Source: a virus (lineage: Duplodnaviria; Caudoviricetes). From it: a DNA stretch of 64,000 bases. Location of the stretch: the IMG/VR virus record IMGVR_UViG_3300037501_000255; one strand, written 5' to 3'. Position numbers and translations under genes: made by a program. The notes under the pieces were generated by a model. It did no database searches. It was not told the origin of the DNA and saw nothing but the letters and a program-made list of their open reading frames with translations. Below are positions 1-64,000 of this stretch, piece by piece; within the stretch, counting starts at the first letter, position 1, and every line of letters starts with the position of its first letter.

Positions 1-1
1 A

Positions 2-268
2 GAGGCTGTTGAGGTTAAGTCGCGCAACCGACCAAGTCCGGCTCTTGACAGCACCCATCCCAAAGTTAAAGACAAGAAAGATCACTTTCCTCTAGGGAAT
101 ATCTCTCAGGCGAGAAATGCTCTCGCCAGAGTTAATCAATTTGATTAGAAACCTGAGTGGTGGGATGGAACGCTGCAGGAGTTGGTGAACACAGTTGTTA
201 AGGCCGTAAGAAAGCGTTACCCGTCTATTGAAATTAGTAAGGCTTCTAGAAAGCCTGGCAAGGACTAG
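2..268 (+). CDS. Conserved phage hypothetical protein, 5' end outside the window, with one in-frame TAG at 146-148
   Basis: Manual translation: EAVEVKSRNRPSPALDSTHPKVKDKKDHFPLGNISQARNALARVNQFD*KPEWWDGTLQELVNTVVKAVRKRYPSIEISKASRKPGKD*; protein-like on both sides of the internal stop; not in the ORF track. Confidence 0.5.
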
Positions 269-269
269 T

Positions 270-615
270 ATGCTACGCGCCCTAATTAGACTTGCAAATG
301 ACTTGGATGAAAGAGCTCGGTTCAGTGCGGCAGATGCCGTAGACCGGTCATCAAAGCATTTGTGGAAGATATATCCCCACCATTTAGCATTGAAGAAGCC
401 GCTATAATAGCTGATGCTATAGGCATAGATTTTACAGAATCGGACTTCACTCTTAAGGATTTTCAAAAGGGTTTGGGTGTTGAGCTTGAGCACGGCGCGC
501 GCGACCCAGAAACAGATGTGGTACACAAGAACTATCTTAGCGTAGGGCGTATAGCTTGGGCACATCTAAAAGAAGCCCTAAATACTATAGCAAGTTAGCC
601 AAGATAGAATCCTAA
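270..615 (+). pseudogene. DUF5661-like protein (GxxVELEH...IAWAHLKE-P-YY), broken by two frameshifts
   Basis: ORF 362..598 has FQKGLGVELEHG and IAWAHLKE; adding one C at about 575 (GCCC to GCCCC) gives the expected ending APKYYSKLAKIES*; N-terminus MLRALIRLANDLD starts at 270 in another frame. Confidence 0.6.
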
Positions 616-618
616 TTT

Positions 619-870
619 CTAGGTGTCAGAACTGGGGCCTTTAAGGCTATCCTCGCTCTCCAGAGGTTCGGCTTTCTGGGCCTCAAGTTCTTTGCGTATG
701 TAACGCATAAATAACATTGCGCGATCTTCCGGTAGGAAGGTAGCATCGCCGCAATCCTCTACTGGCACAGGGAAGATGAACCCCGATTCTGTGGCGTAGT
801 ATAGATTACCTTTACGGTAATATTTGAAATGTACCTTCTTATCACCTGACACCATATCTTTGATATTCAT
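619..870 (-). CDS. Conserved jumbo-phage hypothetical protein
   Basis: 83 aa ORF with VHFKYYRKGNLYY...F.FPVPVEDCGDATF....AMLFMRYIRK pattern; upstream GGAG. Confidence 0.7.
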   Translation of the reverse strand: MNIKDMVSGDKKVHFKYYRKGNLYYATESGFIFPVPVEDCGDATFLPEDRAMLFMRYIRKELEAQKAEPLESEDSLKGPSSDT

Positions 871-1116
871 TTAATGTAACTCCTTGCCACATTCAGCTGC
901 CTACGCGCCTTCTCGGAATAGACGGCCTCCGACAGTAGTCACTCCAGTGAGAGCGGGGCTCTCGCTAAATCTTGGGCTGTAAACCATACAATTCCATGCC
1001 TTGAATAGTATTCACGGAGAATTGGGGGCGGCAGAGGGCGACGCAAGAATTTTCTCCACCACGACCGTTCCTTGCTCTCCTCGACAGGCACTAGCCAATC
1101 GCTTTCTCCATTTGAT

Positions 1117-2085
1117 TTAATCGATACAATTCTGATTTTCATAAGAAATCCCTACGCGCGCAAGATTCGGAAGAACACCAAGGTTTTTACCTTTAAACTC
1201 CATTTCGACATCTACCAAACCAGAGTTCAGTATCTCTAGTTGAAAGTCTGGTATGTAGTGTAAATCATATGAATGCTGCCTGCGTTGCGTGAATGATCCG
1301 TTTACATTCATAGGATCAGTGTTAGAAAGGTGCTGAATGGGGGTAATGTTGGTGGGCCATGTCAGCATTGATTCCTCGGCAGCTTCCTTGCCGCCCATCC
1401 CTTGGGGCCTAAAGGTATGGTGATGGCTGTCAAAGACAATTGGCACTTTAGTCTTTTGCGAAATTGGCAACAACTCTCTGACTGAATATGATGATTCATC
1501 GTTTTCAAGTGTTAGTCGAGATCTGGCAGACTCATTTAGACGATTGATAGACTCAACCAGCCTATCGGCTCTATTTGATTTCCCGCCATGTATATTTATA
1601 GGAAATTGAACCGAACGGTCGAGTCCCATAGCATCAAACAGCCAACCTTGATTGTTGAGCTCGGCAATTGAATTCTCGATAACCTCATCTCTATCAGAGG
1701 ATAGGACTGTGAATTGCCCGGGGTGAGTTGATATGCGGAACCGTAGCTGCGATATTTTATGTCCCAAATTCGCAAGGTGCGCTCTAACATTATCATTGTC
1801 CCATAAGCTACGTTCAACCTTATCCATGAGAGGAATGAGGTTGCTGCTAATCCTAAAATGTCGCACACTGGTTGTTTCGTATATCAGATCAAGTATCTTA
1901 CTTACTTCGTTTATGTTATTGACGTAAGTGTCTACTATATGCTCTGACGAGTAGGCTCCAGATAGATACTGGCCGAGTTGGAGTGTCCTCTCACCAACTA
2001 TGTTTTCCATTGTAGATACAGCTGTGCCGTTTCGTTTAAGCACAGTGCGGGGGGCGAGCCACTGACAACAGATCCCTATTCCCAT
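1117..2085 (-). CDS. uvsE: UV DNA damage endonuclease (UvsE/UvdE family)
   Basis: GICC start, FRISSNLIP, STHPGQFTVLSS, INIHGG, LTLENDE, PIVFDSHHH, QHLS, DVEMEFKGK motifs. Confidence 0.9.
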   Translation of the reverse strand: MGIGICCQWLAPRTVLKRNGTAVSTMENIVGERTLQLGQYLSGAYSSEHIVDTYVNNINEVSKILDLIYETTSVRHFRISSNLIPLMDKVERSLWDNDNVRAHLANLGHKISQLRFRISTHPGQFTVLSSDRDEVIENSIAELNNQGWLFDAMGLDRSVQFPINIHGGKSNRADRLVESINRLNESARSRLTLENDESSYSVRELLPISQKTKVPIVFDSHHHTFRPQGMGGKEAAEESMLTWPTNITPIQHLSNTDPMNVNGSFTQRRQHSYDLHYIPDFQLEILNSGLVDVEMEFKGKNLGVLPNLARVGISYENQNCID

Positions 2086-2511
2086 CTACTCTCCGTCCAT
2101 AATGAAGTCTGATGCATCCTCTAACTCTTCTGTGTCCGCTGCGATGGTGATATCTTCTTTGGTTATATGCTCTGTTGGGGCATCACCTGCAACCCATACA
2201 AGGGGATAGCCGGGGATGGTACCATAAGCATACTCTTTTTGAAAGTCTCGCAGACTAGAGAATTTTTTGAGTTTTCGATCTTTTATCAATTCGCATGGTG
2301 CATTATACTCTTCAACTATAATGCGATCATTATCTACATATACAACATGTACCCAAAATGCATAGAACTCGGTAAACCTGTCCCCCGCTCGTGGAGCGGC
2401 CATCCTCTCTTCTGTTATCTTGTTCCAATTGTAGTTAGCCATGAATGAATCCCTCGATAAGTTCCTGAGAGTATCCCAGAATTCTTCCCATCTCTTTGTG
2501 GTATAGCTCAT
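2086..2511 (-). CDS. Hypothetical protein
   Basis: 141 aa ORF; its stop abuts the uvsE start. Confidence 0.55.
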   Translation of the reverse strand: MSYTTKRWEEFWDTLRNLSRDSFMANYNWNKITEERMAAPRAGDRFTEFYAFWVHVVYVDNDRIIVEEYNAPCELIKDRKLKKFSSLRDFQKEYAYGTIPGYPLVWVAGDAPTEHITKEDITIAADTEELEDASDFIMDGE

Positions 2512-2851
2512 CTCGATTTGAACTATTTAGAAGCTGCTCTATGATGTCTGCGTCAGACGCGTGTCCATCTGCCCACATGACAATATTGCGTGCGGTAGAG
2601 GGGGTGGCCCCATTCACAATAAAGCTTCTGAACCCTATTGGACGACTGCCTGGTGAGGCATTTAGTTCCCTGACATACTGAGCGAGATTAAGCCAAGCTG
2701 CCTCACTCCTTATGTCGAAGGCGCTAAACAGCGCAACATTACGAATGCCCTTGGCGATTGAGTAGGCTTGTGCGGAAAATTCACCGACCAACATACCAAG
2801 AAAGAATGGGTCTTCACCTGAGTCGGCAATAAGTTTCGTTGGGTCTATCAC
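2435..2851 (-). CDS. Hypothetical protein
   Basis: 138 aa ORF coupled to the upstream gene; ends MGRILGYSQELIEGFI. Confidence 0.6.
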   Translation of the reverse strand: MIDPTKLIADSGEDPFFLGMLVGEFSAQAYSIAKGIRNVALFSAFDIRSEAAWLNLAQYVRELNASPGSRPIGFRSFIVNGATPSTARNIVMWADGHASDADIIEQLLNSSNRDELYHKEMGRILGYSQELIEGFIHG

Positions 2852-3210
2852 TCTTGTGCTCCCTTATAGTGAAGATCGCAGACCGTGCTCAGCCACCCGT
2901 TGGAATTTCTAGTGGAACCTGGGGCACCGCACTCTTCGCAAACAGTGCGGCTACGCTCTTCAAAATGATTTATGATTTCATCGATAGTTGGATTTTGTCC
3001 GGTCACATATAGCCTGAGCGCCCCGAATTTCTCCTTGATCTGAAGGATATTTCCACTCCATCCGGCTTGACGCAACTGTTCGAAACACTCGCTCAGCAGG
3101 CCCTTCCAACCTGGACCAACGGAGCCTTGACGAAAAGAGTGATAGGATGGATCGATCTGGGCCACCCATTCCTGAAATTCGATGCTGTAATTACGTTCAT
3201 CGGTCGACAT
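2848..3210 (-). CDS. Conserved phage hypothetical protein with C-terminal CxxC zinc-ribbon
   Basis: GPGWKGLL...LQIKEKFGALRLY...S..VCEECGAPG...GWLSTVCD; start placed at MSTDE (3210). Confidence 0.7.
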   Translation of the reverse strand: MSTDERNYSIEFQEWVAQIDPSYHSFRQGSVGPGWKGLLSECFEQLRQAGWSGNILQIKEKFGALRLYVTGQNPTIDEIINHFEERSRTVCEECGAPGSTRNSNGWLSTVCDLHYKGAQE

Positions 3211-3700
3211 ATAGCTGGCTCCTTCGAAGACCGCGCTCAGTGAAATCCTGTACGGGCGCGAATGCCGGAGAGTCGTCAAGCTTTATGGCAAATGGGATCA
3301 GCAGATCTGGAAGAGAGTCGTAGTTTACCGTATGCTCGGCATACATCCATTCGCCATATAATGTGAAGCCGGCTTCCAGCGCACGAGAGAGCTCTCTAAA
3401 AAGAACCCTGTTATCGTACAGCCAATTCCATATTGGCCGGAACTGCAATTAGCTGTAGTTTCTCGCTTTACATATCCCTTAAGAAGGATGTGCTCACGAT
3501 TTCCTACGATAATATCGCCGATGCCATCCCACTTAATGCGAACATTCGCACCATCAATCTTTTCTTCTACCAGAATATTTCGTGACGATAGGAATTTCCA
3601 CCTGGAATGTTCGGGAAGGACTATATCATCCTTTGCTATCGCTCCTGACCCCCGGCAGATGTGGTGTCTTCGGGTATCTTTGTAGATTCTTTCGCTGCAT
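3197..3700 (-). pseudogene. RNA ligase family protein (Rnl2-like nucleotidyltransferase), frameshifted and apparently C-terminally truncated
   Basis: MQRKNLQRYPKTPHLPG, then with one G removed from a G5 run at about 3650: SGAIAKDD...LVEEKIDGANVRI (motif I KxDG)...QFRPIWNW...LYGEWMYAEHTVNYDSLPD. Confidence 0.7.
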
Positions 3701-4065
3701 ATTCGCTACTCTTTATGTAATGTAGTATGTGAGCCTGGGCAGCATCTTTAATGCAGGAAAAACACAGGCCAGTGTCGTGAAACTCTGGCCTTGAATATCT
3801 CGCACTACATTTGATACAATTAACCTCAGTATCTGCCAAAGGCATTTCCCAAACGTCTATATCTTTAATACTCACTCTGAGTCTCCACTATCTGAGCATA
3901 GATCCGACTCCACAGAGCGCTCTTCTGTGCCAGCATCAACAAGTGATGTATTGGTGTCTGGGGAGCCCCTGAGTAGGGCCAGTACTCCGGCGATGAGGCA
4001 TGCGACTAATAAAAGTGCCCCGACTACCTTAAAACTTCCAAGAACTTCTTTCATCATATATAACC

Positions 4066-5214
4066 TCATATATCTATTCTTTTTGAGAGAATAGAAATAC
4101 ACAATTCCTCGATCCTTTTCATGTCAGGCTTATGCGGAATTGAGTACTTTTTTGTGTTGTAAATTTCAGTACAAAGAGCGTCTTCTGTTAGGAAGAACTC
4201 CTCCAGCTTGTCATAGCTCCACGCACCGGCACGGATGGCCACTAATTCATCTGAGTCGATACCCACTCTATTTACGTTTACTTTGCCATCTACAAGGATC
4301 TCGCGACACATTCTCATCAGTCTAACTAGATGACTGGCGTGCTTTGTATCGTACCCGTACTTTTCCTCCAGAGCCGCACGCGCTGGATTTCGCGCTTTTT
4401 TCCACTGATGATATCGGGACCAATCATCTTGGGCATGACGAAATCTCCTCTCCTTTTCCAGGAGATGAATAAAGTTCTCATCATATCCAATGCTCCGGGC
4501 AGCACTCTTCCATTTAGAATCTGTAGTAGACATGATTTCGGCCAGCATCAAATTGATCTTGCCCAAAATAGATATACGGTCAGCCTCTGAGGTGACAGCA
4601 CTTAGATCTGTCTCCCACTCATCAGTTTTCTTTTGAATAGATGCCACGGCGGCCTCTAGCTGATTCTTTGGTATTAGACCAACAGCAGGAAGATCAAATT
4701 CCTCACGTGTAGGCGGCCCTTTTGGTGGATTAAGGAGATAGCTCCTGTGTGTCTTGATGCGCTTAAACTGCGCAGCGGAGTACCCTGAGAAGGTATGCTT
4801 TGCCTTGGCTGACAGGAAGAGGTTGCCATTATCTCTAAGCTCCCTTCCCTCTTTAGAGCAAACTCTCACATGCGCATCATCACAAAACAGAACATCTAGA
4901 ATGTTAGGATTCGCGTCAGCCGCAAGACTCATGAATTTGCGCAATTCGTATACTGATCCCTCGAGTTTTTCCCTATGAGAGATTTCACGTTCCTCATCGG
5001 ACAGTAGCGGGAGGAAGGCTGCAATATTGTCCGGCGAATCAGCCTGCTCGAATGCATGATTCAAACCCAGATATGTTTCCATTGGAGGTATCGCAATACC
5101 CTTCACATCCACATCTGAATCTGCGCGATGGATCCCATATGCTCTGGAGCCCGCCAATGTCAGTAAGATAGTGTGCTTAACGAGGTCAAAGTACATGTCA
5201 TCATCCCATCTCAA
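4066..5214 (-). CDS. RlaP-type DNA polymerase beta superfamily nucleotidyltransferase
   Basis: LAGSRAYGIHRADSDVDVKG, YELRKFMSLAADANPNILDVLF, GYDTKHASHLVRLMRMCREIL. Confidence 0.85.
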   Translation of the reverse strand: MRWDDDMYFDLVKHTILLTLAGSRAYGIHRADSDVDVKGIAIPPMETYLGLNHAFEQADSPDNIAAFLPLLSDEEREISHREKLEGSVYELRKFMSLAADANPNILDVLFCDDAHVRVCSKEGRELRDNGNLFLSAKAKHTFSGYSAAQFKRIKTHRSYLLNPPKGPPTREEFDLPAVGLIPKNQLEAAVASIQKKTDEWETDLSAVTSEADRISILGKINLMLAEIMSTTDSKWKSAARSIGYDENFIHLLEKERRFRHAQDDWSRYHQWKKARNPARAALEEKYGYDTKHASHLVRLMRMCREILVDGKVNVNRVGIDSDELVAIRAGAWSYDKLEEFFLTEDALCTEIYNTKKYSIPHKPDMKRIEELCISILSKRIDI

Positions 5215-5492
5215 GGTTAATCTAATTCATCATCATCAAAAATATCATCTGACCACATATTGTCATCATTCTTGAGAAATAGGTAGGCTCCTGCTGCCAG
5301 GAAAGATATTACAAAAAGAACTGCCCCAATTGCAATTGCGCTCATATAATTCCCCCATTGATTAAGTCAACTTCCATTCCCACCAGAACCTTGTACTCAC
5401 GATCCTGTTTGGAAACCAACTCGGTTATCTTTTCCACAATTTCCCATACATATCTAAGCTCAGCCCGCGCACGAGCAGAGGGGGGTCCAGTG

Positions 5493-5888
5493 TCATCCCT
5501 CCTGCCATGTGCCTAGACCAGAATTCCATCCCCGAATCCTCTCAGGACAGTAGCTGAATTCATGTCTGGCATCGGCTATGTGAGATGGAAAGTTGCCTAC
5601 CAGATCGGTCAAGCTAGCGTTAAACCACTCCTCAACACCCTCATCTTCGAGCATTATCCGATAATTTATGTTGGCGTTGCTGGGGTCTAGGAATGGCCGA
5701 GAATATTCCTCATCAATATCGTCATCATCAGCAAATCCTATTCTGATATTATCATAAAATACCGGGGACCAAATTGATTTAAGAAACTCTCTAATCTCCT
5801 CCCTGCGCTGCTTTAACACTTCGACATGGGGGGCTAAACTCAGGATGTGCTCCGCCCTGTGGGCAGCGTCCAAGATTCCACTATTCAT
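5493..5888 (-). CDS. Hypothetical protein
   Basis: 131 aa ORF overlapping the clpB stop (ATGA). Confidence 0.55.
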   Translation of the reverse strand: MNSGILDAAHRAEHILSLAPHVEVLKQRREEIREFLKSIWSPVFYDNIRIGFADDDDIDEEYSRPFLDPSNANINYRIMLEDEGVEEWFNASLTDLVGNFPSHIADARHEFSYCPERIRGWNSGLGTWQEG

Positions 5889-8473
5889 CGCACAACTCCA
5901 TCGACCCTAGTGAATGTCAGCCCTTCATCTGACTTTGAAGAGTTAACATCAACGAGAACACTATCCCCTTTAACGTAACCCCCTTCAAGAATGGCTAGTG
6001 AAAGCGGATCTTGTAGCCATCGCTGGATAGCCCTGCGTAGAGGCCGGGCTCCAAACTGCGGTTCAAACCCAGCATCAACAATGGCTTTAAATGCTTCTGG
6101 TGTTATCTCTAGGCTTAGTCGGCGAGCTGCAAGCATGCCGCTTACCTTCTTGAGTTGGATGTTGGCTATGTGCTCGATATTCTCTCTGGTGAGACCGTGA
6201 AACATGATCACATCATCGATTCTGCCGAGGAACTCGGGACGGAATGCTTTTCGTAGATCAGCGAACGCAGCCTCCTTAGCAGACTCTGGCAATGTGCCGT
6301 CTGCTGTAGTTGCTGCCAGTAGGTGCTGAGAGCCTACATTTGATGTCATGATAATTACCGTGTTCTTGAAATCTACGAGGCGGCTTTGGCTGTCCGTAAG
6401 CCGTCCATCATCAAGCACTTGAAGTAGAATATTAAAAATGTCCGGATGGGCTTTCTCGACCTCATCGAAAAGCACTACGGAGTATGGCTTAAGCCTTACA
6501 GCCTCAGTCAACTGTCCTCCTTCATCAGCACCCTTGTATCCGGGAGGGGCGCCGATAAGACGTGCGACTGTGTGTTTCTCTTGGAACTCACTCATGTCCA
6601 GGCGAATCATCGCACGTTCGTCATCGAACAGGAATTGGGTAAGTGCCTTGGCTAACTCCGTCTTGCCTACGCCGGTCGGGCCTAAGAAGAAGAAGCTGCC
6701 TACTGGACGGTTGGGGTCACTCAATCCCGAACGGCTACGGCGAATCGCCTTTGCAATGGCCTTGAGTGCTTCCTTCTGCCCAATAACGCGAGCCGAGATA
6801 TGCTCCTCCATATGCAGAAGTTTCTCTCGCTCCGACTCTAACATAGATGATACCGGAATTCCTGTCATATCCCCGACCACTCGGGCAATGTCTGCTGGTT
6901 CGACCTCCTCTTTGATTAGAGGCGTGCCGGCCTGAAGCTTTTGAAGTTCTTCAGTCGCAGAATCGAGATCTGCTTGGAGGCGCTGTAGCTGCCCATACTT
7001 TAGCTCAGATGCCTTGCTGATATTTCCACCGCGAGTAGCGGCCTCAAGCTTAGCATTCGTCTCTTCAATACCCTCTTTGATTGCGCGAATGGATTGAATC
7101 AATCCCACTTCGGCCTCCCAGCGAGACTTGAGAGCAGTTACAGTCTCCTCAACCGTCGCTATTTGGCGCTCCAGCTTAGCCTTATACTCTAGCGCATCAC
7201 GATCCTTTTCTGCATGAATTGCGGAGAGCTCCATCTGCAACTGTGTGAGGTGCCTACTCTCGACATCAAGCGCGTCAGGCATCGAATCTATAGCCACTCT
7301 GATCCTAGACGCAGCTTCATCTACAAGATCAATTGCCTTGTCCGGCAGTTGCCGCCCAGAGATATACCTCTGGGAAAACTTGATTGCTGCGGTCAGCGCC
7401 GCATCTTGAATGCGGACGCCGTGATGAACTTCATATTTCGCTCTTACACCGCGCAAAATGCGAAGTGTTTCATCGTGAGACGGCTCTTCAATGAGGAGTG
7501 GCTGGAACCTGCGCTCCAGCGCTTTATCCTTTTCAATTGAGTTTCGGTATTCGTCCGGCGTGGTTGCGCCCAAAACCTGAATCTCGCCACGAGCAAGTGG
7601 CGGCTTGAGCATTTGACTAGCATCAGATGCCCCCTCACCTCCAGCGCCAACCAGAGTGTGAATCTCGTCGATAAATAGGATTGTGTTACCTTCTGCTTGA
7701 TTTACCTCTGAGATTACAGCTTTGATACGCTCTTCAAACTGTCCTCGTAGTGAGGCTCCGGCCAAAAGCGCGCCCATGTCCAAGGCCATAATCCTACGGT
7801 CCTTCAGTGGTACTGGCACATCCCCAACAGCAATTCTTTGCGCAAGGCCATTGATAATGGCATTCTTGCCCACGCCGGGTTTACCAATCAAGATGGGGTT
7901 ATTCTTTGAACGTCGGGATAGAACCTGGATAATTCTGCGGATCTCCTCGTCTCTACCCACAATGGGATCGATCCTGCCTTCCTTTACACGCTGCACTAGA
8001 TCGATGGCGTATTTTGCAAGAGCGGAATCTGCTGTCTTCGGCGGCTGAGCCTTTGTTACCTTAACCAGGCCGCCCTCAAGGCGCTCTTTTGTAATGCCCG
8101 AATCGCGCAAAAGTCGGCCGCTTGCACCAGAATTAGTCTGAGCATCTGCCAGAGCGAGTAGAAAGTGTCCTGTGTCCACCTTTGCGTTTGCTTTTGTCGC
8201 AAAAACCTCTGCAGCTGATGTGATCTTTAGAAACCTAGGAGACAGGTAGTTTGATGCCTGAACCTTTGGAATCTTTAGGAGCTCAATATCGAGCCTGCGC
8301 TCAAGCTCTGCGGAGGGAGTATACTTGTCAAATACGGTTCGGATGGCGGGGTTCTGCAAAAGAACCTTGAGCATGTGCTCGGGCTCAATGGCTTGGTGTT
8401 GATTGGCCTTGGCGGCCTTCTGACTATCAACCATAAGAGTTTGTGCTTGCAAAGTGTACTTAGAAAGTTTCAT
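5885..8473 (-). CDS. clpB: ATP-dependent chaperone ClpB
   Basis: 862 aa; N-domain, NBD1 (DPIVGRDEEIRRIIQVLSRRSKNNPILIG; LFIDEIH), coiled-coil M-domain, NBD2 (GPTGVGKTELAK; LFDEVEKAH; GARPLRRAIQ). Confidence 0.95.
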   Translation of the reverse strand: MKLSKYTLQAQTLMVDSQKAAKANQHQAIEPEHMLKVLLQNPAIRTVFDKYTPSAELERRLDIELLKIPKVQASNYLSPRFLKITSAAEVFATKANAKVDTGHFLLALADAQTNSGASGRLLRDSGITKERLEGGLVKVTKAQPPKTADSALAKYAIDLVQRVKEGRIDPIVGRDEEIRRIIQVLSRRSKNNPILIGKPGVGKNAIINGLAQRIAVGDVPVPLKDRRIMALDMGALLAGASLRGQFEERIKAVISEVNQAEGNTILFIDEIHTLVGAGGEGASDASQMLKPPLARGEIQVLGATTPDEYRNSIEKDKALERRFQPLLIEEPSHDETLRILRGVRAKYEVHHGVRIQDAALTAAIKFSQRYISGRQLPDKAIDLVDEAASRIRVAIDSMPDALDVESRHLTQLQMELSAIHAEKDRDALEYKAKLERQIATVEETVTALKSRWEAEVGLIQSIRAIKEGIEETNAKLEAATRGGNISKASELKYGQLQRLQADLDSATEELQKLQAGTPLIKEEVEPADIARVVGDMTGIPVSSMLESEREKLLHMEEHISARVIGQKEALKAIAKAIRRSRSGLSDPNRPVGSFFFLGPTGVGKTELAKALTQFLFDDERAMIRLDMSEFQEKHTVARLIGAPPGYKGADEGGQLTEAVRLKPYSVVLFDEVEKAHPDIFNILLQVLDDGRLTDSQSRLVDFKNTVIIMTSNVGSQHLLAATTADGTLPESAKEAAFADLRKAFRPEFLGRIDDVIMFHGLTRENIEHIANIQLKKVSGMLAARRLSLEITPEAFKAIVDAGFEPQFGARPLRRAIQRWLQDPLSLAILEGGYVKGDSVLVDVNSSKSDEGLTFTRVDGVVR

Positions 8474-8486
8474 ATTTAATCGACCC

Positions 8487-8930
8487 TCATTCAGATGGAT
8501 TATTCACTTCTGATATTACACTCTCATCCCATCCGCACGATATTTCATGATCGCATGGGTCGTCACTAGTGTCCCATAGGTATAGATGCAGGAATTCATG
8601 GGCCGTCGCACCGTCCTCTACGGTAGGATATGTTTCCAAATCTGAGGCGATTTGAATCCTGGCTCTGGCCAGCCCCGAACCCGGCCAAAGGGCCGTCCCT
8701 GCCACCTTACGACCGTAGCTGTAAAAATACGACTCGTCCTTGCAAAAGATATCTGTCCGATTTAGTACTAGGAATGCATCAGGCAATAGATCTATGAACC
8801 TGAGGGCTACGGCCTCAAATTCAAAATCTGAATATGGGCAGTGCACTCCAACAACATTAACTTGCTTATTTGTACAAGCTACAGTGCACATCAGCATCAG
8901 TACTGTAAATAATTCGAGAATCCTCTTCAT
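8487..8930 (-). CDS. Putative lipoprotein with HExxH metallopeptidase-like motif
   Basis: Hydrophobic signal ending TVAC; AHEFLH motif. Confidence 0.55.
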   Translation of the reverse strand: MKRILELFTVLMLMCTVACTNKQVNVVGVHCPYSDFEFEAVALRFIDLLPDAFLVLNRTDIFCKDESYFYSYGRKVAGTALWPGSGLARARIQIASDLETYPTVEDGATAHEFLHLYLWDTSDDPCDHEISCGWDESVISEVNNPSE

Positions 8931-8936
8931 ATATAA

Positions 8937-9428
8937 TTACTTTTCCGGAAGCTTGACTATGGAGACGGATGCGCGATCCTTAACATGCTCAGAGAAGCGT
9001 TCCAGTAAGAAGAGGTAGTCGTCCCACTTTCCTCCAGCCATTCCACAACCAATGCCATATGGAAATGCTATACTGCTTAAGTCTGGCAGCAGTGATATCT
9101 TATGCAGACACCTGTAGAAATACCTGAGCCGCGCTTGAGCGCCATCTAGCTCGGATGCCGGATAGATGCGGTTACTACCAGGATAGTACTGTCCCATCAT
9201 GTTGATAACAAATCGCTGCTGAATGCCGTCGCCGCACACTACTATACTGCCCGGTTCATCGACCATTTTGGATGCAGCGCGAGCGCTATAGACATCGGCA
9301 TAGGGAAAGCGCTGGAAGATTGCCTTGGCTAGTCCGGCAGCATGAGATGTTAGGCAGTTAGTTTGGTGTGCTATGTATTGCGCATCCGAATCAATTATGT
9401 CACCATCAACAAAACTGAGATTTGTCAT
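8937..9428 (-). CDS. Macrodomain protein (ADP-ribose binding/hydrolase)
   Basis: VDGDII...IAHQTNC...AAGLAKAIF...INMMGQYYPG...IAFPYGIGCGMAGGKW. Confidence 0.85.
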   Translation of the reverse strand: MTNLSFVDGDIIDSDAQYIAHQTNCLTSHAAGLAKAIFQRFPYADVYSARAASKMVDEPGSIVVCGDGIQQRFVINMMGQYYPGSNRIYPASELDGAQARLRYFYRCLHKISLLPDLSSIAFPYGIGCGMAGGKWDDYLFLLERFSEHVKDRASVSIVKLPEK

Positions 9429-9874
9429 TGTAGATCTAGCTCTATACTTTCAATTACAAATTCACCAGTCGGAACAGGATCGGTGTACTTTATACCAACC
9501 GGCAGGTACTTAAGGGTGGCGTGTGGCACATATTCTTTCCACGCATGCTGGACGGGGATGCCTTCGGCCTCCAGCTTCTCCCAAAGTGATTTGTGTAATT
9601 TCTCCAGCGACGGGTCGGCATCTATTGCCACACACCACGGCACACCATAATCACCTGCGGGAAAAGACCTGAGATTACCGAATCTACATTTAATTGGCGG
9701 ACACTCACGCGTCTCTTTAGAAACAACCTCGCGAAGCCTGGGAATTGCCTCTTTCTCAATATCTCCAACAAAGAGTACTGTACAGTGGGGAACGCTATCG
9801 TCGTCCCCGCCCCTATCTTCTGGGAAGAACTTATGTACACTATCTGGAAGTGGGGCGCATATGTATGCCTTCAA
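9425..9874 (-). CDS. 2H phosphoesterase (2',5'-RNA ligase/Acb1-like)
   Basis: Two HxT motifs: PHCTVLF and PHATLKY; 149 aa. Confidence 0.8.
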   Translation of the reverse strand: MKAYICAPLPDSVHKFFPEDRGGDDDSVPHCTVLFVGDIEKEAIPRLREVVSKETRECPPIKCRFGNLRSFPAGDYGVPWCVAIDADPSLEKLHKSLWEKLEAEGIPVQHAWKEYVPHATLKYLPVGIKYTDPVPTGEFVIESIELDLQ

Positions 9875-10098
9875 TTTACAGCTCCAGTGTCGCGCAGCTC
9901 CTTGTACTTTCCATGATATTCCACCACATCAAAGGCATTCATCAGATCACCAGATACGACCGCAGCAAGCTCTGCGGTTAGAATCTTAACTGCTGCAGGG
10001 CAAAGTGCTTGGTACATCTGAATCTCGGATTCAAAGTGGCCAGAATTATTGAGCGACTGCAGTAATTCGGCCCTCCTATTGTAACGAATAGGCATCAC
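9871..10098 (-). CDS. Hypothetical protein
   Basis: 75 aa ORF with ATGA overlaps on both sides. Confidence 0.5.
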   Translation of the reverse strand: MMPIRYNRRAELLQSLNNSGHFESEIQMYQALCPAAVKILTAELAAVVSGDLMNAFDVVEYHGKYKELRDTGAVN

Positions 10099-10670
10099 TC
10101 ACCTCTATAACCATGATGGTCGGCTGGCTTCCAGCTTTTCTTTGCCATACGAGCAATCACTTCCTCTAGTGACACTGGGGCGTATGAGTTGGCATCTACT
10201 CCGACATCCATGCTCAGTGCGGTGCGATCATCGGGCAGCGAACCATGACTATGTCCGTATAGGTGAATTGCGCCATGGTGTGATTTGTTCCACACGCGCA
10301 TGGCATAGTGGCACATCACAATCTTTGTGCCGTGCCTAACGCCCTTTTCTGCCGGCAGGTCAAGTTCAAAAAGCTTATGAACGGCACGGAAAGCCGCGCG
10401 AAATTCCGGCGAATTGAGGCAACCCCTATCATGGTTTCCTTCAATCAAAACCTTATTGCCATTCAGTCGATTGAGAACTCGCACAGCGCAGTCGGGCTTG
10501 CTGAGCGCAAAGTCCCCTATTACATACACGCAATCGTCATAAGATACTCTGCTGTTCCAATTGCGAATCAGAGCCTCATCCATCTCATCTACATTAGAGA
10601 ATGGTCGATTACAGTATTTGATGATATTGGCGTGACCGAAGTGCAGATCACTCGTGAACCATAGTGCCAT
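10095..10670 (-). CDS. Calcineurin-like metallophosphoesterase
   Basis: FTSDLHFGH, VIGDF, GNHD, CHY, LYGHSHG, DVGVD motifs. Confidence 0.9.
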   Translation of the reverse strand: MALWFTSDLHFGHANIIKYCNRPFSNVDEMDEALIRNWNSRVSYDDCVYVIGDFALSKPDCAVRVLNRLNGNKVLIEGNHDRGCLNSPEFRAAFRAVHKLFELDLPAEKGVRHGTKIVMCHYAMRVWNKSHHGAIHLYGHSHGSLPDDRTALSMDVGVDANSYAPVSLEEVIARMAKKSWKPADHHGYRGE

Positions 10671-11205
10671 TCAGAAAATTCCTAATTTCCTCGATGTGAG
10701 ATGTTGTGAGGCCAATGTCTGAGTCTGGGCAAATTGTGAGTAATCTACCGTGCAGATCGAGGATTCTGCCGTTACGCGCCCATTCTTCATGAAATCCATT
10801 AGCGTCATCATCGATCCATACCACTTTTCCGCCGGGCTGGGACAGAAATTGTTGCACAGCGCGAGGCTTCCATAAGAAGTCCTCTGCCGTTCGCCATCCA
10901 TACATTCCCTCGTAGTGGGGCGGCGGCTTTTCTGCTAGAACTGGGTGCGAAATCCAGTCAAAGTGCAACCCAATGTTGGCATGAGCGTGATATCCCCACG
11001 TCGTAAGCCAGTGAGTTTTGCACCCTAATCTCTCCAGGGAGTCTCCCATCTGGCGTGATAGATTCAACTTGTAACGACCAGATGCTTTTGTGGAGGTGAA
11101 CTCTGGTTCAAATACCCAGTCTGGAGACCTCGACGGGGAAAACGGGCACGGGTTTACAACTCCGTCTACGTCTAAGAGAATGTCACCTTTGGTTTGGTTT
11201 TCCAA
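10648..11205 (-). CDS. HAD-superfamily phosphatase of the 'Swiss Army knife' RNA-repair type
   Basis: LLDVDGV, WLTTW, WKP, VWIDDD, GLT motifs. Confidence 0.8.
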   Translation of the reverse strand: MENQTKGDILLDVDGVVNPCPFSPSRSPDWVFEPEFTSTKASGRYKLNLSRQMGDSLERLGCKTHWLTTWGYHAHANIGLHFDWISHPVLAEKPPPHYEGMYGWRTAEDFLWKPRAVQQFLSQPGGKVVWIDDDANGFHEEWARNGRILDLHGRLLTICPDSDIGLTTSHIEEIRNFLNGTMVHE

Positions 11206-11316
11206 AACTCAATGTCCTATCTATAATGTTCTCAGCTACATTTGGTTAGCCGCTACAGAGAACATAGTTCTCTTACTTGATTCCGGAAATGAGAGGAGTC
11301 GCATTCCTCCGTGGAA

Positions 11317-12288
11317 CTAGCGGATAACTCCTCCGCCAATCAACTCATCGTCTCTGTAAACTGCGACAACCTGCCCTGTGCTTACGATGGTGCCTTCTGC
11401 AAGAGCAATATGCCCGCTCCCAATCTCTGAGACTGCGTACTTTTTACCATGATATGCCACCTGCGCTGTCAGCATTCCGGATGCTTGGGGCATGTTCCGC
11501 CAGAGCACACGAATTTCCCTCGTGACCGGAACCTCCTTGCCAACCAAGATGCGCTTGGTATCCACAGATACAACGGTATCTCCGCCAAAGCCCTTACGCT
11601 GACCAATGGCCGGGCGTCCAGTGTAACGACCAATCTGGATTAGATCGCTGCCGCTTGACCTGACAACTTCACGATCAAAGGACGGTAGGAGGTGGTTAAA
11701 ACACAAGTTCTGTGAATCTGGAGTTGACGCTGTCGATAGTCCAACCTCAGATGCAACTGATCGCACATCGCTCTTATGCATGTGGCCTAGTGGAGTCAGC
11801 CAGAATTTTAGCATCGCTCTGTCAACGAGACTCACCATATATGACTGGTCTTTTTTAGGATCTCGCCCTCGGAAGACGCGCCCACTATCGTTAATGAAGT
11901 AGTGCCCGCTGGCAAAATAATCACATTGGAGAACTTGCCTATAGTAGTTGAATAGCGGAGCGCGCACATCTGCATTGCACGTTGTGCAGGGGGAAGGTAC
12001 GCCGCCGGCGGACCATACCTGAATGCTTGGATCAATTACCTTCTTCGTAAAGAGTTGCCGAACATCTGGAGTGTGGAGTGTGATGCCCAGCTTATCGCAC
12101 ACACTACGCGCTCGACTGATTGCCGACTCAGCGCAGCATACATAGTCATCACAGTCAGTAGGCTCATTTACTTGCTTGAGAAGCACGCCCTCCACAAGGA
12201 AGCCTTGCTGCTGTAGTAGGTAGGCGGTTACACTGGAATCCACGCCGCCGCTGATACCGACCAAGACTTTGCTCATGCACGAATCCAT
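11317..12288 (-). CDS. mnmA: tRNA-specific 2-thiouridylase MnmA
   Basis: PP-loop SGGVDSS, PSPCTTCN, SGHY, DPKKDQSY, DSQNLCF, IGQRKG, GQVVAVY...IGGGVI; probable start MSKVLVG. Confidence 0.9.
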   Translation of the reverse strand: MDSCMSKVLVGISGGVDSSVTAYLLQQQGFLVEGVLLKQVNEPTDCDDYVCCAESAISRARSVCDKLGITLHTPDVRQLFTKKVIDPSIQVWSAGGVPSPCTTCNADVRAPLFNYYRQVLQCDYFASGHYFINDSGRVFRGRDPKKDQSYMVSLVDRAMLKFWLTPLGHMHKSDVRSVASEVGLSTASTPDSQNLCFNHLLPSFDREVVRSSGSDLIQIGRYTGRPAIGQRKGFGGDTVVSVDTKRILVGKEVPVTREIRVLWRNMPQASGMLTAQVAYHGKKYAVSEIGSGHIALAEGTIVSTGQVVAVYRDDELIGGGVIR

Positions 12289-12340
12289 TTCGGATAGAGT
12301 TGACTGGCTATGTGAGTATGAGTGGCGGCTGGTTCTGGAA

Positions 12341-12350
12341 TAATTAATTA
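12341..12350. promoter_or_regulatory. TAATTAATTA palindromic intergenic motif (copy 1 of 6 exact)
   Basis: Exact 10-mer overlapping the stop of ORF 12348..12533, about 55 bp upstream of mnmA. Confidence 0.5.
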
Positions 12351-12680
12351 CTTATCATTTTTACAGAACAGGCAATTGCCGAAATAGGCAGTTATGTGCC
12401 GAGAGCACATGATTCCTATTCCTAGGATGTTTACTGCCCTCCCACCATACAGTAGGGGCTCAGGTTGAAGAGTGTGGTCGACCACCGGGAGTCTAATATA
12501 TGGCTTATCAAGATTCTTTATTGGTTTCTTCATCTTCTAAAGATTCAAAGTCTATATCTGAAAGATGTAGGACTTCCTCACATTGTTCATGTGGCATGGC
12601 GCAGCATTCAGGACAATGGTATGCGCGGGGGGTGGGGTATATACCAACCTCGGCCAGTGCATGCCTGGCTATATGGTAGG

Positions 12681-13254
12681 TCAAAGCGCAATTCCTTTGA
12701 TCTCAGCAAAGATCCTGTTGAATGGGCGCAGTGTGGCGTCATGCACTAAAGTAGTGCACAACTGAAACAGGGGGATATAATGTTCTTTTGTTTCCTTGAG
12801 CTGCTTTGTGCGAAAACCCTCGTCCTCAGGCGGGGATCGCAAATTATCGAGCCTGTCCGCAGCCTTCACAATCATGAATCCAGGATATTGACTCTCAAAC
12901 TTCAGATTGTCAATATAGCTATCTTTATCTGTCTTTGTGAGCGACCTCACCCATTCCGCCCGAAAAGTTCTTCTGTAAGTGACGACAGGAGCTCTACTTC
13001 CTCGGAGTCTTCGATTGAATCGTGCAGAAGTGCTGTGATTATGAGATCGGGGCTGGTAAACCCGGCATCAATTAGAATCAGTGCCGTTCTGCGCAGATGT
13101 TCGAAATATCGGAGTGGTTTGCCATCTGGACCCAGTTCTTTGCGCACCTGACCCTTGTGAAATTTTTAGCAAGAAGATATGCCTTCTCTACCTTTTGAGC
13201 ATCAGGGTGAGACATGATACGGTACACTTTACACATGAATTCTGCGCGATTCAT
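12681..13254 (-). pseudogene. HD-domain hydrolase of the RelA/SpoT/Mesh1 type, frameshifted
   Basis: Pieces: DAQKVEKAYLLAKN/FHKGQVRKE...YFEHLRRTALIL...ALLHDSIED / VRSLTK...IVKAADRLDNLRS; at least 3 indels. Confidence 0.7.
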
Positions 13255-13294
13255 ACATCCTCCTATGGCAGCGTAATGAGCACCACTTTATTGG

Positions 13295-13504
13295 TCAAGC
13301 GGCTCCTGCGTGGAGTGAATTGGCAAAATCCGTCAGAAGCTCAATTACCGCATGGCGGTTTGCCGCTATATGCGTTTCGCCATTTGAAAGCAAAACCATG
13401 TAGTCCTGCCCTTGGTGTACTGCCGCAATGTCCTGCCCTCCGCATGTGACGACCCATACCGAGTTTGTGCGTTCACTAAATATCAAATCTTCTATAGAGA
13501 ACAT
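13295..13504 (-). CDS. Hypothetical protein
   Basis: 69 aa ORF with GGAG RBS. Confidence 0.55.
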   Translation of the reverse strand: MFSIEDLIFSERTNSVWVVTCGGQDIAAVHQGQDYMVLLSNGETHIAANRHAVIELLTDFANSLHAGAA

Positions 13505-13536
13505 GTTGACTCCTAGCTCCGCACAATCAGATCTGC

Positions 13537-13551
13537 GGGTATGCGCGGTAT
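13537..13551 (+). repeat. 15 bp direct repeat, left copy
   Basis: GGGTATGCGCGGTAT read directly. Confidence 0.9.
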
Positions 13552-13654
13552 TCGGGGTTGGCGTGGTTGGTCCGAAAGTGGCGGAAGAGAAATAAGAAGA
13601 AGGTGCAGAAGAAGCCAGAGGGCGACGCCGATGCAGCGTAGCTTCCGACTGGAA

Positions 13655-14181
13655 TCATGGCGCGGTTGGGACAGGTGCGTGGACCGAAGCGTGGCGGCGT
13701 TTGAGGTCGATTTCGGAAGTTTGCAGGTCGAGGCTACGAGCTTTGGCTGATAGAGGCCGATGAGATTGATGACCTGCTCATATCTTGGCTCGTACTCCGA
13801 TTCGGCCGAGTCCACAAGGTCCGTAGCAAGCTGCCTTGCCCAGATGTCGACCGGCAGCTTGTTCGTCTCCTTAGAGACCTGCACTGCCTTTTCCAAGTCG
13901 GCTTCGTGCTCAGTCGCTAGGGCTCGGCAAATACGAGCGATGTCATCGATGATGTCTGACTGATGTCTGTCCTTGAACATCTGGCGTCTGGCGTCCGCAA
14001 GCCTCTGGAGCAAAAGCTCTGGGTCAGAGTCCCGGTTCTCGTCGTCCGGCAGGTAGTCGCGTATGGAGCTAGTCATGTGCGGTGTAGGCCTCACAGGCAA
14101 CGTGCCGTTCAACCATAGGTTGCCCTTGCCACAAGGTGAACCTATCGTTTCAGAACCGTTGCAGCTTGGTCTTGAAGCCAT
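13655..14181 (-). CDS. Hypothetical protein inside the island, probably frameshifted near 13760
   Basis: Helical body of ORF 13513..14181 (DPELLLQRLADARRQMFKD...); an alternative frame gives a natural end SAKARSLDLQTSEIDLKRRHASVHAPVPTAP* at 13655. Confidence 0.4.
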
Positions 14182-14535
14182 CCCGTTCTGTATCCATTAG
14201 ATCTTTGAGCCACTTTTCAGTGGCAAGTTCATTTTCTGATGGATGGAAGGTTTTTGGCATCGATCAGCAGCGGCGCAGACAGAGGGTCGTGGTTGAGCAG
14301 GTGCAGCTTGGCTTCTTGAATCCTGTTCTTCACCCAACCGATGTCGGCCTTGAGAATGTCCTTGTTCGGCTGCACGGGCAGCGGTGCCTCGTCGTTGACC
14401 CTCCTCTTACCTGGGGGCTCCTGCGCGCGGATCTCGTCGGCATGGTACTTGGCGTTAACGACGATCTTCACCGCCTTATTTCTGGCTTCTTCCAGTATTT
14501 TGGCGCCCGCGCGTCGACAACGGTCACGTCTCTTC

Positions 14536-14829
14536 TCAAGGGAGGTCGCTAGCTGCTTCTTTTCCTTCTCTAGCTCTTCGCGTAGCTTCACGACCTCTGA
14601 CAGCGAGGCAAGATCGGGAGGCCGAGCATAGAAGGTTGCGATGCAGACGCCCATAGCAGCTAAACCCGCTCTTGGTGCGGTTGTCGCGCTGGACAAACCC
14701 GGCAGAAATCACCTTGCCGTGAACGGCCCTTGCTGCGTCGGCGTGCCTGACGGTTGGTGGGAAAATGATCATGGTTTCATTGCCGAAACCAGCCATCTCG
14801 ATCAGAACGTATTTCGGGTCATTACCCAC
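14536..14829 (-). CDS. Phage hypothetical protein inside the island
   Basis: KYVLIE...IIFPPTVRHAD...ISAGFV...CYG pattern; C-terminus uncertain. Confidence 0.5.
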   Translation of the reverse strand: MGNDPKYVLIEMAGFGNETMIIFPPTVRHADAARAVHGKVISAGFVQRDNRTKSGFSCYGRLHRNLLCSASRSCLAVRGREATRRAREGKEAASDLP

Positions 14830-15169
14830 GTTGGTTCCGGTCCTGTCGGCTGTTTATGATACTCCGGCACTCCTGACACCAGGTCGGCATGGCGGCCCAT
14901 CGAAGGGCGTCGGTCTTGGTCTTGTGCCCCACGCAGGTACCGTGCGTATCGCAAACCGAGAACCACGGAAGCTCCTCAGCCTCAGACCCGGCACCAGCCT
15001 GTTCGGCCGTGCAGACCGTGATTCTGAGGCTGGATGCCCGGCACGTGCGCGTCACGGGCATTTCCCTGAGAAGGGACGCCGCGTGCTTTACGGCGGGATG
15101 CTCGGCCAGCCCACGAGCCGAGGCGTCCTTAATGAACTTTTTTACTGCCTTGATGTCGAGCTTGTCCAT
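14822..15169 (-). CDS. Phage hypothetical protein with Cys/His cluster, inside the island
   Basis: PWFSVCDTHGTCVGH...PTWCQEC. Confidence 0.55.
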   Translation of the reverse strand: MDKLDIKAVKKFIKDASARGLAEHPAVKHAASLLREMPVTRTCRASSLRITVCTAEQAGAGSEAEELPWFSVCDTHGTCVGHKTKTDALRWAAMPTWCQECRSIINSRQDRNQRG

Positions 15170-15282
15170 ACCTTACCTATAGGCACCTCATCAGGGTCGT
15201 CAAGAGGAGCTTTACTTATTCCTGTTCTTTGGTACGCCTGCACTTTCTCAGCGACCCGCGCCGGCGGTTCCAGTGCTGACCA

Positions 15283-15297
15283 GGGTATGCGCGGTAT
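15283..15297 (+). repeat. 15 bp direct repeat, right copy
   Basis: GGGTATGCGCGGTAT read directly. Confidence 0.9.
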
Positions 15298-15318
15298 GGT
15301 GATGGGAACAACGCAGCG

Positions 15319-15336
15319 CTGATAATTAATTATCAG
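15319..15336. promoter_or_regulatory. Perfect 18 bp palindrome CTGATAATTAATTATCAG containing TAATTAATTA
   Basis: Read directly; includes the stop codon of the FmdB gene. Confidence 0.55.
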
Positions 15337-15536
15337 AAGTCTGCAGGGGGTCTGCTGCTGTATAAATCCTTATGCCACCCACCGCCTTTTAGTTGAAAGG
15401 TGGTTTTAGATATTATCTTGGCCATGGAATCCGCCGCCCCACACTTCTCGCAAATATGCGGTGGAGGGTCGGTAAGGCGCTGAAGTTGCTCAGAAATGTC
15501 GTGACACACCAGGCATTCATAATCGAATAGTGGCAT
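15333..15536 (-). CDS. FmdB-family zinc ribbon protein
   Basis: MPLFDYECLVC...CEKCG...KIISKTTFQLKGGGWHKDLY. Confidence 0.85.
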   Translation of the reverse strand: MPLFDYECLVCHDISEQLQRLTDPPPHICEKCGAADSMAKIISKTTFQLKGGGWHKDLYSSRPPADF

Positions 15537-15590
15537 AGTTACTCCTATCAATAAAACTTGACACTTAAGAAACTTATTCTCGGAGGAATT

Positions 15591-16034
15591 ATGAGTAATC
15601 TGATCAGACTATTAGCCGAAAGTGCCGCAGCCCTGGATAGGGCTGGGATGTTTAAAGAGGCTGATTTGGTTGACGACATGCTGCGCAGCCTCGCTGCTGA
15701 TGCGGCTGCTGCCCCAAAAACCGCCAGAGCTTTGCTGGCCGACATGACTCGTCTGGTTGATACATTAAAAGCGGCAGACGTGGGGGCGAGCGTTGCCATT
15801 AAAGCCGTCAAAGATTTACTGGCACAGTTAGATGCAGCCGTTGTCGCTTCTTTTCAGACAAAGAAGGGTGACTCGCGTGTCCGTATTATGGCTAAGGATG
15901 CTTTGAATCGATTCCTTGCTATTGCAAATAGCAATAATGATGCGGCTAATGAAATGTTTCGGCCGATAGTAAAACCTATGGTCGATGCGTTGCAGATGAT
16001 GCTTCGGCTACCAGATAACCTAATCTGGTCCTGA
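15591..16034 (+). CDS. Hypothetical helical protein, one of few plus-strand genes
   Basis: GGAGG RBS then ATG at 15591; followed by a hairpin terminator. Confidence 0.7.
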   Translation: MSNLIRLLAESAAALDRAGMFKEADLVDDMLRSLAADAAAAPKTARALLADMTRLVDTLKAADVGASVAIKAVKDLLAQLDAAVVASFQTKKGDSRVRIMAKDALNRFLAIANSNNDAANEMFRPIVKPMVDALQMMLRLPDNLIWS

Positions 16035-16038
16035 AGAG

Positions 16039-16065
16039 AGCCCGCCTTAGGCGGGCTTCTTATTT
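16039..16065. terminator. Probable bidirectional intrinsic terminator between convergent genes
   Basis: AGCCCGCC-TTA-GGCGGGCT followed by a T-rich tail. Confidence 0.7.
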
Positions 16066-16370
16066 GCCGAGCCTTTTCTTTAAGCTGCTAAATTCAGCTT
16101 CATCTCGCTCGCGTTCTCTTTTGGCACGCATCTCATTGGCCTGTCCCTGCAATGCGTGCAGAATCTGATTCTCATCAAAATTCTATGGGTCAGTAATTTC
16201 ATAGACTGGGCCGTGGCGAATACCATCCTCCGTAAGGGAGCGGGGTGCGGTCTCCGGATCGCCGTAATTACTAATGATTTCTGCGGTAAGTAGCTCGGCC
16301 AGCGTCGTGCCCTCTGGCACCGTAACAATTTCATAATCTAAACCACATCGGATAGTATAGTCTCAGCCAT
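16060..16370 (-). pseudogene. Hypothetical protein with an in-frame TAG at 16183-16185
   Basis: Frame reads YEIVTVPEGTTLAELL...HGPVYEITDP*NFDENQILHALQGQANEMRAKRERERDEAEF; ends approximate. Confidence 0.45.
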
Positions 16371-16637
16371 TGCTTTGTTCTCTAAAGACGATATATTTTT
16401 TCCATTTGTATACCTTAACTGTTGCAGTTAAATGTAAGCTCTGACTCATGCAACCAATATAAATGAGAAGCATCTTTTATTGAGACGTGAAGCCAAGTTC
16501 CGCCCAGGGGTGAGCCAAACCATGTATTCGCAACACTCTCCGTACACGGCATTTTTTGCATAATAACGCACGGATACCCATTCCATTTCCATGCAGGATG
16601 ATTCTCAGTTACATTTACCCAGCCAGATGTGTTTGTT

Positions 16638-17636
16638 TTAGACATCTGAAAGTCCAGCTATGGCGCGCGAGGCGGCGCCAAAAGTTTCGGTGTCGACCCC
16701 GAGACTCATCCTAAACCAGCCCGGCATACCACATGCCTCTCCGTCAACAAGGCGTACTTTACTCTCCATCAGTGACCTCTCGAAAGCCGCCGCCCTCAGT
16801 GGCTTAAACCATGCAAACATCCCGGACTTGGCAACCCAACTTTCGCACTGCGGCGCTATAAGATTCTCAAAAGTTAATCTATTTTGAGAGAGTGTGTCGG
16901 CAGCTGAGTTCAGAATTGCGTTGAATTCCATATTGCCCTGCGGTGTGTGAATATAATTGATTAGCTTGGTGCACTGATTCTGCGATGTTATTGACACTCC
17001 GCTGGTCGATATCTCTACATAGTAGGCCATCGACTCAGCCAAGTTACCATCATTTGATGCGGCCAGACCAACTCTAAGTCCGGAGATCCCAAACAGCTTT
17101 GCGAAGGAGAGTACAACAACATCGCAGTCGGGAGTAGCGCCGTTGAACCCATAGAGAGGGGAGGCGTATGCTGCATCCCATAAGTAGCACTTAGTATCAG
17201 CGAATTGAGTGCCATCGGGATTATTTGGACTGGTAATTGCTACAACGGTTGACTCGCCCTCCCCCTCAGAGGAAAATTGGAGACCGATTTGATATGCCAA
17301 CGTAGGGTAACTGGGCCAGTACGGGGCTCTATGTACAAGTCTTTTTGCTCTGCGAACTTCGCCGGCCACATAAAGCGCAGCTAATATTGCCTGCTTAGCG
17401 CCGTTGGTAATTACTATATGTTTATATGACTTAACAAGATCGATCTGACGAACGGCTTCTATAAGGCCGGGTACGCCCCCGAATGGAGGGTATTCTAGGT
17501 CTGTCAGCGGAGCTGTGCATGAAGAGAGGATTGAGCTTTTAAGCAGCTCCTCTTGAAGAAATCTCGGTTCACTAACGGCTAAATTGATTGCGTTGGGATC
17601 TGAAATCTTCGCCATCTGCCAGTCGCTAGTTGACAC
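16638..17636 (-). CDS. PLP-dependent aminotransferase class I/II
   Basis: ITNGAKQA, PYWPSY, TSPNNPDG, WDAAY, SFAKLFGISGLRVG (catalytic Lys), WFRMS. Confidence 0.85.
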   Translation of the reverse strand: MSTSDWQMAKISDPNAINLAVSEPRFLQEELLKSSILSSCTAPLTDLEYPPFGGVPGLIEAVRQIDLVKSYKHIVITNGAKQAILAALYVAGEVRRAKRLVHRAPYWPSYPTLAYQIGLQFSSEGEGESTVVAITSPNNPDGTQFADTKCYLWDAAYASPLYGFNGATPDCDVVVLSFAKLFGISGLRVGLAASNDGNLAESMAYYVEISTSGVSITSQNQCTKLINYIHTPQGNMEFNAILNSAADTLSQNRLTFENLIAPQCESWVAKSGMFAWFKPLRAAAFERSLMESKVRLVDGEACGMPGWFRMSLGVDTETFGAASRAIAGLSDV

Positions 17637-17647
17637 ACTACCTCGTA

Positions 17648-17979
17648 CTAGTTTATTCTGCGATATTCTATTACTAGACCCGCAGCTCTCGCAGCATCGA
17701 TGCCGTACTGCATGCCCTTTGAAATGCCAAAATCTTCATATACAACACTAGCTTCAACTACCTTGCGCCAAGCCAAGCCGGCATCTATACCCACTGACGT
17801 TCGGAAGGAACATTGTCATCCGGTATGCCTGGTTGGGTATACAGGAGGTGACTCGCTATCGGCGCTTCGCCACGAGCAGGGGAATCTCTTACGCGCCGGC
17901 GTGCATACTCAATATTTCGCTCTACGTCGCCAGCGTACGGGCTCTCGATAATAACTAGCCCCACATTTATCTCCGACAT
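17648..17979 (-). pseudogene. Conserved phage protein (IESPYAGDVERN...ASHLLYTQ family), frameshifted
   Basis: ORF 17785..17979 continues in another frame as GIDAGLAWRKVVEASVVYEDFGISKGMQYGIDAARAAGLVIEYRRIN*. Confidence 0.6.
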
Positions 17980-18464
17980 TGGGGATAAGCCAAATACTCG
18001 CCCGGAATGTATGCCATATCCAGCTTATTCTTGAATTTTATTAAATAGAATGTCTTTGCTTTACTTGGAATATTTACAGTATGTATTACTTCGCCTAATT
18101 TAAATATGTGTCCAATAATAAGATTATCTATGTCAGATCCTAAAGTTAATCTCTGAACTACTACACGTTCATCTTTAGTGAATCCAATATCGGGCAAGGC
18201 TCTCGGGCGGTCGGTTAGCGCTACGAATTGAGCATTAAGATTATCTTCTAGAATAGAGCGGGCTCCCATGTGTTCGTCTGGTATTGAGATTTTACGGCGG
18301 AGCTTCTCATTATTTCCGGCACGCCATCCCGCTCTCCACATGTCGTTGCAAAGCTGTGAAAGCTTTTTCGTATCCTCATCCTTGCCCCACACAAACGGTC
18401 CACCTGGATTTGAATTCCATCCCCATCGGTCCATCCACAAAAGGCCGGAGCAGAATCCCGACAT
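17967..18464 (-). CDS. Hypothetical protein
   Basis: 165 aa ORF, possibly two genes fused. Confidence 0.45.
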   Translation of the reverse strand: MSGFCSGLLWMDRWGWNSNPGGPFVWGKDEDTKKLSQLCNDMWRAGWRAGNNEKLRRKISIPDEHMGARSILEDNLNAQFVALTDRPRALPDIGFTKDERVVVQRLTLGSDIDNLIIGHIFKLGEVIHTVNIPSKAKTFYLIKFKNKLDMAYIPGEYLAYPQCRR

Positions 18465-18604
18465 ATAGTTCTGGACTAGAGCAGACTCATTGCTAACCTC
18501 TCGCGCCGCGAGCGCTCTCTAGTAATCTGCGCCTGCAGTGCATCAAGCTCGGCGGATGATAATGTTTCAAGTGCTAAGGTCATACTGACTCCGTGCGCAT
18601 AGAA

Positions 18605-18969
18605 TGGTGGAGGTGATGGGACTCGAACCCATGTCCATAAGATATATTATCGAAAGACTTCTACACACTTAGCTCTCTGCTTGTACTGCCGGGGATCGAA
18701 CAGGAGCATTCGATACTCGGAGGTGCTGACTATTACTACCAATCACCCTGTCAGCTAAATGATTGGAGGTATGGAATCTATCTCTACCAGCAGTCACCAT
18801 ACTTCCTACTGGCATCAGCTACCGCTAGGCGATCAGGCCGCGAGAGCTACTGGTGCAAACTCAACATTGTCGTTGGCGTTTGTATGTTGCCGCAGTTTTT
18901 AAAGAGGGCCGCGACTTCCCCTGTGTGCCGTCATCCAACTCAATCCCATGTCGAAACCAAGACACCCCC
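18605..18969 (-). ncRNA. ssrA: Transfer-messenger RNA (one-piece tmRNA), tag ANDNVEFAPVALAA
   Basis: 5' GGGGGTG pairs with CACCTCC-ACCA including the G3.U70 alanine determinant; GGTTTCGAC 5' motif; T-arm GGTTCGAGTCCC; tag ORF 18877-18833 ending ALAA-TGA; 365 nt. Confidence 0.95.
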
Positions 18970-19015
18970 GTAAAATACACTGGGCTACCGGCACATTAGA
19001 CGCCGGGTTATTTTC

Positions 19016-20116
19016 CTATTCGTAATCTCGAATTGCAATTACATATGGAAATCGAGGTATACCATCAGGCGTAAGGTTGAAATACTTCACTGTCGCTAGT
19101 TTACCAAGCAAGTCTTGCCTTGACTTCAACAGCCCTCTGAGGTATTCTCTGTCGCCTTTGATATTAGAATTAAATTGCTGGCCGGCTACATTTCGAAGGA
19201 GCATCGAGGCGGCCATACCGCTCTTGTTGCCATCACCTTCAATCACATCTAGAATAAGAAATTCTTCATCCTTAAACTCTTTGCGCTTAAGCAGCGCCTT
19301 ACTGCGCTTGTTTTCGTAAACCCAATCCAGCCGAACCATCTGGCCTTCGTAGCCGGCTTCCATGTATGAATCATAAGCGGCGTCTAGCTGTTGGCGATTA
19401 TGAATTGCCGTAGTTGGTACTATACGTATGCAGCTGGGCCGACCGCTGAGGATTTTTTTAAGGAATGCGTGACGCTCTGAAAATGTGGATCTGCCGGCGC
19501 CAGAAGCTATATCATATACCCAATACTGGATCGCGGCGGCGCTCTCCTTCAGGTCTTCATTTGAGGGTTTGCTTTTCTTTACCAAAGAGCATATGCGATT
19601 GAAGTCATTGGCAAACTTATCACAATATAATTCTCCATCCAATGCTAATCCCGGCAATTCATCAAACAGGCTTTCTAGGGCTGCTGCAATATGCGGGACG
19701 CTAGAGAATGGCTTTCCTCCGCGACTTTTGAGGGCGCCCTGCGTAGCGATGCAACGAATCCCGTCGTACTTGGGCTGACTAAAGACTGGGTATTTGAGGT
19801 CGTCAGCGTAGTCTTCAAAGGATTTTGCTAGCATAGGCTCGATGAATTCGATGTCGTCGATTTTGCCCAGATCTTCTTTGTAGCCGGAGTCGATCTTCTT
19901 CTTCCATTTGGACTTAGCCTCAAACGCAGCCTGATCTTCGGGGCTAGTTTCATTCGAACGGCCAACATTCTTGGCCTGACAGACTGTCCACTCCGAGACC
20001 ACCTTTTGACCATCAATCTGGCCAGAGGTGACTCTGTGCCTATCTCCTTGGACTTCAATCTCCCAACTTTGCACTGCACCTGTAGATGTCCTAGAATATA
20101 GAATTGGCAGCTTCAT
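19016..20116 (-). CDS. ATP-dependent DNA ligase
   Basis: N-terminal WGR-like region; PMLAK, SQPKYDGIRC, LDGELY, YDI, EGQMVR, LLKRK, OB-fold ending PRFPYVIAIRDYE. Confidence 0.92.
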   Translation of the reverse strand: MKLPILYSRTSTGAVQSWEIEVQGDRHRVTSGQIDGQKVVSEWTVCQAKNVGRSNETSPEDQAAFEAKSKWKKKIDSGYKEDLGKIDDIEFIEPMLAKSFEDYADDLKYPVFSQPKYDGIRCIATQGALKSRGGKPFSSVPHIAAALESLFDELPGLALDGELYCDKFANDFNRICSLVKKSKPSNEDLKESAAAIQYWVYDIASGAGRSTFSERHAFLKKILSGRPSCIRIVPTTAIHNRQQLDAAYDSYMEAGYEGQMVRLDWVYENKRSKALLKRKEFKDEEFLILDVIEGDGNKSGMAASMLLRNVAGQQFNSNIKGDREYLRGLLKSRQDLLGKLATVKYFNLTPDGIPRFPYVIAIRDYE

Positions 20117-20117
20117 A

Positions 20118-20606
20118 TCACTTGAGTCCTAAGATTCGGTTTTCTTCTTCAGATAGCTTCTTTAATGCTGCTACGCGAACAGCGTCGCTCTTTGTTTTTC
20201 TGCTGCCAGCCAGCTTCTCGCGTTCCGCCTTGGCTGCCATATCAGCAGCCAGATCCTGCTAGATGGCGCCTACAATGTCGCGCCTGGCCATAAAAAGGTA
20301 TTCAGTTGGAAAGCTAGAATAGTAATCCCACTTAGATGTCTCTAGCTTTGGTTGGTTATTGTACATCTCTAAGCGGCAATCTTCCACTACATCTGACGAT
20401 ACACATGGGTCTCCCACCTCTCCCTCATCGGCGTTATTGAACCACCATTTGTACTCCTTAGCTATACCAAAAGCCTCCATGATAGCCGAAAATACATCAT
20501 CAATCTTATCGAAGAGTTTTTGCTCAAGGCAAGAAAGGCCGGATCTGGCTATGGTATATTTTTCCAAATCCTCCTTGGTATATGTGACTTCCTTAGCTTT
20601 TCTCAT
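20118..20606 (-). pseudogene. Hypothetical protein with an in-frame TAG at 20259-20261
   Basis: ORF 20259..20606 continues in frame as QDLAADMAAKAEREK...AALKKLSEEENRILGLK*. Confidence 0.55.
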
Positions 20607-20824
20607 TCATCATCCTCTATAGAGACAGAAAACTGCCTCGGTAAGCATCTGTAGAATTTTACTGCAGGATCACCATACCTAATCCAGTAGTGATCTTCGC
20701 GTACATAGGGTGTGTGCAGACCCCATAATGAGACTGTTCCATCAGAATCCTCAGCCACGCCATCACTGAGTAGCTGCGCTCGGTCAGCGCATACCTGCAC
20801 TAACTTCCCACAGCTAATGCCAGC

Positions 20825-21110
20825 AAGCCCCGCGAGGCTAGATGGCCCCCAGAATTCACAGAATGCTACTGCAGAATCATAACGCTCATTACGAAAGATA
20901 TCACGCAGCGGTGCAGCAAGTGTGTTGTGGAAAGCTCAATGGCACTACCGAAACCCGGATCGGTCGCGTCGAAAAGCCTGTGGCGAGTTCCGTATTTGTA
21001 CCAGCCACCCTTACGCTTCCATTCGAAACGGAGATTGCTGCCGTCTAGCTTATCAAACACATACGCTTCAAATTCTGAAAATTCACGTGGAATTGAGGGT
21101 ATGTCTTCAC
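20825..21110 (-). pseudogene. RNA-ligase-like (KxDG) protein, N-terminal part only
   Basis: GTG start at 21110: MKTYPSIPREF...FDKLDGSNLRFEW.RK.GWYKYGTR...AFCEFWGPSSLAG, then an abrupt switch to unrelated sequence. Confidence 0.55.
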
Positions 21111-21155
21111 GTGGCGCCACCATTGTTAATCGACCCGGCACCTGCCTGCTATTTT

Positions 21156-21791
21156 TTATCTGGAAAATTTCCTACTTACATCCCGAAACATTTTTATTAT
21201 TGTTTTTGGGATTTTAACTGATTCTAGCTCTGAACTGAGCCCGGTAGATAGATAGGCTTGTGTTTCATCTGGAATTACAAATTTTGCATACCCTTGCTTA
21301 ATCAGCGCTGACGATATCGCAGCTGCGGTCCTGGATGGAATTTGGTTTAGGCAGCGCTTCATTTCTCTGCGGTATTCTGAATTAAGTCCCCAAAGGGCAT
21401 GCGCTTTTTCGTGCGCGAGCGAAGCGGTATCTCCACGCATGACACCTATAAGGTAGAACATCCTGCTGCGCTCTCTGCATACCTTATAGATGCTGCGCAT
21501 TGCGCGATCATATTTGCTGGGATCGGGAATACCTTTCCTAAAACAGGCACTTATTACTCTGCCGGGTAGATTAAACCCACTCCAGTCGTAGGGGTAGGTG
21601 AAGCCGCCCCGACCTTCTGTTTCAGAGTACCATTTCATGTAGTCAATTAATGTAAATGGCTTGCCTCTAAAGGCGAGGTTGGGAGATTCGTAAAACTCCT
21701 GACATCTCCAAAATGTCATAGCTAAATCAAATTCATCTTCAAACTCAGCACAGAAAATACCCTCGCCAAGTGCTCGTATAGAATGTCTCAT
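21156..21791 (-). CDS. Conserved jumbo-phage hypothetical protein with HExxH
   Basis: LAMTFWRCQEFYESP...FRGK.FTLIDYM.WY...Y..DWSGFNLP...AHEKAHA. Confidence 0.7.
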   Translation of the reverse strand: MRHSIRALGEGIFCAEFEDEFDLAMTFWRCQEFYESPNLAFRGKPFTLIDYMKWYSETEGRGGFTYPYDWSGFNLPGRVISACFRKGIPDPSKYDRAMRSIYKVCRERSRMFYLIGVMRGDTASLAHEKAHALWGLNSEYRREMKRCLNQIPSRTAAAISSALIKQGYAKFVIPDETQAYLSTGLSSELESVKIPKTIIKMFRDVSRKFSR

Positions 21792-22030
21792 ACCTTCTCC
21801 GACAATCTTTTGGCAATATCGACTATTAGGTCGGTTCTCTGAACTTCGACCTGCAGCCTGTGTCCCAATTCTGCTGCCTTAGCTCGATTTTCTGGAGTAT
21901 CGCCCCATAGAAAATCTGATAATGCAGATTGCTGAGATACCCATACGCATTTTATATGCAGAAGGTCATTGATATTTTCAATCACCATCTTCAATGCATC
22001 TTCATAAGACATATCACTTACCGCCATCAA
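21788..22030 (-). CDS. Hypothetical protein
   Basis: 80 aa ORF coupled to its neighbours. Confidence 0.55.
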   Translation of the reverse strand: MMAVSDMSYEDALKMVIENINDLLHIKCVWVSQQSALSDFLWGDTPENRAKAAELGHRLQVEVQRTDLIVDIAKRLSEKV

Positions 22031-23522
22031 TAGCTGGAATGCGGGCGTAGTCGTCCCAGATCGAATCTAATGTATATTTTGACATAAGAGCTGGCGCATA
22101 GCTGCAAGGCCCGGCCTCTTGTGTTACAGCATTAATATACATCGAGAAGGCCCCCTCGCTTGTGTGGAACGAGATTGGCGGAACTCCGACCTTCTTAAGT
22201 TCATTTTTGCACAAAGAAGCGAGAGTTGTGTCTATCGCTAGGTTCGGCATGTATTCCGGCTGAGGGCAGGGGTTCGCACTATCCCGCTGTTCTAACAAAC
22301 GCTCGTGGCTGCCGCCACTCGCTTTCCAATATGAACCATCGCGGTCAAACAGATCCTTCTGCCTCTTTGCCTCCCATGCCTCCGCTCCCTCGCGGCAAGC
22401 CTGCACTCGCGCCGTCCACGGCGCAATCCACTCGGTTTGATTGGGGGCATTATGTACCGGCAGACCGCTCCTGGCAGCAGCACCACGACCCGTATCCTTA
22501 TACCCTAGCAGCGTCAAGCGATGCCCTTCGGCTGCCTCCATCATTTGCTCAAACTCTGCCACTGATACCGTTCCGACAACTACCTGGAAGTGTACCTGGA
22601 ATGGCGGATATTTGGCATGGAAACGCTCTAAGATGCCTCGAATCTGCTCGGCAGTATCTACCGAGAATGCCACAGCAGATACCGGCACCTCGGGGATCTC
22701 AGCCCAATAGGTTACGTTGCGACTGGTCACATTAACGGTCACGCCCGCGCTATGGAACGCCTCTACAATACGGGCGAAGTCGGGATGCAGGGTGGGCTCG
22801 CCACCACCAAGAGCCACTTCTAGTACGCCCGAGTCACAGAAGCGTTGAGCAAGCGCTTCCAGATGTGCAAGCGGTGCATGTCGGCCTTGCGGGGTCGAAC
22901 CTTGGTAGCAGTATGAGCAACCGTATGGGCAATAATCGGTAATCTTGATATCGACCAGTTCGGGCCATGTACCTTTGGCAGGAGGCTCTTCTCCGGTATG
23001 CGTCATGCGAAGTTTGGTCCCAGACCGGCGATCGAAGAGCACAAAGTGGCCTTTGGGATCACGGACTAGGGTCCATGAGTCACGGTGTGCGAGTGCTACA
23101 GCTCCCGCATCTTGAAATACCGACAGGAGTGGGTGACCATCAGAATTGTCGTTCCCGCCCAGAATAATCACACGATTCATACTGATTAGCTGATGGAGAA
23201 ATGCCGCTACCTCGGGTGAGTTTGTGGGAGCGCCGGTTGTACGGTCGGTAATTGACAGACCCTCATCGCCCCAAACACTCTGGTGATCGATAGAGGGTTC
23301 GTCATTGCCATTGCCCCAAGATCCGGTAACATACCCCATCTGCGCCCGGTAGTACTCTTCTTTGTCGGAGAGCTCTGTGAGCGTAAAGTCATCCCACCCA
23401 TAGTCGCCCCAGTTGCTACCATGGGAAGAGGGTGGCGGCGGAGTGCCTGGTGGCAGAATAAGGATGCTGTGCGAGGATGATGAATTCGTGGCGAAACCGT
23501 GGCGGATATTGTGAACTCTCAT
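22014..23522 (-). CDS. Radical SAM protein fused to an N-terminal 'GFxTNSSS' domain
   Basis: ITDYCPYGCSYCYQGS (CxxxCxxC), VALGGGEPTLHPDF; N-terminus IRHGFATNSSSSHS. Confidence 0.88.
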   Translation of the reverse strand: MRVHNIRHGFATNSSSSHSILILPPGTPPPPSSHGSNWGDYGWDDFTLTELSDKEEYYRAQMGYVTGSWGNGNDEPSIDHQSVWGDEGLSITDRTTGAPTNSPEVAAFLHQLISMNRVIILGGNDNSDGHPLLSVFQDAGAVALAHRDSWTLVRDPKGHFVLFDRRSGTKLRMTHTGEEPPAKGTWPELVDIKITDYCPYGCSYCYQGSTPQGRHAPLAHLEALAQRFCDSGVLEVALGGGEPTLHPDFARIVEAFHSAGVTVNVTSRNVTYWAEIPEVPVSAVAFSVDTAEQIRGILERFHAKYPPFQVHFQVVVGTVSVAEFEQMMEAAEGHRLTLLGYKDTGRGAAARSGLPVHNAPNQTEWIAPWTARVQACREGAEAWEAKRQKDLFDRDGSYWKASGGSHERLLEQRDSANPCPQPEYMPNLAIDTTLASLCKNELKKVGVPPISFHTSEGAFSMYINAVTQEAGPCSYAPALMSKYTLDSIWDDYARIPAIDGGK

Positions 23523-23932
23523 GGAGTGCTCCTAAGTAGGTCTTTGAAGCGCCGCCATCGCGACGGCTTAGGCGGCGGAATCTCAGCAATGAAATCGTTT
23601 GATTCTATATGAAGAGTGATTGTCTCTGGCGTATTGGAAACTGAAAAGAAGTACGGGTAGTGTGCGGCGATTCTATAGTGCCGCTCGCCTTCTTGAGGGA
23701 TGAAGTATAGCTGGTATTTGGCGCCGTCGATGGTGGCTGCGGCCTCCATACCTCTTATAGGCGGGCTAAATTCCCACAGTTGGGGCGGTATTCCATCCGG
23801 ATAGGCAGCCTCCCATTGTGGTCGATTGTATTGCTGCAAGTCCCATCCTGGTGGAAGTGCTACTGTGAGAGCGCCGGGATACTGACGATAGTCCACCGCA
23901 TAGCGGGAGTTGGGCTTTATCAAAAGTAGCAT
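23519..23932 (-). CDS. Hypothetical protein
   Basis: 137 aa ORF with ATGA overlap. Confidence 0.55.
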   Translation of the reverse strand: MLLLIKPNSRYAVDYRQYPGALTVALPPGWDLQQYNRPQWEAAYPDGIPPQLWEFSPPIRGMEAAATIDGAKYQLYFIPQEGERHYRIAAHYPYFFSVSNTPETITLHIESNDFIAEIPPPKPSRWRRFKDLLRSTP

Positions 23933-24669
23933 AGTTGCAGCCGATACATTAAAGGAACTTCATACTCTCGGGATCGGTCACATCATCTGAATCTAGTCCC
24001 GGCAGCTCGTATAGGGCGCGGACGTAGTGTGCTCGGTCCAGTCGGTATTCGTGGAGAGATACATCTCGGGGGAGAATTACGCGGTCGTATGTGGGGTTCC
24101 AAATCTGGTTGTAGCCGCCCGGCTCTCCATTGGGCCCATTCAAAAAGCCGGTGTAGAAAATCGCCTTATGAAGGACATTGTGTGGACTCCACGCCACATC
24201 AACGGCATAAATGTTCGCTGCTTCCAGCCACCGGCAGGTGATACAATGGTACGCTTACATGGCGGGGTGAAGAATGTCATGGCGTACCTTCTTTGGTTTA
24301 GGGAAACCCAACTCACTGCCGGCGAATACGCGAATATCAACCTTGGCCTCTCTGGGGGGTACCCTTAGCGAAGTAGGCTCCGCGATAGTTTTTACCAGAC
24401 TCGTCTGACTTGGCAAAGCTCAAAACGCTTGAATACCGGCCAGATTGATGAATCATAAATCCAAGCACCTAGATGCTCGGCATGATCAGGGTGAAAGGCT
24501 GCGTCTTGCAGATCGTGCGGGGACCATGACTTATCGAAGTCCAAAAATGTATCTGGCCGGCGGGCGACTGTCTGCAGTGAGGTACAGTTGCCTCTCTCGC
24601 AACTCTACCCAAAACTCTGGCGGCAATGCTTCTTGGAGAGTATTAAGTGTATGTGGCCTGTACATAAAT

Positions 24670-24981
24670 TCACTTCTTTAGTTGCGGCGTGCCGTGTGCA
24701 TCGCACATGATATCGGGGTGTTCCCATAGTTCTTTCTCAAGAGCTTCGATATTACGCTCGGCTTTATGGTAGGCATCCTGCATTGAACGCCAGAGTGCGG
24801 AGGGTAGCACCTGATTTCTCTTGATATCTTCAGGAGAAAGCGTGGCTAGATTTGTTCCGGCCTGACGCTTTGCCTCGCGAATTGGTCGCAGCAGATATTC
24901 TTTGAGAAGATCATAGCGCTCGGCAAGTATATTCCATCGATCAATCAACTTCTGTGGGTCCTTCTTCTTGTGAATTGACAT
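24670..24981 (-). CDS. Hypothetical protein
   Basis: 103 aa helical ORF. Confidence 0.5.
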   Translation of the reverse strand: MSIHKKKDPQKLIDRWNILAERYDLLKEYLLRPIREAKRQAGTNLATLSPEDIKRNQVLPSALWRSMQDAYHKAERNIEALEKELWEHPDIMCDAHGTPQLKK

Positions 24982-25138
24982 TCTTATACTCCTCGGGGTA
25001 AGCTCGCTTTTCTATCGGGCGCAGAACCCACAGTCTGTAGGCGTTGAGCGGTACCCAAAAATTGGTAGCCGCCCCCATAAGCAGAAGGGGTACTGCACCC
25101 ATCAGCAGTGCAGTGTGTAGTGCTTTGTAGTTCACACA

Positions 25139-25573
25139 TTAAATCCAATCATTGTCACGCTCTATTCCCAACCCCACTGCATCAAACTCATCGGAATCTT
25201 CTCGATTAGCTCCGAGTGCGGCTAGTGCACGGCTGATTGGTGATGGGGCCGCGCAGCGCTCTTCATTACTACATATCGAGTATTTTACTCCGTTCTTCCA
25301 CCATGTCACATCCTGTTCACCTAGCCCGCCGAAGTATGAGGCGAATGCATGAATGATGTCATGTTCTGGGGTGGCGCGCTCGCAATTTTGCGTGCTGATC
25401 GCAAAGCCTTGATTTAGAACTCGGTAATCTGCGCCGATGGCGCCCATAACTTCCTGTTTAGCGATCCAAGCATTCAAATAGTACGCCATAGTACTCTTCC
25501 CTTTTCCTCTGCTCTTCTTCTGCGAGGTAGCGTCGAACTTCGGCCATGCGTCTTGCCTCCTCGTCTCGCTCAT
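25139..25573 (-). CDS. Hypothetical protein (true start probably MAYYLNA)
   Basis: C-terminal YFGGLGEQD...ISRALAALG...DEFDAVGLG pattern seen in phage hypotheticals. Confidence 0.5.
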   Translation of the reverse strand: MSETRRQDAWPKFDATSQKKSRGKGKSTMAYYLNAWIAKQEVMGAIGADYRVLNQGFAISTQNCERATPEHDIIHAFASYFGGLGEQDVTWWKNGVKYSICSNEERCAAPSPISRALAALGANREDSDEFDAVGLGIERDNDWI

Positions 25574-26441
25574 CCCGTTTGCGCCTATAATTTGCAGCGG
25601 CGGTGCTTGGACAGTCGGTATAAAACTGGGACGAGAGCCCGCATCCCCACTCCCCGCAGGTACAGACGGGAATTTCTTGAGCGCACTCTGGACATGGGTG
25701 GGAGGGTTGTGTCATATGTAGATCTGTTCGTGCGTGTCGCTTCGGTAGTAGTGACGGTATGGGGAATAGTCATCGCTTTCCCATCCTGACCAGGACATCG
25801 CCACTCTAACATAAACACGCCAGCCGCCTTCGTGCTTCCAAGTATGATCCTTGTGTACGTACCACCACTTGCCAGGGTAGTGGCGGCGCAGGAGGGTTAT
25901 GACTCGCCGCCTATAATTGAATAGGGTTATTGGGAACCTTGGCATATCTGCCATACTAGATACTCGCGTTCCACTTCTTGGATTACTATCAAATAATTGC
26001 CACTATCCCACAGTTCTTGCGTGGTAAGTGTTACCGTGTCGGACAGCGGGGGCTCCCACCGGTCATGGCCACCTAACTACGCTGGATACATCTCTTCGAG
26101 ACGCCTGTCGATGAGGCGGCGTTGTAAATCCAGATTTTCTCTTATAGAACGCGCAGCATGCCTTGTCATCACAAAAAGCGGAAATAAACGATCGGCCCTA
26201 GCGGTGGAGCTGCCGCACATGTCCGACAACTCAGATGCGATTGCATCTAGCAAAGTAGAGTTGTATCATTTGCTGCGCAAAAGAATACAATCACCTAGGT
26301 AGGGTTGAGGCGAATGCGAATATGTCTGTAGTTGCCGAGCGGCACATCTGCTTTGCCACTGCAGCCTCGGCATCTGTAGTTGATTGCTGCATACAGTTCT
26401 CCCCCAACACACCGCGTATGTACCGTAGTGCGAGTTTTGTA

Positions 26442-26451
26442 TAATTAATTA
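26442..26451. promoter_or_regulatory. TAATTAATTA motif
   Basis: Immediately follows the TAG stop of ORF 26452..26886. Confidence 0.5.
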
Positions 26452-26886
26452 CTACGGCTGTTCGGTAAATACTCTTACATCAATTACTTCCGCACCCACA
26501 GCAAAGACGCGCCTTACCTCGGCATACGGGGCATAGTTCTGCAGGTCCTCAATAACCTCCTTGACCGTTCGGTTAATCTCCACCTGCCCGTGGCGCGGTT
26601 TGGTGTGCCTCGCCATGCATACCTGCAATATCTCTTTAGGTGTGCCGGGTGACAGATTTGCAGCCAGATTCTCTAGGAACTTCTCTCCTGCATATTTTGT
26701 GGAGAGTTCCTTGGCGAACAGAAGAAATTCTTCTGTCCCTTCGTCGTCAGGATATTTGTCCTGCTCGGCATCTATCATGAGCTTGCGCAGTGACCTGCCG
26801 TGAAATGCCATGTCTACCATAGAGTCTATTAGAACGTTTAGCTGGGAAAATCTCTTGGCCCTCTCAGCCATGTTGTCACTTGACAT
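26452..26886 (-). CDS. Hypothetical protein
   Basis: 144 aa ORF. Confidence 0.6.
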   Translation of the reverse strand: MSSDNMAERAKRFSQLNVLIDSMVDMAFHGRSLRKLMIDAEQDKYPDDEGTEEFLLFAKELSTKYAGEKFLENLAANLSPGTPKEILQVCMARHTKPRHGQVEINRTVKEVIEDLQNYAPYAEVRRVFAVGAEVIDVRVFTEQP

Positions 26887-27055
26887 GCGATTCCTTGATT
26901 TCGTTGGGCACCACCTGTTGTGTGCGCCAAAAGGCGTGCGTCTGTACGTGTTCGGCCCTGACCCATTTTGCTACTGACTTTCGAAAATCACGGAAGTGAA
27001 ATTGCTCGGCCAGTCGAAGTACATAGCCCTCGCACTCATCTAGTCCTCCGACTGA
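26876..27055 (-). pseudogene. Orphan C-terminal fragment of an RNA ligase
   Basis: Manual translation VGGLDECEGYVLRLAEQFHFRDFRKSVAKWVRAEHVQTHAFWRTQQVVPNEIK; matches ligase motifs IV-V (EGYV...AKxVR..HVQT); no start or motif I. Confidence 0.6.
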
Positions 27056-27656
27056 TTACGCCCGATAGCGGTGACCCAATCTTTAAATGACATTGAGCGA
27101 CACTGTTCGAATGTGAATGACGCCTGCAGTTTTAGCGGGTAGTATTCTGGTAAACCCCCATCTCTGCCCGGTCGAACTTGTTCTTCTAGAAATTTGAAGC
27201 GCTCACAGGAGGGTAGCGGAGACTTGTTAAACCCCCTGTAAACCTCGAGGATTCCCATGTCCATGTCAAGGACATACGCCCATTCGCAGAACAGCGAGTG
27301 TGCTGCGAATCCAAGATCCAGCGCGACTTCAGGTTCGGGCGTAGCTTGAATATAATTCAGTATCTTCGCACCAAAATCTCTATTGAATTGCGGGTGCTTC
27401 TTAGCAAACTTGTCAGCGATATCCATTGGTACAAACTTACCTGTTGCCCCCACATCTTTTCACAGAGCCTCGATATATTCGGGGGAGCGAATCTTGATAG
27501 CGTCAAGGTGGTCGCAGAATGCTTCTGTATTCATTTCGGACTTGATAAATTCGAAGACTGTCTTTCCCTGCCCTTCCGGATAGACGTCCCACTGACAGAC
27601 TGTGCTACGACAAACTTCCCATTTCGAACTACACATGTAAGATTTCTAGTTCCCAT
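27040..27656 (-). pseudogene. Conserved phage hypothetical protein (MGTR...AQYCQWDGYP family), frameshifted
   Basis: One missing base at about 27600 restores AQYCQWD.YPEGQG; continues into ORF 27040..27453 (SLFCEWAYVLD). Confidence 0.6.
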
Positions 27657-28127
27657 ACTTCTCCCTGTTTAGTTTTCAAAACTCGAATTGCATACGCTCG
27701 CGCTGGCCTCTGCCTGCTCGCGAGTCTTGAATGTAGCAACTACAAGCCCAGATGGATTGAGGAGTTCGAATCGAAGCGGACCGCTATCCTTTTCGACGAC
27801 TTTGTATTCAGTATTTTTGATTGACATTATTTGCTCCTAATTTAGAGGTTGTTGATCTTGCATAACATATGCTCTCCGTTTAACCTTTCGCTGCTCCAAT
27901 CATGGAGTCGGAAGGTGAGGCGGCAGGGGCAGATGCTCAGAAGAGCGTGTACCGGCAGAACCAATGAAAGGCATGTCTTAGGCGTGGAAAGTGGAGTGTG
28001 GTGTTGGGCGGCTCAGCCGGCCGGCCCCTTGCATATGTCTTCCAGATTTGAATGCATTCGTAGAACCCTTCCTCGGTAGTGCGAGCGACCTCGTGGGCGA
28101 CGAGGTTTCTCTGTTAGCAAATCTTTT

Positions 28128-28496
28128 CTAGATAACATTTTTCAACTCCGAATTGCGCTTTTCAGCAAACTGCCGAATCTGCTGCACAGACACATCTGTT
28201 AGCTTCCAGTTTTTATCACCAGCCTTCGTGCCAGATGGTATGTGCCACATATTGTAGCAGTTTTCATACAGCGTAACAGCAATACATCCGTCTGTGTAGA
28301 TCAGTGCATGCACCTCGTGTGTCTGCATGTATAGGGACGTGGGGCTGCATTTTACTGTGCCTCCGTCATCGTCTGGAAGATCGAAGATACTTATGTCTCC
28401 AATATACTCTGCATCAACCGGAAATTTATAGTCTTGATGATCTCCGCATTCAACTTCCAGCATTAGCCCATCATGACGAATACATCGGATTGGCAA
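28128..28496 (-). CDS. Hypothetical protein (extends upstream to about 28600)
   Basis: Upstream in-frame CINC...YCSWDC; DHQDYKFPV...E.HALIYTDG. Confidence 0.55.
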   Translation of the reverse strand: MPIRCIRHDGLMLEVECGDHQDYKFPVDAEYIGDISIFDLPDDDGGTVKCSPTSLYMQTHEVHALIYTDGCIAVTLYENCYNMWHIPSGTKAGDKNWKLTDVSVQQIRQFAEKRNSELKNVI

Positions 28497-28847
28497 GCCA
28501 TTTGGTGTATGTTCTCGGCCACCGTTCTTTTTTGCAAAATCTATAGTACAATCCCAGCTACAGTAATTGCGCGAGCGAGGAGCTTCTTTTCTACAATTAA
28601 TACACTGTGCCGTCTACGGGCCTCACTTAACAAATTGGATTCTATCAAAGAATGGATCTGCCGGAATATCTACCGTTCGAACTTTGGGTCCGGCTCCAAA
28701 CCAGTCTTTGCAGGTATATCGCATGCGCATGGTGCGCTTATTAAAGTGAACGGGCAGTACCTCCACTTCAAAAACTTCGTTATGAGGTGAGCTGATGATG
28801 AACGCTGTAGTGACCTCAGCAAATACTCGAGGGCATCCCACTTCTCT

Positions 28848-29264
28848 TTATGCTAGATTTTCTTTAACGGGAGTGCCTGACAGCCAAATCTTAAATCGCG
28901 CATGTGCCTCTATAAGATCATCTATGATCTGTTCAGCCAAAGCATCTTCTACTTCTTGGGCCCAATCCAAATCATTAATTGACATATTACTTCCTAAGTG
29001 CTTCGAATTCTGGAATATCTGATGGTTCAAATGAGTCCAACCAGCGCTCGTTAAATGAATCAATTGCAGCTGGGTCAGCGCGATTTCTAGATAGGAATGG
29101 GCTAGCTCCGGCAGGTGGTGCGCTATATCGGACTTAGTGTACCGTTGCAGGTTATCGATTGTGGCACGACTTTCGGCCACATTTCCGATTGAGTCAATAA
29201 ATACAACGATGTCGCAATCTCTGCTGTCTTGCGATCCGAATATCTGGTACTCAATTGATTACAT
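28848..29264 (-). pseudogene. Pol-beta-like nucleotidyltransferase fragment with a TAA at codon 2
   Basis: M*SIEYQIFGSQDSRDCDIVVFID (GS-x-D-x-x-D-x-D) in frame with ORF 28848..29180. Confidence 0.4.
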
Positions 29265-31469
29265 ATTAGTGACCATGTTCCTCTATGTCTTTTTTAGCCT
29301 TACGTCGCTGACGCTTTACCGCATTACGCTTAGCTGTGCGACGCCCTTTTGAGGAGCGTGGCCCGTCAAACACGTTGCTGGTCATATCCCCGTAGTCCAA
29401 TCACTTATGGACTCCTTTAACATCTGTTATCCGAGTGAATTGAGCGGGCCTCCGTCATATGTGCCTTTCTCTAGACCACAGCGTTTTACAGCCGGACTTT
29501 ACGCGGCAGAATGTAGTGGCCAATGTGGCCTCTGTATTCATTATCATTATGGTGGCAGAAAAGTGTTGCACTCACACTCCAAACAGGCGTGGGCATTGCC
29601 GATGTGTACCGACTGTGGATCTCCGCAGTTACGACAGCGGTGCAGTTCTATTCCCTCTGATTCAAAAGCATCTTGTATGCCGTCACGCCACAACCTCTCT
29701 ATCTCGGCTACTAACTGCTGGCGTTTAATGGACACTGTGTGTGCGCTGGTATCGCCCTCGCATGCCTGCATATAGCGATTAATCGCGTCCCACATCTTCA
29801 CCTTTTTAAGTAGTGGTATTTCCATTTATCGGTGGCTCCTGTGCAATGCATATTGCGTACCGCAGAAACTTGGGCGAGTGCGCATGCGACACTCAGAATG
29901 ATGCGATCTGTAAAATAATATTATACTATTTATATTTACTCCGATGAGGGAAGCTTAATATTCCTGAGGGCCAACAGCTCTGCCTTAAACAATGCTAGGT
30001 GGTCTAACAGTTCACGAATGCGTTCATTTGCCTTAGACAACAGTGCTTGGTTTTTTCTATTCAAATCAACCAGACCTTTAAACCTAATCCTGTCGCCGGG
30101 TCGGCAGTCTCCGTACTTCATGCCCTCACCTATTGACTGAGCTGGGTTGGGCTTGCTGCCTTTTTATGGCTCTATCTAGACAACGTTCATATATATCGCA
30201 AGATCTATCTCGATGGGTAAATGAGCTGAACGGCGGCGGACGGTATGGCAGGCTGTGCTGCCAGCCATACTCGGTACAATACCCGTACCGCTCCTCTAAA
30301 GAGGAGCGCCTGTTCTCTTCTCCGCATTTGGGACATGCGGAATACTCATAAGAGCGCAGCCTGTGTTTACACTAGATTGCCTCCCCATTTCTATCAAAAT
30401 AGGTAATCTGCACATTCTTTGTGCGCGGGGAAAGTTGATTGCGCAAATATTCCACCGCCTCGGGATAAGTTGAAAATCCCGCAGAGTATAGCCACATTCC
30501 CATCTTTCGCTTTTGTACATAGAATGAAAAGTATTCGTGTGGGTCATGTACTATGCGCCAACGCGATCTTCGCCAGCATTCAAGTAGGCGAACCCACCAA
30601 CCCGAGCGAGCGGGTGGCGATGACATTACAGCCACCGGTAAAGTTTGCTCTGGCATATGCTTACTTATCCTCCTTCGGTTGAAAACTTTGCAACTATCTT
30701 CCAACACAGCAATCTTACAATTGCTTTCGGCTTGGGAAGACTCTGCCTTGCCCTGCACTTCCTTGACTCACACATTGTGGGGCGGGCTTTCGGACACGAC
30801 CTCCCTAATCTCGGGCTTGGTGTGGAGTTGGCGGGAGGCAATTGTTGTTTGTCGGCCTCAATTGTAAATTTGCTCCACACTTTACTTGCCGTTTCGGCAA
30901 AGCCGTTACGAAATGCTCTGCTCGCAGCAGCTACATGCCAATGTAGTCTCCCACCAAACACAATCAGGCTCGTGAGTAATGTGCTCTTTAATCCAAGCCT
31001 CTGCAGTATCTCTATCAGAGAAGATCTTATTTACCGTATCTGCACGGTCTGATACTGCCCAATTTCCAGTCAAGCGCGTGCAACTACCACACCTGCAACC
31101 ATCATCCATCTCATAATCTTCTTCAAGATTATATCGATACCCAAGTCTCGTTTCCACTAACTGCATAGCGCTAATACGATCAGTGCTAATACCTGTATGA
31201 ATCACATAGCCCTCTTTACTTATTTGCCACCTAAAAGCACTTGTGCTACCCGGCTCAGATAATACCTCACCGCGCCATATACCGCGTTGTAGATGCCAAG
31301 TGCTACCTCGCTTATCCCAACCAGGGTTAGGTAGTTGAATCATAAATACTCCTATCTTACAGATTAACTATGCCAATGGCAGAGCCGCCAAAGTATGAGG
31401 TAAGTGCTTCTTGCGGGTGGACTTATCATGCCGCTAGGCGGTCTATATCCAAGCCATAATTTAATTACT

Positions 31470-31968
31470 TTATTGTGCCGCTATATAGTCAGATGGAATA
31501 AACTTGAGATTGTCATCACCATCAGCTTTAGACAAGAACATGCTTGTCAATACTGCGGGATTCCCAACCAGCGTTATCATATCGCGGTTCTTCATGAATT
31601 CCACACGTCCTTCGTCATTAAGATAATATACTCGTGACACACCGGCATTCTTCAACTCATGCTGACATAGCATACAAGGCTTCGCACTCTTCACCTCTCT
31701 TGCGTCCGCAGCACTAGAGTTGTTAAAACGATAAACATAAATCTTGCACCCGCGAATACGTTTACCCATCTTTTTGATAAGATGGATTTCAGCATGCGTG
31801 CTGCAAAGAAATGTGGATTTGCCACGAATATAGCGGAGGCTATTCACGCCGACACAAATCGGTTTGCCGCCTGAAATGGCCAAGGCGATCACCTGATGCC
31901 GAAGATTATCATCTCTAAATTCAGAAGCGATACTCTCAGCGAGGTACTACAAAACTCCGAAAACTCAT
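31470..31968 (-). CDS. Zinc-dependent cytidine/deoxycytidylate deaminase family protein (5' frameshift)
   Basis: STHAEIH, SAKPCMLC, GVSRVYY. Confidence 0.8.
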
Positions 31969-34900
31969 AAATATACCCTTATTGTTTGCCACTTTTATCT
32001 AGCACACACAGCGCCTCTCTTTTGCGAGAGGTAGCTATCCGCCACAGCAGCGCATCTTTAGAGCACGCTCTCTTACGGCACAGATGCCAATAGGTTACAT
32101 AAAAGAGCTGTTACATTATCCCGTTCTCCGTGGTTGTCAGCATTCAGCAACTCGAACATGTCATCGGCACGGCGCGGCATAATTTACCGGTCTTCTTTAT
32201 TATTAAAGATAGACTTCATTAATAATATCAAATTCAGCTTGATAGTATCCGAAAGATGCCTTAAGATCTTTGAGGAATTCATGACTCATCTTGACACGAT
32301 CTTCCTCAGCACGCTGCTTGACCATTAATGCGTGCGCTACTTTGACATCATGCAATTCCCTCGCCAAAGGGAGGCGCCTTATCATGTACGCCTGCCTCAG
32401 TACCAATGCTAATATGCCATTCTTCGGAGTAGGTTCGGAATATTGCCCACCCCCCAATGCGGATCACATGTCCCGCGCAGAGCTCCTGCGTAATAAATTA
32501 TTTGTTTGTATCTTCTGATTCATCGGTTTGACGAAAATCATCATGCTGGCTAAGCATATACTTGATGGCAGAGATCACGTACTGCGTTGCTATCTCTGAG
32601 GTAAACTCTTCCGCATGCATTGTGGATTTGATTAGTTGCACAGCCTCATCATCAAGCACCCGCACGCGTTTAGCGCATTACGTGGGCCCCAATCCGATTC
32701 ATCTTGAGCTGGTGAGCCAACTCGATATCTGCAGTAGTCATGCGTTCCTTATTGCACAAAACTTGCTGTGTGATAGTAGTAAATTCCCGAGAGATTTCAA
32801 AGCCCTAACTGTGCCACGCAAGATACGGGAGGGCTTCTTATAGCATCAATCGTGCCGCCGCAGATACTTCTTCAGAGGAGGTATCACTGGGCGTTCGTCA
32901 GTGGAGCGGTCACGAGCGGCCTCCAACTGCATAAGGCGGGTAATCTCTTCCCGATGTTGCTCGTTGGGTTTAAATAGCGCAGCCATTTCTTTGATGGTAT
33001 AGAAAAGACGGTGTGGTTTATCGCCAAATCTATATGCGTCGTTAAGTAGATGTCCTACCCATTTACGGAGTGTTTCGTCGTCCACAGCGGTTCCTTATCA
33101 GGCAATAGCCTTTTTAATCCTACCATTCTAGAATAGCCCAATATATCTTTGGGCTCAACCACCTGTGTTGTAAGGTACTCCGGCGAGTCAGTAGGACTCG
33201 GTATGCCGTAATACCGGTATATGCTCGGCCATTTGAAGTACAACACTACCGTTTCACGCGTAACTGTATAGTGATTCTCTGCAAGACTAAACCACAGCCA
33301 CGGTCTACCTTTCCAAATAAATTGCGGAATCAAATCGCGCGTTATGATGTTCGGCAGGTTTTTTGACCTGAGTAAGGCGAGCGGCTATTCGTTGGTGCCT
33401 GGCAATCTCAATATCAGCCAGGTATCTAAAGAAGGGGCGCACTGTTACTCCTGTCTTACAGAATTCCGGCAGTTTCTTATTGCACAAAAGTCCTAGAAAA
33501 CTGGGGGAATTTTTTTCGGTAGGGTCGGATGTTGCACAAGGGTTGAAAAATTGAGCGGCAAATCGGGGTCCCTATAGCACTTTTAACCCCCTTTGGACGC
33601 TCAAATATTTTTTCAAAGACCCTGTTTTCTCACTTTTCGATCGACCCTTCCGGAAAAATCGCAACCTCTTCTGGAAAATTTTCGACCTCTTCGTGTTTTT
33701 CAGCAACCCCCTCCTCAGAAATTGGGGCGGCTTCCCCTTCCTGTTCGGCTTGTTCGCCCATTTCCAGTAGAGCATCAGGGTAGTATGGAAGTGTTCGGGT
33801 AGGCGTGGTCTCTCTAGCTGACCGTGTGACCCGGGGATACTTTCGGAATGCAAATGCTGCTGTAACAAGTGTGCCTAGTGCAGCGGTCATGAGTAGTAGT
33901 TTTCTAATCATTCGGTTTTCCAGAATGGTTTACATGGTGTGGTTAGCTGGTCTTCGGGACTTGGCATTTGCTTTGTGGAGCGGCCAAGTGGGTCTATGAC
34001 ATAGCAGTAGGCATTCTTTCGGTGGTCGTAATTGGTGGCGACGATATAACCTCGGGTGCCAGAGACATGTATGATTTCCTGGTCTTTTTATAGGCCGGTG
34101 GTTCGGGTAGGATGTGTGTGATTTCGAGTGGGGCAACTTGCAGATCGTGTGAGGGAGGGGGTCATCTACATTGCGCACATTGTAATAGCCGGTGTCTCGG
34201 CTATACTCAAGCACTCGATACACTCCTTCGCCGATGTAGCTTTGTAAGGTTACGAAGTCTTCGGGATTGGGGTACATATTTTCACCAGTTTCTCGTAGTG
34301 GGTGTCGGCAACCCAACCGGGTTTGTAATTCTCCCATAGCACAAAAACTCGTTCTCAGAGGCGGGGAGGGTAGGAGTTGTCTATGTATTCTTCGTAAATT
34401 TCTGCAATGACACCTACTAGACACTCGTGTTCGCGGTTGGGGACATCAGCGCTATGGAACCAAGCTACTCGATCTCCGATTCGGAAGGGGTTTTTGTGGT
34501 GCAGCATTTGATTAACTCCAATTCATGAAACCAGTAGGGCCCATCGGGAATTTGGTTTCCTAAATAATCAAATAAATCAAGATAATAGGTCCAACCTGAT
34601 GGTCCGCGCCACCCTTCGCCAGCTACATTAGCTGTATCGTCATCGCGCCACATTGGGTAGCTATAGACTATCCCGTAAGCAGCAGTTGTAAACAGCCAGT
34701 CCATACTGGTGTCGTAGAATTCTGTGGCGGTAATATATACCTTATCACCCCGCTTCAGCGTAGGCCGTTGTGTTATTTCTGGCAGCATTCTATAAGCTCC
34801 AGTTCGTGGTAGTGGGCTTAATCGAAGAATTAGTTATTATCAATAATTTCAAGATGATACCATCACTGTTACAACCAGACACTTCAGCGATTCCCTCATC

Positions 34901-35029
34901 GTCTTCGTATCCAGCCACCGAGTCTCATGCATTGCTCTGGCCCGATAACCGGTTGCAGTTAGCATGGAGGGTTCAGTAAATTCGTTTTTAATTATATATA
35001 CCCAGTTACCACGCTTGAAGCGGGGTGAC

Positions 35030-35338
35030 TCACTCATTTGCTGGCCCATCGATAGCTACCATCATTACCTGGTCATTACAAGGAACAAGGACAAAATTAG
35101 TTGCCCCAGCTATAGTTGCCGCAAAGTGACAAAGGTCAGTCCTAGTATCATGAAAGTAGAAGCTTGCCTTAAAGCTCTCAGCCTCGTAGTAGTGGGCAGG
35201 GCGGGAGGTAGGCGAGGGTGGCCGTGGAGTGATCCCGCAGCCGATCAGCAGGGCCAGCATAGCCACCACGCCAACCATCATCAACACGCCCGTAAAGGTA
35301 GCAAAGAGAACTCGCTCAATATTAATGCTCATAGACAC
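35030..35338 (-). CDS. Putative membrane/lipoprotein
   Basis: Hydrophobic N-terminus ending LLIGC; YFHDTRTDLC...VPC. Confidence 0.55.
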   Translation of the reverse strand: MSMSINIERVLFATFTGVLMMVGVVAMLALLIGCGITPRPPSPTSRPAHYYEAESFKASFYFHDTRTDLCHFAATIAGATNFVLVPCNDQVMMVAIDGPANE

Positions 35339-35392
35339 TCCTGGGTTCTCGGGCAGATTCGCTCCGAGTATGTAGCGGTGTACCTAGTGAGG

Positions 35393-35402
35393 TAATTAAT
35401 TA
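35393..35402. promoter_or_regulatory. TAATTAATTA motif
   Basis: Exact copy about 55 bp upstream of ORF 35030..35338. Confidence 0.5.
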
Positions 35403-35674
35403 TTGGTCCTGTCTGTACGGCAAGGTATGTCCCGCGCACGCATACGCGCGATCGCGCACGATCAGTAGGTGTGAACGGATGTTCATAATGTAAGTTATTT
35501 ATTAACTGCCAGATAGGGTATACACTGAGGGCAGTAGAGATCAGGTAGGAGGGCCGGAGTTCATGGAGTATATTCCCCCGGCGGCCCCGTGATCTTATAG
35601 ATCGCTTTTTTCCCAAAAATATTTGAAACCGTGGACTCTAAACTATTATTGCTACCAGCAGGAGTTAATGTTAG

Positions 35675-35684
35675 TAATTAATTA
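35675..35684. promoter_or_regulatory. TAATTAATTA motif
   Basis: Exact copy in a long non-coding stretch. Confidence 0.5.
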
Positions 35685-35941
35685 ACCGAAAAAGTTTCGA
35701 CACTACCCCCTTTTGCAAAACCATATGCCTATTACGAGGCATGCGTGGGCCCTAAGACGGCCTGTAATTTTTGCTAATGGGGTCAGCAAAGATCGGGTGA
35801 GAGGACCCTCATGCTCCCGCGTTTATTTGCGTGCTTTTTGACGCTCTCGCTTCTGGTTATTCTTAAGCGGAGGATGGCAGAGCCCGCAGTCTTGGTGGCC
35901 GGCGATGTTAGGGCGGCGAGTGCGTTTATATCCAGGCTTTT

Positions 35942-36220
35942 TCATGTGGACACACCTTGGCGGATAGCGAGGGCCTCATCTTGCGTGAGGCTCCTGGGTT
36001 GCGGCTCCACGATAGGCTCCTCAGGAGCCATATCAGCACGGGCATGGGCTTTGCCGCACTCAGGGTGGAAGCGAACGGTGTTAATCATACCGTCCTCCAC
36101 ATACCGCTGCTCGCGATATTTCTCACCCTTTTTGATATGGGCCCAGCACCACATGCACTGCCAGATTGAAGATGTCCCAGGGCGGTGTGCGACGCGAGTG
36201 ATATCAGCAAGTACAGTCAT
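35942..36220 (-). CDS. Hypothetical protein with CxxC...H-x-x-C
   Basis: CMWCWAHIKKGEKY...RFHPEC. Confidence 0.65.
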   Translation of the reverse strand: MTVLADITRVAHRPGTSSIWQCMWCWAHIKKGEKYREQRYVEDGMINTVRFHPECGKAHARADMAPEEPIVEPQPRSLTQDEALAIRQGVST

Positions 36221-36424
36221 CTATTTATCCGCTGTTCCAATTTCTCTAGGAAAACCGTGTACCCAGGGAGGTGTTCACGGATAATGTCCTCAGCCTCGTC
36301 AAGCAGGAGCTCGACCTCGGTAAGTTCGGCTTTAAGACGATTGACGTAGTGAGAGCCTTTGGATTCTCCGGGATTTTAATGGGGTGTGCGCAGGGCCCAT
36401 CATGTCCTTCCGCGCGCGTGTGGC

Positions 36425-36900
36425 TCAGACCGGATCGATCAGGCCGACCAGGGTGCGCACGCCGAAGCCGACGCCGCCCTTGGCGATGTAGCCCCACTCC
36501 TTGTCGGTGTCCGCCGGACCCGCGGCCAACGAGAAACGGCTGCGCACCGTCGGCCGTCCAGGTGCCACCTCCGCTCATGCCACCCAGATCGGGCACCGCT
36601 TCGACCTCGCCGGTACGCGGATCGATGGCCTCTGGCCCTAGCGTGATGGGCAGGGCTGCGGGCCGTTGGTCGTCGACAGCCGCAGGGTCGTAAACACTCT
36701 CCGCGACGAGTCCGAGGTGACGGCGCATCCCGGGGAGCAGGTCGCTCCGCTGCGCCGCCGGGACCCCGCTGAGCAAGAACGGGAGTGGAACCTCCGGCAA
36801 CTCCCGCGCGACGAAGACCGCCAAGGCGTCCGCGTCGACCGCCCGCCCCGACAGCGGCACGCTACCCATGGCAGTCGACTCGACCTCAGCGCGATCTATC
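36425..36900 (-). pseudogene. 3' fragment of a bacterial trypsin-like serine protease
   Basis: ...VPDLGGMSGGGTW (GxSGG nucleophile-type motif); shifted frame ends DKEWGYIAKGGVGFGVRTLVGLIDPV*; no start. Confidence 0.4.
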
Positions 36901-37224
36901 TCGATCCGCGACGGCGCGCCCGCGGATCGCGCCGGCGTGAAGGCGCAGGACAAGATCGTGAAGATCGGCGAGGAGTCCACGGTCAACATGGGCCTCGACG
37001 AGGCCGTCGAGCGCCTGCGCGGCAAGCCCGGCACGCCCGTGGTGATCTGGATTCTGCGCAAGGGCTGGGAGGAGCCGCAGCGCTTCGAGATCGTGCGCGA
37101 CATCATCAAGATCGACTCGGTGACGAGCCAGCTCCTCGCGATCGCGCCCGCGGTCCAGGGCAAGGACGCCAAGCCCGCGAAGGACGCCCGCGATCCCAAG
37201 GAGGCGCCGCGCGTCGGCTACGTG
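36900..37224 (+). pseudogene. Internal fragment (PDZ region) of a carboxyl-terminal processing protease, S41 family
   Basis: DGAPADRAGVKAQDKIVKIGEESTVNMGLDEAVERLRGKPGTPVVIWILRKGWEEPQRFEIVRDIIKIDSVTSQLL...RVGYV. Confidence 0.85.
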
Positions 37225-37826
37225 AATCTTCCGCTTTGAGTTTGCGGCGGGCCCATCTGCGGAGCGCCGGCCTTCTCTTGTGGTGATAGCGATTGCAGCA
37301 GTCGCAGTGCATTCCGCCAGGACCACGCTTTCCATGCATGATTTTTGCCATCGGATCAGCCTGTGTCCTCCAAAAGAAAACCAGCGGGGTTGGCTACCCG
37401 CATCTCCCGGATACAATCCGGGGCTTTAATTAAGCTATGGTTAAGGGATTGGTCTAAAAGGCGTCGGTGGGGCATTTGTTTTCAACCATAGAAAGATAAC
37501 CCGCTAACTGTCGGACCAAAAGAGAGTCGGGTCAAAAGAGCGGCTATGGGGATTGTCTGGTAAATATAGATAACCCATGTGCCTGCAGACCCAGAAAAGG
37601 TGCGATACGGTAGTTGCGGCGGCATCACAACCCCGTAATTTTTACGATACATCTGTCTGGTATTCAACTTTCCGGCGTGTAGTGCGGCGCCTGGAACTTT
37701 ACTCGTCAGAACAGATTATCCTTGCCCTTACCTCGCTACCGTATCGCAGGGGTAGTATGGGACGAGGTGGGTGGTTGGACGCCAACTATTTAACTTGTTC
37801 AGCGTCAGCGACGGGGACCACGCCCG

Positions 37827-38141
37827 TCACGCGTAGTTGGTCTCCATATTCGGCGGGCTGTAAAGCCACTGGTGGTAGGTCAACTCCACCCTGCGTCCCG
37901 TGCGCATGGCCTCCTGTACCTGTGCCACTGCCTCAGGTTCGACCGTAAAGGTGAATTTCTCAGCCTGCACAGCCGACATACCAGCAGGAAGAGCCATCAA
38001 CAACTCCCCCTCCCAGGACTTGAGGATCACACCTTTTTCTGAGAGCTTGGTGACCACACCCACACGGGTGCCAGTCGAGTAATTGGGAAAGCAGGCTGAG
38101 AGACCCGCCGCAAACAAAACTGCCAACATCATACGCTTCAT
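37827..38141 (-). CDS. Conserved phage lipoprotein
   Basis: Lipobox LSAC; YSTGTRVGVVTKLSEKG...KSWEGEL...V.LTYHQ. Confidence 0.75.
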   Translation of the reverse strand: MKRMMLAVLFAAGLSACFPNYSTGTRVGVVTKLSEKGVILKSWEGELLMALPAGMSAVQAEKFTFTVEPEAVAQVQEAMRTGRRVELTYHQWLYSPPNMETNYA

Positions 38142-38149
38142 GTATTCTC

Positions 38150-38977
38150 CTATTCAAAATCGCTGTCATCCAGTGCCAACACCCGCTGCTCTTGCTGCTT
38201 TGCCGCCAGTTTGGCCGCCCGCTTCGCCTTGCGCTTTTTATTCTTGGGGCTATCCTCGGTACGGAAGCTCCACTTATCATATCCGTGTGCATGTGCTTTC
38301 AATTCATCAGTAGTCTTGGGGATAGGATTAACCTGCTGCGCAAGGTTATTGCCCAGGAACATTGAAAGCTCCTGGTAAGCAGTGAATGGGTCCATAACCG
38401 TATGAAAATTAAGCAGACGCAAATTGGGATTGATGAGGAGAGTTTTCACCGCAATCACGGGGCCTTTTCACGGATGAATGCCTCATCATCAATTTTACCG
38501 TGGGTTTTCATATGTTCGTGCCACGCTTCCCAGGTGGCGACATTCAATGCCCCCAACCACCACCGTGGGGTCCAGGAGTGTGAGACTTCTTACCCGCCAG
38601 CGCAACCAGCATTTCCTTGAGTGGGTCGGTCAGATGCCGGTAGCCGGTCTCACCGTTGTAGCTCTTAATCTTTTTATTGAGTGCCGACACAATCTGGGCA
38701 AGAGTATAACAAACGGTATCGGAAACAATCCAGAACGGATACGCTCTGCCACAGAATGCTACACAACCCATCTCCGACCGGCCTCGGGGACTACCATAGC
38801 CCCATCGGCTGTCCCCGGGCATGTGCGGCTGCAGGAGAGGCATGACATGATTGGCCGCCCAGCTCCTCTCCTTGGTTTCGTACTCGGCAGGCTGGCGCAA
38901 GTAGAAGGGGTGTGGGTCCCGGTCATTGGCCAGAACCACATCATAGTAGTCGCGGAAGGGGGGCTGGCGATTTTCAT
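38150..38977 (-). pseudogene. Conserved jumbo-phage hypothetical protein in three frames
   Basis: MKIASPP.YYDDV / ...VAFCGRAYPF... / ...MDPFTAYQELSMFLGN...AHGYDKWSFR. Confidence 0.6.
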
Positions 38978-39057
38978 GACATCTTCCTCATCGTCATACG
39001 GCACCGCAGAATGTCATAGCCGTACTAACGCTCGGCCTCAACCCAAAACACGTCCTG

Positions 39058-39285
39058 CTAGACCCAAGAGGCCCTAGAGGCCCCAGAGGCCCCAGAGGCC
39101 CCAGAGGCCCAAGAGGCCCTAGAGGCCCCAGAGGCCCCAGAGGCCCCAGAGGCCCAAGAGGCCCCAGAGGCCCAAGAGGCCCCAGAGGCCCCAGAGGCCC
39201 CAGAGGCCCAAGAGGCCCCAGAGGCCCCAGAGGCCCCAGAGGCCCTAGAGGCCCCGGAATAAAGAAGAGCAACAGGATTAATCAT
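39058..39285 (-). CDS. Low-complexity peptide MINPVALLY-(S[G/W/R]A)n, 75 aa
   Basis: ORF track; starts 3 nt after the stop of the paralog upstream. Confidence 0.55.
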
Positions 39286-39288
39286 ATA

Positions 39289-39432
39289 TCACCCAGAGGC
39301 CCTAGAAGGCCCAGAGGCCCCAGAGGCCCCAGAGGCCCCAGAGGCCCCAGAGGCCCAAGAGGCCCAAGAGGCCCCAGAGGCCCAAGAGGCCCAAGAGGCC
39401 CCGGAATAAAGAAGAGCAACAGGATTAATCAT
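39289..39432 (-). CDS. Low-complexity peptide MINPVALLY-(S[G/W/R]A)n, 47 aa
   Basis: Manual translation [47 protein letters not shown]. Confidence 0.5.
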
Positions 39433-39514
39433 ATATCACCCAGAGGCCCTAAAATAATACAAAATGATTTATCATTAAAATGAAAGCCCTAGGAAGGTTA
39501 TCCTCCTCATGTTG

Positions 39515-39841
39515 TCAGCGAACGGTCGTCGATGTGGGGATCGAGTGCAGAACAACATCAAACACAATTGTGTCTTTCTTTACTCGCAAAATGCTTTCAT
39601 CCCCCATATACTCGACACTTTGTGGGGCATTCCTACCTTGCGCCTGGAAAAAGGCACCAAAGCGACCAACTTCCTGAACCCAAGACGGAGTACGGAAATA
39701 GACATGCGACTCAGTCACGCGAACACACTCTCCAGTAAAGATCCACAACGTCGCGGTCTGAATGATATAATTCTCTCCCACAACAAAGTCAGCAGAATCT
39801 TCATCGCAAACTTCAAGCTCATCAACTTCATTTTCTTGCAT
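39515..39841 (-). CDS. Conserved small beta-rich hypothetical protein
   Basis: VGENYIIQTAT..FTGEC.......F..PSWV...GRF; immediately upstream of the repeat peptides. Confidence 0.7.
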   Translation of the reverse strand: MQENEVDELEVCDEDSADFVVGENYIIQTATLWIFTGECVRVTESHVYFRTPSWVQEVGRFGAFFQAQGRNAPQSVEYMGDESILRVKKDTIVFDVVLHSIPTSTTVR

Positions 39842-39907
39842 ATTATACTCTACTTTTTTGTTTATAGGTCTTTGCCCTACACCAATATCTTGCTTTGTAC
39901 TAGTGGC

Positions 39908-39921
39908 GGTAATTAATTACC
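39908..39921. promoter_or_regulatory. Perfect 14 bp palindrome GGTAATTAATTACC
   Basis: Read directly; last exact TAATTAATTA copy in the window. Confidence 0.5.
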
Positions 39922-40066
39922 ACCCTTGCTCGACGATGCGCATGGTATCCATATTGAGTGGAAGGTCAGGCAACTTTTGATTTGATTCCGAGCATCCTGT
40001 AGCTTGAGTTGCCATTTTGGTTTCTTCCTAATATCTCCCTTGTGAGTGCGGAAACTCCACTGAAGA

Positions 40067-41335
40067 TCAGAAAGCGCCGCCTGCAACATTCCCTACTCCA
40101 CATTCTGACCCAAAGCGGTAGTCGAGGTCTTCCCTCATACGCTGTGGATCATAGGACAGTGTTTCAAGCCAGCCATTACAGTTGTCGGTCATGAGGTGCC
40201 ATGTGGCGTAGTCGCCAGCCACGAATCCGCCGACGCTGTAGTTATTACTCGCGCAATCTTCAGTTACGAGGGCGATGTCCTCCGTTGGGCTGTAGTTGTA
40301 ATTGTAACCCTGCACAGGCTCATCACTGAAGAAGATCACTCGCCGGCGCATGTGTTCAGGCCACTCGAGACGCAGATTATTCACGTTATTCACACTCCAA
40401 ATACCATACGGGATGTATTCATCACCCCCAGGCGTGCCATTGTCGTTGTAGAAACTTTCAAGAGCATCGCACGCACCGGCAGGGCCGACAAAATCAATGA
40501 CATTCACGATATGTGGTTCAGTTGTATAGTCTCCCGCAACAGCCTGAATTGCGAACTTGCTGTTGGAGAAGATGTCTGCATCAGACCAATCACACAGTGC
40601 CTCAATCACCGCTTCAATGGTGCCGGCCATACTACCTGAGAAGTCAATTGAGATGAGGAATGCATCAGCGATAGTGTCCCCATCATCCTCATCTGTAAAG
40701 CCATCACAATCGTCATCATCGCCGTTGCCGCAAATTTCTTCTGTAGGCTTAACCTCTCCGAAAAGATATTCCAAGCCATTTTCGCACCGCCTGATGCCCG
40801 CCCGACACTCCCCGACGTTGAGAGTTTCCTCTGGGCCTGTATACTCAAAATCATCTTCGTAGCTCAAATCAGGGTCTGCGGAATCGGTTAGACCATCACA
40901 GTCATTGTCTTCACCGTCGCACACCTCGTCACCATACAGTAGCGAGACCGGATGACACAGTAGCTCGCCGTCCGGCTGGCACAACTGCATGGAGTAACGG
41001 CACTCACCCACCCCATTGCAGGTATTGCGGTAGTCATACCACTCGTACGCGATGTCGTTGTGGAGACCATCGCAGTTCTCATCCACGTTATCGGGATCGC
41101 ATACCTCTGCAGAGATAGGGGTGAAGTCCGGACACGTCAAGGTCACGGATCGATCCTCATTACGCTCGCAGACGGTTAGACCAACGTTGCAAGTAACGTC
41201 ATACGCCTCATCTTCAAGACGAAGGATACCGTCCCTGTCCACAGCGCATGGGACGTTGCATTGCGGGATAGGGACGAGAGCATCGTCTACAGCGCAGCCG
41301 CTCATCAGAAGAAGCGCAGGTGCAGCATATCTCAT
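40067..41335 (-). CDS. Lipoprotein with Cys/Asp-rich (E.CDG.DNDCDG) repeats and a C-terminal VWA domain
   Basis: Lipobox MSGC; EVCDPDNVDENCDG, EVCDGEDNDCDGLTD, EEICGNGDDDDCDGFTDE; ISIDFSGSM (MIDAS-like), FFSDE. Confidence 0.8.
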   Translation of the reverse strand: MRYAAPALLLMSGCAVDDALVPIPQCNVPCAVDRDGILRLEDEAYDVTCNVGLTVCERNEDRSVTLTCPDFTPISAEVCDPDNVDENCDGLHNDIAYEWYDYRNTCNGVGECRYSMQLCQPDGELLCHPVSLLYGDEVCDGEDNDCDGLTDSADPDLSYEDDFEYTGPEETLNVGECRAGIRRCENGLEYLFGEVKPTEEICGNGDDDDCDGFTDEDDGDTIADAFLISIDFSGSMAGTIEAVIEALCDWSDADIFSNSKFAIQAVAGDYTTEPHIVNVIDFVGPAGACDALESFYNDNGTPGGDEYIPYGIWSVNNVNNLRLEWPEHMRRRVIFFSDEPVQGYNYNYSPTEDIALVTEDCASNNYSVGGFVAGDYATWHLMTDNCNGWLETLSYDPQRMREDLDYRFGSECGVGNVAGGAF

Positions 41336-41338
41336 AAC

Positions 41339-41815
41339 TCACCCACCCACTACCCAGAGCATCATCTTGGCTTTCGAGGAAAATTCTACAGGAATCTTGG
41401 CACGCTTAAAGTGGCGCTCAAGAGGGAATTGGTATACACCAATGCCAAAGATAACATCCCCGCCATTACACTCGTCGCATGAAAGCGCATCGCTGTCCAC
41501 CCTGTGGAACCCAGCATACCGCAACATCTTGCGATAGCCGGGGATGTATTTATCGCATTCTGCTCGGAACGCGCGTGTCACAAAATCGCCCGGCTCACCT
41601 TCAAACTCATTCAAATCATACCGTGCGAGTACGGCTTTGTATCGCGGCTTGTAGACTGGTTCCTCGCTATCATGCTCGCGCCCTTCGACCAAATCCTCGT
41701 CATCGTAATTCTCGGCTGCGTTAAAAACAGCCGTGATTTCATCAGCCAGCTCCTTGGGAAACAGGTCTGCAACCTTGACTCCGAATACACCACACGGATA
41801 CCAGTGCCAGCTCAT
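41339..41815 (-). CDS. Hypothetical protein
   Basis: 158 aa ORF with GGAG RBS. Confidence 0.65.
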   Translation of the reverse strand: MSWHWYPCGVFGVKVADLFPKELADEITAVFNAAENYDDEDLVEGREHDSEEPVYKPRYKAVLARYDLNEFEGEPGDFVTRAFRAECDKYIPGYRKMLRYAGFHRVDSDALSCDECNGGDVIFGIGVYQFPLERHFKRAKIPVEFSSKAKMMLWVVGG

Positions 41816-41847
41816 AATTAACTCCCGGTTAGTAGTAAATCGTTAAC

Positions 41848-42309
41848 TCACTCGGCAATCGCACGAACCCAGTCCGGGGCCCGATTGAAAACGCCGGTAG
41901 CCACGTCAAGGTCGTAGTCACGACCCGCAATCACAATGCGACCCGTAGATGCGCTATAGAACGTGTTGACCTGCGGCAGTACACCCCCGTTGGGCCGCTT
42001 GCCGTTGCGGAGGTTGGACAGGTACACCTTGAGGCTGCCCATTGTCAGCCCCTTGAGGTGTCGGCCCACCGCTGTCGCGCAAGCGTCGACCAGTTGCGAA
42101 AGCCGCTCATCATCCATCACAATCACAGTACCGCCCTGTGACTCCTTGAGTTCCAGAACATAACTCATCGGGGCCACACCGGCAGGGAACAAATCTTTGC
42201 CGTTCACCAGATAGGCAAGCATAATGACAACGCCCATGATACCGTCAACTCCCTTGATGGGCGAAGCCTCGGCCATCGAGCCGCTGCCAATGAAAGAACG
42301 TACAGTCAT
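41848..42309 (-). CDS. Hypothetical protein
   Basis: 153 aa ORF. Confidence 0.6.
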   Translation of the reverse strand: MTVRSFIGSGSMAEASPIKGVDGIMGVVIMLAYLVNGKDLFPAGVAPMSYVLELKESQGGTVIVMDDERLSQLVDACATAVGRHLKGLTMGSLKVYLSNLRNGKRPNGGVLPQVNTFYSASTGRIVIAGRDYDLDVATGVFNRAPDWVRAIAE

Positions 42310-42441
42310 TCCGAGATCTCCTCTTGAATACGGAACGTCGCGTCAGGATGCTCGCGTAGTAGATGCCAAGCAATCGCAGCACGGGCGAGGGGGAGTGATG
42401 TGTAGACCCCACACAAAAACTCCTCCTCGAACCCCGGCTTA

Positions 42442-43494
42442 CTACCGATGATCAGAAACACTAGGTGCATCGAATACCTTGGTCGACATACTAAGCCTCT
42501 CCCACTCAGCGCGATTGCGCTCAGCATCCTCGCTGAACTGCAGGCTATCCGCCCCCATCTTCACCAGTTGCGCTGCAACAGAGTAGAAAATCGGGTGGCG
42601 AGTTGCAACCACAAGCCCAAGCCAGTCCTTAGCATTCTTTCGCAGATGCTCTACCATCGGAGGCGGGGCACCACGAACAACGCCGCGAACCAGACCGGCC
42701 TGAATCGCCGCCGCCGATGCAACCTGCTGCGCTGCCTCCGCACTCATACCGTGGAATGCCGGCGCAAGCTTCCAAGTGCGCCGCCCAAAGTAGTTGGTCT
42801 TGATCACCAAAGAACGGCCAGTCAGGGCACAGCGGGTGCTGCGTCCCGGCAGCTTATCCTCCTCGGCAAGCTGCATCCATTCGGTCACAGCATCGTTCAT
42901 ACTGGGCTTAGCATAGAAACCCAGAGTTCCCATACGGTGTCCGCTTGGACGCTCGGGATCAACGTACATGGTACGCATTGCGAACCGCATAGGACTCGGA
43001 ACACGGGGTTCGTGCAGCCTCACATTCAGATTCCATGCTAACACAGGATCAGTGGATTCACGGCACCGGCGAGCAATCTCAAGAATCTGAGATGCTGGCA
43101 GCGCGTAGAGATTGCCGGACCAGTTCAGCTCTTGCGGAGCAGCCCGGATAATCTCGGCAATGATGCGTTGCGTAGAGGAAGTCTGCCGCGCAGGGCGAAC
43201 CTTTACAGCCTTCAACTCATCCAGTAGGGTCACGGGGTCGGAGGCAAGACGCTTGCGCGCGGCCTCATCACGGCGAGTCTTCTCGGCATCACGGCGAGCC
43301 GTAACACCGTCATCGTAGTTCGGTTGCCACGTCGTAGCCTTGCGGCCAAAACGAAGTTCCCGGTTCTCCCACCGCGCAGTCTCCTCTGCGGTAGGCATGG
43401 GAGGAAGTTCAACCTCGCGGTCACGGCGAGAGCGCACCGAAACGTGACGGAGGGATTTATAGTCGAAATCTGCAGCAAATGTGATCGGCATCAA
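42442..43494 (-). CDS. Hypothetical basic protein
   Basis: 350 aa ORF with GAGGAG RBS directly under a promoter. Confidence 0.7.
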   Translation of the reverse strand: MMPITFAADFDYKSLRHVSVRSRRDREVELPPMPTAEETARWENRELRFGRKATTWQPNYDDGVTARRDAEKTRRDEAARKRLASDPVTLLDELKAVKVRPARQTSSTQRIIAEIIRAAPQELNWSGNLYALPASQILEIARRCRESTDPVLAWNLNVRLHEPRVPSPMRFAMRTMYVDPERPSGHRMGTLGFYAKPSMNDAVTEWMQLAEEDKLPGRSTRCALTGRSLVIKTNYFGRRTWKLAPAFHGMSAEAAQQVASAAAIQAGLVRGVVRGAPPPMVEHLRKNAKDWLGLVVATRHPIFYSVAAQLVKMGADSLQFSEDAERNRAEWERLSMSTKVFDAPSVSDHR

Positions 43495-43509
43495 GAACTC
43501 CTCGGCAAG

Positions 43510-43537
43510 AGAATAGCGACGGACGCCCCCGCGTCAA
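43510..43537 (-). promoter_or_regulatory. Sigma70-like promoter TTGACG-N16-TATTCT
   Basis: One of six copies with identical spacing. Confidence 0.7.
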
Positions 43538-43703
43538 GCCGCCGGATCTGGCATAGCACAAAGTGGTGCGAGGTAAGATGAGAGCATCATCCACCGTGCA
43601 ATGGGCATGATTGTGTACATGGTTGTAAGGTCATCTACACCCGTTCTTCCTTCGTACATGCCCTCAATCGCCACACAAGCAATGATCCAATCAGGATGCT
43701 CAA

Positions 43704-44045
43704 TCAGGTCTGGAATCTGATTGAGATTGCCGAAGCGTGACACAGTGGGCATTTTGCTTCACCACCTTCCATGATGGGACTCGCGGGGCCATTGAATTGC
43801 GTGTGCCAGGTACACCGCTCCTTCTGCACCCGTTTGATGTGTTTGCAGTAAGAGGCGGCCTCGCCACGCTTTCGGAATTGGAAATCGGGGCAAGTGCAAT
43901 AGAAGTCGTGCTGCACTCCACGCTGACGCGGATTTTCTACACGTCCAAAAGAAACCACATAGGTTTCACCGCTGCGCGAATGAACTACCCGCGACCAGTT
44001 CGTATTGTTGCTGCACATCCATCCATGTTCAATCGTGCGGGCCAT
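43704..44045 (-). CDS. SWIM zinc-finger protein
   Basis: YCTCPDFQFRK...YCKHI; C-terminal CPLC. Confidence 0.75.
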   Translation of the reverse strand: MARTIEHGWMCSNNTNWSRVVHSRSGETYVVSFGRVENPRQRGVQHDFYCTCPDFQFRKRGEAASYCKHIKRVQKERCTWHTQFNGPASPIMEGGEAKCPLCHASAISIRFQT

Positions 44046-44544
44046 ACGTTTGCACCCCTCGGCAACCCATGCCAGGTTCGTTGAAGTTGATAGAGAATCG
44101 CAGCTTGGGAAATTTGGACGATAGCTTCTCAATCACCTTAAGCGGCGGCCCCCATGCGGTATCAAATGTCAGAGTGACACCAGAACCATTCTTCCAATCC
44201 GTGCGGTACAGCTCGTTCTTGTGAACATCCCACTTTGTACCCCAATTATTCACCGCCCAATCATACCAATTATCTGCACCAAATCGGCGGCGCAGTTCCT
44301 GCTGCATGCGGGCTGTGATGGGAATACCTCCAAAGGTCTTAATCTTGCCATCAAGATACTGCTGATGCTCTTCCTCAGAAACAATCCGAGTGGGACTCGC
44401 AATACCACGCAATTCCTCAGGCATCGGATAGATAGCCTGAAAGAAACCGCTGTCGTCCTTCATGTTGTCAAGCATGGATAGGAATTCACGAACGTCATCT
44501 CGTCGTCCACGAACGGACAGCTCATTAAAACACCAGTTCGGCAT
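44029..44544 (-). CDS. DUF1281/YubB ferredoxin-like family protein
   Basis: MPNWC.N...NWYDWAVNNWGTKWD...FDTAWGPP...FNEPGM. Confidence 0.8.
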   Translation of the reverse strand: MPNWCFNELSVRGRRDDVREFLSMLDNMKDDSGFFQAIYPMPEELRGIASPTRIVSEEEHQQYLDGKIKTFGGIPITARMQQELRRRFGADNWYDWAVNNWGTKWDVHKNELYRTDWKNGSGVTLTFDTAWGPPLKVIEKLSSKFPKLRFSINFNEPGMGCRGVQTYGPHD

Positions 44545-44753
44545 TACTACTCCTGTAGGAAGAGGGGGGGGGAGAACTTATCGCTTCATCAGTACGCGTC
44601 CGTCACGATATGCGCGATATTAAATCGCTCGTGTTTGTGGCGCTGCGACGGGTGCTTGACGTTATCGATGACTTCAATGGAGAGCGACCAAGGCCGCTCC
44701 GCATCTAGGTAGGACCGGAGGTTTGCACCTCCGGCGCCTGCCATGCAACATGC

Positions 44754-45077
44754 TCAGGTGCCGATCGCCTCGGCAGCCTGAATGCCCTCGGCCAGCGACG
44801 CCTGCAGCGCCTCGAGCCGCTCGATCAGATCAGGCAGCTCACGAGCCGGGAGACGGCTCACCGCCGACAGGTCGAGGACAGCCCCACCAGCCCCGCGCGC
44901 CTTCTTGCCCTTGTTCGAGGCAACGAACGCACGGTAGTTCGCAATCAGGGCCACGCGACCGGCAGGCACCTTAGCCTCACCGTTGGCCTCGTTGCGGAGC
45001 ACGACCGGGTGCGAGAACACAGTCTCGACAACCGAATCACCAGTCTGAATCACCTCTGCAGCAAACGCAATCGTCAT
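44754..45077 (-). CDS. Hypothetical protein, tandem paralog A
   Basis: 107 aa; own promoter and GGAG RBS. Confidence 0.75.
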   Translation of the reverse strand: MTIAFAAEVIQTGDSVVETVFSHPVVLRNEANGEAKVPAGRVALIANYRAFVASNKGKKARGAGGAVLDLSAVSRLPARELPDLIERLEALQASLAEGIQAAEAIGT

Positions 45078-45100
45078 GTCTCACTCCTTGGTTGCGGGCT

Positions 45101-45514
45101 TCATGCCCGACGCGGAAAGAATAGCGAATAATTCTGCTCTGTCAAGGGAAGGGGGCTCGACCCGGATGAAACCAGATCAGGCCCCCTCCCCCTCCCCTCA
45201 CAGGCCTCGGCCTGCTCGATACCCATCTCAAGGCTATCCTGAAGCTCGCGCAGCTTCGCAATCAGATCAGGCAGCTCACGAGCCGGGAGACGGCTCACCG
45301 CCGACAGGTCGAGGACAGCCTGACCGGCACCGCGAGCCTTCTTGCCCTTGCCGGACTGGTTGAAGGCGCGGTAGTTCGCAATCAGACCGATGACACCGGC
45401 GGGGATCGCCTTCGCCTCGGCGGTCGCCTCGTTGCGGAGTGCAACGGGACGAGCGAACACGCTCTCAACAACGGACTCGGACGCGGTAGCGGTCTCAGAC
45501 GTGAACATCACCAT
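45101..45514 (-). CDS. Hypothetical protein, tandem paralog B (3' end uncertain)
   Basis: Aligns end to end with paralog A; own promoter. Confidence 0.7.
   Translation of the reverse strand: MVMFTSETATASESVVESVFARPVALRNEATAEAKAIPAGVIGLIANYRAFNQSGKGKKARGAGQAVLDLSAVSRLPARELPDLIAKLRELQDSLEMGIEQAEACEGRGRGPDLVSSGSSPLPLTEQNYSLFFPRRA
45118..45145 (-). promoter_or_regulatory. Sigma70-like promoter TTGACA-N16-TATTCT
   Basis: Read directly. Confidence 0.7.
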
Positions 45515-45591
45515 ACGTTTCTCTCTCTTTCTGGCCCATCGGGCCGGGGTCACTTCCAACTGGTCAGGACCACCCTGCCAGCCACGCAAAC

Positions 45592-45619
45592 AGAATAGCG
45601 ACCAACCCAGATCTGTCAA
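45592..45619 (-). promoter_or_regulatory. Sigma70-like promoter TTGACA-N16-TATTCT
   Basis: Read directly. Confidence 0.7.
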
Positions 45620-45871
45620 GCAGGTCGCTTGTGTTTCTTGGATCTGATCCGTGCATTAACTGGCACAGATCCTGCAGGGGGTGCAAGCCCCGTGCCAAGA
45701 TTTATGCGACTTCCTCCTCATTTGGATCTGTGCAAATGTGCGCAGGATGCGAAAGTCCTGCAGCGTCTGCAAGATCCAAAGATATCGAGCGTTAACTACT
45801 GCCAGGTCGGATAGCAAGTGCTTCATCACTCACAGCAAATCTCCATGATTTCCGCAAGTGTGCGGTCTAGA

Positions 45872-45898
45872 GCATTTAATCGACTGTCGATTAAATGC
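45872..45898. repeat. Perfect inverted repeat GCATTTAATCGAC-T-GTCGATTAAATGC
   Basis: 13 bp arms, 1 nt centre. Confidence 0.9.
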
Positions 45899-45930
45899 AG
45901 GCGAGACAGCGCCCACGGGATGTGGGCACT

Positions 45931-46242
45931 CTATGCGGTCTGTTTCTCGAGCCATGCTTGGAAGTCGTGGACATAGGGCCGCGAGTGATCATCCCCACCG
46001 ATGTTCAACTCAATCGGCTGAGTATCATGCACGCTCCACATATTGTGTCCATACTTCCAGTCATACAGAGTGAAGCGCGAACCTTCTGGTCCGGTGAAGT
46101 AGAATTCTCCAGTGGTTTTGTAGCCATCGCCGGGCTGTGGATTACCAAAAGCACGCATCACACGGGCCGGAGATAGTGTGGTGCGAGCAAGAAGAAAAGT
46201 GCCGTTGATATCAAGGTCTTGGGTAAGTCGAAACATACTCAC
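45931..46242 (-). CDS. Conserved phage hypothetical protein
   Basis: L...FGNPQ.GDGYKT..E......FTLYDWK. Confidence 0.7.
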   Translation of the reverse strand: MSMFRLTQDLDINGTFLLARTTLSPARVMRAFGNPQPGDGYKTTGEFYFTGPEGSRFTLYDWKYGHNMWSVHDTQPIELNIGGDDHSRPYVHDFQAWLEKQTA

Positions 46243-46513
46243 TCCGTGATGATGTTGTAGTCGACGATAGCAGGATTGCTTTCGGCGATGCTTGCGATGT
46301 ACTCCGCGACACCCGCATCAATCGGGCCCGCCTGCTCGTTCATCACATCCGTATTCTCGAATTCCAGAGTAATTGTGATTGTCAGCTTTTCCACATTAAC
46401 CTCCCTTGGGCCTCATAGGTCCCAATGCTTGACTGCTACAACGCGGGCAAGTCGTCGTAAATGCGCGCCGCCCGAAAGCATGCTTACAATCGTGGCAGCG
46501 ATACCAAATCATG

Positions 46514-47587
46514 CTACTCTCCAATCTTCAATAGGAATGCGTTGTTGATTGCCTTGAATGATGTGCGAGCGGCGCCGCCACCATTGAATGCAGTCAGCAC
46601 AGGAGAGCGGCACTCCGTGGTAGGACGAATGACGATGCCTTCACGAGGATGTCCGTTTGCGTACTTACCCTCCGCACGTTTGAGAATCGACTCCAGTGTC
46701 TCATCCAGCGGCCCTACCCATTCAATCGGAACCGTAGGAATACCGGCCATGTCACAGAAGTGCAGGAAGTCTCGGAAGTCGAGAAAATCCTGACGCTCAA
46801 TCGAGTATACCTGAAAGGCGTAGAATTCTTTCTGCTTCAATCCAATGCGATTCGCCTGAATACCTGGACCACAGAACTCTCCCTGCACTGCGAATCCCTG
46901 CGGAATTCGCTCGAAAATGCGCAACTGTCGGGCCATTTGCCAGTGCGGAGAATCTGGCAAATCCTTGACCGCGTAGTTGCGCATGCAGACTTTATGAGTG
47001 TCGACCCCGCCGTCGTTGTACCGGGCAAACGTCAAACTCTGCCCGTCCATCTTGACTGCGATGTAGCACTCCGCACCACGCAATTCATCTAGAATTTCCG
47101 GCACAGCCTGTACGCGCGTCTCGTCAGTCTTTGGGAATAGGTGCGTGGGAAAGGCGCCCCCGACTTCGCGGGCAGATGCATGAATCGGCGGCTTCCATTT
47201 GGTAACACCCAGAGCCTCGGTTACATCAAGGCCCTCAGTAGGGGTGATGCCCGCAGGGAGAATAGATACAGGTAGGGCAAGACCCTGTGAAAGCACTCCG
47301 CGCAGACGCTTCGAACGAAGCTTGAAGTTGTCAGGCCGAGGTACTCGGGGCTGAGGGATAGCGGTGCCATGTTCATCCACCTTGGGTGAGGGCTGCCAGA
47401 GGAAGTCGAACGTTGCAGTGTCGGGAGGAACACTGTCAATCTCGAGGAATACGCAAAGGTCATCGGGTCGGAAGTTGCCTTTGCCCGACACCAACTGCCA
47501 GCCTAGTACCTTCAACCGTTCGATCTTGTCCGCGCCCCCGATAGGATCGACGGATCGCACACGCTGCACAGAGGCGAGTTTACGCAT
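46514..47587 (-). CDS. RNA ligase (ATP), DRB0094-like family
   Basis: MRKLASVQRV...ADKIE...LGWQLV...F.EIDS; LRGVLSQGLALP; FPKTDETRVQ; KMDG; QGEFCGPGIQAN; REGIVIR; SFKAINNAFL. Confidence 0.92.
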   Translation of the reverse strand: MRKLASVQRVRSVDPIGGADKIERLKVLGWQLVSGKGNFRPDDLCVFLEIDSVPPDTATFDFLWQPSPKVDEHGTAIPQPRVPRPDNFKLRSKRLRGVLSQGLALPVSILPAGITPTEGLDVTEALGVTKWKPPIHASAREVGGAFPTHLFPKTDETRVQAVPEILDELRGAECYIAVKMDGQSLTFARYNDGGVDTHKVCMRNYAVKDLPDSPHWQMARQLRIFERIPQGFAVQGEFCGPGIQANRIGLKQKEFYAFQVYSIERQDFLDFRDFLHFCDMAGIPTVPIEWVGPLDETLESILKRAEGKYANGHPREGIVIRPTTECRSPVLTAFNGGGAARTSFKAINNAFLLKIGE

Positions 47588-47770
47588 TTACTTTCCCTAG
47601 ATATTGACGGGTTTTCCGTCTGCCGTCTGAAAGAACATGGCGCCGGGACCGTTACCCTCTGCGTCACATTGGATAACAACGCACACGCCATTGTCAAGGA
47701 TCAGGATTGGACTCCCACGATCCTGTGCCCATTGAGCGCCTTGGCAACTGCAGCTTCGTACTTACTCATA

Positions 47771-48157
47771 TCACCACCACGATGTGTAATAGACCGCGCG
47801 ACCCTGCGCAATCAGTTTTCGCGCCTCTGCAACAAATTCCAAATCTTCAGCGGCCTCATCTTCAGTACCCTGCGAACGACCGAAGAAAGACCCCGTGGTT
47901 TCCGGAAGCGCGCCACTCTTGATGTCTGCCTCCAAACGATCGAGATCCTCCGGCAGAAGCCGTACCGGAATGCAGTTGAAGCTCTCAGCCGTACCACCCT
48001 TCTCGCGGTATAGTTCCTCCATCCAACCATGAAGATTAGGGTGTTTGCGCCAGTAGTGAAACTCAACTGCGCTCAGACCATCTGCATCCTCAAAGTCAAC
48101 CTGTGAGGGGCCGAGAAGACGAGCGTCACAATGCATGGCATATTGTTCGAGACCCAT
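47771..48157 (-). CDS. Conserved phage/plasmid hypothetical protein
   Basis: MGLEQY...YWRKHPNLHGWM...FNC..V.L..EDLDRLE...LP.T.G.FFG...VYYTSWW. Confidence 0.8.
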   Translation of the reverse strand: MGLEQYAMHCDARLLGPSQVDFEDADGLSAVEFHYWRKHPNLHGWMEELYREKGGTAESFNCIPVRLLPEDLDRLEADIKSGALPETTGSFFGRSQGTEDEAAEDLEFVAEARKLIAQGRAVYYTSWW

Positions 48158-48374
48158 ATCAATCCTCCGTCAGTTGTTCAGTTGCGCGGTCAACGAGTTC
48201 TTGCTGCTCTTCATCTGTATACTGACCATTTCCTACACGGTGAGCGCAGCCCCACCGGAAGGCATTATCAATAAGTTTTCGCACTCTCTCATGATTACAG
48301 GCAGTTACCGCGTAGGTGATGGCGTGCAGAAACTCTTCGTACTTTTGAATTTTCTGCTTATCAGCGAGTGTCAC

Positions 48375-48962
48375 TTATGCCTCCAGATCTTCGCCGAGCC
48401 ACCACAGATTAGTCTCTTCAAAACCAGTAGATTCGGGCATTTGAATGCGGACCTTATATCCGCGATACAATTCGCCATCCACCCCAAACTCGCGCGTCTC
48501 GTCGGTAATGATGCCCGTACGACCCCACGAAGCCGCATACCATTCAAGCAGCCACGCCGTTGGAAAGGCCCGCTCAATCGTACGCGCCTGACTACGGATC
48601 GTAACACGATCTCCTACGCGCTTCTTGACAGAGCGCCCCATCATCTCGCGCCACATGAGGCGTTGGAAGGCGGCAGCGTATGCGAGTTGCCGCTGAGCTT
48701 CGCTAAGCTGCTCATCGCGCCACGCTCTGCGAAGCATCTCGGCATCGGGAATCTGCTCAATCCAATCACTGGGAACCCAGCATTCGTCAGGAAGTCCTGC
48801 GACCATTACAAGATACGAATCATCGTCCTCGTCGTATCTCAGGATTCGAGTGACCCGCTTACCAGCGATATCTTCCCAGACAGTGCCGCCAATTGCATCG
48901 GACGGCGGCGCAAGCGTCACAATCTGAAGGCGCTCAGTTGCTCCGGGCTGCCATGCCATCAC
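48375..48962 (-). CDS. Hypothetical protein
   Basis: 195 aa ORF coupled to its neighbours. Confidence 0.65.
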   Translation of the reverse strand: MMAWQPGATERLQIVTLAPPSDAIGGTVWEDIAGKRVTRILRYDEDDDSYLVMVAGLPDECWVPSDWIEQIPDAEMLRRAWRDEQLSEAQRQLAYAAAFQRLMWREMMGRSVKKRVGDRVTIRSQARTIERAFPTAWLLEWYAASWGRTGIITDETREFGVDGELYRGYKVRIQMPESTGFEETNLWWLGEDLEA

Positions 48963-49429
48963 ACCACCTCGTGGTCCTTCAGAATAGCGCGCTCACGCTG
49001 CACGTCAACCACCGGCGCCCCGCTGAGCGCCCGAATTGCCTCCTCATACCGGTGGCGATTGTGCAATTCCAGAGCATGATATTCGTTCCAATTTTCAGCG
49101 ATGATATGCTCCATACGCTGTGCGTCGGAGAGTGACATCGCGTAAGAGAACGGATATCCGCGCAACACCACATGCCTTAACCCGCGCTCGCTGGCCTCAA
49201 CCCGCGCGGCATGCAGTTCCGTAATCAGTGGCCCGACGTGGTGGGCGAGCAGTGTGTATTTTCTGTCATCGATTTCAATGTCGATATACTCCATTCCGTC
49301 CACAAGCACACCTCCGAAGTCGATATGCATCACGTTGGATCCCATCTCCTCAGGCTTGGTGCCCAGGGCAGCAGCAAGCTCTGCAGAGTTGGTTTGATAC
49401 ACTGCATTGTCAGTTGAAATGTAAAACAT
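48959..49429 (-). CDS. Hypothetical protein
   Basis: 156 aa ORF with GGAG RBS. Confidence 0.65.
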   Translation of the reverse strand: MFYISTDNAVYQTNSAELAAALGTKPEEMGSNVMHIDFGGVLVDGMEYIDIEIDDRKYTLLAHHVGPLITELHAARVEASERGLRHVVLRGYPFSYAMSLSDAQRMEHIIAENWNEYHALELHNRHRYEEAIRALSGAPVVDVQRERAILKDHEVV

Positions 49430-49597
49430 TCGCGTTACTCCAGTTTGAGTGGGTTTTCCGGTGTCGTATCGCTCTCATCTGGTTCGCGCAATAGCCGCTT
49501 GAGTTTACGCACAATCTTCACCACCGTATGTATCGGCAATGAGAGCATTGGCTTGGGTTCCTCAGGAGTTTTCACTACCAGATAATTATTTATTGCA

Positions 49598-49623
49598 CGA
49601 AAAGGGGGTTCCCGAAGGAACCC
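49598..49623 (-). terminator. Intrinsic terminator downstream of the tRNA cluster
   Basis: GGGTTCC-TTCG-GGAACCC-CC-TTTT on the minus strand. Confidence 0.8.
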
Positions 49624-49624
49624 T

Positions 49625-49701
49625 TGGTCGGCCCGGTGGGACTTGAACCCACAACCCTTCGATTATGAGTCGAACGCTCTAACCAATTGAGCTACAAGCC
49701 G
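49625..49701 (-). tRNA. tRNA with CAU anticodon (probably Ile2, otherwise elongator Met), CCA encoded
   Basis: Cloverleaf; anticodon arm TTCGA-CTCATAA-TCGAA; paired position 1:72 (not fMet); C4:G69 and C29:G41. Confidence 0.92.
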
Positions 49702-49709
49702 TCGAGATT

Positions 49710-49982
49710 TCATTCGCACACCCCCGACTGCTCAAGGGCCTGCTTACACGTCTCATCGCGAGCAGGCTGCCTGACTGCCTCGGGCACCTCAGCCAAGCCG
49801 TCACTCAACTCGCCACACGTCTCGGCAACGCCGGAATTGTCAGCATTTGCCTCACAGCAGTCACGAAGCTGATCGCAAACATCGCTTCCACAAAGTTCGG
49901 GAAATTCCGAGTCCTCGCAGGTAGCGAGAGGTTCGCAGGCAACGGCAAGCATCAGACAGCAGGCACTCAGGATCTTCTTCAT
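49710..49982 (-). CDS. Cys-rich lipoprotein
   Basis: Lipobox AVAC; VCDQLRDCC...TC...TC..AL...GVC. Confidence 0.65.
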   Translation of the reverse strand: MKKILSACCLMLAVACEPLATCEDSEFPELCGSDVCDQLRDCCEANADNSGVAETCGELSDGLAEVPEAVRQPARDETCKQALEQSGVCE

Positions 49983-50013
49983 AGGCACTCCTTGGTTATG
50001 CATTTGAGAGAAG

Positions 50014-50086
50014 TGGGACCGGAGGGAGTTGAACCCTCGACCAACGGATTAAAAGTCCGCTGCTCTACCAACTGAGCTACGGTCCC
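50014..50086 (-). tRNA. tRNA-Lys(UUU), CCA not encoded
   Basis: GGGACCG acceptor stem; GCGGA-CTTTTAA-TCCGT; GGTTCAACTCC T-arm. Confidence 0.93.
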
Positions 50087-50189
50087 ATAATCTGTTCACG
50101 CCAAGAGTCTGCCACTCCGTCATCGCTCAGAAACATCGCTGGCTTTGAGTAACAGCTATCGTAGTTCTTCATGCTAACCTCGTGATGAC

Positions 50190-50217
50190 AGAGTAGCGCA
50201 CGGCTCCGATCTGTCAA
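50190..50217 (-). promoter_or_regulatory. Sigma70-like promoter TTGACA-N16-TACTCT
   Basis: Read directly; abuts the 3' end of tRNA-Arg. Confidence 0.65.
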
Positions 50218-50218
50218 G

Positions 50219-50295
50219 TGGTGCGCTCGGCAGGAATCGAACCTGCGGCCTATTCTTTAGGAAGGAATCGCTCTATCCGACTGAGCTACGAGCGC
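50219..50295 (-). tRNA. tRNA-Arg(CCU), CCA encoded
   Basis: GCGCTCG acceptor stem; anticodon loop TTCCTAA; C31.A39 mismatch. Confidence 0.88.
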
Positions 50296-50414
50296 ATACG
50301 TTTGCGGATTTCTCGCACAGTATCCACAAGCATATCTATGAAAACCCAACCCCCTATGCCGAACATGAGAGCGGGCAAGGTCCAAGCGCCAATTAAGTTG
50401 GCGATTTCGCGCAT

Positions 50415-50610
50415 GTAAGTTTCCCCGGTTTTGGCTGAGCCATAGCCCATTTGTCCGGGCGACCCTCGGTGCCGATGGACTTACCCGATAGGTTCAACGA
50501 CAGTGGTGCGCCGCCGTCTAGCTGTAAAGCCCGTGGTGGAGGCCCCTCCTAGGTTTCCCTAGACGACCGCATTTACGCGCACTCGTGGAGCGGTCTGAGA
50601 GGCCAGAGTC
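50415..50610 (-). ncRNA. Candidate structured RNA / regulatory leader
   Basis: Non-coding gap with several nested helices (see findings). Confidence 0.35.
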
Positions 50611-51054
50611 TTACAGGGTGCTCTTGCGGAGGTCGTCAGTCAGTCGCCGAACCTCCTGAGCATCCTCGGCCTGAGCCAGCTTGCGAAGCGCACCCTCCTG
50701 AATCACCTTACGGAGGAACGTATCGCGATCCATTCGGAAGCTCAACAGTTCGGCCCGCTCGGTAGCCAGAAGTTCGGCTTGCGTCGGCTTGAGCCGAGCC
50801 GATGGATTCAGACCGGCAATCAGTCGCTCAAGGCGTGCGGCTGCAATCTTGCGACCAATGAATCGAACCGGGTTGTCAGCGGGGTTGCAGCGACTCACAC
50901 CCACGGCAATCGTACCGTCAGGAAGCTCCTGCGTAGCAATCGTGGCGAGCAGTCGGCCCTTCCCGGTGTGAGCAGCACCATTTGGGTCCGTGTGCGTCGT
51001 GCCGGCGTGGAAGTGAGCGAAGCGAGGGCCGGTGCGAACAGTCGTGTCAGCCAT
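50611..51054 (-). CDS. Hypothetical protein
   Basis: AVGVSRCNPADN..R..GR.IA..R pattern; downstream of a promoter. Confidence 0.7.
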   Translation of the reverse strand: MADTTVRTGPRFAHFHAGTTHTDPNGAAHTGKGRLLATIATQELPDGTIAVGVSRCNPADNPVRFIGRKIAAARLERLIAGLNPSARLKPTQAELLATERAELLSFRMDRDTFLRKVIQEGALRKLAQAEDAQEVRRLTDDLRKSTL

Positions 51055-51085
51055 GTGTATCTCCGAGTGCGGTTGGAACGTGGGT

Positions 51086-51113
51086 AGTATAGCGACGGCC
51101 CAGCCGCCGTCAA
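51086..51113 (-). promoter_or_regulatory. Sigma70-like promoter TTGACG-N16-TATACT
   Basis: Read directly. Confidence 0.72.
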
Positions 51114-51137
51114 GCGAGGATCTGCGGGTGAATTTAT

Positions 51138-51488
51138 TTACTGTATGTTAAATCGGGATTCACCAGCGTCAGGACTGAGTGGGATTACAACATATACAGA
51201 ATTGGCAGTCCTCACGATGCTCTGATCTTCCCCTCTCTCAATAGAAACCACTGGAGTGCTTTCAAAAATTCCTGGAGTTTCAACACCGTTGCGCTTGCGT
51301 CGGAAAGCAGTCATCACCTCGCCAATCACCACATCCCGCAAGAGTTCGCCTTCGATTTCATAGGCGACGGGAAGAGAGAGTCCGGGATTGATGGTCCCTG
51401 GAGTGTAGGCATCATCTGATGGAGTGCGAGCCATTGGAGCCTCCGTGGCAGCGAGCTTGCGAATGAGCACAGAATTATTCTTTTTCAT
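51138..51488 (-). CDS. Conserved phage hypothetical protein
   Basis: PVAYEIEGEL...VIGE.M...R.KRNG...G.F.STPV..I......T.NSVY. Confidence 0.7.
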   Translation of the reverse strand: MKKNNSVLIRKLAATEAPMARTPSDDAYTPGTINPGLSLPVAYEIEGELLRDVVIGEVMTAFRRKRNGVETPGIFESTPVVSIERGEDQSIVRTANSVYVVIPLSPDAGESRFNIQ

Positions 51489-51921
51489 TTCCTACCTCGT
51501 TGACAAGGCAGATGCAGCCCCCGCTTATCTGCTCCGTATTGCTGTTGCACGTAGACAAGGGCTTCTTCTCGAGTGTCGAACGTTTTAACCGTCTCCCACC
51601 ATGGGACAGATGGATCTGGATTGGGCACTTCGACCAAGAACTTTTTACTCATTGAAGTCTCCAGTATCAAACGTTTCCTCGGGCTCGTCCACCGGGTCAG
51701 CATCGGAACCGAAGAAATCCGGGTCAGTTGCGTGTTTGTCGCACTCCGCTTGCAGCTCCCTCACAGTCAGCGGCTTGCTCGTCTCAAGTCGCACCCAGCT
51801 CAACGAAGCATCCCGTACTGGGTAGCAAAAGAGATTTCCTCCAGAGACATATCGTCCACCGGAAGATCCTCGTGATGCAACACCTCAATCGTGATTGTCG
51901 TCTTGACGATTTTTGTGTAGC

Positions 51922-52236
51922 TCATTGTGCTTCTCCGCGTAGGTGGAAGTAGTCCGCCCTACAAGAATCATCCTGCAAATCAAACCACGTCACAAGCCGG
52001 CCCGCACGCTCTTTTACACGAATGCGGACACCCCAACATCCAAACGACAGCGGATAATTCATCATGTAAACGTAGTTGTGGTCGTTTGGATCTCGTACTG
52101 CCCACGCAGTCTCGAAGATGCTGCTATCCGGACCAGATTCAAGAAACGACACTCGGCAAGCTCCATGCGCTTTTTCAAGCCGTTGAATTAGCTGCTCTCT
52201 TGCCAACAGTGCGCTGGGCTTTGTGGTCATACGCAC
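51922..52236 (-). CDS. Hypothetical protein
   Basis: 104 aa ORF coupled to its neighbours. Confidence 0.55.
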   Translation of the reverse strand: MRMTTKPSALLAREQLIQRLEKAHGACRVSFLESGPDSSIFETAWAVRDPNDHNYVYMMNYPLSFGCWGVRIRVKERAGRLVTWFDLQDDSCRADYFHLRGEAQ

Positions 52237-53127
52237 TCCGCATCAGCAACGACCGCCTCATTTACCATCACCCTGAGTTGCGGCACACCATCAAGATCAT
52301 GCGTGACCACAAAGTCTCCGCTGTCGTCAGCCGCATCGCCAGTCTCTAGTTCAACCACCACACGATCATCGATCTGTGATCGGTACACGTAGATGGTCAT
52401 GCCGCAATCCAGTTGCAACTCGATGCCAGTAGAGGGAACCTGTACGCTTACAACGTGGCCCATTCTTCCTCCTGAAAGTCGGTAGTTTCTGGAAGCTCCG
52501 AGTCATCATCTGCCGCACGCAGGCGCTTCATAACCCCCTCAAGCTCAGCGATGGCCTTGTTTCGCACTTGCACCGAACCATTCTCAATGTCCTACAAGAA
52601 CGTCATAGCTGCACTCTATCGCAGCCACTCGGTATCCGGGCAGCCGCCCCACCACTCGATATCATCCGAATCTTCGCCGACTCGGATGAATGTATTCTCA
52701 TCAAGATTTTTGACAGCTTCCTGCACCGTACGAATTACCGCGTCATCCGTGTACCATTTGATGTAATCGTGAAAGTAAACGTGCTTGTCGGGGAATTGTT
52801 TCTGGCGCATCGTATCCAGAAACTTATCCACATCACTCATCTTCACATCGTTGTGAGCTGCCAGCTCCTCAAGCTCCTTGCGAAAGTCATCAAGATTTTC
52901 TGGATTGATTTGGAAGTAAACGCTAGAACGGTAGCTCGTTCATTCCTCCACGGGGTCGATAAAGAACCTGCCATCAACTGCATCAACCTGACCAATCAGA
53001 CCCTTGCCGAGGTCTAGATAGTCAAGCAAATCCAGCAGGTGATTGTAAGCATTCTCATTGATGACATGATCATCATCCAGTGCTGCGCGAGCAAACCGCA
53101 ACACCTTCTTTTCGAGTTCGTGACGGC

Positions 53128-53809
53128 TCATGTGTCCTCCAAACAGTGACTCCAGTAGCGAGTGTCGGATTTGCCGTGCAGTCGGTCCCAATACATATGT
53201 CGCGCAATCGGGGAAGGCACCCCGGCATATGCGCACTTGTCCAGCCAGACACGCTCCCAAAATGCATACTCAGTCGGCGATGGCGACTTTGTGTCGGCGC
53301 CAAGACCCCGCAGGATATGCACATCCAGACAAGCAACCTCGGCTTCCACTGGATACATCAGCTCGATTGCGAACGAAGTCTTGGCGTGACCGATGCCGAA
53401 CAAGCGCCGGGTATACTCATCGCGCAATTCTGCCCATGTAAGAATCGGCGTCTTCTCATAGCGCCCTGGGTCGTGAAAGAATTCTCGCGACAATTCCCAA
53501 AGCGCACGAACGCGGACCTTATGCAGCCCCATCGACTGCTGCATGACAATAGCGCGCAAGTGCTCTTGGTCAAACACCCAGCTCAGATCTCGGGTGAGTG
53601 CCTGATAGCTCTTGACGTTCTGCTGCCATGTAGCCCGGATCGAACAGAGCGCAAACACCCATCGCTTGAAACGCTCGGCGTGATTGCGGGGGGGTCAATC
53701 CTTCCCAGTATTGCTGATAGCGAAATGCTTCCTCATGATTCAGCTGGGCGAAGAACTGCTCCACATTCACATCAATCCTCGTAGTAGTCGTTGACGACTT
53801 CCAGAGCAA
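53128..53809 (-). pseudogene. Helix-hairpin-helix DNA glycosylase (8-oxoguanine glycosylase-like), one frameshift
   Basis: Removing one C from a C7 run at about 53690 joins YWEGLTPRNHAERFKRWVFALCSI; LFGIGHAKTSF (HhH), VACLDVHILR. Confidence 0.75.
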
Positions 53810-54019
53810 TCTGGATGCGTGGGTTGTAATAGATTACATCCCGCCCCATTGAATCATGCTGCCATCCAGAAATGGGCAGTTCAGGTACGTCGCGGATAGC
53901 CTCCAACAGTTGACTCAGACCCACAATGCCGAGGCATCTGGCGCCGAACATCGCACGGCCAGAATAGGGCCGGGCACCGTAGGCGTCAAGCCGCGCGAAC
54001 ATTTCGGCTGAGATTATCA

Positions 54020-54325
54020 TCACTTTCCCTCCACAATATCTGCGCGAGTCTGAAACCCAAACATCTTGCAGAATTCCAGATACTTCTTCCGCTTATCACT
54101 TCCGCGAATGCCGAACTCTTCACGGATAATAGTAAAGCAGGATGGAGCCTTGCGCGTCAGCCGTCCACCAGGAAAAGAAATCTCCCATTCAAGTCCGCCC
54201 TTGATTGTGACCATACGCGCTCGCCACACGTGAGCAGCCATCGTGTGTTGCGAACTATCAACCATCGTGCAGGTCACTTCGTCAGGACCGGTTTGTTCCA
54301 CTTTCGCAAATTGAGTGCGACTCAT
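54020..54325 (-). CDS. Hypothetical protein
   Basis: 101 aa ORF. Confidence 0.55.
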   Translation of the reverse strand: MSRTQFAKVEQTGPDEVTCTMVDSSQHTMAAHVWRARMVTIKGGLEWEISFPGGRLTRKAPSCFTIIREEFGIRGSDKRKKYLEFCKMFGFQTRADIVEGK

Positions 54326-54811
54326 TCATCCTCCAAAACAAGACCGACAAGGTCCTCGGTGGTACGTGGAAGGTCGATTGCACGGACGCGCTGTCGTTCA
54401 CCCTTATGAATCACAATGTCACCTAGGGCGATTTTACGACCAGCCGGCAATTCTCTAGTGTGAATCAGGTAAATCCGACCAATGCCCTTAAGATCGAAGG
54501 AGCCGTGTGTAATAATTTCGACAGGATCCTCAGTCGCCATTTTCGCCCCTTGCTGCAATGATATCTCGGCATTCGTGATACCGCCACCGATGTTCGGCAT
54601 ACAAGCGGTACGCGATTTGTTCGATAATCGTCTTTTCTCCAACCACAGCGCGGGCAAACAACTCCCTCTCCATCTCCTCAAACTCTGCCACTGAAACGCA
54701 GAATGGATTATAGAAGTAGAGGTGAATCTGTGGCTCATTCTTCATTTGATCTCCTCATTACGGCAGCATAGCCGCACTCATTACATACTACAGCGGGAGC
54801 CTTAACCATCG

Positions 54812-55210
54812 CTACCACCTTCCGCGCCTGCGCTTACGCGGAGGTCCGTAGTAGGCCACCTCGTAGTTGCCCCCTCCACCCATCTCTCGGGAATCACGAT
54901 TGTATTCGTCATTACCCACAATCACCCCGCCGCTTCCACGGGTCCACTTGACGTTACCAAGGGCACGAAACAGCGCTCTGGCCAGCAGATGATCATGAGC
55001 ATGCTCGCGAGCGTGATTGTTCTCAGGCACGATCCACGTCACCTGTTGATTTTCATTATCCAGAACGATGCGTGCATCACCAAGTTCAAATGTTTTCCGA
55101 GGACCGCTGTCGAAGTACTCGCCCATAACGTCAAGGATCTGCTTGACAAAGTCCCTCCATTGACGCGCAGGAATCTTGATTGTTCCCGACTCCCATTCAT
55201 AACGACTCAT
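54812..55210 (-). CDS. Conserved phage hypothetical protein
   Basis: MSRYEWE.GTIKIP...W.V.ENNHA...WTRGSGG...GNDEY. Confidence 0.7.
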   Translation of the reverse strand: MSRYEWESGTIKIPARQWRDFVKQILDVMGEYFDSGPRKTFELGDARIVLDNENQQVTWIVPENNHAREHAHDHLLARALFRALGNVKWTRGSGGVIVGNDEYNRDSREMGGGGNYEVAYYGPPRKRRRGRW

Positions 55211-55981
55211 TCAAACCTCCACAATCGGAAGCCCACGGCGGGCAATGTTGCTGGCCTTCTTCTTGCTGAAACCGTGCGTCGTGAACCCGACCACGAAGTT
55301 GCGGTCAGCGCGACGGCAAAGCGGCCCCTGCGAACCACCGCAGTTCGCACACTGCACATTCTCATTGTATTCCGCAGGGCACTGCACCACAAGCGCCCCA
55401 CCGGGAGTGCGGGTATTTCGCCACACCCGCACAGTCTTTTCGACAGTCTTGTTGCCCTGCGCCTTCGTGATGGTAACCTCGTCCCCACCGAAATCATCGG
55501 GGATCAGCGTCACCACGGGAGCGATACCAAGACGGAGGTATTCGTCCGCCTGCTCGACATTGTTCGATGACAGATTAATCGTGAAACCCTTGCGGTTCGC
55601 CGACTGAATAGCGCGAGCGTTGACCGGGTTGTGCGGGCTCTTGTGCGTATAGGTAAACCCCCTACGCCCCTCGTTGGCCTTTACCAGACGAGCCAGCATG
55701 AACGGGGAGATATTTTCTTCGATACCGGGAAGGTCGCCAGCAACAGCGTATCGCCACACCTGATTCTCGGGAAAGTTTCGAATGGAAGCGAGTAGATCGT
55801 CGAAGCGCATCCCGCGGTCATCAACACGATCCCAGTGCATGCGGACGTTTCCGCCAAGAGCGTAGCAACCGCCATCGTACAGCGGACAAGACGGCGGACA
55901 CGAAGCACGGGAGATCATGACCGTGGGGATCGGCCCGGTCTTAGAGTTGGTAGAGACGCGAGTTAGATGGAAGCGCAGCAT
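55211..55981 (-). CDS. Cys-rich phage protein (GP88/DUF7227-like)
   Basis: STNSKTGPIP...SCPPSCPL..GGCYA...WRYAVAGDLP...GFTYTH...INLS......AD...CPA...C.NC....LC...R...VGF..HG. Confidence 0.75.
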   Translation of the reverse strand: MLRFHLTRVSTNSKTGPIPTVMISRASCPPSCPLYDGGCYALGGNVRMHWDRVDDRGMRFDDLLASIRNFPENQVWRYAVAGDLPGIEENISPFMLARLVKANEGRRGFTYTHKSPHNPVNARAIQSANRKGFTINLSSNNVEQADEYLRLGIAPVVTLIPDDFGGDEVTITKAQGNKTVEKTVRVWRNTRTPGGALVVQCPAEYNENVQCANCGGSQGPLCRRADRNFVVGFTTHGFSKKKASNIARRGLPIVEV

Positions 55982-56016
55982 GCGTAGCTACCTTTGTTGT
56001 TCCGCGATGTGCGGGT

Positions 56017-56044
56017 AGTATAGCGATCATGACGGATCCGTCAA
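56017..56044 (-). promoter_or_regulatory. Sigma70-like promoter TTGACG-N16-TATACT
   Basis: Read directly. Confidence 0.72.
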
Positions 56045-58490
56045 GTGCGTCTGTCGCATTGGTCGGGCTCATCATTTCTCAGCCTCACTGAAGGCTGGGT
56101 AGATCGATCTACCACGAAAAGCATTCTTCGGGATGCTCCATGTTCAAGCACATCAATGCTGGCGACTGTGCCGGAAGGCAGAGTACAAATACTATCGCCA
56201 TACAATTGGGCTGAAAGCTGGATGATTAGTTCGACCGCCTCTTTACATGATACGGTATAAATTTGTCCGGTGCCAAACTGCTCCATTGTAGCCATTTGTT
56301 TCTCCAAAGAAAGGTTTGGTGCAATATTCAAGAACCCAGCAGATCACCAACGCTGGATTACTTTGGACTTTTCCGTCGTGTACGCAGTTTCCGTTCAGTA
56401 CCCCGCACAAGATCAAGCTCCATGAAGTCTGACGGCGGGGGAATCAACGTAGTGCCGGGTTGATTTGCTAATGACCGGATATACCGCCTGGCATCTGTGG
56501 CATTATCGAATACAATCGTGGCATTCGGCCAGCCGCCCTGCTTGATGTAAACCGTTGCCCAGCGGGCGTCGACAACAAGCACCACCTCACTGACATCGAC
56601 CAAAACAAGTTTCATTTCACACTCTCCACTGCTGAAAGAAAGGTGAAGATACCAAAGCCCAGAGCGATGATTGTAGCCCCGGTATTGGCACCACAAAAGA
56701 GCAGAATTTCACGAAGCAGGAATGCTGCACTGCCACACACAAGCGCAATTCCCATGTATCGCTTCACTGAAACAACCTCTCGTAGTAAAAGGAACTGGCG
56801 CCGAACAGCGCCAGCCCGGTGATTACGCCGGCCACGTAGGCCCAGAGCATATGGCGGGTTACTTCAGAACTGCCTGATTTACCTGCCATCTTTGCACCTC
56901 CAGATAAATCGCCTCGTTCATCAGCCTCGCCACCCCCACGTGATCGTCCGCTGCCTTCCGATTGTCGTAGAGTGCGTGAATCTGATACGTCACTGATGAG
57001 CCCTTCATCACCGGCTCCAGCACTATCCAAACCGTTGTCGCTGCTTGATCCCACCCCATGCGACCTCCGCTCGTTGAAGAAGTTCATCAATTTCATTGCG
57101 ATTCAAATCCATTGACTCTTTAAGGAATTGGTATTGCTCCTTGGTTAGCCCACAGGCGCGAATCTCAGCCAACAGCCTTGGGAACTGAATGGAATCATCC
57201 AACCACGGCTGCCTCGCTACATAGCTCGGTCGTTCATGTCCAGTAAAAACTCGGGAACATTCCGTACATTGCTGTCCTCCTAGACGGCCCTCAATATTCC
57301 AGGCATGAAGCGTGAGACAGTTGGGACAGCGGGTGTGGCGTTCTGCGGGTCGGAAAGGGTCTTTCATCGCATTGGTCCGTTGGCAACAGGGGCGAGCTGG
57401 CCGCCACCTACAACATAGTACATTACTTGTACTCCTAAGCAGCCCTTCTCGGTTCGGCTTGGGGCCGATCCCGCTAGAACAAGCATGGGCCTCGGCAGGC
57501 AAGAGTCAAGTATTTGCTCGCTTTTTCGCCGCCCAAGCACACCCTCCTCCGGCAAAGGGTCGCGCTGCGGATGACAGCGGGCCCGCGCACCTCGGCGACA
57601 CGTGCGCGGAGCTCCGCGAGCGTCAGGCCGTGGGACAGGCGGTAGCAGTGCCCGCAGACCCTCGGCCCCGCGATGACGACTTTTCTCCCAAAAATCAATC
57701 CCGACGATGTCACCAGTCATATCATCGAGGTATACTTCCCGCCGCCAACAGCGGATCATTTCAGCAAGAGTTTTTTGTTGACGTAACCCATATCCACCCA
57801 AGCGAAGTGCTTGGAGACGATATCTCCTGCCCTCCAACACGCTCACCCCCTATCTGCGTTGATGCGTTTTATTGCACCGCGAAAGAAACCGTTGATGACG
57901 GGAGCTTCCAGCACCCTCTTGCGCTCCCTGCGGTCGGCAGCTTCCAGCTCGGCAAACTGTGCCATGAGGGCGGCTTCACCTAACTCATCCCGCAATAGCG
58001 CTTCTTCTTCGGCAGTCAGTAGAAACTTACTGCGTTCAGCGTAGGCCTTTTCCCACGCCCTTACAGCTCGGCCGATACGCCAGCTGCGAAATCTACCGGA
58101 AGCTTTACCCTGCCGTCCCACCTCCCATCGCCCAGCATGCGGGTAGATGACCGGCAAACCCGCTGTGGGTCAAGCTGAACCAGCACGCCGCCCTGCCGAT
58201 ACGGAACCCAGGACAACGGTTCGGCCAGCAGAGCCTTGCGCAGGGTAGCGATTGGAAGCCGAGGGTCAATCAGATCCATCAGTGCACCTAGTGGATTGAC
58301 ACCAGTTCATTCTGAAGTACCAGCCAGTAGGTCCCATCCTCGCCTACTACCGAGACTGCAAAATCCAGCAGGATTTCATCTACAACGCCGTCAAGCTCGG
58401 AAGTGGCGCCCTTCAAACCCCCGGTAAGGAATCTGATGGGCGTCCCCACGGCTGGCGGATTATCCCACAATGGGCCGGCCAGAAGCAAGC

Positions 58491-58901
58491 TCATTCGCTG
58501 AACTCGAAATCGTTGGGAGCCTCCGGCTGTGCTGGAGGCTCCATCCTCACCTCAACTACGTGGAAGACGTAGAAGCCGTGCTCGTGGGCATATGCGAGCC
58601 GCTTCTTAATATCTCCTTGCGCAGCTGCGCAGCATTCACCCCAGTCGCCATCATCGGAGCCCTGAAAGTACTCCGCCAACGAGTGACTGTCGCAGGTTTC
58701 GATGAAGCTGTTATTCATGCGCTCGGCCTCAGCTTCGGCCTCCTCGCGGTCAGCGAATGCTTTAACAGGGTTGCCGCCTTCAGTCGAGTAGTAATATTCA
58801 TCGGTGTACTCGAAATCACGCTCCATTACAACAAAAACGCTGTTAGACATATCGGTTCTCCTCAGTTCGGTAAACAGCCAGCACGCACTCATCCGAGTCA
58901 A
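58491..58901 (-). CDS. Hypothetical protein (start probably MSNSVF)
   Basis: YTDEYY...GNPVKAF.DREEAE. Confidence 0.6.
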   Translation of the reverse strand: MTRMSACWLFTELRRTDMSNSVFVVMERDFEYTDEYYYSTEGGNPVKAFADREEAEAEAERMNNSFIETCDSHSLAEYFQGSDDGDWGECCAAAQGDIKKRLAYAHEHGFYVFHVVEVRMEPPAQPEAPNDFEFSE

Positions 58902-58919
58902 GCGCCTCTCATCGGCTCG

Positions 58920-59555
58920 CTACAAACCTCCTCGCTTGCCCACCTTTTCGGGCCCAGAGTCATTTTCCAGAACACCCAGTACCATCTGTCGTAGGATGTT
59001 CTGCTTACCCATCATCCAGTCCTTAACCGGCATGTCGCCGAAGCAATCATAGAATGTGGGGATAAACTTCAGATCCTGCAACACGTGACGCTCGGCAATC
59101 GTACGGGTTGCCACCACCTTGCCTTCCGAGTTTGTGATGGTCGGGCCGAATACCTGCTCGCATAAGCGCCACACATTACCTTCAAGGTAATGATTGTACG
59201 TTTCAACCTCGGCCCTAAGACGTGCTTCGGCCATCTGCCGGCGCTTCTTCGAGATTCTTTTGACACTAAATGCTTCGCGGATTCTTTCAGGCTTAACAAA
59301 GCTAGATCCAGCCAACACTTGACCGCTATCCCAGGGGCATGAAAAACCGCCGACGTTCATTGAGATGCCACTGTGGTCGTACAGATACAGAGGTAGCCTT
59401 ACGGAACCGGCCGGGATATTCGCCTCCGCGCACTCGGCAGAGTCGCCTCCCGGCTGAATATCCCCAAGCTTGTATCTACGATGCCAACAAGCTATCGTAC
59501 CCAGGTTGTCGAAGTCTCGCGGAGATTCCTGGTTGTGGTCGGGTCGAATGCGCAA
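58920..59555 (-). CDS. Apparent in-frame fusion of two truncated conserved hypothetical genes
   Basis: N-part DNLGTIACWHRRY.LGD...LPLYLYDHSGISM...WDSGQV...YNHYLEGNVW; C-part CEQVFG.TITNSEGK.V..R.IAERHV..D..FIPT. Confidence 0.55.
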   Translation of the reverse strand: MRIRPDHNQESPRDFDNLGTIACWHRRYKLGDIQPGGDSAECAEANIPAGSVRLPLYLYDHSGISMNVGGFSCPWDSGQVLAGSSFVKPERIREAFSVKRISKKRRQMAEARLRAEVETYNHYLEGNVWRLCEQVFGPTITNSEGKVVATRTIAERHVLQDLKFIPTFYDCFGDMPVKDWMMGKQNILRQMVLGVLENDSGPEKVGKRGGL

Positions 59556-59797
59556 CTGTGCTATGATGATCTCCTATAGCGTTACCCATATTCAAAGAGA
59601 TGGAGGCGTCAATGTCCCATCCATCTGTGGGTCTCAGGAACCTTCACATCGGTCAGGCGAGCATCGCCATCCTCAAAAGGATCGGCGTCCTCCAGGGACT
59701 CAATCGCACGACGGCGTGCATCGGCCACGCGCATCGCCACAGCAGCAAGAGTAAGAGAACCAAGAACCAGCACAACAATCATCGCCATACAAACCTC

Positions 59798-60430
59798 CTA
59801 CTTTCGGGAAAGAACTTCTTGAACCTGACGGCCGGTCAGCTCCCGCCGTGCAATCAGCGTATCGACCAGACGGTAGAAATCACCCTCGTTCGACTCCACT
59901 CTTTTGACAGCCTCCGTGAAACAAAAGTTCAGGACCGCCCGTGTATTATGGCCTAGCTTCTTCTTGTAGAAACGTTGCACATCCACGTCAATATTCTTGA
60001 CCACTTGCGGGGCGTGCTGGGCAGCGATGGCCTCGGCCATAGTCAGTGCGTCCTCTAGATCTTTACCGCAGCCGTGAGTATCTACCTCACCACGGCCAAC
60101 GTACTCACCAGCAGCGCCGCCGAGAGCAACAATCACCTGCTCCCACTGAACAAACACGGGGAGTCCAGTGAGATTGTATTGAACTTTGCCACCACTCTCC
60201 TCATCGGGCACCGTGGTGACGCGACGCAGCGTAGACTTTACACGCTCGGTCTTCAGCACCGTAATGGCGTGCCCAGCCTCATGAACTGCGGTTTTGAACT
60301 GGGTCTTGGGGCCGGTGATTTCCGCCAGCTGCCTGCGGTAGGCGTGCCGCAAGTAGGTATTGTAGGCAAGGAGTCCCACGGTCACTGCCGCAAGAATATT
60401 CGAAAGAAACAACAAAAAGTCACGGGTCAC
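59798..60430 (-). CDS. Membrane-anchored M41 (FtsH-type) peptidase domain without AAA module
   Basis: N-terminal TM helix; TAVHEAGHA; VALGGAAGE; GCGKDLEDA; LV..L.....L.G..V..VL. Confidence 0.8.
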   Translation of the reverse strand: MTRDFLLFLSNILAAVTVGLLAYNTYLRHAYRRQLAEITGPKTQFKTAVHEAGHAITVLKTERVKSTLRRVTTVPDEESGGKVQYNLTGLPVFVQWEQVIVALGGAAGEYVGRGEVDTHGCGKDLEDALTMAEAIAAQHAPQVVKNIDVDVQRFYKKKLGHNTRAVLNFCFTEAVKRVESNEGDFYRLVDTLIARRELTGRQVQEVLSRK

Positions 60431-60824
60431 CTTCTACCTCCATCTGGTGACGGAACTTCATGTACTGCATATACAACTTCCGAGACTCGGCAGAGGTCGT
60501 GTTGCCGTCTTCGATGTCGCACAGCAGAGTAAGTGCCTCGCGCTCACTCAGCTTGCCGGAACCCAGCAGCCGCATCATCAGGCGGACGGCTGGAGACTCA
60601 CGATTCTCATTGACCCGCAAGCACTCAAGTGCAGCCCGCATGTGCTCCACGGCATGCTCGGCCCAGTAATCCACATCGCTCAGATACCCATTGTTGTCGG
60701 GCCGCTGCTCGGTCGGATGGATAGGCTGCGGGGGCATGTTGAGTGCGGAAATTGCATTCATGATTTCGTGCATAGCCGAAAGAATCGGATCTTCCGTAGA
60801 TTTGGGATTCATGGGCTTACTCAT
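60420..60824 (-). CDS. Hypothetical protein
   Basis: 134 aa ORF. Confidence 0.55.
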   Translation of the reverse strand: MSKPMNPKSTEDPILSAMHEIMNAISALNMPPQPIHPTEQRPDNNGYLSDVDYWAEHAVEHMRAALECLRVNENRESPAVRLMMRLLGSGKLSEREALTLLCDIEDGNTTSAESRKLYMQYMKFRHQMEVEGDP

Positions 60825-61434
60825 ACATATCCATCAGGGTGTTCGGTGCTGCGATGTTCCGGGCGCCGCGCAGCGCAAGGCGAGTCTGTGTCAGCATTTC
60901 ACGCAGACCGGCCTCGAATGCAAACTTGAAGTTGTCCGCAAGGTTGACAGCCACATCCTGATCAAGTACCTTGATCACCACGCCCACCAGCCCATTGGGA
61001 CCGTAGACTGCAATCTGGTAGTCGGGAGAATGAGATACTTCTGGCTGCTGTTTTTCTACGACAACCCGATATCTATTGTGCATGGCAGACTTGCCCTTCC
61101 TGCTGGCTTAGCAGCCGCTTCTGATCGAGGATTGCCATCCTCAACACCTCACTGGGTCCAGTATCAATCACAGAGAAGGAAGCGTAGGGCGCACAAACCC
61201 CCCACGCATCAAGCTTGCCGAGATGATAGAATGCACCGGCACGCTCTCCGCGCTCCACACACTCCATGAATCTGATGTAGGTGCGTCGGTCACGAATATT
61301 CATTCGCAGATCCTTTGTCCATCGCAGTTGTAGATATTGCCCCCAATCTGCCAGCATTCAATGTAAAAGTGGCAGTAGAGGATCAGATGGAATTTCAGCA
61401 GAAGCGCGGATAGGGACGCCGCCATTTATACACC

Positions 61435-61842
61435 TCAATATTCTGAACCATACAGCATTCTATGTTCCCATCGCGCCTCGCTGTCAGCTATTGCCCGGTA
61501 TTTGGCATCCTCTTTTTCGCGCTTACACCAGCATCGGTATTCCTTGGGATGCCTTTCCTTGAAAAGGACGGTATCCACAACCAGCACTTTGCCAGTCCCA
61601 GAGCAACATTCACAACACACATCATATGCGCCGCGCATGTACTTCTCGCGATCCTCCTCATCCCATTCCGCCCACTCGGACTGAGTGATGCCGTTGCCAT
61701 CGATGGAGGGATTGGAATGGTGCCCATTGCCTTTGCATCGAGAGCAGATCTTCCAGCGAGCTGGAACCTCGAGCTCGTATTCCTCACCAGCATCATCTTC
61801 GTTGTCGTCTCGATAAAATGTCATGGTTTTTGTGAGAGCCAT
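61435..61842 (-). CDS. Hypothetical protein with DnaJ-like CxxCxGxG motifs
   Basis: ICSRCKGNG and CECCSGTGKV. Confidence 0.7.
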   Translation of the reverse strand: MALTKTMTFYRDDNEDDAGEEYELEVPARWKICSRCKGNGHHSNPSIDGNGITQSEWAEWDEEDREKYMRGAYDVCCECCSGTGKVLVVDTVLFKERHPKEYRCWCKREKEDAKYRAIADSEARWEHRMLYGSEY

Positions 61843-61870
61843 TCATTCCTCCAGGGTGATGGGAAGTTAA

Positions 61871-61913
61871 ATAAAAGGAAAGCCCCTCCTCAACCACATC
61901 GGTGAGGAGGAGC
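61871..61913 (-). terminator. Intrinsic terminator
   Basis: CTCCTCCTCA...TGAGGAGGGG stem followed by TTTCCTTTT on the minus strand. Confidence 0.65.
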
Positions 61914-61983
61914 GGTTCTTACAGATCGTAGAGGATCGCGGCTTGGATTTGATCCAGTACAAGCTCTACGTTGCAGTCCAGCA

Positions 61984-62319
61984 TCAATCCGAGGAGTCGC
62001 AGAGCCAGTAGATGGTGACATCCTTGGGCGTACGCTTCTGCACGCGATTCTCCTGCCCACGGTCAATGAGCAACAGAGCGGTCACGTCCTGATCCGTGAT
62101 ATCACCATCATCAAGGCGACAGTATGTCAGAGTACCCTCAGAACAACACCGACCGCAAGAGCTGCTATTCTGTTTCACCAGCTTCAGATTCTGCTCGATG
62201 TAGATCCGAGCCTTGCTGGAACGCATTGCGCGCTTGACCCAGGCGTCGCCAAAGCTCTTGTAGCTGGTGAGTTCCTTGACCTTCGCAGCAGGGAGTTCGA
62301 TATTGTCGATGAAATCCAT
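61984..62319 (-). CDS. Hypothetical protein
   Basis: 111 aa ORF with GGAGG RBS; ends WLCDSSD. Confidence 0.65.
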   Translation of the reverse strand: MDFIDNIELPAAKVKELTSYKSFGDAWVKRAMRSSKARIYIEQNLKLVKQNSSSCGRCCSEGTLTYCRLDDGDITDQDVTALLLIDRGQENRVQKRTPKDVTIYWLCDSSD

Positions 62320-63026
62320 ACGTTCCTCCTAGTCCTCGGGGGACCAAAGTTTGAAGCACTGGCGACAACATACCCAACCATCGGGCATTTCAGAAAATGC
62401 ATGACCCAGTTTGCAGGGAGTTGCAAGCCAGGTTCGAAGAGCGCGCCTCAGTAGCTCCCGGGGCGCAACATTCGGGGGGCGGTAGTACGTAAGCCCGGGG
62501 GAGGCAGGGAGGCAAGGCTCAGTCCTATTGCTCATCCTGATACCCCTTCTGCTTGCGGTCGCGTTTGCGATCACGATGACACCCAGCACCGCTACGGCGC
62601 CAGGCATTGACCGCAATCCAGTTACGAGTCTTTACCTTTTTTCGGCGGGTTTTCATTCATCCACTCTCCAATCCGCTGAATGACAACACACAGCTGCTCA
62701 TCGCTCAGCTCGTCAAGGGCAAAACGAAAGAAGATCCGCCAATCTACCCTGCGCAGGGTAGAGATTGCGAGGATTGTGCGGATATTACCCTCTCTCTGAT
62801 CTCCAGGTGTCCGACTCTCCATTCATCTCCTGCAGCCATTCGAATCGGTCGTTGTGGACCTTTACGAAGGAATTGAGATTGTACTCCATCAGATCTTCGA
62901 GCGGGCGGCTGAGAGGAATCTCCTGCACCACCTGCCGATGATTGTTGGGGCTTACTTGCACCAGCGAGACTTGACTGACCGGCACAAGCATTCCCATGAC
63001 GCGCACATATAGAATCTTCTCATTCA

Positions 63027-63311
63027 TTAGTTGATCTCCACACATTCCCATGTCAGAAGAGCAGAGGCTCCGGCAATAATACCAATCAGAATACTTGAAT
63101 CAAAGAAGATTGAAGCTGCGAAGCCTGCACCTAAGCCCATGAGGGTAGCAACGATGAACTTATCGTGCGAGCGAGTCAATACCGGCGTGGGCTTCGGCAG
63201 AGACGGCATGTGCGGGTTGTTCTTGCGGTACATCGGCGGGTCGAGACTGTACAGAATCGGACGCGTTCCGGCGGGACGTGATTCCAGCTCCAATCCACTC
63301 GGTTCATTCAT
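63027..63311 (-). CDS. Hypothetical membrane protein
   Basis: Start MNEPSGL at 63311; two C-terminal hydrophobic helices. Confidence 0.55.
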   Translation of the reverse strand: MNEPSGLELESRPAGTRPILYSLDPPMYRKNNPHMPSLPKPTPVLTRSHDKFIVATLMGLGAGFAASIFFDSSILIGIIAGASALLTWECVEIN

Positions 63312-63585
63312 GATTGCATGCTCCTGATTTCCATACCCACACAGAGTATGAGCAAGTTTTCCTACACGAACCCCGGTCCATCCTTCCGGAATGGGATCTG
63401 CCCAGCCGGCCTTTCTTGCCTGCCGAGACAACGTGGGCCGACATCATGGTGATGTTCGGAATCTTCACGTCAAAAGGGCAGGCAAGATGTGTACCGGCTC
63501 AGCTACCGCAGTTGCTCCAAAAGGAGCGAAGAGCAGGAGGGTATCACCCTCCTGCACATGAGGTGTGTGTTGATGATGTTAGCGT
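63304..63585 (-). pseudogene. Small S4-like-motif protein interrupted by an internal 52 bp inversion
   Basis: Re-inverting 63425-63476 yields EPVHILPAETTWADIMVMFGIFTSKGQARKAGWADPIPEGWTGVRVGKLAH; start position approximate. Confidence 0.7.
63414..63487. repeat. 11 bp inverted repeats flanking the inverted segment
   Basis: TCTTGCCTGCC (63414-63424) and GGCAGGCAAGA (63477-63487). Confidence 0.92.
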
Positions 63586-64000
63586 CTACCCTCTTCTGGC
63601 TCAAATGATACCTCCATTCGGCGCAGCAGGTCAGTCTTGATCTGTCCCATACGCTGCTTCGTCACACCAAATCGTTCGGCCAGAACCTGCAGGGGCACAT
63701 CCTCGCAGACATGCTCTCGCAGAATTGCAGCCTCGCGCTCATTCACATCGAAGCGTGCGAGCACAGCACGGACGCGTTCTCTGGCAATTGTACTGACGGC
63801 ACGTTCCTGTGGCCCAGGGCTAGAGTCTGCAATGGTATCGAACAGTGCGAAGTGACGCTGATCGTCGCCAGCCTCACCAGAGATTCGACCGAAGGCGCGC
63901 ATGGTGCCACCATCGACCGCACGATTCTCGACATTCAGATATCGACCCTCACGCTTGATCGGCGCACAGCGAGACTGGCGAATCTCGGATTCCATCCACT
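63579..64000 (-). CDS. Sigma-70 family RNA polymerase sigma factor, C-terminal part (runs off the window)
   Basis: Region 4 HTH: NEREAAIL......PLQVLAERFGVTKQRMGQIK; upstream LFDTIAD..P.PQE. Confidence 0.75.
   Translation of the reverse strand, partial: WMESEIRQSRCAPIKREGRYLNVENRAVDGGTMRAFGRISGEAGDDQRHFALFDTIADSSPGPQERAVSTIARERVRAVLARFDVNEREAAILREHVCEDVPLQVLAERFGVTKQRMGQIKTDLLRRMEVSFEPEEGRR

What the first reader, a model, noticed from the sequence alone, without database searches (positions are those of the whole stretch)
13537..15297. 1.75 kb island between 15 bp direct repeats, with no recombinase
Seen: GGGTATGCGCGGTAT at both ends; the interior appears more GC-rich and holds short phage-like ORFs. 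In the predicted excised circle an ORF starting at the ATGA overlap at 13658 crosses the repeat and reads ...NHANPEYRAYPGQHWNRRRGSLRKCRRTKEQE*, whereas as integrated it stops two codons after the repeat. An 11 nt partial copy (GGTATGCGCGG) lies at 12618. The right end sits about 20 bp from the 18 bp palindrome. Inference: an att-like integrated mini-element mobilised in trans, or microhomology-mediated capture of foreign phage DNA.
Basis: partly seen in the sequence, partly recalled or inferred. Interest (0 to 1): 0.65.

Follow-up and report, generated by a model that had tools for sequence, protein, structure and literature searches.

The report
Foreign gene cassette in phage promoter
A giant freshwater phage has taken up a 1.7 kb block of three foreign genes between a recurring promoter-like signal and the gene behind it, duplicating 15 bases of that signal; this is a well-marked but fairly ordinary example of how phages gain genes without a dedicated integration enzyme.

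Summary
GGGTATGCGCGGTAT is exact at 13537 and 15283. The interior has GC 0.57 against 0.48 in the flanks, and GC3 0.69-0.74 against 0.49-0.53. An 11-nt third copy lies at 12618.

A 15-mer pair alone is weak evidence: about 1.7 pairs are expected in 64 kb. But both copies fall in the two short non-coding zones that the gene layout allows for junctions (expectation about 2e-5).

The new result is what the repeat is. On the coding strand it reads ATACCGCGCATACCC. This is the CATAC part of a recurrent backbone signal, TAATTAATTA-N20-24-CATAC-N22-42-ATG, seen at four gene boundaries (P about 1e-7). Earlier first-stage notes had seen the palindrome but not this coupling. Deleting the island in silico restores a canonical unit in front of the 69-aa gene.

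The cargo is one intact phage-type zinc-binding protein and two orphan genes, one apparently frame-broken. No recombinase, terminal inverted repeats or tRNA target were found.

Best reading: short-homology capture of foreign phage DNA through a circular or repeat-flanked donor, like T4-type PeSL cassettes.

No empty-site allele could be tested. The relatives were not retrievable, and only contigs of one run were available.

The parts
15319..15336 (.). 18-bp palindrome CTGATAATTAATTATCAG. It is the AT-rich half of a backbone gene-boundary signal and overlaps the stop codon of the Zn-ribbon gene. It belongs to the target, not to the island.
   Evidence: I13. TAATTAATTA is exact at 6 sites and the 12-mer occurs at 5 sites against 0.05 expected.
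15283..15297 (+). Right copy of the 15-nt direct repeat. On the coding (minus) strand it reads ATACCGCGCATACCC. It sits 24 nt downstream of TAATTAATTA, which is the native position of the signal's CATACC element.
15170..15282 (-). 113-nt non-coding leader of the island, upstream of gene A. Its GC is lower than in the island's coding part.
14822..15169 (-). Gene A, 115 aa, intact. It is a small C-x2-H...C-x2-C zinc-binding protein of a family with 172 cluster representatives, and its function is unknown.
   Evidence: invariant C73, H76, C98, C101; pLDDT 95.1; uncharacterised Caudovirales proteins, prob 1.00; no convincing PDB match, best Z 4.4.
14229..14829 (-). Gene B, an orphan. Codon periodicity runs in one frame from 14829 to about 14670 and in another from there to 14229 (coiled-coil part, called as 141 aa from 14654). 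It is either a frame-broken gene or two overlapping genes.
   Evidence: GC by codon position; no homologues; no families.
13513..14076 (-). Gene C as called (187 aa), an orphan. Codon periodicity supports coding only down to about 13760. The open frame then runs through the left repeat and stops 24 nt into backbone DNA.
   Evidence: (Atlas holds it from residue 36; pLDDT 0.46).
13527..13658 (-). It crosses the left repeat and stops two codons after it. Coding status is uncertain.
13537..13551 (+). Left copy of the 15-nt direct repeat. It sits 32 nt upstream of the ATG of the 69-aa gene (SD AGGAG). No TAATTAATTA lies upstream of it, because that side is island DNA.
13295..13504 (-). 69-aa backbone gene that the interrupted signal originally preceded.
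12618..12640 (+). Third, degenerate copy (site 0). On the coding strand it reads ATACC-CCACCCCCC-GCGCATACC, which is the 15-mer with a 9-nt insertion and one end mismatch. It lies 41 nt after the stop of the HD hydrolase pseudogene.
   Evidence: (D6).
12681..13254 (-). Neighbouring HD (Mesh1/SpoT-like) hydrolase gene, read in three frames. Both -1 frame changes are at short homopolymer runs. With the 69-aa gene it fills the interval between site 0 and the left repeat.
   Evidence: (HD_4, phrog_990 on the middle piece).
15333..15551 (-). Zn-ribbon (Zn_ribbon_8) backbone gene whose stop codon lies in the palindrome. It is the upstream neighbour of the insertion site.
12316..12350 (-). Reference copy of the compound signal: TAATTAATTA, 20 nt, CATACT, then 38 nt to the MnmA ATG at 12288. 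Two more copies lie at 26416-26451 and 35368-35402.

Best explanation
A 1.73-kb three-gene cassette of foreign, phage-type DNA was inserted into the accessory region of a freshwater jumbo phage. The genes are one intact small zinc-binding protein and two orphans. The insertion lies inside an intergenic unit that recurs in this genome: upstream stop codon, TAATTAATTA, 20-24 nt, CATAC, 22-42 nt, start codon. It falls just after the CATACC element, and 15 bp of that element (ATACCGCGCATACCC on the coding strand) now stand at both ends.

The most likely route is a single crossover between this 15-bp stretch and the same stretch on a small circular donor. A double exchange with a donor that carried the stretch on both sides of the cassette would give the same result. 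Either would be carried out by the phage's general replication and recombination machinery, not by a dedicated integrase. This is the logic shown for PeSL mini-circles in T4-type phages.

Since insertion, the upstream signal would drive the cassette and, by read-through, the 69-aa gene. The cassette looks as if it is decaying.

Shown: the repeat, the compositional contrast, the recurrent signal, restoration of the canonical unit on deletion, and the absence of recombinase genes and terminal inverted repeats. Inferred: the direction of the event (insertion), the circular or doubly flanked donor, the enzymes, and that the signal is a promoter.
For: Repeat and composition. Both copies fall in the only non-coding zones where junctions can lie, with expectation about 2e-5. 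The right copy is part of a compound backbone signal: 4 of 6 TAATTAATTA sites carry CATAC 20-24 nt downstream on the coding strand and none on the other strand, binomial P about 1.3e-7. Each is followed by a start codon. Deleting 13552-15297 gives TAATTAATTA-N24-CATACCGCGCATACCC-N32-ATG with an AGGAG Shine-Dalgarno, matching the other three units. It neither restores nor breaks any ORF. The other units share only CATAC with the 15-mer, so selection on the signal does not explain 15/15 identity. The left copy lacks the AT-rich half, as expected for a crossover product. No recombinase family was found in the island or in any tested ORF of the window. There are no terminal inverted repeats, no tRNA or RNA family at the ends. 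The cargo is phage-type and mostly orphan. The junctions are read-supported in an independent k=31 assembly of the run, a 95-kb contig with 0 differences. Precedent: PeSL-flanked ORFan cassettes with crossovers mapped between the -10 element and the ATG, no integrase, and mini-circles (PMC2839356).
Against: No relative with an empty site and no circle junction could be examined, so the insertion is inferred from one genome. Fifteen bp is below the roughly 30 bp quoted as the minimum for Red-beta recombination (PMC3945230). It is also far shorter than the PeSL motifs. The donor side shows no copy of the AT-rich half of the signal, so this is not exchange between two full signals. The island's bulk GC (0.57) equals that of the other half of the same window, so 'foreign' rests on GC3 and the local k-mer contrast. 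A nearby third copy and the internal GGTAT-GCGC-GGTAT structure hint at a specifically recognised site, which fits a site-specific mechanism better. The promoter function of the signal is untested, and the sigma-70 scan did not flag it.
Confidence: 0.5

Rival explanations
1. Site-specific mini-element. The 15-mer is the core of attL/attR, and the cassette is integrated and excised by a recombinase supplied in trans. The recombinase could be encoded elsewhere in the 368-kb phage genome, by the host (Xer-type hijacking as in IMEX or dif modules), or by a co-infecting element.
For: Exact direct repeats bound the compositional island. A third degenerate copy lies in the same orientation 0.9 kb away, expectation about 0.003. 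The core has internal structure, two GGTAT half-sites 9 nt apart, as binding sites often do. The element carries no recombinase.
Against: No integrase, serine recombinase or transposase family in any tested ORF of the 64 kb. Earlier notes on the other windows list homing endonucleases but no integrase (unchecked). The 15-mer has no other copy in 64 kb. The target is not a tRNA or tmRNA. There is no 28-bp two-arm dif-like architecture. The cargo looks decayed, unlike an active element. Island genes and backbone genes are each on exactly 3 contigs, so no island-free record exists.
Confidence: 0.15
2. Chance repeat in an ordinary variable gene block. Genes A-C are simply part of a mosaic accessory region, acquired by whatever route. 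The 15-mer pair and the 11-mer are coincidences made more likely by reuse of a CATACC-type regulatory element.
For: About 1.7 pairs of 15 nt or more are expected per 64 kb and about 0.1 within 3 kb. GC is heterogeneous throughout the window.
Against: The joint placement of both copies in the two narrow non-coding junction zones has expectation about 2e-5. The best GC change point on the left falls within 4 nt of the repeat. Deletion restores a canonical signal-to-gene unit. The other signal copies share only 5 nt with the 15-mer.
Confidence: 0.13
3. Functional operator repeats. ATACC-GCGC-ATACC is the binding site of a phage regulator that acts in front of gene A, the 69-aa gene and the genes after site 0. 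Selection keeps the copies identical, and the island arrived independently of them.
For: There are three same-strand copies, each 20-115 nt upstream of an ORF start. The half-sites are tandem at a 9-nt spacing. The element is embedded in a promoter-like signal.
Against: Operator copies rarely keep their spacer and flanking bases identical (15/15) while everything around them is unrelated. The copies coincide with the composition boundary. The left copy lacks the AT-rich half that accompanies the other signal copies.
Confidence: 0.1
4. Target-site duplication made by a staggered cut 15 nt apart. The agent could be a transposase or casposase-like integrase (casposons make 14-15-bp duplications, from my own knowledge), or a homing-type nuclease followed by fill-in.
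For: An exact duplication of backbone sequence stands at both ends of an insertion. The genome is said to be rich in homing endonucleases (unchecked).
Against: No terminal inverted repeats at the island ends. No transposase, Cas1 or nuclease gene in the island. 1.7 kb of unrelated ORFs is not the build of a non-autonomous transposon.
Confidence: 0.07

Closest known systems
PeSL (promoter-early stem-loop) cassettes and mini-circles of T4-type phages (Arbiol et al. 2010, PMC2839356; Comeau et al. 2014, PMC4122927)
   Same: An intergenic regulatory motif with an AT-rich upstream part lies at gene boundaries of the accessory region. ORFan cargo. No integrase. The crossover lies between the -10-like element and the ATG. 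A circular intermediate is the natural donor form.
   Different: The motif is different (TAATTAATTA-N20-24-CATAC) and has no stem-loop terminator or sigma-70 consensus. Only 15 bp are shared and the downstream copy lacks the rest of the motif. Circles are not shown.
Mosaic joints made by relaxed or short-homology recombination of phage recombinases (De Paepe et al. 2014, PMC3945230), and morons in general
   Same: Foreign phage DNA is acquired at a short stretch of identity, without site-specific enzymes. The cargo is a small self-contained gene block between two backbone genes.
   Different: The identity here (15 bp) is shorter than the roughly 30 bp quoted there as the minimum for Red-beta. 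A flanking duplication implies a single crossover with a circle, not a replacement by two crossovers.
Recombinase-less integrative modules that use a recombinase in trans (IMEX elements such as CTX-phi, and pdif modules using XerC/D; from my own knowledge)
   Same: An island between short direct repeats that encodes no recombinase of its own.
   Different: Those sites are 28-bp two-arm dif-like sites in bacterial replicons. Here there is a 15-bp tandem half-site core in a lytic-type jumbo phage genome, and no Xer-type architecture is seen.
Integron gene cassettes
   Same: Promoter-proximal insertion of promoter-less ORF cassettes. A possible array of two cassettes separated by copies of one short element, with the older copy degenerate.
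   Different: No IntI gene, no attC-type imperfect palindromes, and the repeat is a 15-bp direct sequence.

Membership tests
PeSL-type mobile regulatory cassette | A repeated intergenic motif at gene boundaries in the accessory (hyperplastic) region | tested here: met
   TAATTAATTA-N20-24-CATAC occurs at 4 gene boundaries on the coding strand only, P about 1.3e-7. The island sits among orphan and decaying accessory genes.
PeSL-type mobile regulatory cassette | The motif consists of a sigma-70-like early promoter plus a stem-loop terminator | tested here: not met
   The consensus scan flags no sigma-70 promoter or terminator at 15283-15336. CATACT/CATACC is at best a weak -10. No G+C stem-loop is present.
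PeSL-type mobile regulatory cassette | The cassette is flanked by two copies of the whole motif | tested here: not met
   Only 15 nt are shared. The left copy has no TAATTAATTA upstream.
PeSL-type mobile regulatory cassette | Circular excision products (mini-circles) are detectable | not testable with these tools
   Only assembled contigs of one run were available. They show no alternative joint, and contigs drop rare variants.
Integrase-borne genomic island or prophage-like element | A tyrosine or serine recombinase gene within or next to the element | tested here: not met
   No Pfam or PHROG hit in the island ORFs, nor in any other tested ORF of the window.
Integrase-borne genomic island or prophage-like element | Direct repeats (att core) at both ends | tested here: met
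   15/15 identity at 13537 and 15283.
Integrase-borne genomic island or prophage-like element | An empty-site allele or an excised circle exists | not testable with these tools
   No retrievable close relative.
IS, MITE or casposon-type transposon | Terminal inverted repeats inside the target-site duplication | tested here: not met
   No inverted repeat pairs the two inner ends.
IS, MITE or casposon-type transposon | A transposase or casposase gene in the element, or known in the genome | tested here: not met
   None found in the island or in the window. The other 300 kb of the genome could not be searched.
Xer-dependent IMEX or dif module | 28-bp site with inverted XerC and XerD arms around a 6-bp centre | tested here: not met
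   Reading directly, the repeat is 15 nt with two tandem (not inverted) GGTAT half-sites. The sequence beyond it differs between the copies.
Integron cassette array | An IntI integrase with attI, and attC sites at cassette ends | tested here: inconclusive
   No integrase family in the tested ORFs, and no Rfam match at all in 12000-16600. attC sites were not modelled specifically.

The most novel reading that the evidence does not exclude
The CATACC-GCG-CATACC core of this promoter-like signal is a reusable capture site. New cassettes would enter at the promoter-proximal copy, which leaves an array in which the three same-strand copies (15283 exact, 13537 exact, 12618 degenerate) separate successive cassettes: first the foreign A-C block, then the older 69-aa gene plus HD hydrolase block. 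This would be an integron-like, promoter-proximal gene-capture system in a giant phage. It would run either on general recombination alone or on an unrecognised protein that reads the tandem GGTAT half-sites.
Probability: 0.12. Interest if true: 0.7.

Novelty: new variant of a known kind. Interest (0 to 1): 0.36.

Why it matters
Giant phages carry hundreds of orphan genes, and how they gain them is poorly documented. Here both joints of one acquisition are preserved at single-base resolution. They map to a defined, recurrent gene-boundary signal, which suggests that regulatory motifs guide gene capture outside the T4-type phages where this was first described. The case also gives a concrete, testable site (the 15-mer in front of the 69-aa gene) to look for cassette turnover in relatives and in read data. 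By itself, without an empty site or a second example, it remains a single well-marked instance of known phage mosaicism.

Tried and rejected
1. Relatives for an empty-site test. There was no DNA match of the island or of 9-20 kb in GenBank phages. At protein level there were only distant, non-syntenic hits. IMG/VR gave nothing for gene C, the flanking aminotransferase-like gene, the empty-site junction pattern, or the 60% and 50% relatives P0154 and P0157. JGI metagenome scans returned only 32-44% relatives with no synteny. The compound signal and the core are absent from those loci.

2. No whole genome is held for this window, so the other 300 kb could not be scanned for the 15-mer or an integrase.

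3. Reads. Only one run holds the DNA, it is probably the source, and it is available as contigs only. These showed no alternative joint, which is not evidence of absence.

4. Assembly chimera: rejected. An independent k=31 assembly spans both joints in a 95-kb contig with no differences. A 15-mer cannot bridge such a graph.

5. Donor search. Gene A's closest relatives (38-46%) sit on 1-2.4 kb contigs. The genome-contig scan found none. The one IMG/VR locus (L001) shares only gene A's domain. The island has no DNA similarity or paralogues elsewhere in the window.

6. Function of the cargo. There were no Pfam or PHROG hits. Gene A's confident model has no convincing PDB match. Gene C has no usable Atlas match.

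7. RNA elements at the ends: none in Rfam, and no tRNA.

8. My first guess that the HD gene's frameshift removed the His of HKGQ was wrong. The motif is intact and the shift is in the A5 run before it.

9. I make no claim about that region.
Full report
**1. What is there**

The window is part of a giant phage from a freshwater metagenome. It carries ClpB-like, UvdE, RlaP, MnmA-like, DNA ligase, RNA ligase and radical-SAM genes, a tmRNA and three tRNAs, nearly all on the minus strand. Proteins of the island and of its flanks are recorded on a contig of 367,953 nt.

The 15-mer GGGTATGCGCGGTAT is exact at 13537-13551 and 15283-15297.

Between the two copies, on the minus strand, lie:
- a 113-nt leader;
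- gene A (15169-14822, 115 aa);
- gene B (14829-14229), whose codon periodicity changes frame near 14670;
- gene C (called from 14076), whose periodicity fades near 13760 but whose open frame runs through the left repeat to 13513;
- a doubtful 43-aa ORF (13658-13527).

The neighbours are a Zn-ribbon gene to the right (15551-15333) and a 69-aa gene to the left (13504-13295). Next comes an HD hydrolase gene that is read in three frames.

**2. Is it more than chance?**

A 15-mer pair by itself is not. Simulations give about 1.7 such pairs per 64 kb and about 0.1 within 3 kb.

The island is compositionally distinct from its surroundings:
- GC is 0.572 against 0.483, with the left change point at 13533, on the repeat.
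- GC3 is 0.69-0.74, against 0.49-0.53 for neighbouring genes and at most 0.68 for any backbone gene tested.
- The GC-normalised tetranucleotide signature is in the lowest 1-2% of local windows.

The window as a whole is bimodal in GC, so bulk GC alone does not prove foreignness.

The gene layout leaves only about 240 nt on the left and 163 nt on the right in which junctions could lie. A 15-mer pair with one copy in each zone has an expectation of about 2e-5. I take the association of the repeat with the island ends as real.

**3. What the repeat is**

This is the main new result. That 10-mer is exact at six places in the window, and its 12-nt form occurs five times against 0.05 expected. Earlier first-stage notes had also seen this palindrome at gene boundaries.

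On the coding strand, four of the six copies are followed after 20-24 nt by CATAC, and none on the other strand (binomial P about 1.3e-7). A start codon follows 22-42 nt later: MnmA at 12288, and ORF starts near 26392 and 35333. In each case the upstream gene's stop codon lies in or against the palindrome.

The right repeat, read on the coding strand, is ATACCGCGCATACCC. This is the CATACC element of one such unit, at the normal distance (24 nt) from its palindrome.

Deleting 13552-15297 in silico gives TAATTAATTA-N24-CATACCGCGCATACCC-N32-ATG, with an AGGAG ribosome-binding site in front of the 69-aa gene. That matches the layout of the other three units. No ORF is restored or destroyed.

The other units share only CATAC with the 15-mer, so functional constraint does not explain 15/15 identity. 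The left copy lacks the AT-rich half, as expected if it is the distal product of a crossover inside the 15-mer.

The island is therefore an insertion between a backbone promoter-like signal and its gene, with a 15-bp duplication of backbone sequence. That the signal is a promoter is my inference. The sigma-70 consensus scan does not flag it.

**4. Third copy**

GGTATGCGCGG recurs at 12618, with no other copy in 64 kb. The expectation for a same-strand copy within 1.5 kb is about 0.003. On the coding strand it reads ATACC-CCACCCCCC-GCGCATACC, which is the 15-mer with a 9-nt insertion.

It lies just after the HD pseudogene. The 69-aa gene plus the HD gene are therefore bracketed by site 0 and the left repeat. 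This could be the trace of an older event at the same core, or a functional site. I cannot decide between these.

**5. Cargo**

Gene A belongs to a family with 172 cluster representatives at E of 1e-3 or better. It keeps the four invariant residues C73, H76, C98 and C101. It folds with mean pLDDT 95.1 and resembles only uncharacterised Caudovirales proteins. There is no convincing solved-structure match.

Genes B and C are orphans. Nothing in the island matches Pfam or PHROGs.

No integrase, recombinase or transposase family appears in any tested ORF of the window. There are no terminal inverted repeats, and no tRNA or Rfam family at the ends.

**6. Is it real DNA, and is it polymorphic?**

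One public run, a freshwater metagenome that is probably the source, holds the stretch. Its independent k=31 assembly spans the whole region in a 95-kb contig with no differences and no alternative joint. That excludes an assembler-specific chimera. It cannot exclude rare empty-site or circular forms.

In the 15-billion-protein collection, the backbone neighbours and the island proteins are each on exactly three contigs. No record carries the backbone without the island. These records are probably not independent samples.

**7. Relatives**

None was usable. GenBank phages, IMG/VR and JGI metagenomes gave no close relative. The distant loci that were retrieved share only the query gene. No whole genome is held for the window.

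**8. Mechanism**

A flanking duplication of pre-existing target sequence, with no inverted termini and no recombinase, is what a single crossover between a circle and the genome at a short identity produces. A double exchange with a donor flanked by that identity gives the same product.

The closest documented system is the PeSL cassettes of T4-type phages. There, ORFans in hyperplastic regions are flanked by promoter motifs with an AT-rich upstream part. Crossovers were mapped between the -10 element and the ATG, mini-circles were detected, and no integrase is involved (PMC2839356; see also PMC4122927).

The differences are listed under membership. The motif is different and has no stem-loop. 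Only 15 bp are shared. The identity is shorter than the roughly 30 bp quoted as the minimum for Red-beta (PMC3945230).

I put 0.5 on this reading. The alternatives are a trans-acting site-specific system (0.15), coincidence (0.13), conserved operator sites (0.10) and a staggered-cut target duplication (0.07).

**9. Verdict**

It is a new variant of a known kind of phage gene acquisition. Its value lies mainly in the single-base resolution of both joints and in their link to a recurrent gene-boundary signal of a giant phage. Interest is moderate. It would rise sharply if relatives showed different cassettes at the same core.

Noticed in passing
window 12316-12350, 15283-15332, 26416-26451, 35368-35402: Compound gene-boundary signal on the coding strand: upstream stop codon, TAATTAATTA, 20-24 nt, CATAC, then 22-42 nt to a start codon. 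Four of six TAATTAATTA sites have it (P about 1e-7). It is a candidate phage-specific promoter or boundary element. The two other palindrome copies (35675, 39910) lack the CATAC.
   Followed up: partly
window 12681-13254 (minus strand): The HD (Mesh1/SpoT-like) hydrolase gene is read in three frames. The motifs FHKGQVRK, LLHDSIED and KAADRLDNL are intact but split by two -1 frame changes at short homopolymer runs (A5 at 13163-13167, G3 near 12960). It is a pseudogene, or less likely a consensus error.
   Followed up: partly
window 39063-39400: Long tandem array of the 9-nt unit AGAGGCCCC (variants CCCAAGAGG, CCCTAGAGG), with a 58-nt exact higher-order repeat at 39247 and 39394.
   Followed up: no
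window 44824-44948 and 45261-45385: 60-nt exact direct repeat spaced 437 nt, with further 15-17-nt matches in register. It looks like a diverged tandem duplication of about 0.45-0.55 kb.
   Followed up: no
window 1-64000, switch near 35-36 kb: Bimodal base composition: GC is 0.45-0.50 up to about 35 kb (apart from a 0.53-0.55 stretch at 22-24 kb) and 0.52-0.63 beyond, with a peak of 0.63 at 36.0-37.5 kb.
   Followed up: no
window 14822-15169 (minus strand); alignment A1: Gene A defines a widespread unnamed family of small proteins with a roughly 65-aa C-x2-H...C-x2-C domain (consensus PW-TVCE-HG...WCE-C). It has 172 cluster representatives and a confidently predicted fold with no convincing PDB match. 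The closest matches are uncharacterised Caudovirales proteins.
   Followed up: partly
window 22548-22565 and 54677-54694: 18-nt exact direct repeat CTCAAACTCTGCCACTGA, 32 kb apart. It is of the size expected by chance about once per window.
   Followed up: no

Follow-up and report, generated by a model that had tools for sequence, protein, structure and literature searches.

Composite patch of bacterial chromosomal DNA in the genome of an uncultured freshwater jumbo phage

An 804-bp patch of bacterial DNA

Within a 64,000-nt stretch of DNA (hereafter, the window) from the Caudoviricetes record IMGVR_UViG_3300037501_000255 of IMG/VR, we find a block of 804 bp (positions 36421-37224) that is best explained, with a probability of roughly 0.78 for this reading as a whole, as a real scar of host chromosomal DNA, apparently fixed in the phage. 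Genes in the window, which derives from an uncultured jumbo phage of fresh water, encode, e.g., a ClpB-like ATPase, RNA and DNA ligases, a CCA-type nucleotidyltransferase, QueC, a tmRNA and three tRNAs. The patch itself is without useful coding content, is borne as junk and splits a small orphan phage ORF; the coding similarity found in 36421-37224 is to truncated peptidase genes only, and gene ends are missing from all three of the pieces that make it up.

By composition alone the patch is conspicuous, with 70.3% GC versus 51.0% in the rest of the window, all 200-bp windows within it falling between 0.64 and 0.73 (mean of the whole window 0.513, SD 0.058), and sharp edges along the GC profile. 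An original prediction, made from the letters of the DNA, had proposed 804 bp of bacterial DNA composed of two gene fragments fused near 36900. The GC jump and the peptidase matches bear out the bacterial origin, for the block at 36421-37224, and the proposed fusion corresponds to a strand switch at ~36897, but there are three fragments rather than two, as the minus-strand half consists of two pieces of different genes. From left to right, the phage CGTG of the left junction (36417-36420), read from the sequence, ends an alternating CG run (CCGCGCGCGTG) and is followed by piece A (36421-36524, minus strand), the 3' end of an M17 leucyl aminopeptidase (LAP) gene recognized by NCBIfam, tblastn and blastn; piece B (36525 to ~36896, minus strand), an internal fragment of a trypsin-like protease gene recognized through protein cluster P0123 and a homologue in the Myxococcota MAG G001; and piece C (36898-37224, plus strand), the PDZ part of a MXAN_5808-family S41 peptidase gene recognized by TIGR03900. 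The right junction is formed by CGTGAA (37221-37226), which comparison with relatives shows to be common to the donor and the phage site.

Profile searches detected no transposase in the patch and no repeat has arms at both of its termini, as had been predicted; the best near-terminal inverted pair (I7) begins 42 nt inside the left end. A transposable element with a target-site duplication was considered and rejected, there being no transposase or terminal inverted repeats and the right CGTG belonging to donor codons. What is present is bacterial chromosomal sequence with truncated genes, joined to the phage without long homology and with microhomology at most. Acquisition involved neither a transposase nor long homology, while the enzymatic route and the timing of the capture are matters that we infer.

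Presence of the patch in independent assemblies

Given the abrupt change of composition at the patch, and the occurrence in the same samples of short contigs of related bacteria (90-99% identity, with loose ends), bacterial reads might have been joined into a phage contig by a chimeric molecule or by mis-assembly. The evidence for the junctions consists of Logan contigs, rather than raw reads, and it comes from two runs: the probable source run (X1), independently assembled by Logan at k=31, and a run of another study and another sample (X2), also a 2020 freshwater metagenome. A single X1 contig of 3512 bp (depth 21.5) covers 35581-39092 with 0 differences, at the same depth as the flanks; there is no branch at either end of the patch, and the summed depth over it is 21.5-23.1, with no spike. 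Two X2 contigs of 151 bp each, both with 0 differences, bridge the left junction 36420|36421 (36316-36466, with 105 and 46 bases on its two sides) and the right junction (37192-37342, with 33 and 118 bases). A k=31 de Bruijn graph is, moreover, not misled by an overlap of 4-6 bp. Since both junctions are bridged in X1 and in X2, i.e., in two runs of two studies, a library chimera or mis-assembly is practically excluded, in line with the original prediction, and we regard an artefact as extremely improbable, even if X1 and X2 could stem from one sampling campaign.

The same contigs speak to the allelic state of the site. The phage is present in X2 at a depth of ~2-3x, and the share of words found in that run (0.25) reflects a low-coverage same phage together with conserved bacterial segments and not a second allele; where X2 cover is missing, absence does not follow. 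Among the X1 and X2 Logan contigs there is none that runs directly from 36420 to 37225, although a minor allele could escape at the level of contigs. The comparison of the two junctions with the empty allele, which had been proposed as a check, thus ends with contigs on both junctions and none on the empty joint. Neither unsupported junctions nor a 100% match to an abundant organism accompanied by a coverage spike, the two outcomes named beforehand as contrary to host-DNA capture, was encountered. However, the capture had also been described as a "snapshot", and this description does not agree with an identical sequence in both samples and no empty allele seen.

Three truncated peptidase genes

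Piece A comprises the last 33 codons of its gene (AAGPADTDKEWGYIAKGGVGFGVRTLVGLIDPV), the TGA stop (36425-36427) and 4 nt of downstream sequence, and the encoded C-terminus reads ...AGPADTDKEWGYIAKGGVGFGVRTLVGLIDPV*. NCBIfam leucyl aminopeptidase models match it at positions 462-490 of 494 (E 4e-4), and in the six Myxococcota MAG loci closest to it, tblastn finds LAP C-termini of 77-84% identity (E down to 5e-14; 59-84% across all eight loci described below). At the nucleotide level, blastn identities are 76-81% over ~93-103 nt, locus L011 giving 89% over 47 nt, and it was nucleotide comparison that set the A|B boundary at 36524|36525. The full-length relative of the piece is a Peptidase_M17 protein (PF00883, 3e-121), and the ...IAGPA...KGG.GFGVRTLV... 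motif and the stop of piece A align with M17 genes.

Piece B corresponds to residues ~101-225 of a ~280-aa protease, the last ~55 residues being absent. The GMSGG serine motif is present and the TAAHC histidine part is not; full-length homologues have TAAHC, DAGV and GMSGG. The family is rare: among 1.84 billion representatives, piece B matches one cluster only (P0123, 46% identity, E 4e-25), a homologue occurs in a single one of 401 Myxococcota genomes (G001, 50-51% identity), and no relative was found in the JGI metagenome contigs. Pfam returned no match for it, the PDB gives an E value of 0.34, and the AlphaFold model (pLDDT 34) is unusable; the look-alikes of the family in the ESM Atlas are Trypsin_2/Trypsin clusters (score 0.97). 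A trypsin-like label, resting on the motifs, appears reasonable. The "trypsin-like protease 3' fragment" of the original prediction seems reasonable as regards the protease type and fails as regards the 3' end, B being internal and 36421-36524 being LAP.

Piece C covers about residues 180-290, the PDZ part, of a ~1000-aa peptidase, and its identification as a plus-strand CtpA/Prc PDZ fragment is borne out by PF17820 (1.5e-9) and TIGR03900, the MXAN_5808 family, which is the best S41 model (3.6e-30 versus 2e-20 for generic Prc), with the fragment scoring well below the whole-protein cut-off of TIGR03900. Its top homologues are 990-1020 aa long and come from Myxococcota, several of them being named as MXAN_5808 family; protein identity to Myxococcota peptidases is 64-88% and nucleotide identity to the MAG loci L001-L005 is 84-88%. 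In each of the 14 hits to Myxococcota genomes, the alignment starts at ORF residue 11, i.e., at nt 36898, and the carboxylate-binding GLGI loop lies just before this start. Inside the piece, ISIRDGA|PADRAG stands where every relative has ISIRDGALTVISPIDGTPADRAG, which is most parsimoniously read as a 30-bp in-frame deletion (LTVISPIDGT) between GACGGCGCGC and GACGGCACGC. The gap is bounded by 10-bp near-repeats; MAFFT favours a gapless alignment, which places six mismatches in a motif that does not otherwise vary.

Tail-specific protease PDZ domains bind C-terminal tails, e.g., tmRNA tags. The 123-codon plus-strand ORF over piece C (36868-37239) is an open frame with an ATG and a PDZ score, and as the phage itself encodes a tmRNA, one may imagine that the patch is functional and yields a free PDZ protein, for instance a binder of C-terminal tags. 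Such a protein would, however, lack the GLGI carboxylate-binding loop and probably ten core residues; there is no Shine-Dalgarno-like sequence before the ATG, the ORF is antisense to the small flanking ORFs, and at 70% GC chance alone would be expected to yield open frames. We consider a functional product highly unlikely. The capture had been presented as showing how such phages acquire host genes, but no usable gene was gained, all three pieces being truncated.

Joints and the CGTG repeat

The sequence CGTG is found at 36417-36420 and again at 37221-37224, so the claim that it flanks the patch on both sides is correct. Its interpretation as a 4-bp duplication is not supported, as the right copy largely belongs to the donor's own TAC GTG AA(G) codons. 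Across the right joint, the sequence of the window is GGC TAC GTG AAT CTT; of five relatives, three have GGC TAC GTG AAG (Gly-Tyr-Val-Lys) and two have GTC for Val (TACGTGAAG in 3/5, TACGTCAAG in 2/5; donor-type reading GGCTACGTGAAG). The phage site at this joint is CGCGCGTGAATCTT, which has CGTGAA, i.e., 6 bp, in common with the donor codons. Since the right CGTG and the following AA continue conserved donor codons, we see in them a 6-bp microhomology and not a duplicated target, and the overlap of donor and phage site at CGTGAA gives rise to the apparent 4-bp duplication.

The A|B joint (36524|36525) has 0-1 bp of microhomology, the B|C joint lies within 36894-36898 with an ambiguity of up to 3 bp, and at the left joint relatives show no conservation of the donor sequence past the LAP stop. 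From these comparisons, microhomology is evident for the right joint and the internal 30-bp gap only.

The interrupted phage site

Excision of the patch in silico yields ...RRWARRKLKAEDSRARKDM..., the very sequence that had been predicted, and restores a 71-codon ORF encoding a Cys/His-rich basic product, MAKIMHGK...KAEDSRARKDM...SLRQSS*; no phage bases were lost at the insertion site. The 5' part of this ORF (37225-37351, minus strand; 42 codons, MAKIMHGK...KAEDSR), recognized from the ORF list and the excision, now runs on into the patch to form an 81-aa ORF (37106-37351), and the rest of it, seen on translating the excised sequence, extends on the minus strand from 36420 to a stop at ~36330.

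The excised sequence had further been described as continuing into a phage-like ORF (HYVNRLKAELTEVELL...INR*) coupled by ATGA to the next gene. The coupling exists: three-frame translation gives a 52-codon ORF (...HYVNRLKAELTEVELLLDEAEDIIREHLPGYTVFLEKLEQRINR; 36220-36375, minus strand) whose stop overlaps the ATG of the next gene (35942-36220, minus strand; ORF list). The continuation does not, as the restored ORF ends after 71 codons and the INR ORF lies in another frame, without ATG, GTG or TTG; "continuing into" would consequently need a frameshift. X1 and X2 agree base for base at the 52-codon ORF, which makes the frame break real. The interrupted locus looks like a decaying or unusual small-gene region.

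Neither the restored 71-aa product nor the 52-codon ORF has a homologue in the "near" length range searched. The flanks and the patch likewise matched none of the INPHARED phages at the DNA level, be it in near or in distant mode. A search of IMG/VR turned up neither an empty site nor anything related to the 92-aa neighbour gene, and the left-flank 28-mer was absent from the JGI metagenome contigs, so that neither of these last two collections supplied a related phage with an empty site. Farther along the window, a lipoprotein gene (37827-38141) has one IMG/VR relative (57%), in a phage of 32% GC with which the neighbourhood is not shared.

Donor locus and probable host

In eight Myxococcota loci (L002, L003, L004, L005, L007, L008, L011 and L014), a LAP 3' end on the minus strand lies 3961-4317 bp to the left of a Prc PDZ region on the plus strand, in the same order and relative orientation as A and C in the patch. 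The interval is taken up by the body of the LAP gene, the 5' portion of the Prc gene and a further conserved gene, on the plus strand, that belongs to no Pfam family. As A and C are neighbours in these eight loci and collinear with the patch, they come from one donor molecule; by our estimate, random fragments of a 5-8 Mb genome would produce this arrangement in about 1 of 1000 cases. Whether the two halves of the patch derive from one genome had been put forward as a test, and for A and C the answer is affirmative, with a single locus, ~4 kb between them, in Myxococcota. Piece B has a different setting: in G001, its homologue is located on another contig than the LAP and Prc genes, adjoins a tRNA gene and has a GC content below its surroundings, and the three G001 contigs with LAP, Prc and B do not overlap. 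G001, the only genome with a true B homologue (1/401), is also the best tblastn match for C, a double match that fits a single donor lineage. A near-identical donor genome was not found, the best matches being 88% (C, nucleotide), ~80% (A) and 51% (B, protein).

This linkage bears directly on the original proposal that degraded host DNA was end-joined at a break, which predicts unrelated fragments, and so on the more explicit scenario of three independent degraded host pieces ligated into a staggered break by NHEJ, with fill-in of a 4-bp overhang creating the CGTG duplication. CGTG does stand on both sides, the pieces are short and truncated with one inverted relative to the others, the window encodes an ATP-dependent DNA ligase (phrog_114), and Ku (PF02735) is present in the donor-like MAG G002. 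It was detected, however, in one of five donor-like MAGs and not in the other four, all being incomplete genomes; the proximity and native order of A and C would again have to arise by the ~1 in 1000 chance just given; and under a true duplication, the match of CGTG plus AA to donor codons would have a chance of ~1 in 4000. We thus hold ligation of independent debris to be improbable.

The pieces also name a candidate host, as it had been anticipated that BLAST would do, and they point to Myxococcota. Three donor-like MAGs (G002, G004 and G005) have the tmRNA tag ANDNVELALAA and the tag of the phage is ANDNVEFAPVALAA; the tag-coding nucleotides of phage and MAGs are near-identical save for a 9-nt insertion, and identity over the whole tmRNA is 53-57%. 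Conserved Prc segments of related bacteria are, furthermore, abundant in X2. Such comparisons support, without proving it, that Myxococcota are the probable host group of this phage, and the donor would then be its host. The GC content of the phage (51%) versus that of the presumed host (~64-70%) has to be counted against the host-capture explanation.

For a jumbo phage from fresh water that has not been cultured, the patch provides a concrete host clue with independent support, and one that concerns Myxococcota, which have very few known phages, and a lineage known from MAGs only. We see its main practical value in this clue and its main conceptual value in the composite structure; otherwise it is junk DNA of a known kind. 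It also offers a natural example of raw host DNA entering a phage genome before selection shapes it.

Possible routes of capture

Among the possible routes, we favour a single synthesis with serial template switches, tentatively and at somewhat less than even odds, as it explains the short pieces, the return to the A/C locus, the 30-base skip and the re-annealing at the point of departure. During infection, replicating or broken phage DNA would recombine with a Myxococcota chromosome, and repair or replication synthesis would depart from the phage template after ...CGCGCGTG, copy host piece A, then B, the latter presumably derived from a rare accessory protease gene, and return to the same locus for C. 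A skip of 30 bases would occur within C during copying, and the strand would finally re-anneal on the phage at CGTGAA. Consistent with such switching, the templates of A and C are found 3961-4317 bp apart and in native orientation, with B between. That the patch records, more specifically, one replicative event between virus and host of the MMBIR or "chromoanasynthesis"-like kind, i.e., a so-far undocumented route into jumbo phages, is a possibility that we rate as rather unlikely.

Junk DNA is expected to shrink in a headful-limited phage. A contiguous host segment of at least ~4.4 kb, reaching from the LAP 3' end to the Prc PDZ region, might accordingly have been captured whole and been reduced by later deletions, with B as filler at a deletion joint or, alternatively, with B sitting between LAP and Prc in the true donor. 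Such a history accounts directly for the collinear arrangement of A and C in patch and donor locus, and the repeat-bounded 30-bp gap in C resembles an ordinary later deletion. However, a minimum of two or three distinct events would have to have struck a single small site, the LAP-Prc interval is filled in all eight relatives and leaves no room for B, and the B homologue of G001 is on another contig, next to a tRNA gene. The GC content of the patch, moreover, is still 70%, and so does not point to a long stay in the phage. On these grounds, capture of a long segment with subsequent decay is possible, yet we would bet against it.

Capture by way of RNA (cDNA) was also entertained and set aside. 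The coding strand of pieces A and B is opposite to that of C, so the orientations mirror the genome and not a common mRNA sense, which makes an RNA-mediated origin unlikely. The structure of the patch speaks against the simple ligation of random debris: two of its three pieces share one locus, a microhomology of 6 bp is present, and the phage has lost no sequence. It speaks instead for template switching or stepwise decay.

Comparison with known systems

That phages can take up host DNA by illegitimate recombination is established; PMC8136500 cites Morris et al. 2008 for it and also ties gene flow in phages to NHEJ. The patch is an unusually legible new example of this known type of capture. 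The closest parallel is mycobacteriophage Giles, for which an article by Morris et al. (2008, J Bacteriol 190:2172), listed among the references of PMC8136500 and PMC2597740, reportedly describes host DNA obtained via illegitimate recombination. As is reported for Giles, there is bacterial chromosomal sequence with truncated genes in a phage genome and no recombinase or transposase signature, and composition and similarity point to the host. Unlike Giles, the patch is a three-piece composite with two pieces from one locus and an internal strand switch, and it resides in an uncultured jumbo phage.

Filler DNA and templated insertions are known from break repair by Ku/LigD NHEJ, by alternative end-joining and by polymerase-theta-type synthesis in eukaryotes. 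The patch resembles them in its short foreign segments at one site, its joints of 0-6 bp microhomology and the absence of loss from the recipient. It differs in being known from sequence alone, in the occurrence of Ku in only one of five donor-like genomes, and in having another replicon, the host chromosome, as donor.

A discrete insert between the same 4 bases is, in turn, what an IS element or transposon with target-site duplication would leave behind. Unlike these, the patch has no transposase or terminal inverted repeats, consists of three truncated housekeeping or accessory pieces, and has a right repeat made of donor codons.

MMBIR/FoSTeS is known from amplification in E. coli and from complex rearrangements in humans, and it is not known from exchanges between phage and host. 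Like its products, the patch combines multiple templated segments, of which two derive, in native orientation, from sites a few kb from each other, with microhomology at a joint, a short skip between near-repeats and a return to the point of departure. Unlike in those systems, a single joint of the patch can be checked for microhomology, and capture of a long segment with later deletion fits almost equally well.

Repeats and read depth around the patch

The 804-bp patch of Myxococcota-like DNA (36421-37224) lies in phage sequence with repeats of its own, among them an imperfect 18-nt direct repeat (36384-36401 and 37240-37257) whose copies are identical at 15 of 18 positions (core GGGCCCATC) and sit in the phage flanks, one on each side of the insertion site. 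At the empty site, i.e., the phage site without the patch, these copies would be spaced by only 52 bp. Further left, a stretch of ca. 70 bp (35565-35636) has a second match ca. 72 kb away on the 95-kb Logan contig of X1 (the probable source run), with four differences and one gap between the two. The Logan contigs of X1 break in this same stretch, one of them carrying a variant with a single base deleted at 35582. These observations suggest a short repeat dispersed in the phage genome. Neighboring Logan contigs of the same phage (34000-39500, X1) differ in mean depth, from 12.9 on the 95-kb contig through 21.5 on the 3.5-kb one carrying the patch to 26.6 further right, a hint, contig means being a poor measure, that two related phage strains in X1 might share the patch-bearing segment.

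Myxococcota relatives of the patch

The sole genomic homologue of the protease fragment (piece B, minus strand) is found in one Myxococcota MAG (G001, contig C345, locus L025, 4537-5932), as an orphan protease gene of 275-283 aa with the motifs TAAHC and GMSGG. Given its position at the contig end, adjoining a tRNA-like gene, and its GC of 0.59, below that of the contig (0.64), sequence context suggests that this is an accessory gene carried on an island. PADLOC returned a weak match to the LmuA (Lamassu effector) model for both full-length family members (E 1e-5 and 5e-5), covering the region of the His motif.

At eight loci among L001-L014, all in Myxococcota MAGs, a gene trio is conserved: an M17 aminopeptidase (minus), an unnamed gene of ca. 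470-650 aa with the N-terminus MADLFLHLAFARRLR (plus), for which no Pfam family was found, and the MXAN_5808 S41 peptidase (plus).

Other features of the phage

Two adjoining GC-rich ORFs (44650-45620, minus, GC 0.64-0.70), one coding for 107 aa and the other for 172 aa, are paralogues sharing the motif ...RPV.LRNEA..EAK.PAG...LIANYRAF...KGKKARGAG.AVLDLSAVSRLPARELPDLI... The phage tmRNA (18605-18969) encodes the tag ANDNVEFAPVALAA, which is ANDNVELALAA, the tag of three Myxococcota MAGs (L026-L028), with a 3-residue insertion. The tag-coding nucleotides of the phage and these MAGs are near-identical, and identity outside the tag is only 53-57%.

Follow-up and report, generated by a model that had tools for sequence, protein, structure and literature searches.

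A 52-bp inversion within an inactivated small gene downstream of a phage sigma factor

In this study, we asked whether a short DNA segment bounded by perfect inverted repeats switches the gene that contains it on and off, or records a mutation in a gene that is being lost. The segment lies in a 64,000-nucleotide stretch of viral DNA, the whole of which we call the window, and which appears to belong to a very large freshwater phage. A preliminary description had interpreted the locus as a clean ON/OFF gene switch working by recombinase-independent phase variation, and had named a one-off mutation among its alternatives.

Repeat arms and spacer compared with relatives

The two arms (63414-63424, TCTTGCCTGCC; 63477-63487, GGCAGGCAAGA) were located with a repeat finder as 11-nt sequences that are 100% complementary and 52 nt apart. 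Read on the minus strand, the arm at 63477-63487 is TCTTGCCTGCC and encodes (I)LPA, with 4-5 of its 11 positions matching relatives, and the arm at 63414-63424 is GGCAGGCAAGA and encodes the conserved GQAR of IFPSKGQARKAGW, with 7-9 of 11 positions matching relatives and the differences synonymous. As given, the minus-strand frame runs ...EPVHILPALLT and closes at an in-frame TGA (63467-63465), with a second at 63446-63444, both brought in frame by the in-place inversion of the 52-bp spacer (63425-63476, minus strand). Reverse-complementing 63425-63476 alone yields an uninterrupted frame of 177 codons, from GTG 63557 to a stop at 63027. The arms, the spacer, the closed frame and the frame opened by the flip are all as initially described, in coordinates and in sequence.

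An 11-bp perfect repeat is by itself neither remarkable nor rare: with a spacer of 3-100 bp, such repeats are found at 4 loci in the window, compared with 1.1 ± 1.1 in block-wise shuffles. The three further loci are 52038-52091, 52219-52314 and 45872-45898. The repeats at 52038/52081 and 52219/52304 lie within intact minus-strand ORFs (51922-52236 and 52227-52463) whose frames are unbroken, and at 45872 the arms form a near-palindrome around a loop of 3-5 nt.

A frame open across 17 codons is, taken alone, weak evidence as well. It is the match to relatives, and not the repeat or the open frame alone, that raises the inversion above chance. In an ungapped stretch of a multiple alignment with the relatives L005, L007 and L010, the flipped spacer is identical to L005 at 40 of 52 positions (13/52 as given; flanks 73-75%), to L007 at 38/52 (as given, 17/52) and to L010 at 29/52 (as given, 11/52). 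The identities of the flipped spacer were reached by none of 20000 shuffles, and those of the spacer as given are at chance level. All five relatives with DNA (L005, L007, L010, L011, L012) have the coding orientation, and among the relatives compared the inverted state is limited to one lineage. At the protein level, the re-inverted window peptide ETTWADIMVMFGIFTSKGQ aligns with ETSWADLMVQFEIFPSKGQ of L005, and the flipped window reads VQEGDTLLLFAPFGATAVAEPVHILPAETTWADIMVMFGIFTSKGQARKAGWADPIPEGWTGVRVGKLAH... against the open frame VREGDALLLFGRFGATTVDEPVHHLPPETSWADLMVQFEIFPSKGQARKAGWDKPIPEGWTEVRVGKLAN... of L005, the homologous DNA being 68-80% identical; the re-inverted peptide can also be aligned with P0011, P0012, P0014, P0015 and P0019. 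Agreement of homologs with the re-inverted protein had been suggested as a check, and it is borne out: the 52 bp are genuinely flipped relative to the intact coding orientation of relatives.

The repeat, in contrast, is not shared with these relatives. In the homologous sequence, complementarity between the two arms covers 4 of 11 positions in L005, 4 of 11 in L007 and 2 of 11 in L010, against 11 of 11 in the window, and the differences in relatives include synonymous sites (Ala as GCA, GCC or GCT; Arg as AGA, CGC or CGT). The conservation at synonymous positions that a maintained repeat had been expected to display is thus not found in these three relatives.

The small gene, its neighbours and two further lesions

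In relatives, the position just after the sigma-factor gene is occupied by an intact gene of approximately 85-100 aa that belongs to the phrog_11006 family (E 6e-13 to 4e-14 for the relatives' proteins). A search with the L005 protein, followed by a three-sequence profile, identified 273 homologs, most of them 80-125 aa long and one a Vibrio jumbo-phage protein; INPHARED phages gave no meaningful DNA match, and in IMG/VR relatives were found with neither protein. In L007-L009 (P0011), L010 (P0012) and L011 (P0019) the sigma factor is followed by the small gene and then by the next gene, and in L012/L013 (P0015) the small gene follows a different upstream gene. Pairwise dN/dS values are 0.06-0.18 over 64-71 shared codons, with 0.09 for the flipped window against L005, and the family is real and under purifying selection. 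Several relatives (P0013, P0016, P0018, P0021, P0022, P0036) carry a Cys-rich N-terminal extension of about 80 aa on the phrog_11006 domain, with the motif FMHPxxxCxCCNP...HPSxxCxCC, which is probably a zinc-binding module.

The window copy occupies the same post-sigma position, confirming that the gene lies immediately downstream of the sigma factor, and shares with the family a well-preserved middle block, HVQEGD...VGKLAH (63348-63560, minus strand; 71 codons after re-inversion of the spacer). This block is 76% identical in amino acids to L005 and L007 (75.7% over 70 aa to P0011 by BLASTP). It shows no extra decay, which fits very recent inactivation and also some retained use. Unlike its relatives, however, the window copy is a pseudogene with the inversion and two frameshifts.

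The beginning of the gene is still recognisable within the 3' end of the sigma gene, where the minus strand keeps a GGAGG Shine-Dalgarno sequence and a TTG start at 63604-63602 (GGAGG-N6-TTG, 63615-63602), followed by MSQKRVDANII. This layout, the start and an in-frame (K/R)(V/I)DANII are common to L005, L007, L011 and L012. The (K/R)(V/I)DANIII strand is in frame in L005, L007, L010, L011 and L012, with GGAGG or AAGGAG as ribosome-binding site. Its N7 shows conservation of at least 90% across 70 aligned sequences, and an AF2 model of the family (pLDDT 93.7) predicts the N-terminal segment to form a strand (E5-11). Between this N-terminal block (63572-63604) and HVQEGD, the window carries a net -1 frameshift in a AACACACACC run (63562-63571, minus strand): the distance from the AAC to the GTN codon is 26 nt in the window, compared with 27 nt in L005 and L007 and 24 nt in L010. 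Because of this shift, translation from the conserved start ends at 33 aa (ORF 63503-63604).

The other frameshift is a +2 (TG) insertion in CTCTGTGTGGG (63336-63346, minus strand), directly before the LW(I/V)W(K/N)P strand, a motif conserved in about 70 aligned family members; the inserted TG is missing in all five relatives with DNA. The family C-terminus survives as a remnant, WVWKSGACNHE and the stop TGA 63306-63304 (63304-63339, minus strand), in another frame than the middle block, with LWVWKPGAFDETQS and a stop in L005 and LWIWKPGERNESQRP in P0011 as counterparts. The frame of the middle block runs on after the insertion into the following 94-aa gene. Both frameshifts are identical across all assemblies of this phage and unique to the window copy when compared with the five relatives, and, lying at dinucleotide runs, they are typical of slippage. 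The re-inverted frame still has neither the conserved start and N-terminal strand nor the conserved last strand, so that a flip back would not restore the family protein because of the -1 and +2 lesions. This is one of the points on which the reading as a clean ON/OFF gene switch fails.

Upstream of the small gene, the 3' part of the phage sigma-factor gene (63579-64000, minus strand; stop TAA 63581-63579) runs off the window; the full-length protein in L001/L002 has 225 aa, contains Pfam Sigma70_r2 and matches phrog_351, RNA polymerase sigma factor. Downstream lies a gene of 94 aa with a predicted membrane helix (63027-63311, minus strand). Relatives P0002, P0003, P0004 and P0007 (91-101 aa, 32-51% identity) align with their first residues to ATG 63311, which is preceded at 9 nt by an AGGAG Shine-Dalgarno sequence (63325-63321). 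Since the relatives begin at this ATG and it has its own AGGAG, the 94-aa gene is separate and intact; it keeps its ribosome-binding site and is unaffected by the inversion. The longer ORF of 134 aa (63027-63431) was rejected as the gene, homologs starting at ATG 63311. The 177-aa protein of the supposed ON state is an artefactual fusion across two genes. Among 120 listed family matches, none is fused to the membrane protein, and the members of approximately 170 aa that we inspected have the Cys-rich N-terminal extension and not a membrane-protein fusion.

The small gene itself is dispensable in this phage group: L004 lacks it, the sigma gene there overlapping the next (98-aa) gene; L006 has an unrelated 79-aa ORF in its place; and in P0034 it is frameshifted. 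The 79-aa ORF of L006 had been considered as an ortholog of the broken gene and was set aside, there being no similarity. P0034 (112 aa, from a 185-kb JGI contig) is a family member apparently frameshifted just past IFPSKGQAK, which suggests that the gene has been lost repeatedly in the group. In the window, the region between the sigma-factor and 94-aa genes is a recently inactivated copy of this small, widespread phage gene.

Origin of the inversion and alternatives to it

Taking these observations together, we consider it very likely that the locus contains a one-off template-switch or short-repeat inversion that became fixed in a pseudogene with two more frameshifts; a one-off mutation is the better account of the locus than a switch. 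The central 52 bp were inverted in place between the two 11-bp arms, most likely because DNA polymerase switched templates twice at a short inverted repeat that was imperfect at first. Such template switching would invert the spacer and perfect the arms, leaving length unchanged and needing no recombinase. A partial repeat was probably present before the event, because both arms encode residues typical of the family (ILPA and GQAR) and the sequence TCTTGCC is native to L012 at the first arm. As only a 33-aa fragment can be made from the real start in either orientation, the inversion would be one lesion among three in a gene that is dispensable and on its way to loss, fixed in the phage population and serving no switch function. 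That templates were switched, and in what order the events occurred, is what we infer; from sequence alone, template switching and short-homology recombination look the same, and either arm may be the converted one.

The inversion belongs to a known class of mutation. Template-switch mutation and quasipalindrome correction have been described by Abraham and Hazkani-Covo (2021; PMC8604942), and the class also by Löytynoja and Goldman (2017; PMC5453318) and Mönttinen and Löytynoja (2022; PMC8794818). Natural spacer inversions at short inverted repeats have been documented with spacers of 2-5 bp, including yeast coding examples, and in one documented case a 5-bp arm became a perfect 16-bp arm together with spacer inversion (PMC8604942). 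The window resembles these events in that its spacer is reverse-complemented in place within coding sequence, with no length change and no recombinase, and in that the arms are perfect in the derived lineage (11/11) and show little complementarity in relatives (2-4/11). It differs in the length of its spacer, 52 bp compared with 2-5 bp in the yeast coding examples, in that the inversion adds two stops rather than a few amino-acid changes, and in its setting, a large freshwater phage and a gene with two frameshifts besides.

Among the alternatives, the one that survives best is nevertheless very improbable. It holds that the 52 bp flip via a hairpin or template switch, without a recombinase, and so toggle a 177-aa protein from GTG 63557. 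In its favour, the repeat is still perfect and the flip opens a frame, the middle block is otherwise undamaged, and template-switch spacer inversions have been described as reversible (PMC8604942). The opened frame, however, is the fusion described above, from which the two frameshifts exclude the conserved N-terminal and last strands and which has no parallel among the listed family matches, and its GTG 63557 has no Shine-Dalgarno sequence and stands at the foot of a 10-bp hairpin. Further, none of the three relatives measured has the repeat, and the matches listed from 5.8 billion proteins include none above 76% identity to the re-inverted block.

Orientation across assemblies argues in the same direction. 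Three further assemblies from three samples (L001, L002, L003; Logan SRR12686701, JGI 3300043267 and JGI 3300043177) match the window at 99.97-100% identity across 3.9 kb, and the segment is oriented alike in all of them. One orientation is therefore seen in four of four assemblies including the window, at the level of contigs, which drop minor variants, so that a minority of flipped molecules may exist beside it. The flipped junction was absent from metagenome_contigs and viral_contigs, from which the as-given junction, serving as positive control, was likewise absent, as neither collection contains this phage. With a single orientation in four assemblies and a repeat that three relatives do not conserve, phase variation is not upheld. 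Of the original proposal of a hairpin or template-switch inversion, what stands is the most plausible mechanism of origin, and what falls is its recurrence as phase variation. That flipping of the 52 bp at the repeat goes on at a measurable rate without a recombinase, and that the flipped form expresses an S4-like protein fused to a membrane anchor, we regard as highly improbable; if true, it would be a recombinase-free intragenic phase switch beside a sigma factor in a large phage.

A different reading would take the region as a structured non-coding RNA or terminator, with the frame that opens on flipping as coincidence. The minus-strand RNA of 63300-63580 does fold strongly (z = -5.5) and includes a composite hairpin of roughly 100 nt built around the 11-bp arms. 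This strong fold, however, is largely a by-product of the repeat generated by the inversion and of a hairpin in coding sequence, and an Rfam search of the region returned nothing below E 6.6. The same DNA has clear homologs in relatives that code for protein and evolve under purifying selection, and this homology already refutes a non-coding RNA as complete explanation; the reading is scarcely credible.

Phase-variable invertons, such as those of the Hin/Gin and FimB/FimE type and those in PhaseFinder-like catalogues, consist of a segment between inverted repeats whose orientation governs phase. The window is similar to them in that repeats flank a segment whose orientation decides whether the downstream frame is open. 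It is dissimilar in that one orientation is seen, the segment falls far short of typical invertons in length, three relatives measured do not conserve the repeat, and neither orientation yields an intact family protein. Inversion by a site-specific recombinase supplied from elsewhere in the phage genome or by the host has next to no claim on our belief. The window is part of a much larger contig, and a recombinase outside it is possible; the preliminary description had seen no invertase in the window, and a recombinase domain was indeed found in none of the 30 window ORFs of at least 150 aa that were scanned. To our knowledge, a 52-bp spacer is shorter than the known substrates of invertases. 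The arms, moreover, are plain coding sequence, different in each of the three relatives measured, and the gene is broken elsewhere.

Finally, a chimeric fold-back in library preparation or assembly is hardly conceivable, since, although inverted repeats can give rise to local misassembly, the three further assemblies come from different samples and pipelines and have the identical sequence including both frameshifts, and a 79-kb Logan contig crosses the site in the as-given orientation with a word depth of 17; the contigs of a second run do not reach the site.

The fixed inversion we favour does not reveal a new regulatory mechanism. It offers a clean natural case in which a spacer of unusual length (52 bp) was inverted, the arms were perfected and intact orthologs show the ancestral orientation, and it is useful for studies of template-switch mutagenesis. 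For annotation, the broken gene and the spurious ORFs of 134 and 177 aa can now be corrected. Where an inversion is found to open a frame, the full ortholog should be compared before a switch is named.

Other features of the locus

At the start of the middle block, within the codons for EGD...LLL, the minus strand contains the hairpin GCAGGAGGGT-GAT-ACCCTCCTGC with its 10-bp stem (63533-63555), beginning 24 nt downstream of the stop codon of the sigma factor. Despite its position inside a coding region, this hairpin persists in L005, where A>G changes leave G-U pairing intact, and in L011. It may serve the sigma transcript as an RNA 3'-end or translational element.

The flipped frame had also been credited with an S4-like motif. 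Pfam SYY_C-terminal matches the IFPSKGQARKAG segment at E 0.06-0.2 and 12-13.6 bits, compared with a cut-off of 27, and Foldseek returned the TyrRS C-terminus at a probability of 0.4-0.7. With VIA-align, E. coli TyrRS 351-424 scored Z 3.0 and YbcJ, Hsp15, RqcP and uS4 scored Z 2.4-2.7, with YbcJ and Hsp15 at 2.4-2.5, and Foldseek of the family model against the PDB gave no match at E ≤ 0.001. The S4-like assignment is kept as a weak but recurrent lead, by which the C-terminal half of the small gene product would possibly be S4-like (alpha-L).

A further candidate, a WD40 relic, was examined and rejected. The 134-aa ORF matched four giant WD40 proteins by phmmer, and BLAST hinted that the flipped peptide extends the repeat. 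A profile of 50 repeat units, however, gave just 7 bits, on GKLxHTLxG alone, and Pfam WD40 gave no match; the flipped spacer added nothing (7.8 compared with 7.7 bits), and 54% of shuffled spacers were as good. The WD40 match is an artefact of summed short motifs. The motif GKLAHTLCGYG (63348-63431, minus strand), summed over many repeats, produces phmmer WD40 matches down to E 7e-10 and could mislead automated annotation.

Members of the 94-aa gene family share an SGLEL motif at the N-terminus, a single hydrophobic helix and WECVEI at the C-terminus, and always follow the sigma-factor module (P0002, P0003, P0004, P0007); the sole hint of function is a very weak holin match (phrog_6384, E 0.11). 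The longest contig on record carrying the 94-aa protein (P0001) measures 367,953 bp. The window itself encodes ClpB, a radical SAM protein, DNA and RNA ligases, an MnmA-like protein, UvdE, RNA-repair proteins and three tRNAs, the last in a minus-strand cluster at 49625-50295 comprising tRNA-Met(CAT), tRNA-Lys(TTT) and tRNA-Arg(CCT). Its G+C content steps near position 36000, from 0.46-0.52 (1-36 kb) to 0.53-0.57 (36-64 kb).
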